Origin: an uncultured Ectothiorhodospiraceae bacterium
GTDB taxonomy: Bacteria; Pseudomonadota; Gammaproteobacteria; UBA9214
Reading direction: 5' to 3'
Assembly (NCBI GenBank): GCA_964443845.1
Contig: CAYUFA010000001.1
Location: forward strand, 47,025-111,024
DNA: 64,000 bases
How positions within the stretch are numbered: position 1 is the first letter of the stretch; each line of letters opens with the position of its first letter. Positions 1-64,000 of this stretch are shown here, one piece after another. Both the position numbers and the translations under genes were made by a program. Below the pieces are notes generated by a model. That model had not been told where the DNA came from. It did no database searches and saw only the letters and a list, made by a program, of their open reading frames with translations.

Positions 1-29183: not shown

Positions 29184-29383
29184 CTGCCGCTTGCCTGCGC
29201 CGTTGGCACGGCGGGTTGCCGCACCCGGTACTTTAGCCGGACGCCGTTGCGCATGCACCCGCCCGGCACTGGTTCTGCGTGCATACCCGCCTCCGTTACC
29301 GGCCGGGCCGGCATGTATGGCATTGCACGGCGCTGCTGCCGGGCACCCCGGAGGGCATGGCCACCGCGTGATCCGGCCATGTT

Positions 29384-30136
29384 TCAGTCAAGGTAGCGCG
29401 CCTGCCATTCCAGGAACCTGGCGTGCGCCCAGGCAGCGTAGGATTCCCTGTCGCTGAAAGCGGCGGGGTCGAAGGGATCGTAGATATAGAAATTGACGCG
29501 GTTATTGCCCGTGGTACTCATGTGCCAGATCTTGTGCAGCAGTGTCTGCGGGTCGCGCCACTCGAAATCGTCCTGAGACTCGTAGTGCAGGAACACGGGC
29601 AGTATCGGAATCCCGGTGCGCAGCGAAATATCGAATGCGCCGTACCGGAACGTCTCGAATATGCGTCTGCCCTTGCAGCCACCCTCGGGGTAGAGCGCGA
29701 TATTCTTGCCACTGCGCAACTCGCGGTCGATTGCGTCCGCCGCGGCATTGCGGGACTCTTTCGATTCCCGGTGTACGTACAGGGTGCCGGCCGCCATGCT
29801 GATCCGGCCAACGAGCCACCAGTCCTGCACCTCGATCTTGGCCAGGGAATGCACGGGAAACACGGCGGGTATCCCGATATCCTCGAATGCGGAGGGATGA
29901 TTGGCGATCAGGATGTACTGCTCCGGCAGGCCCTTGCAGGTGTATTTCTGGTGCACGCGCAGGTCGATACCCAGCGCGCGCACGAAACTGCGCGACCAGA
30001 ACCGGAACAACGTGAAATAAAACGACCTGGTCAACGCACGTGGCAGCCAGGAGAGCAGGTACATCACCAGCGTGAACACACCCAGCTCGATCCAGCACCA
30101 CAGGCGCCAGGCAACCCTGCATACGAACCGGATCAA
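29384..30136 (-). CDS. Lysophospholipid/1-acyl-sn-glycerol-3-phosphate acyltransferase family (PlsC-like) membrane protein
   Basis: NHPSAFEDI (HX4D-type acyltransferase motif) and ALYPEGG (PEG motif) are present, with an N-terminal TM. Confidence 0.75.
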   Translation of the reverse strand: MIRFVCRVAWRLWCWIELGVFTLVMYLLSWLPRALTRSFYFTLFRFWSRSFVRALGIDLRVHQKYTCKGLPEQYILIANHPSAFEDIGIPAVFPVHSLAKIEVQDWWLVGRISMAAGTLYVHRESKESRNAAADAIDRELRSGKNIALYPEGGCKGRRIFETFRYGAFDISLRTGIPILPVFLHYESQDDFEWRDPQTLLHKIWHMSTTGNNRVNFYIYDPFDPAAFSDRESYAAWAHARFLEWQARYLD

Positions 30137-30225
30137 GGATCCACTCCTGCCACCTGAATTTCACCCCATTATGACCCCTTGTCGGCCAGCCGGGAAAGAT
30201 TTACAGGTGGAACCTGCCGGCACGT

Positions 30226-31044
30226 TCAGTGAATTTCCGCCAGCAGCTGCGCGATCACCGTGCCATCGGCCGGCTCCAGCCCGTGCGGGGCAGGCAGCGT
30301 GACCAGCCTGGACCGGCCACGCAGCACAGGCACGTTGTTCATGTCCTGGCTGTAGGCAGGCACGACGTAGTCTCCGGGACCGTTGGAGGCCCGTACCACG
30401 GAAACATACTGGATATCCGGATGCGGCTGGCTGTTCAGCCAGTACAGGAAGGTCCCGGGTCGTGCCCGGACGAGGTCAACGTACAGGCTGCGCGAACGCA
30501 TGGCCGTGTGATAGGTGCTGCCGCCCAGGAAATCGGTCAGCAGCGACAACGGGAACGGGATATCGGTGGCATCGAGCGCCTCTTCCGCCCGGCCGGTGCC
30601 GAGGTGCGGACTGGCGATCGTGACCAGCGCCTTCACGTTGGTGGCGCCACCGCGGACCAGCGCAGCCCGCGCCACCACGCCGCCGGCAGAGTGCCCGACC
30701 AGGACGATCGGTTCCGCCGGATGCCTGGCGGTGATCGATGCCAGGATCTCCTTCAGCAGGTACACCTGGACCAGGATCGGTGCCTCGGACGGCAGGTCGA
30801 CGGAATAGAACTTGTCCTTGCCCGTTGCGCCCTGCCCGGGGACCAGCCGGATGCCACCCGGTCCGGCAAGATAGACGCCGGCCGGCTGCCAGCCCTGCTG
30901 TTGCAGGATCGAGGTGACACCACTGCGATCCCAGGATCCCGCATCCCCCAGGTAGCCATGGACCAGCAATACCACCTCTGCACGCGCCAGCTGCGACAGC
31001 AGCGCAGTGCACAGCGCCAGTACCAACAGTACACTCTTCTTCAT
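30226..31044 (-). CDS. Secreted alpha/beta-hydrolase, lipase/esterase-like
   Basis: The signal peptide MKKSVLLVLALCTALLSQLARA precedes VVLLVHGYLG...IVLVGHSAGG (nucleophile elbow GHSAG). Confidence 0.75.
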   Translation of the reverse strand: MKKSVLLVLALCTALLSQLARAEVVLLVHGYLGDAGSWDRSGVTSILQQQGWQPAGVYLAGPGGIRLVPGQGATGKDKFYSVDLPSEAPILVQVYLLKEILASITARHPAEPIVLVGHSAGGVVARAALVRGGATNVKALVTIASPHLGTGRAEEALDATDIPFPLSLLTDFLGGSTYHTAMRSRSLYVDLVRARPGTFLYWLNSQPHPDIQYVSVVRASNGPGDYVVPAYSQDMNNVPVLRGRSRLVTLPAPHGLEPADGTVIAQLLAEIH

Positions 31045-31622
31045 AACCCACCTGCCTTGTTCATCGCGGTTGCTCCGATTGCCCGGCACCGACAGCGCGC
31101 AAGCAACGCACTTCCTGCCCGCTGCGCTTCTCCCGGTTGCCGTACCACTGCCACCCACCCCCGCTACATGACACAGAGTCAGCTCCCGGCCGGTAGCACC
31201 TGGCAGACAGGACACGGTCTCCAACCCTGGCGCACGTGCAACCCTCAGCCGCTGCCCGGCCGTAGAAGAGCGGTCTGGCAGGGACGATGTCTAGTATATT
31301 AGAAAATGCTTAAATACTCAACTGATGGCCCGTCCCGCCACCGGTACGGCGCTCTCTGCATTTGTTTTTGCCTTTACATGAACTTAGCGATGGATTATTA
31401 CCCAAAACCGATCCGTCAAAACAATGGCTTAGCGTCGGCGTCCCGGTGTATCGTGATATTTATATATTAAACAGTGTGTTATGAGTTGACGCGCGAGTGC
31501 GGAAAAAATAATTTTAGCGCCTTTTGAATATATAAAAATTACCCGATTCCGATATACCTGCATTATCAGCCCCCTACACACGCCCGCCGGAAACCCCCCG
31601 AATTTCCGTCAATCAATTGTGG

Positions 31623-31653
31623 TTGACAGGCCCCGGCCCAGAAGGCGTAATCA
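31623..31653 (+). promoter_or_regulatory. Sigma-70-like promoter (TTGACA -35, 17–19 nt spacer, CGTAAT/TAATCA -10) inside an AT-rich islet
   Basis: TTGACAggccccggcccagaaggCGTAATCA read from the sequence, about 40 nt upstream of a TTG start with an AGGAG RBS. Confidence 0.4.
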
Positions 31654-31694
31654 TTACCAATTCATTGATCGAACCTTGTTCCCAGGAGTGGCTC

Positions 31695-31889
31695 TTGGAA
31701 AACATAACCTTCGATGTTGATGAGTTGTCCCGACTGGACGAGGTGCAACAGGCACGACGCCTCGAAGAGGCGCAGCGCCGGATCGATGAAGTGCAACGTG
31801 CTGCCGCTGGCGATCCCGACTCACTTCGGTGGGTCCAACAGCAGCGACAATACCTAGTGGATATGCAGCATTTGATATTTACGTGTTAG
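31695..31889 (+). CDS. Small predicted coiled-coil protein (64 aa from the TTG start; the track ORF extends back to 31617)
   Basis: AGGAG then 6 nt then TTG. Sequence: MENITFDVDELSRLDEVQQARRLEEAQRRIDEVQRAAAGDPDSLRWVQQQRQYLVDMQHLIFTC. It ends at a strong intrinsic terminator. Local GC is about 45%, against about 65% for the flanks. Confidence 0.45.
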   Translation: MENITFDVDELSRLDEVQQARRLEEAQRRIDEVQRAAAGDPDSLRWVQQQRQYLVDMQHLIFTC

Positions 31890-31911
31890 CCCGACACGAA
31901 CCTCCATTTAC

Positions 31912-31940
31912 CAACCCGCCCAGCCTGGCGGGTTTTTTTT
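31912..31940 (+). terminator. Rho-independent terminator
   Basis: CCCGCCCAGCCTGGCGGG hairpin followed by TTTTTTTT. Confidence 0.8.
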
Positions 31941-32030
31941 GTCCCGCGTCCGCCCCGGCAGGCGCCGGACTCCCAATCCGCCGTCACCACGAGTACCCTC
32001 GAAAGAACGAATCCGCGCCTCGAGACATGC

Positions 32031-32522
32031 ATGCAGTGCTGGCAGGCCAATGAACTATTACTGTTGCTCGTTGCAGTCAACGGGATGCCCGTCCTCGTGG
32101 GGATACTGGCGGGTACCTGGCTGGATACACCCCTCGACGGAGGCAAGGTGTTACGGGACGGTTCTCGCCTGTTTGGTCCGTCCAAGACCCTGCGCGGACT
32201 GGCGATCGGTATCCTGGCTGGCGCGCTGGCCGCACCCCTGGCCGGGCTGGATGGCAGCTCGGGTGCCGCGTTCGGAGCTCTGTCGATGCTCGGCGATCTC
32301 GGCACCAGCTTCGTGAAACGGCGCCTCGGCTACCCGTCCAGTGATTCGCGTCCCCTGCTCGACCAGTTGCCGGAATGCCTGCTGCCCATGGTGATGCTCA
32401 AACCGCTGCTGGATACCGGATTTTCCGAGATCCTGGCCGCCACGGCCGCTTTTACCGTCCTCGACCTGCTGATCACCCGGTTCCTGCGCCGGCTCAGGCC
32501 GCATGCAGGTGATGCAGGGTGA
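32031..32522 (+). CDS. CDP-alcohol/CDP-diglyceride-synthase-like (CarS/DUF46-like) membrane protein
   Basis: Multi-TM protein with GDLGTSFVKRRLGYPSSDSRPLLDQLPE, resembling the CTP-transferase signature GDLxxSxxKRxxG. Confidence 0.55.
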   Translation: MQCWQANELLLLLVAVNGMPVLVGILAGTWLDTPLDGGKVLRDGSRLFGPSKTLRGLAIGILAGALAAPLAGLDGSSGAAFGALSMLGDLGTSFVKRRLGYPSSDSRPLLDQLPECLLPMVMLKPLLDTGFSEILAATAAFTVLDLLITRFLRRLRPHAGDAG

Positions 32523-33489
32523 TCTCCGGCGGACAGTTCAGCCGGATGTCCGCCACGCACACGCCGGAGCCGACCGAGGTATACCCCTGCATGGACAGGT
32601 AGCGCCAGGCACCCTTGCAGAATTCCCGCCGGCAGGCCACGTTGCACATCACGGCGACGCCCCCCGGCAGGCAGATCTGTCCGCCGTGGGTATGTCCGCA
32701 CAGCAGCAGGTCGAAATCCGCGTGCGCCGCCGCGCGGTAGATCTCCGGACTGTGCGCCAGCAGGATCGATACGGCACCATCCGGTATGGCATCCGCCGCT
32801 TTCTCCAGGTTGTCCGCCCGGTAATAATGGGGGTCATCGATACCGGCGAGATAGATACGCGCCCCGTCCCGCTCCAGCACCACGTGTTCATTCATCAGCG
32901 TGTGGATTCCCATCGCTTCCATGGCCGGTACCATGCTGATGCTGTCATGGTTACCGAGCACGGCGTACACCGCCTCACCAAGCTGCGTGCGCACCTGGCG
33001 CAGCCCGTCCAGGGCCGGCTGGCACGGACCGAACGTTTCTGCGCGGTAATCCCCCGTAAGCACACAGACGTCGTAATCCAGCGCACGCACGGCCGTTGCC
33101 AGAACATGCGGAAAATCCGGCGCCATGTCCAGGTGCAGATCGGAAACATGCAGCAGGGTGTATCCCTCGAACGAGGCCGGCAGTCCGTCCACGTGGATGT
33201 GGTTGTGGCGCACCTGGATGCGGCGCGCGCTGCGGCGGCCGTAGGCCTGCAACAGCACCAGCTGGAACATCAGGCGCAGCAACGGCCGCATGGAGCGGAC
33301 ATTCTCGATATGAAAGAAATTTCTTCCCTGTCCGAACCGCTGGTGTTCGTAGGCCCGTTCCATGCCGAGCCGCTGGCGCAGGTGAATTCTCCCGACACGG
33401 GACTGCAGCACGGAGAGGGTTTGCTCATCGATCGAATTCGGCTGCATCCGCGGATTGTGGGTTGGTGCCGCCCGGTTTTCAATCCGCAT
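32494..33489 (-). CDS. Calcineurin-like metallophosphoesterase
   Basis: The ATG at 33489 has a GGGAGG RBS. Motifs LHVSDLHLD, GDY, GNHD, GHTHGGQ are present. Confidence 0.8.
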   Translation of the reverse strand: MRIENRAAPTHNPRMQPNSIDEQTLSVLQSRVGRIHLRQRLGMERAYEHQRFGQGRNFFHIENVRSMRPLLRLMFQLVLLQAYGRRSARRIQVRHNHIHVDGLPASFEGYTLLHVSDLHLDMAPDFPHVLATAVRALDYDVCVLTGDYRAETFGPCQPALDGLRQVRTQLGEAVYAVLGNHDSISMVPAMEAMGIHTLMNEHVVLERDGARIYLAGIDDPHYYRADNLEKAADAIPDGAVSILLAHSPEIYRAAAHADFDLLLCGHTHGGQICLPGGVAVMCNVACRREFCKGAWRYLSMQGYTSVGSGVCVADIRLNCPPEITLHHLHAA

Positions 33490-33822
33490 CCGGTCCTCCC
33501 GGTTTTGCAAGCGGTGCAGGGTTCCACTCGCCGAGCCTCCGGCGGACTGCCTTCCAGGGCTCATTGCGCGGCTGCCCTCCTGCCCGACCGGTGTTGACCT
33601 GGCCGATGCGCGCCATGCCTGCCGGGTTGCCGACAGGGACCCGCAACCCGCCTGGTCAGGAGGCCGCGCATCACACCCGCCACGCAACCGCAGGGAATCC
33701 ATGCGTGCCGCAGAGCACAGACTCCTCCGGACAGTAATGGCATATGAAATGCATGGTTTATACCGAGCTCCCTGCCACCACATCCTGTGCAGGACACCCT
33801 GGGGAATAATGGAGGTATCGGC

Positions 33823-34047
33823 ATGAAAACACTTGAACTTCAGTTAATTACAGTTGGACTCGACGATGGTAAGCAGGGTGTCTTCGTGGGGTTTCCGCTG
33901 GTGACAAGCCAGTCGGCGGAAGAATGTGGCCAGGTCGAAAATATCTGGTTTTCCAATATAAAAGAAGTACCTGACAGCCTTACCATGCAGGAATTGCTGG
34001 CGCTGATCGGCAAGCAGCTGTTCGACAAGCTGGCCACCCTGCAATAG
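33823..34047 (+). CDS. Hypothetical small protein (74 aa), lower GC than its surroundings
   Basis: A strong GGAGG RBS 7 nt before the ATG. MKTLELQLITVGLDDGKQGVFVGFPLVTSQSAEECGQVENIWFSNIKEVPDSLTMQELLALIGKQLFDKLATLQ. Confidence 0.5.
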   Translation: MKTLELQLITVGLDDGKQGVFVGFPLVTSQSAEECGQVENIWFSNIKEVPDSLTMQELLALIGKQLFDKLATLQ

Positions 34048-34198
34048 GCAGTTTCCGCCAATTTTCCGACATACTGGATACCTGATCCCAAAAATTCGTC
34101 AACATATTGCCGATTGTCGAGTCGCATCGCCGCCGGCCAGCCGCCAGCGCGGATGAAAATCCCGGCCGGGCCCCGGGCAGGACCCGGCCGGATATGGC

Positions 34199-34204
34199 TA
34201 TAAT
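34199..34204 (+). promoter_or_regulatory. Perfect TATAAT -10 hexamer 32 nt upstream of the glutaredoxin start
   Basis: ggcTATAATtccgc read directly from the sequence; the -35 is poor. Confidence 0.35.
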
Positions 34205-34235
34205 TCCGCATCCTGCCCGCACAACGGTATCCCTC

Positions 34236-34493
34236 ATGGCACGTGTCAAGATTTTCAGTACGGCCCACTGTCCTTTCTGCACCAAGGCCAAGCATCTGCT
34301 CACCAAGTGGAAGATCCCCTATGACGAAGCAATGATCGATTCGGACGTGGCTGCCCGGCGCGAATTCGCCAAAGTCACCAATGGCGCACGCACCGTACCC
34401 CAGATCGTGATTGACGGCGTCTGTATCGGCGGTTTCACCGAGCTGACCGAACTGCACATGGATGACAGGCTCGACCACCTGGTCGAACCGTAG
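34236..34493 (+). CDS. Glutaredoxin (CPFC active site)
   Basis: MARVKIFSTAHCPFCTKAKHLL...TVPQIVIDGVCIGGFTEL. Confidence 0.88.
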   Translation: MARVKIFSTAHCPFCTKAKHLLTKWKIPYDEAMIDSDVAARREFAKVTNGARTVPQIVIDGVCIGGFTELTELHMDDRLDHLVEP

Positions 34494-34509
34494 CGCGGCA
34501 CGGACCTCC

Positions 34510-34848
34510 ATGAAAGATCGCAAGATTTTCCGTATCAGCTTCTACAATCGCGGCGCCATCTACGAACTCTACGCCCGCAGCGTACAGCACAGCGACCTGT
34601 ATGCCTTCGTGGATGTTGAGGGCATCATCTTCGGGGAGCGCAGCGCCATCGTGATCGATCCGTCCGAGGAACGGCTCAAGACCGAGTTCCAGGGCGTACG
34701 GCGCACCAGCATCCCCCTGCAGTCGATCATCCGCATCGACGAAGTCGAACGCGAGGGCAGCAACCGCATAATCGAGCCCGACGGCAAACCCGGCAAGGTC
34801 ACGCCCTTCCCGGCGCCACCCGGGAGCGGGCACCGGTCCGACCCGTAG
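34510..34848 (+). CDS. Conserved hypothetical protein resembling the DUF1820 family
   Basis: MKDRKIFRISFYNRGAIYELYARSVQHSDLYAFVDVEGIIFGERSAIVIDPSEERLKTEFQGVRRTSIPLQSIIRIDEV. Confidence 0.55.
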   Translation: MKDRKIFRISFYNRGAIYELYARSVQHSDLYAFVDVEGIIFGERSAIVIDPSEERLKTEFQGVRRTSIPLQSIIRIDEVEREGSNRIIEPDGKPGKVTPFPAPPGSGHRSDP

Positions 34849-34929
34849 CCCGGCGCGCCGGTGCTTGCCTTCCGACCTGAACTGGCGTCCAATAGAGATT
34901 GAAAAACAAACGGAATCTGGAGGAGTTCC

Positions 34930-35355
34930 ATGGACTATGCACACGTCATCACCCCGAAAAAACTGACCAACATGCAGGACATGGAGGTGCATGTGAATGG
35001 TCCGGACGGGGCGAACCGGCTGTATATCTACAGCGGCATGGCCGAGGTCGAACTCTGTGGCGGCCTGCCCCATCCGCGCTGGTCCCTGGAAGTGATCTGC
35101 TTCAATATCGGCCGCAAATACAACTGCAGCGGCGGCGATGAGGTCCTCAAGATCGTTGCCTCGGCCGCGCTGGCCGGCGGGCGCACGGACGGTGTGGCCA
35201 GTTTCGCCGGCTGGGAGATCTTCGGGGCGGCCGGGGAATATGATGAATCCGACTGCAAGGTACGCATGAACATTGCCGCCGGTGCCCGCGACACTCAGGC
35301 CTACCTCGAACAGATCTGCTTCCACGTCCACGTACTTGCCAGGGTGAACGGCTGA
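34930..35355 (+). CDS. Hypothetical protein (141 aa)
   Basis: A GGAGGAG RBS precedes the start. MDYAHVITPKKLTNMQDMEVHVNGPDGANRLYIYSGMAEVELCGG.... Confidence 0.5.
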   Translation: MDYAHVITPKKLTNMQDMEVHVNGPDGANRLYIYSGMAEVELCGGLPHPRWSLEVICFNIGRKYNCSGGDEVLKIVASAALAGGRTDGVASFAGWEIFGAAGEYDESDCKVRMNIAAGARDTQAYLEQICFHVHVLARVNG

Positions 35356-35446
35356 GTGGGACGGCAACCGGCCGCCGCTGCCAGCCCCCTGCGAGATATC
35401 GGCCCCGCCCGCACCGGCAGGGTCGCGGGACAGGATGCAGCAGGTT

Positions 35447-35773
35447 TTAGTGGCTGCCCTGCAGCGCCCGCATCCGCACCCGCCAGCGCGCCGGAAACTC
35501 CAGGATTCCACGCGAACGGCGCAGCGCACGCAGGTACAGGCGGGAGGCTCGAAAACCCTCGCGGAATGACTGCTTCATGAATTCCACCCGGTCCAGCTGG
35601 CCACCCTTGAGGCCATGGCGGAACCCTGCGCAGAAGCGCTCCTTGATCAGGGTGGGAGGAATGCGGATCCCCACTTCCTCCGGCTCCGGATAATGCACGT
35701 CCATCGCGACACCTCGCTGTTTCGCTGCCACCTGAACAAGATATCGGCGCTCCGTCGCACGCTTTAAATTCAT
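35447..35773 (-). CDS. Hypothetical basic protein (108 aa); possibly leaderless, with the start abutting an AT-rich inverted repeat
   Basis: MNLKRATERRYLVQVAAKQRGVAMDVHYPEPEEVGIRIPPTLIKERFCAGFRHGLKGGQLDRVEFMKQSFREGFRASRLYLRALRRSRG.... There is no RBS; TATAAATGTATTTATATCATATAGTTAC lies immediately 5' of the ATG. Confidence 0.45.
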   Translation of the reverse strand: MNLKRATERRYLVQVAAKQRGVAMDVHYPEPEEVGIRIPPTLIKERFCAGFRHGLKGGQLDRVEFMKQSFREGFRASRLYLRALRRSRGILEFPARWRVRMRALQGSH

Positions 35774-35785
35774 GTAACTATATGA

Positions 35786-35801
35786 TATAAATACATTTAT
35801 A
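35786..35801. promoter_or_regulatory. Inverted repeat TATAAAT-AC-ATTTATA (candidate operator or -10 region) in the divergent region between the hypothetical gene and msrA
   Basis: Perfect 7-bp arms with a 2-bp spacer, read from the sequence. Confidence 0.4.
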
Positions 35802-36045
35802 GACAAGACAGGGGGTCTTGCCGGGTGCGGGACGGGCACGAACCGCGTGCGTGGGCCGCGTGACGGCCTGCAGGACGCAGGTCGCTGCGCTCCCGGCCCT
35901 GGCGCGCGGATACGGAAGACCGCCAGCGGTCTGCCCCCTGCCCGGTACAAACCGGGAGGAACACGGGCTCCCCCGACCGGCCGTGAAACAAAAGTTTCCG
36001 GACGCTGTCATTAGCGATACGGCAAATCCAGAGGCAGACTCACGC

Positions 36046-36681
36046 ATGAACACATTTCTGATCCGGCGCTGGTACCTGGCACTTGTGTATGCCTGCGCCC
36101 TCCTCGCGACACCGGCGGCATACGCGGACCAGCCGGTAACGCCGGGCGCCGCCATCGCAACCTTTGCCGGCGGCTGCTTCTGGTGTATGGAGCCACCGTT
36201 CGACAAGATTGACGGGGTCCTCTCCACGATCGTGGGCTACACCGGGGGCACCATGCAGAACCCGACCTACAAGGATGTGTCGAAGGGGGGTACGGGACAC
36301 GCCGAATCAGTACAGATCACCTACGACCCGAAACGGGTCAGCTACCAGCAGCTGCTGAATGTGTTCTGGCACAATGTCGACCCGACCAGTGCCGATGGCC
36401 AGTTCTGTGACTGGGGCGACCAGTACCGCAGTGAAATCTTCTATCACACACCCGAGCAGAAGCGCCTCGCCGAACAGTCGAAGGCCGAACTGGAAAAGAC
36501 CAAGCCGTTCAAGGGAGCGATCGTCACCCGGATCACGGCCGCGGGGAAATTCTGGCCGGCTGAGGAATATCACCAGAAGTACTATCAGAAAAATCCGCTG
36601 CGCTACAAGTTCTATCGCTATGGCTGCGGGCGCGACAAGCGCCTGGAAGAGCTGTGGGGCAAGTCGGACAGCGCACACTGA
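36046..36681 (+). CDS. msrA: Peptide methionine sulfoxide reductase MsrA with a signal peptide (periplasmic)
   Basis: ATFAGGCFWCMEPPFDKIDGVLSTIVGYTGG has the GCFWC active site. The N-terminal signal peptide is MNTFLIRRWYLALVYACALLATPAAYA. Confidence 0.9.
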   Translation: MNTFLIRRWYLALVYACALLATPAAYADQPVTPGAAIATFAGGCFWCMEPPFDKIDGVLSTIVGYTGGTMQNPTYKDVSKGGTGHAESVQITYDPKRVSYQQLLNVFWHNVDPTSADGQFCDWGDQYRSEIFYHTPEQKRLAEQSKAELEKTKPFKGAIVTRITAAGKFWPAEEYHQKYYQKNPLRYKFYRYGCGRDKRLEELWGKSDSAH

Positions 36682-36816
36682 GCGCCCGTCCCCGGCGCTG
36701 AATCCGCAACCACCTGCACTCCGCGGCGGATTCCCGCCCGGTCACCCGCCCACGGCATGATCACACCCGCACGCCCGGCCGGACGGTGGTGGACGCGGGC
36801 AATGACCGGACAGCCG

Positions 36817-37002
36817 CTAGTGCCAGAAGAAGAATTCGACTGTGGGATTCCGGTGGTGCCGCTGCAGCTTGCGCTCGTAATGCGCGATCCTCATGACCAG
36901 CACGCCGGCCACAATCAGCAGCATGGCCACGATGATCGACAACAGGGGCGGGTAGAGCACCAGCAACAACCCGGCAACGATGAGTATTGCGCCTGCAAGC
37001 AT
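36817..37002 (-). CDS. Small two-TM membrane protein (61 aa), DUF3096-like
   Basis: MLAGAILIVAGLLLVLYPPLLSIIVAMLLIVAGVLVM. Confidence 0.4.
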   Translation of the reverse strand: MLAGAILIVAGLLLVLYPPLLSIIVAMLLIVAGVLVMRIAHYERKLQRHHRNPTVEFFFWH

Positions 37003-37154
37003 GATTCACTCCGGAAAATTCACCAGACCTGTCTTCAAGTTCGGGGCGCAACGGCACAAATTCAAGTGACCCGCGGCGCAGCGCCCGTATCCTGCTGCCG
37101 GGACCGCCACCGTGGAAGCACACCGGCCGGCCTGTGGCAGGCCGGCAAGGGGTA

Positions 37155-38213
37155 TCAGGGCGTGCGGGTGGCGATGCCGGCACCGTACTCCCGGCCGCGC
37201 ACCGGTACCAGGTTGCCGAGGAACTGCAGGCTGGCCGCCTCCCAGGAGAAGCGCATGGCGCAGGCGCGGACGTGCTCCCGGGGCAGTTCCAGCGCCGCCA
37301 TGGCCGCCCTGCCCAGGTCGGCATCCAGTATCCCGCCAGCACCCTGCTGCACGACATCGACCGGACCCGTGACCGGATAGGCGGCCACCGGTACCCCACA
37401 GGCCATCGCTTCCAGCAGCACGAGGCCGAACGTGTCCGTCAGGCTGGGGAACACGAACACGTCGGCCGCGGCGAGATAGCGTGCCAGTTCCGCACCGAAG
37501 CGATACCCGGCGAACATCGCCCGCGGATAGCGCCTGCGCAACTCCGCCAGCGCGGGCCCGTCACCGATCACGCACTTGCTGCCGGGCAGGTCCAGGTCGA
37601 GGAAGGCCGTCAGATTCTTTTCGACCGCAATGCGCCCGGCATAGGCGAACACCGGGCGCGCCAATCCCAGTTCCTGTCGCTCGTCCGGGCGGAACAGGGT
37701 GGTATCGACGCCCCTGGACCAGCGCGCAAGATTGCGGAATCGCCAGCGCCTGAGCCGTCGTTCCTGGCTCGGGGTAGCCACCAGCGTGCACGCGGCCGCG
37801 CGGTGAAAACGCCGCACCAGGGCATAGGACACGGGCAACGGCACCGGGATGCGCCTGCGGAGGTATTCGGGAAACTGGGTGTGATAGGAGGTGGTGAATT
37901 CCAGTGCATTGCGCAGACAGTACCTGCGCGCGGCCAGTCCGAGCGGACCTTCGGTGGCAATATGGATGTGATCCGGTGCCAGTCGCTCGAGACGCCGGGC
38001 AACCGCGCGATACGGCAGTATTGCCAGCCGGATCTCGGGATAGGTCGGACAGGGCAGGGTACGATGCTCCTGCACGGACAGCACCTCCACTGTGTGCCCC
38101 AGGGCAACCAGCGTTTGCCGTGTCTGTTGCAGCGTATTGACCACACCGTTGACCTGCGGTGTCCAGGCGTCGGTGACGATGGCGATCGAGACAGCGGCCA
38201 TGACTCCTGCCAT
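37155..38213 (-). CDS. Glycosyltransferase family 4 (GT-B, group 1)
   Basis: Conserved GT4 motifs ...FAGYRFGAELARYLAAADVFVFPSLTDTFGLVLLEAMACGVPVAAYPVTG.... The start is 38213 (longest ORF) or 38201 (AGGAG RBS with short spacing). Confidence 0.8.
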   Translation of the reverse strand: MAGVMAAVSIAIVTDAWTPQVNGVVNTLQQTRQTLVALGHTVEVLSVQEHRTLPCPTYPEIRLAILPYRAVARRLERLAPDHIHIATEGPLGLAARRYCLRNALEFTTSYHTQFPEYLRRRIPVPLPVSYALVRRFHRAAACTLVATPSQERRLRRWRFRNLARWSRGVDTTLFRPDERQELGLARPVFAYAGRIAVEKNLTAFLDLDLPGSKCVIGDGPALAELRRRYPRAMFAGYRFGAELARYLAAADVFVFPSLTDTFGLVLLEAMACGVPVAAYPVTGPVDVVQQGAGGILDADLGRAAMAALELPREHVRACAMRFSWEAASLQFLGNLVPVRGREYGAGIATRTP

Positions 38214-38305
38214 GCATGCAAGTTGCAGACGCCAAGTATCCGGACCACGGGTGACAGTTTGATTGCATATTCATGACCGGACGGTTACGCCGCGCCCGCC
38301 CCGGA

Positions 38306-38334
38306 CTGTCACGAAAAATACACACAACCGTCAT
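38306..38334 (+). promoter_or_regulatory. Pho-box-like direct repeats CTGTCAC-N4-AATACAC-N4-CCGTCAT in the divergent GT4/PAP2 intergenic region
   Basis: 7-nt repeats at 11-bp phasing, with the outer two matching the PhoB consensus CTGTCAT at 6 or 7 of 7. Additional GTGACAG half-sites lie at about 38255 and 38365 on the other strand. Confidence 0.4.
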
Positions 38335-38390
38335 CGAATCGTTGCAATCCTCTGGCACAGTCGTGACAGCTCAATACGAGGATTTCCCCC

Positions 38391-64000: not shown

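Follow-up and report, generated by a model that had tools for sequence, protein, structure and literature searches.

A conserved 64-codon gene at sulfur-globule-associated loci of uncultured Gammaproteobacteria, probably under selection at both the protein and the RNA level

Introduction

What is known of small proteins and dual-function RNAs comes almost wholly from a handful of model organisms. The known dual-function RNAs encode products of 15–43 aa, and their pairing region lies mostly outside the open reading frame (ORF). Each of SgrS/SgrT, RNAIII/delta-haemolysin, SR1/SR1P, VcdRP/VcdP and Spot 42/SpfP is one short, self-transcribed, terminated RNA with a small ORF (26 aa for delta-haemolysin, 29 aa for VcdP and 15 aa for SpfP), conserved in sequence and structure beyond what coding needs. 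The concept has been set out with examples (PMC12612679), and two further papers add to the examples (PMC12310071; PMC8672173). The locus described here, which lies in a window of 64 kb (the whole stretch of DNA that was analysed), shares both this layout and this excess of conservation. It differs from the known cases in that its 64-codon ORF makes up about 70% of the transcript, that coding sequence and constrained RNA elements overlap, and that its base-pairing role is putative.

Likeness is also found to the Hfq-dependent sRNAs that derive from 3′UTRs, such as CpxQ (from cpxP), DapZ and SdhX. GlnZ, from glnA, is a further example, described in PMC9731577. In this group, as at our locus, a conserved, single-stranded, seed-like stretch sits just 5′ of an intrinsic terminator with a long U-run, and conservation stops exactly at the terminator. 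At our locus, in contrast, the seed is putative and would be CCUCC, a generic anti-Shine-Dalgarno sequence and not a target-specific one.

PMC10386293 describes the envelope proteins of sulfur globules in Allochromatium. The relation of the 64-aa protein to the products of sgpA/B/C (PF17228) is genomic only, and consists in a shared divergent regulatory region; whereas the sgp products of the window and of most relatives are secreted, Gly/Tyr-rich proteins, the 64-aa protein has neither a signal peptide nor Gly/Tyr repeats.

Results

A self-contained small gene beside an AT-rich spacer

The original prediction had described an AT-rich islet that held a self-contained mini-gene and about 350 bp free of ORFs of 60 aa or more. 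The elements of the mini-gene proved to be as described, with the earlier coordinates off by one base:

31608–31651, + strand: predicted promoter, GTCAA-N4-TTGTGGTTGACA, 17-nt spacer, GGCGTAAT (−35 TTGACA at 31623–31628, −10 CGTAAT at 31646–31651)
31657–31694, + strand: 5′UTR, with UCAUUGAUC at 31662–31670 (5′ arm of helix H1) and Shine-Dalgarno AGGAG at 31684–31688
31695–31889, + strand: small-protein coding sequence of 64 codons, TTG start, TAG stop at 31887–31889, MENITFDVDELSRLDEVQQARRLEEAQRRIDEVQRAAAGDPDSLRWVQQQRQYLVDMQHLIFTC
31887–31912, + strand: nearly invariant 3′UTR, TAGCCCGACACGAACCUCCAUU, with an anti-Shine-Dalgarno-like CCUCC at 31901–31905 that is predicted to be single-stranded
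31913–31940, + strand: intrinsic terminator (H8), AACCCGCC-CAGCCU-GGCGGGUU then U8

That these elements are beyond chance could not be told from the window sequence alone, in which the scans found one promoter-like site against 0.7 expected and two terminator-like sites against 1.1 expected; comparison with relatives settled the point. The presence/absence comparison that had been proposed found the gene at the same position in 24/24 genome loci, with the order lipase, small gene, CarS-like gene and phosphoesterase identical in all of them. Every part, from the promoter and the ribosome-binding site to the ORF and the terminator, is conserved, and the conservation ends abruptly past the T-run, which bears out the self-contained gene. 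In distant homologues the small gene lies 5′ of the CarS-like gene on the same strand, and the phosphoesterase gene is convergent; the CarS-like gene was directly adjacent, or beyond two inserted genes, in every locus examined. Divergence of the small gene tracked that of the neighboring phosphoesterase gene (Spearman rho 0.82 for nucleotide identity). No flanking repeats were found around the small gene, and no relatives in viral contigs or in phage or plasmid collections. The AT-rich patch looks foreign, and the comparison corrects that impression.

The statements on composition needed narrowing. A GC content of 40–45% had been given for the whole islet; that figure fits the non-coding part only (45.7% over 31260–31616, against 64.2% window-wide), GC being 0.496 over the whole of 31260–31940 and 0.54 over 31617–31940. 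Across the whole 64 kb, GC falls below 50% in 400-nt windows only at 24751–25200, 31201–31800 and 62551–63250. ORFs of at least 60 aa are absent within 31303–31616, the longest local ORFs being 54 and 50 aa; opposite the lipase gene, an antisense shadow ORF of 357 aa ends at 31302. Two tiny ORFs singled out earlier (31325–31381 and 31391–31471) are present in the sequence and have no support as genes, since they fall in the least conserved, indel-rich section of the 24-locus alignment. A tRNA/tmRNA search found none.

The product is a small acidic protein of a narrow family

Homologues of the 64-aa product formed 96 protein clusters, mostly of exactly 64 aa. An exhaustive profile search among 1.84 billion proteins gave 22 clusters at 50% identity, none of which contained a larger protein carrying the 64-aa domain. 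Judged by these searches the product is a member of a narrow orphan family of stand-alone proteins that is confined to uncultured Gammaproteobacteria with sgp genes.

The region is not a non-coding spacer in all relatives, as had been considered: the 64-codon frame was open in 49/49 distinct sequences, with other frames open in 15 at most. Substitutions in these 49 sequences were distributed 58/37/88 by codon position, and pN/pS for the small gene was about 0.2–0.5. Distant homologues, at 36–39% identity, retained an ORF of 64–67 aa and the helical pattern. On this comparative evidence the 64-codon ORF is real and vertically inherited, and its predicted product is an acidic cytoplasmic protein (pI 4.6, GRAVY −0.76, thus acidic and hydrophilic).

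AlphaFold2 modeled the protein as a helical hairpin (pLDDT 89.7), with a short N-terminal helix, a helix at 16–36, a DDPDS-type turn and a helix at 41–63. Foldseek matches to this model were generic (5–18% identity, E > 1), with nothing function-specific. They included the Taz1 dimerisation domain, the PscE/YscE type III co-chaperones and IcmR (10–18% identity, E > 1); unlike PscE/YscE and IcmR, the 64-aa gene does not lie in a type III or type IV secretion setting. Rop, a small helical-hairpin interaction module, was not among the Foldseek matches listed. A sequence search of the PDB gave low-complexity helical matches only, and nothing was found for the 64-aa protein in Pfam or NCBIfam (E ≤ 0.1), PHROGs or PADLOC.

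JGI names some family members SARP/BTAD activators. This identity was rejected, as there was no family match at E ≤ 0.1 and no SARP chain among the PDB matches at E ≤ 10; 64 aa is, moreover, too short for a BTAD or winged-helix DNA-binding domain. A LYRM2-like match was obtained only with a 90-aa extended reading, at 14.7 bits against a cut-off of 26.8 bits. That extended ORF (31617–31889) was itself discarded: between loci the extension differs by indels and shifts of frame, and its ‘conserved’ WLT and GVI are the translated −35 and −10 boxes. Ribosomal protein uL29 was rejected on sequence homology. The toxin suggested originally also fell away, given an acidic, hydrophilic protein that lacks a partner gene and matches nothing in PADLOC or PHROG; the gene is monocistronic and no partner ORF is conserved in other frames, which speaks against a type I toxin or toxin-antitoxin pair. 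For the 64-aa protein we regard a role as a small regulatory protein as most plausible.

In most relatives the small gene shares a control region with a divergent sgp gene

TTGTGGTTGACA and GGCGTAAT were invariant across 24 loci. The −35 hexamer is a perfect TTGACA, and the −10 CGTAAT matches the consensus in 4/6 positions, lacking the usual A at position 2; because of the G at that position the site was not listed by the promoter scan. The block GTCAA-N4-TTGT(G/T)GTTGACA occurs once in the window and was kept 5′ of the distant homologues in L025, L029 and L032, so that the −35 block persists where protein identity is only 36–39%. In nearly every locus of the 24-locus alignment the GGAG keeps a constant spacing to the start codon, 6–9 nt 5′ of a start at the same codon (TTG in 19/23, ATG in 4/23); in the window AGGAG is followed by six bases and then by TTG at 31695. 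From this conservation the small gene has a predicted sigma-70-type promoter of its own, with a predicted transcription start at about 31657–31659.

Upstream of this promoter the spacer contains the following features:

31285–31321, − strand: residual sgp-type promoter, −35 TTGAGT at 31321–31316, 17-nt spacer, −10 TATACT at 31298–31293
31453–31542, no strand assigned: AT-rich inverted repeat, arms at 31453–31474 and 31521–31542, 82% complementary
31526–31577, + strand: upstream footprints, GAATATATAAAAATTACCCGAT at 31526–31547, GATATACCTGCATTATCAG at 31551–31569 and CCTAC at 31573–31577

The scarcity of ORFs in this spacer had been noted correctly; what had been overlooked is that it forms a conserved divergent regulatory region tied to an sgp gene. 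The divergent neighbor in relatives matched Pfam SGP (PF17228) with E 1e-9, above the curated cut-off, and was found in at least 31 loci. The 31285–31321 block, which includes a leader of about 10–20 nt, was conserved in 24 loci, and lies just 5′ of the divergent sgp gene there. In the window it was the sole promoter-like site that the scan reported in 30900–32300, and it now faces the lipase gene (start 31044). A loss of sgp from the window genome was considered and is wrong: an sgp gene, matching PF17228 above threshold, is present at 25140–25499, and 31285–31321 is a near-copy of its promoter at 25047 (TTGCTTATTTAAGC...TATATT...ATCGTCC). In the window lineage sgp thus lies 6 kb away, with a degenerate promoter copy left behind at 31285–31321. 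From its conservation across loci we read the AT-rich spacer as the ancestral intergenic region between the small gene and a divergent sgp gene, and as a conserved bidirectional promoter region that also serves the divergent sgp in most relatives.

The upstream footprints were drawn from the 24-locus alignment and its conservation profile, and are presumed binding sites for regulators; the footprint motif is unique in the window except for a two-mismatch copy at 45773–45790. The consensus sequences for Fur, PhoB, PdhR/GntR and IHF gave no convincing match to the footprints, except for a weak IHF-like block (about 31469–31481) that lies, together with an A/T tract, in the inverted repeat. Blocks within this repeat were partly conserved in the 24-locus alignment, and exact WATCAANNNNTTR sites in several relatives aligned with the IHF-like block; we infer a candidate IHF site at about 31469–31481 from the consensus.

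The transcript appears to be constrained as RNA

Synonymous sites in the small gene were two to three times less diverged than in neighboring genes (pS 0.18–0.52, against 0.47–0.79 in the flanking lipase, CarS-like, phosphoesterase and acyltransferase genes), and GC3 was 0.56 against 0.75–0.82. All 23 sequences (23/23) had CGA51, CTA54 and CAA34, and 22/23 had ATA61, although CGA, CTA, CAA and ATA each account for only 1–8% of their synonymous set in the neighboring genes. Since the invariant codons are rare, A/U-ending ones, codon optimisation was rejected as the cause of this constraint. Overlapping or antisense ORFs were rejected as well, no other frame being open in more than 15/49 sequences.

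The consensus structure of the 49 sequences has 43 pairs, with 99% of cells paired. Seven pairs were changed on both sides, against 1.0 ± 0.8 in shuffled alignments, and 0/500 shuffles reached seven, where covarying pairs were counted on the same alignment from which the structure was derived. The high conservation of the sequences leaves thin covariation, at about one event per helix. Minimum-free-energy folding, as an independent approach, gave the same helices (z = −3.36 for the window sequence). Five helices carry compensatory changes; besides the terminator (H8), the helices are:

31759–31771, + strand: helix H5, a hairpin over codons 22–26, GCCUC GAA GAGGC
31781–31789, + strand: 3′ arm of the long-range helix H1, GAUCGAUGA, codons 29–32, pairing with 31662–31670 in the 5′UTR
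31798–31871, + strand: helix H6, GUGCUGC at 31798–31804 (codons 35–37) with GCAGCAU at 31865–31871 (codons 58–59)
31883–31897, + strand: helix H7, a hairpin across the stop codon, GUGUU-AGCCC-GACAC

In H5 two pairs were changed on both sides, 98% of cells were paired and single-sequence folds agreed. All cells (100%) were paired in the eight pairs of H1, which showed G-U intermediates and one full change from G-C to A-U, and which was recovered in minimum-free-energy folds of the window, L017 and L053. One pair of H6 (157/226 in alignment A5) was G-C in 41 sequences, G-U in 2 and A-U in 6, outlasting two non-synonymous changes (Ala36 to Thr, and His59 to Tyr/Cys). For H7, the Cys codon TGT had become TAT in L047, offset by a change of GACAC to AATAC in the 3′UTR; a U-G/U-A alternation in this helix was split 25/24 among the sequences. 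H1, H6 and H7 were not visibly kept in the distant homologues L025, L029 and L032, which suggests that the RNA layer may be specific to the close clade. Within that clade the predicted transcript of about 285 nt appears, from the alignment, to be constrained as RNA besides its protein, a layer beyond the reach of the original prediction.

The 3′ end is conserved up to the terminator

The terminator stem (31913–31920/31927–31934) has 8 bp, six of them G-C, with a 6-nt loop and T8; it was present in 49/49 aligned sequences, with two compensated pairs. Mean column identity was 0.84 in the 3′UTR, and conservation dropped from 0.85 to 0.41 just past the T-run. The 3′UTR element was found in all of the approximately 48 close loci, and in a recognisable form also in L053 and L029. 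Its CCUCC is complementary to just 4–5 nt of the small gene's own ribosome-binding site. A pairing between CCUCC and this Shine-Dalgarno sequence, proposed by RNAalifold from 20 sequences, was rejected, as it had 4 bp and no covariation and was gone with 49 sequences.

Nothing across the whole window reached the gathering threshold of an Rfam family. Permissive scans gave sub-threshold matches at the 3′ end only (OmrA-B, P9, Hrs1, SorX and leader models); these were inconsistent between relatives, and so point to a generic hairpin-plus-terminator resemblance. For OmrA/OmrB (RF00079) the last 88 nt (31853–31940) can be aligned to the whole length of the model: a CCYAGWGG-like 5′ end is followed by a central hairpin, and the terminator carries ACCAACC-GC...GC-GGUUUUUUUU. 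The score, 26.0 bits in the window and 30.5 in L047, is below the gathering threshold of 40, and no OmrA-B match was found in 11 other relatives; P9, Hrs1 or SorX were matched in others instead, just as weakly. OmrA/B are free-standing enterobacterial genes, unlike the 3′ end of the small gene.

Discussion

These comparisons make it probable that the locus comprises a conserved divergent regulatory region and a monocistronic small-protein gene that is selected at both the protein and the RNA level. Our best reading of its function, which is predicted, is a helical-hairpin, partner-binding protein encoded on a structured and possibly bifunctional transcript. The 64-aa protein would probably dimerise or bind a partner protein, as other helical hairpins of 60–70 residues do. 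The structured mRNA, with CCUCC exposed between the stop-codon hairpin and the terminator, probably sets its own stability or translation, and the transcript may also act in trans as a 3′-end riboregulator, in which case it would be a dual-function RNA. In physiological terms the gene is probably connected with sulfur globules or envelope lipids, given the lasting linkage to sgp on one side, and to the co-directional CarS-like and convergent metallophosphoesterase genes on the other; the linkage to sgp, the CarS-like gene and the phosphoesterase could also be simply inherited synteny within one clade.

A more modest account is a real possibility, though we would not bet on it: an ordinary small-protein gene, whose mRNA structure and 3′UTR act in cis only, through stability, 5′-end protection or translation efficiency. 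H1 closes the 5′ end of the transcript into a helix, and such a helix is a classic protection against 5′-end-dependent decay. Every conserved helix falls inside one transcript, no Rfam sRNA family was matched at threshold, and the protein is kept in distant homologues where the structure is missing. Less easily explained by a purely structural role are the invariant unpaired codons 50–57 (CAGCGACAAUACCUAGUGGAUAUG) and the 3′UTR CCCGACACCAACCUCC, which lie outside the predicted helices.

Taking the preferred reading, of selection on both protein and RNA, one step further, we tentatively propose a new dual-function RNA of sulfur-oxidising Gammaproteobacteria, while regarding this stronger version as rather unlikely. 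It would serve as mRNA for a 64-aa helical-hairpin regulator, while its 3′ third would act as a riboregulator that occludes the ribosome-binding sites of its targets. This third would consist of the ultra-conserved codons 50–64, the stop-codon hairpin, an exposed, 16S-like CACC-AA-CCUCCUU that mimics the anti-Shine-Dalgarno sequence, and the terminator, and it would work either when processed or within the full-length RNA. Given the shared divergent control region, both arms are proposed to be co-regulated with the synthesis of the sulfur-globule envelope.

Constraint at the DNA level seems improbable. In such a model the gene would contain an intragenic operator for the upstream regulator, with two sites cooperating by looping, for which lacO2 in lacZ and galOI in galE are precedents. 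GATAT-N1-2-CAGCATT does occur at −143 and +165 from the start codon, about 308 bp apart, and elsewhere only once, in a more degenerate form, in about 364 kb (window plus loci); a 16-nt direct repeat, TGATATTTA..., is common to 31454, 31526 and 31873. The intragenic copy, however, is lost in the L022/L054–L061 clade (GAGATGCAGTACC), whereas H6, formed by the same bases, is kept there by compensation, which favors the RNA reading. An operator would also leave the 3′UTR, H1 and H7 unexplained.

It is very unlikely that the locus is a non-coding small RNA with an incidental 64-codon ORF, even though nucleotide conservation is high throughout, periodicity in per-column identity is weak (0.90/0.92/0.83), the layout of promoter, structured body of about 285 nt and terminator is that of an sRNA, and the sub-threshold OmrA-B match reaches 26 bits. 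Against this stand the opening of frame 0 alone in every sequence (49/49, others ≤15), the bias of substitutions by codon position (58/37/88), a ribosome-binding site and TTG/ATG start kept in position, and an ORF of 64–67 codons with the same residue pattern where the DNA has diverged beyond recognition; the confident helical-hairpin model is consistent with a folded protein product. We give equally little credence to a leader ORF or attenuator governing read-through into the co-directional CarS-like gene, a variant of the leader-peptide-like element suggested originally. Small ORF, terminator and CarS-like gene are linked in every locus examined, and the Leu, Phe and Trp leader models match weakly; their scores of 18–20 bits stay below the thresholds of 41–55, however. 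The 64 codons are conserved end to end and include no series of regulatory codons, purifying selection acts on all 64 residues, no antiterminator pairing rivals the terminator in the consensus or minimum-free-energy folds, and conservation is lacking from the terminator to the CarS-like gene (0.41). The remnant of a mobile insertion that was first suspected, or a selfish module of toxin-antitoxin type, is effectively refuted, for while the low GC and the unusual choice of codons (GC3 0.56, with about 0.8 in the neighbors) resemble a foreign insertion, the gene keeps one position and constant synteny in 24/24 loci with no flanking repeats, has no viral, phage or plasmid relatives and no PHROG/PADLOC family, diverges in step with host genes (rho 0.82), and encodes a hydrophilic, acidic protein.

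The family considered here comes from uncultured sediment Gammaproteobacteria, is unannotated, with no Pfam or NCBIfam model, and has some members misnamed ‘SARP activator’; for such a family, comparative data alone indicate selection on both protein and RNA. On the conservative, cis-acting account too, the invariant rare codons and the compensation across non-synonymous sites expose an RNA constraint inside the gene. If the proposed dual function is true, the transcript would stand out among dual-function RNAs by the unusual length of its coding part, and would offer the first regulatory handle on sulfur-globule-associated loci in these uncultured Gammaproteobacteria.

Sequence and composition of the small gene

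GC content was 0.457 over 31260-31616 and 0.54 over 31617-31940, vs 0.642 for the whole 64-kb window, in which 400-nt windows below 50% GC occurred in only three places. Direct sequence reading of the islet 31260-31940 gave the following layout:

31623-31628, plus strand, -35 box TTGACA, followed by a 17-nt spacer
31646-31651, plus strand, -10 box CGTAAT
31684-31688, plus strand, AGGAG, six bases ahead of the start codon
31695-31889, plus strand, small-gene ORF of 64 codons, from TTG at 31695 to the stop TAG at 31887-31889
31913-31934, plus strand, terminator stem-loop AACCCGCC-CAGCCT-GGCGGGTT, then T8

This is the promoter-to-terminator mini-gene of the original prediction, with coordinates shifted by one base. 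No ORF of 60 aa or more was found in 31303-31616 (longest 54 and 50 aa), and the two tiny ORFs proposed upstream fell in the indel-rich, least conserved part of the alignment of relatives. In a consensus scan of the region, promoter-like and terminator-like sites were near shuffle expectation in number, and TTGACA-N17-CGTAAT was not listed because position 2 of its -10 hexamer is G. As a single sequence there is nothing statistically remarkable about the mini-gene, and the case depends on its relatives.

A further AT-rich dip near the islet (33787-34047, GC 0.47-0.51) holds an 86-aa ORF without a Pfam family. Relatives conserve this ORF at 58-86% amino-acid and 0.63-0.83 nucleotide identity, with synonymous divergence below that of surrounding genes in several loci; it could be a second small gene under additional constraint. 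Of the three places below 50% GC, the last (62551-63250) is accounted for by a 456-aa membrane protein gene (61828-63198), which by eye looks like an NhaA-type Na+/H+ antiporter.

The 64-aa protein belongs to an orphan family

Among 5.8 billion proteins, a word-seeded search matched 96 clusters; nearly all of them have a length of exactly 64 aa and an identity of 72-91%, and every one derives from uncultured Gammaproteobacteria, through metagenomes or metagenome-assembled genomes. When 1.84 billion cluster representatives were searched exhaustively with a HMMER profile, only 22 clusters came back (complete members 60-67 aa), none of which was a larger protein bearing the domain. Pfam, NCBIfam, PHROGs, PADLOC and PDB sequence searches were empty, so the JGI/IMG name "DNA-binding SARP family transcriptional activator", carried by many members (clusters P0013, P0024, P0027 and others), is without domain-search support and looks like a propagated mis-annotation.

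For DNA comparison we assembled 49 distinct sequences, drawn from 24 loci in genomes and 27 in metagenomes. The small-gene frame was open in 49/49, every other frame in at most 15, and minimum substitution counts at codon positions 1, 2 and 3 were 58, 37 and 88. The start codon, TTG or ATG, is fixed in position and preceded by a conserved GGAG, and pN/pS between relatives and the window was ~0.2-0.5. Three protein clusters at 36-39% identity (P0103, P0108 and P0112) kept the length, the hydrophobic-residue pattern and the polar invariants D7, Q19, E24, D31, R35 and R51. An upstream-extended ORF of 90 aa was rejected as an artefact, its sole "conserved" residues, WLT and GVI, being the translated -35 and -10 boxes. 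On these comparisons the ORF is genuine, a conserved small-protein gene of an orphan family. Toxin and leader-peptide identities, both raised in the original prediction, were rejected for it, as was that of a SARP regulator.

Synteny and vertical inheritance

All 24 genome loci share one order: lipase-like hydrolase (minus strand), intergenic region, small gene (plus), CarS-like membrane protein (plus) and metallophosphoesterase (minus). Distant homologues keep order and direction, but their small gene is separated from the CarS-like gene by two genes on the same strand, for a PCMT-like methyltransferase and for a protein of 814-824 aa without a Pfam match (6325-9556 in locus L029, 6466-9676 in L032). 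A DUF6394 gene follows the phosphoesterase in these loci, and the arrangement could represent a larger functional cluster. The bacterial CarS-like gene stays beside the small gene over deep divergence, and the neighborhood at 29384-33420 has a lipid flavour, with a PlsC-type acyltransferase, a secreted PGAP1-like alpha/beta hydrolase, the CarS-like (CDP-archaeol-synthase family) protein and the membrane metallophosphoesterase. Three MAGs named "Halobacteria archaeon" (L007, CAVYIJ010000006.1; L013, JABDRC010000115.1; L016, CAWKAE010000003.1) hold the fully syntenic gammaproteobacterial locus, including sgp, the sulfur-globule-protein gene, and are almost certainly mislabeled taxonomically.

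Nucleotide identity of the small gene tracked that of the neighboring phosphoesterase gene (Spearman 0.82). Flanking repeats were absent, and searches of viral contigs, phage genomes and plasmids gave no relatives. Together with its identical position in 24/24 genome loci, these results argue against the mobile-insertion remnant that had been suggested. The gene is vertically inherited and appears monocistronic; its low GC reflects regulatory DNA and a gene of unusual codon usage, not foreign origin.

A divergent control region shared with sgp

The intergenic region measures 510-650 bp in the window's subclade vs ~940-1970 bp in the other genome loci with both flanks present (L007-L024). These longer regions hold a divergent gene with a secreted Gly/Tyr-rich product matching Pfam SGP (sulphur globule protein; E 1e-9, above the curated cut-off). 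Loss of sgp from the window was ruled out, since an orthologue lies ~6 kb from the small gene, to which it is divergent in most relatives. The features concerned, with the blocks conserved in the alignment of relatives, are:

25047, plus strand, sgp promoter block TTGCTTATTTAAG-N-TATATT (TTGCTTATTTAAGCGTATACTTATATATT), in another AT-rich patch, within a stretch (24960-25499) that also takes in the gene
25140-25499, plus strand, sgp orthologue, 119 aa, Gly/Tyr-rich, signal peptide
31321 to 31285, minus strand, conserved block, degenerate sgp-type promoter with ~10-20 nt of leader, near-copy of the block at 25047
islet, conserved AT-rich inverted repeat including an IHF-like block
31526-31547, conserved block GAATATATAAAAATTACCCGAT
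31551-31569, conserved block GATATACCTGCATTATCAG
31608-31628, conserved block GTCAA-N4-TTGTGGTTGACA
islet, conserved block GGCGTAAT

The minus-strand site, the only promoter-like site that the scan gave in the region, is now directed at the lipase gene and is the old sgp promoter, left behind in the window lineage. Since sgp is divergent in relatives and this residual promoter persists, the islet is the ancestral divergent control region that separated the small gene from sgp. The -35 block of the small gene persists even ahead of homologues at 36-39% identity.

Synonymous constraint and the 3'UTR

Nucleotide identity of the small gene is 71-93%, compared with 55-78% for the lipase, CarS-like and phosphoesterase genes. 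Its pS was 0.18-0.52 vs 0.47-0.79 in these and the acyltransferase gene, a synonymous difference two to three times lower. Codon optimization was rejected as the cause: GC3 was 0.56 vs 0.75-0.82 in the neighbors, and the invariant codons are rare ones. CGA51, CTA54, CAA34, ATA61, GCT36, CGT35 and TGT64 were fixed in 22-23 of 23 sequences, the first two each accounting for 1% of the synonymous set in neighboring genes. No conserved alternative-frame or antisense ORF overlaps the gene in the 49 sequences.

Conservation starts at ~31526 and lasts through the final T of the terminator, then drops from 0.85 to 0.41. The 22 nt past the stop, TAGCCC(G/A)ACACCAACCTCC(A/C/T)TT, are nearly invariant in ~48 loci and still recognizable in L029 and in locus L053; they include a CCUCC anti-Shine-Dalgarno-like motif predicted to be single-stranded. 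By comparison of relatives, the promoter, protein sequence, mRNA structure and 3'UTR all appear to be under purifying selection, and the signal of RNA-level constraint is unusually clear.

A conserved mRNA structure and its possible roles

RNAalifold on the 49 sequences predicted 43 pairs in eight helices (H1-H8), with 99% of cells paired as counted on the same alignment from which the structure was derived; sliding the structure by 1-3 columns left 32-46% paired. Seven pairs were changed on both sides; column shuffles gave 1.0 ± 0.8 (0/500 reached 7). Evolutionary events number roughly one per helix. The helices with covariation were:

H1, 31662-31670 with 31781-31789, G-C in 44 sequences, G-U in 4, A-U in 1
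H5, 31759-31763 with 31767-31771, two compensated pairs
H6, 31798-31804 with 31865-31871, G-C in 41, G-U in 2, A-U in 6
H7, 31883-31887 with 31893-31897, in locus L047 Cys64 to Tyr (TGT to TAT) matched by 3'UTR GACAC to AATAC
H8, the terminator, two compensated pairs

Changes in H6 involve two that are non-synonymous, Ala36 to Thr and His59 to Tyr/Cys. The window sequence alone folded with z = -3.36 (0/200 shuffles folded as well); H1 was recovered in independent single-sequence folds of the window, L017 and L053, and H5 to H8 also in those of the window and L017. H1, H6 and H7 were not visibly kept in the distant homologues L025, L029 and L032.

On balance we lean towards a real small-protein gene with an added RNA-level function. 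The 5'-closing helix and the internal helices probably set mRNA stability or translation, and the CCUCC left exposed after the stop-codon hairpin and ahead of the terminator could work in cis. A purely cis-acting structure has a modest chance of being the whole explanation. The CCUCC could also work in trans, in the manner of a 3'UTR-derived sRNA, making the transcript a dual-function RNA (concept reviewed in PMC12612679), but genuine trans-acting riboregulation seems rather unlikely. OmrA/B membership was rejected (26-30.5 bits vs a gathering score of 40, with a match inconsistent among relatives).

A DNA-level intragenic operator is improbable. It would account for GATAT-N1-2-CAGCATT at -143 and +165, with only one other, more degenerate site in ~364 kb of window and loci, yet one clade lost the intragenic motif and keeps the H6 pairing. 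The upstream footprint GATATACCTGCATT (31551-31568) resembles GATATGCAGCATT (31860-31872, codons 56-60), and a copy with two mismatches lies in the intergenic region 45773-45790 (minus strand); the recurrence may reflect either a repeated operator or chance. A non-coding RNA, an attenuator and a mobile remnant each retain next to no probability.

Predicted protein structure and family

The AlphaFold2 model (35-sequence alignment) was confident (pLDDT 89.7), with a short helix at residues 8-12 and two longer ones at 16-36 and 41-63, joined by a DDPDS-type turn. At 7.7 kDa, the protein is hydrophilic and acidic (pI 4.6, GRAVY -0.76). Likeness of the model to known small helical-hairpin modules is a matter of fold, not of homology, and suggests a dimerization or partner-protein-binding module; uL29 identity was rejected. 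The product is probably a cytoplasmic helical hairpin acting by dimerizing or partner binding.

The feature is real; its original description was correct and its interpretation partial. The transcript most resembles a dual-function or 3'UTR-sRNA-bearing mRNA; class membership, which hinges on base-pairing activity, is not claimed. The 64-aa proteins form a new, unannotated family within the small-protein genes, possibly dual-function RNAs.
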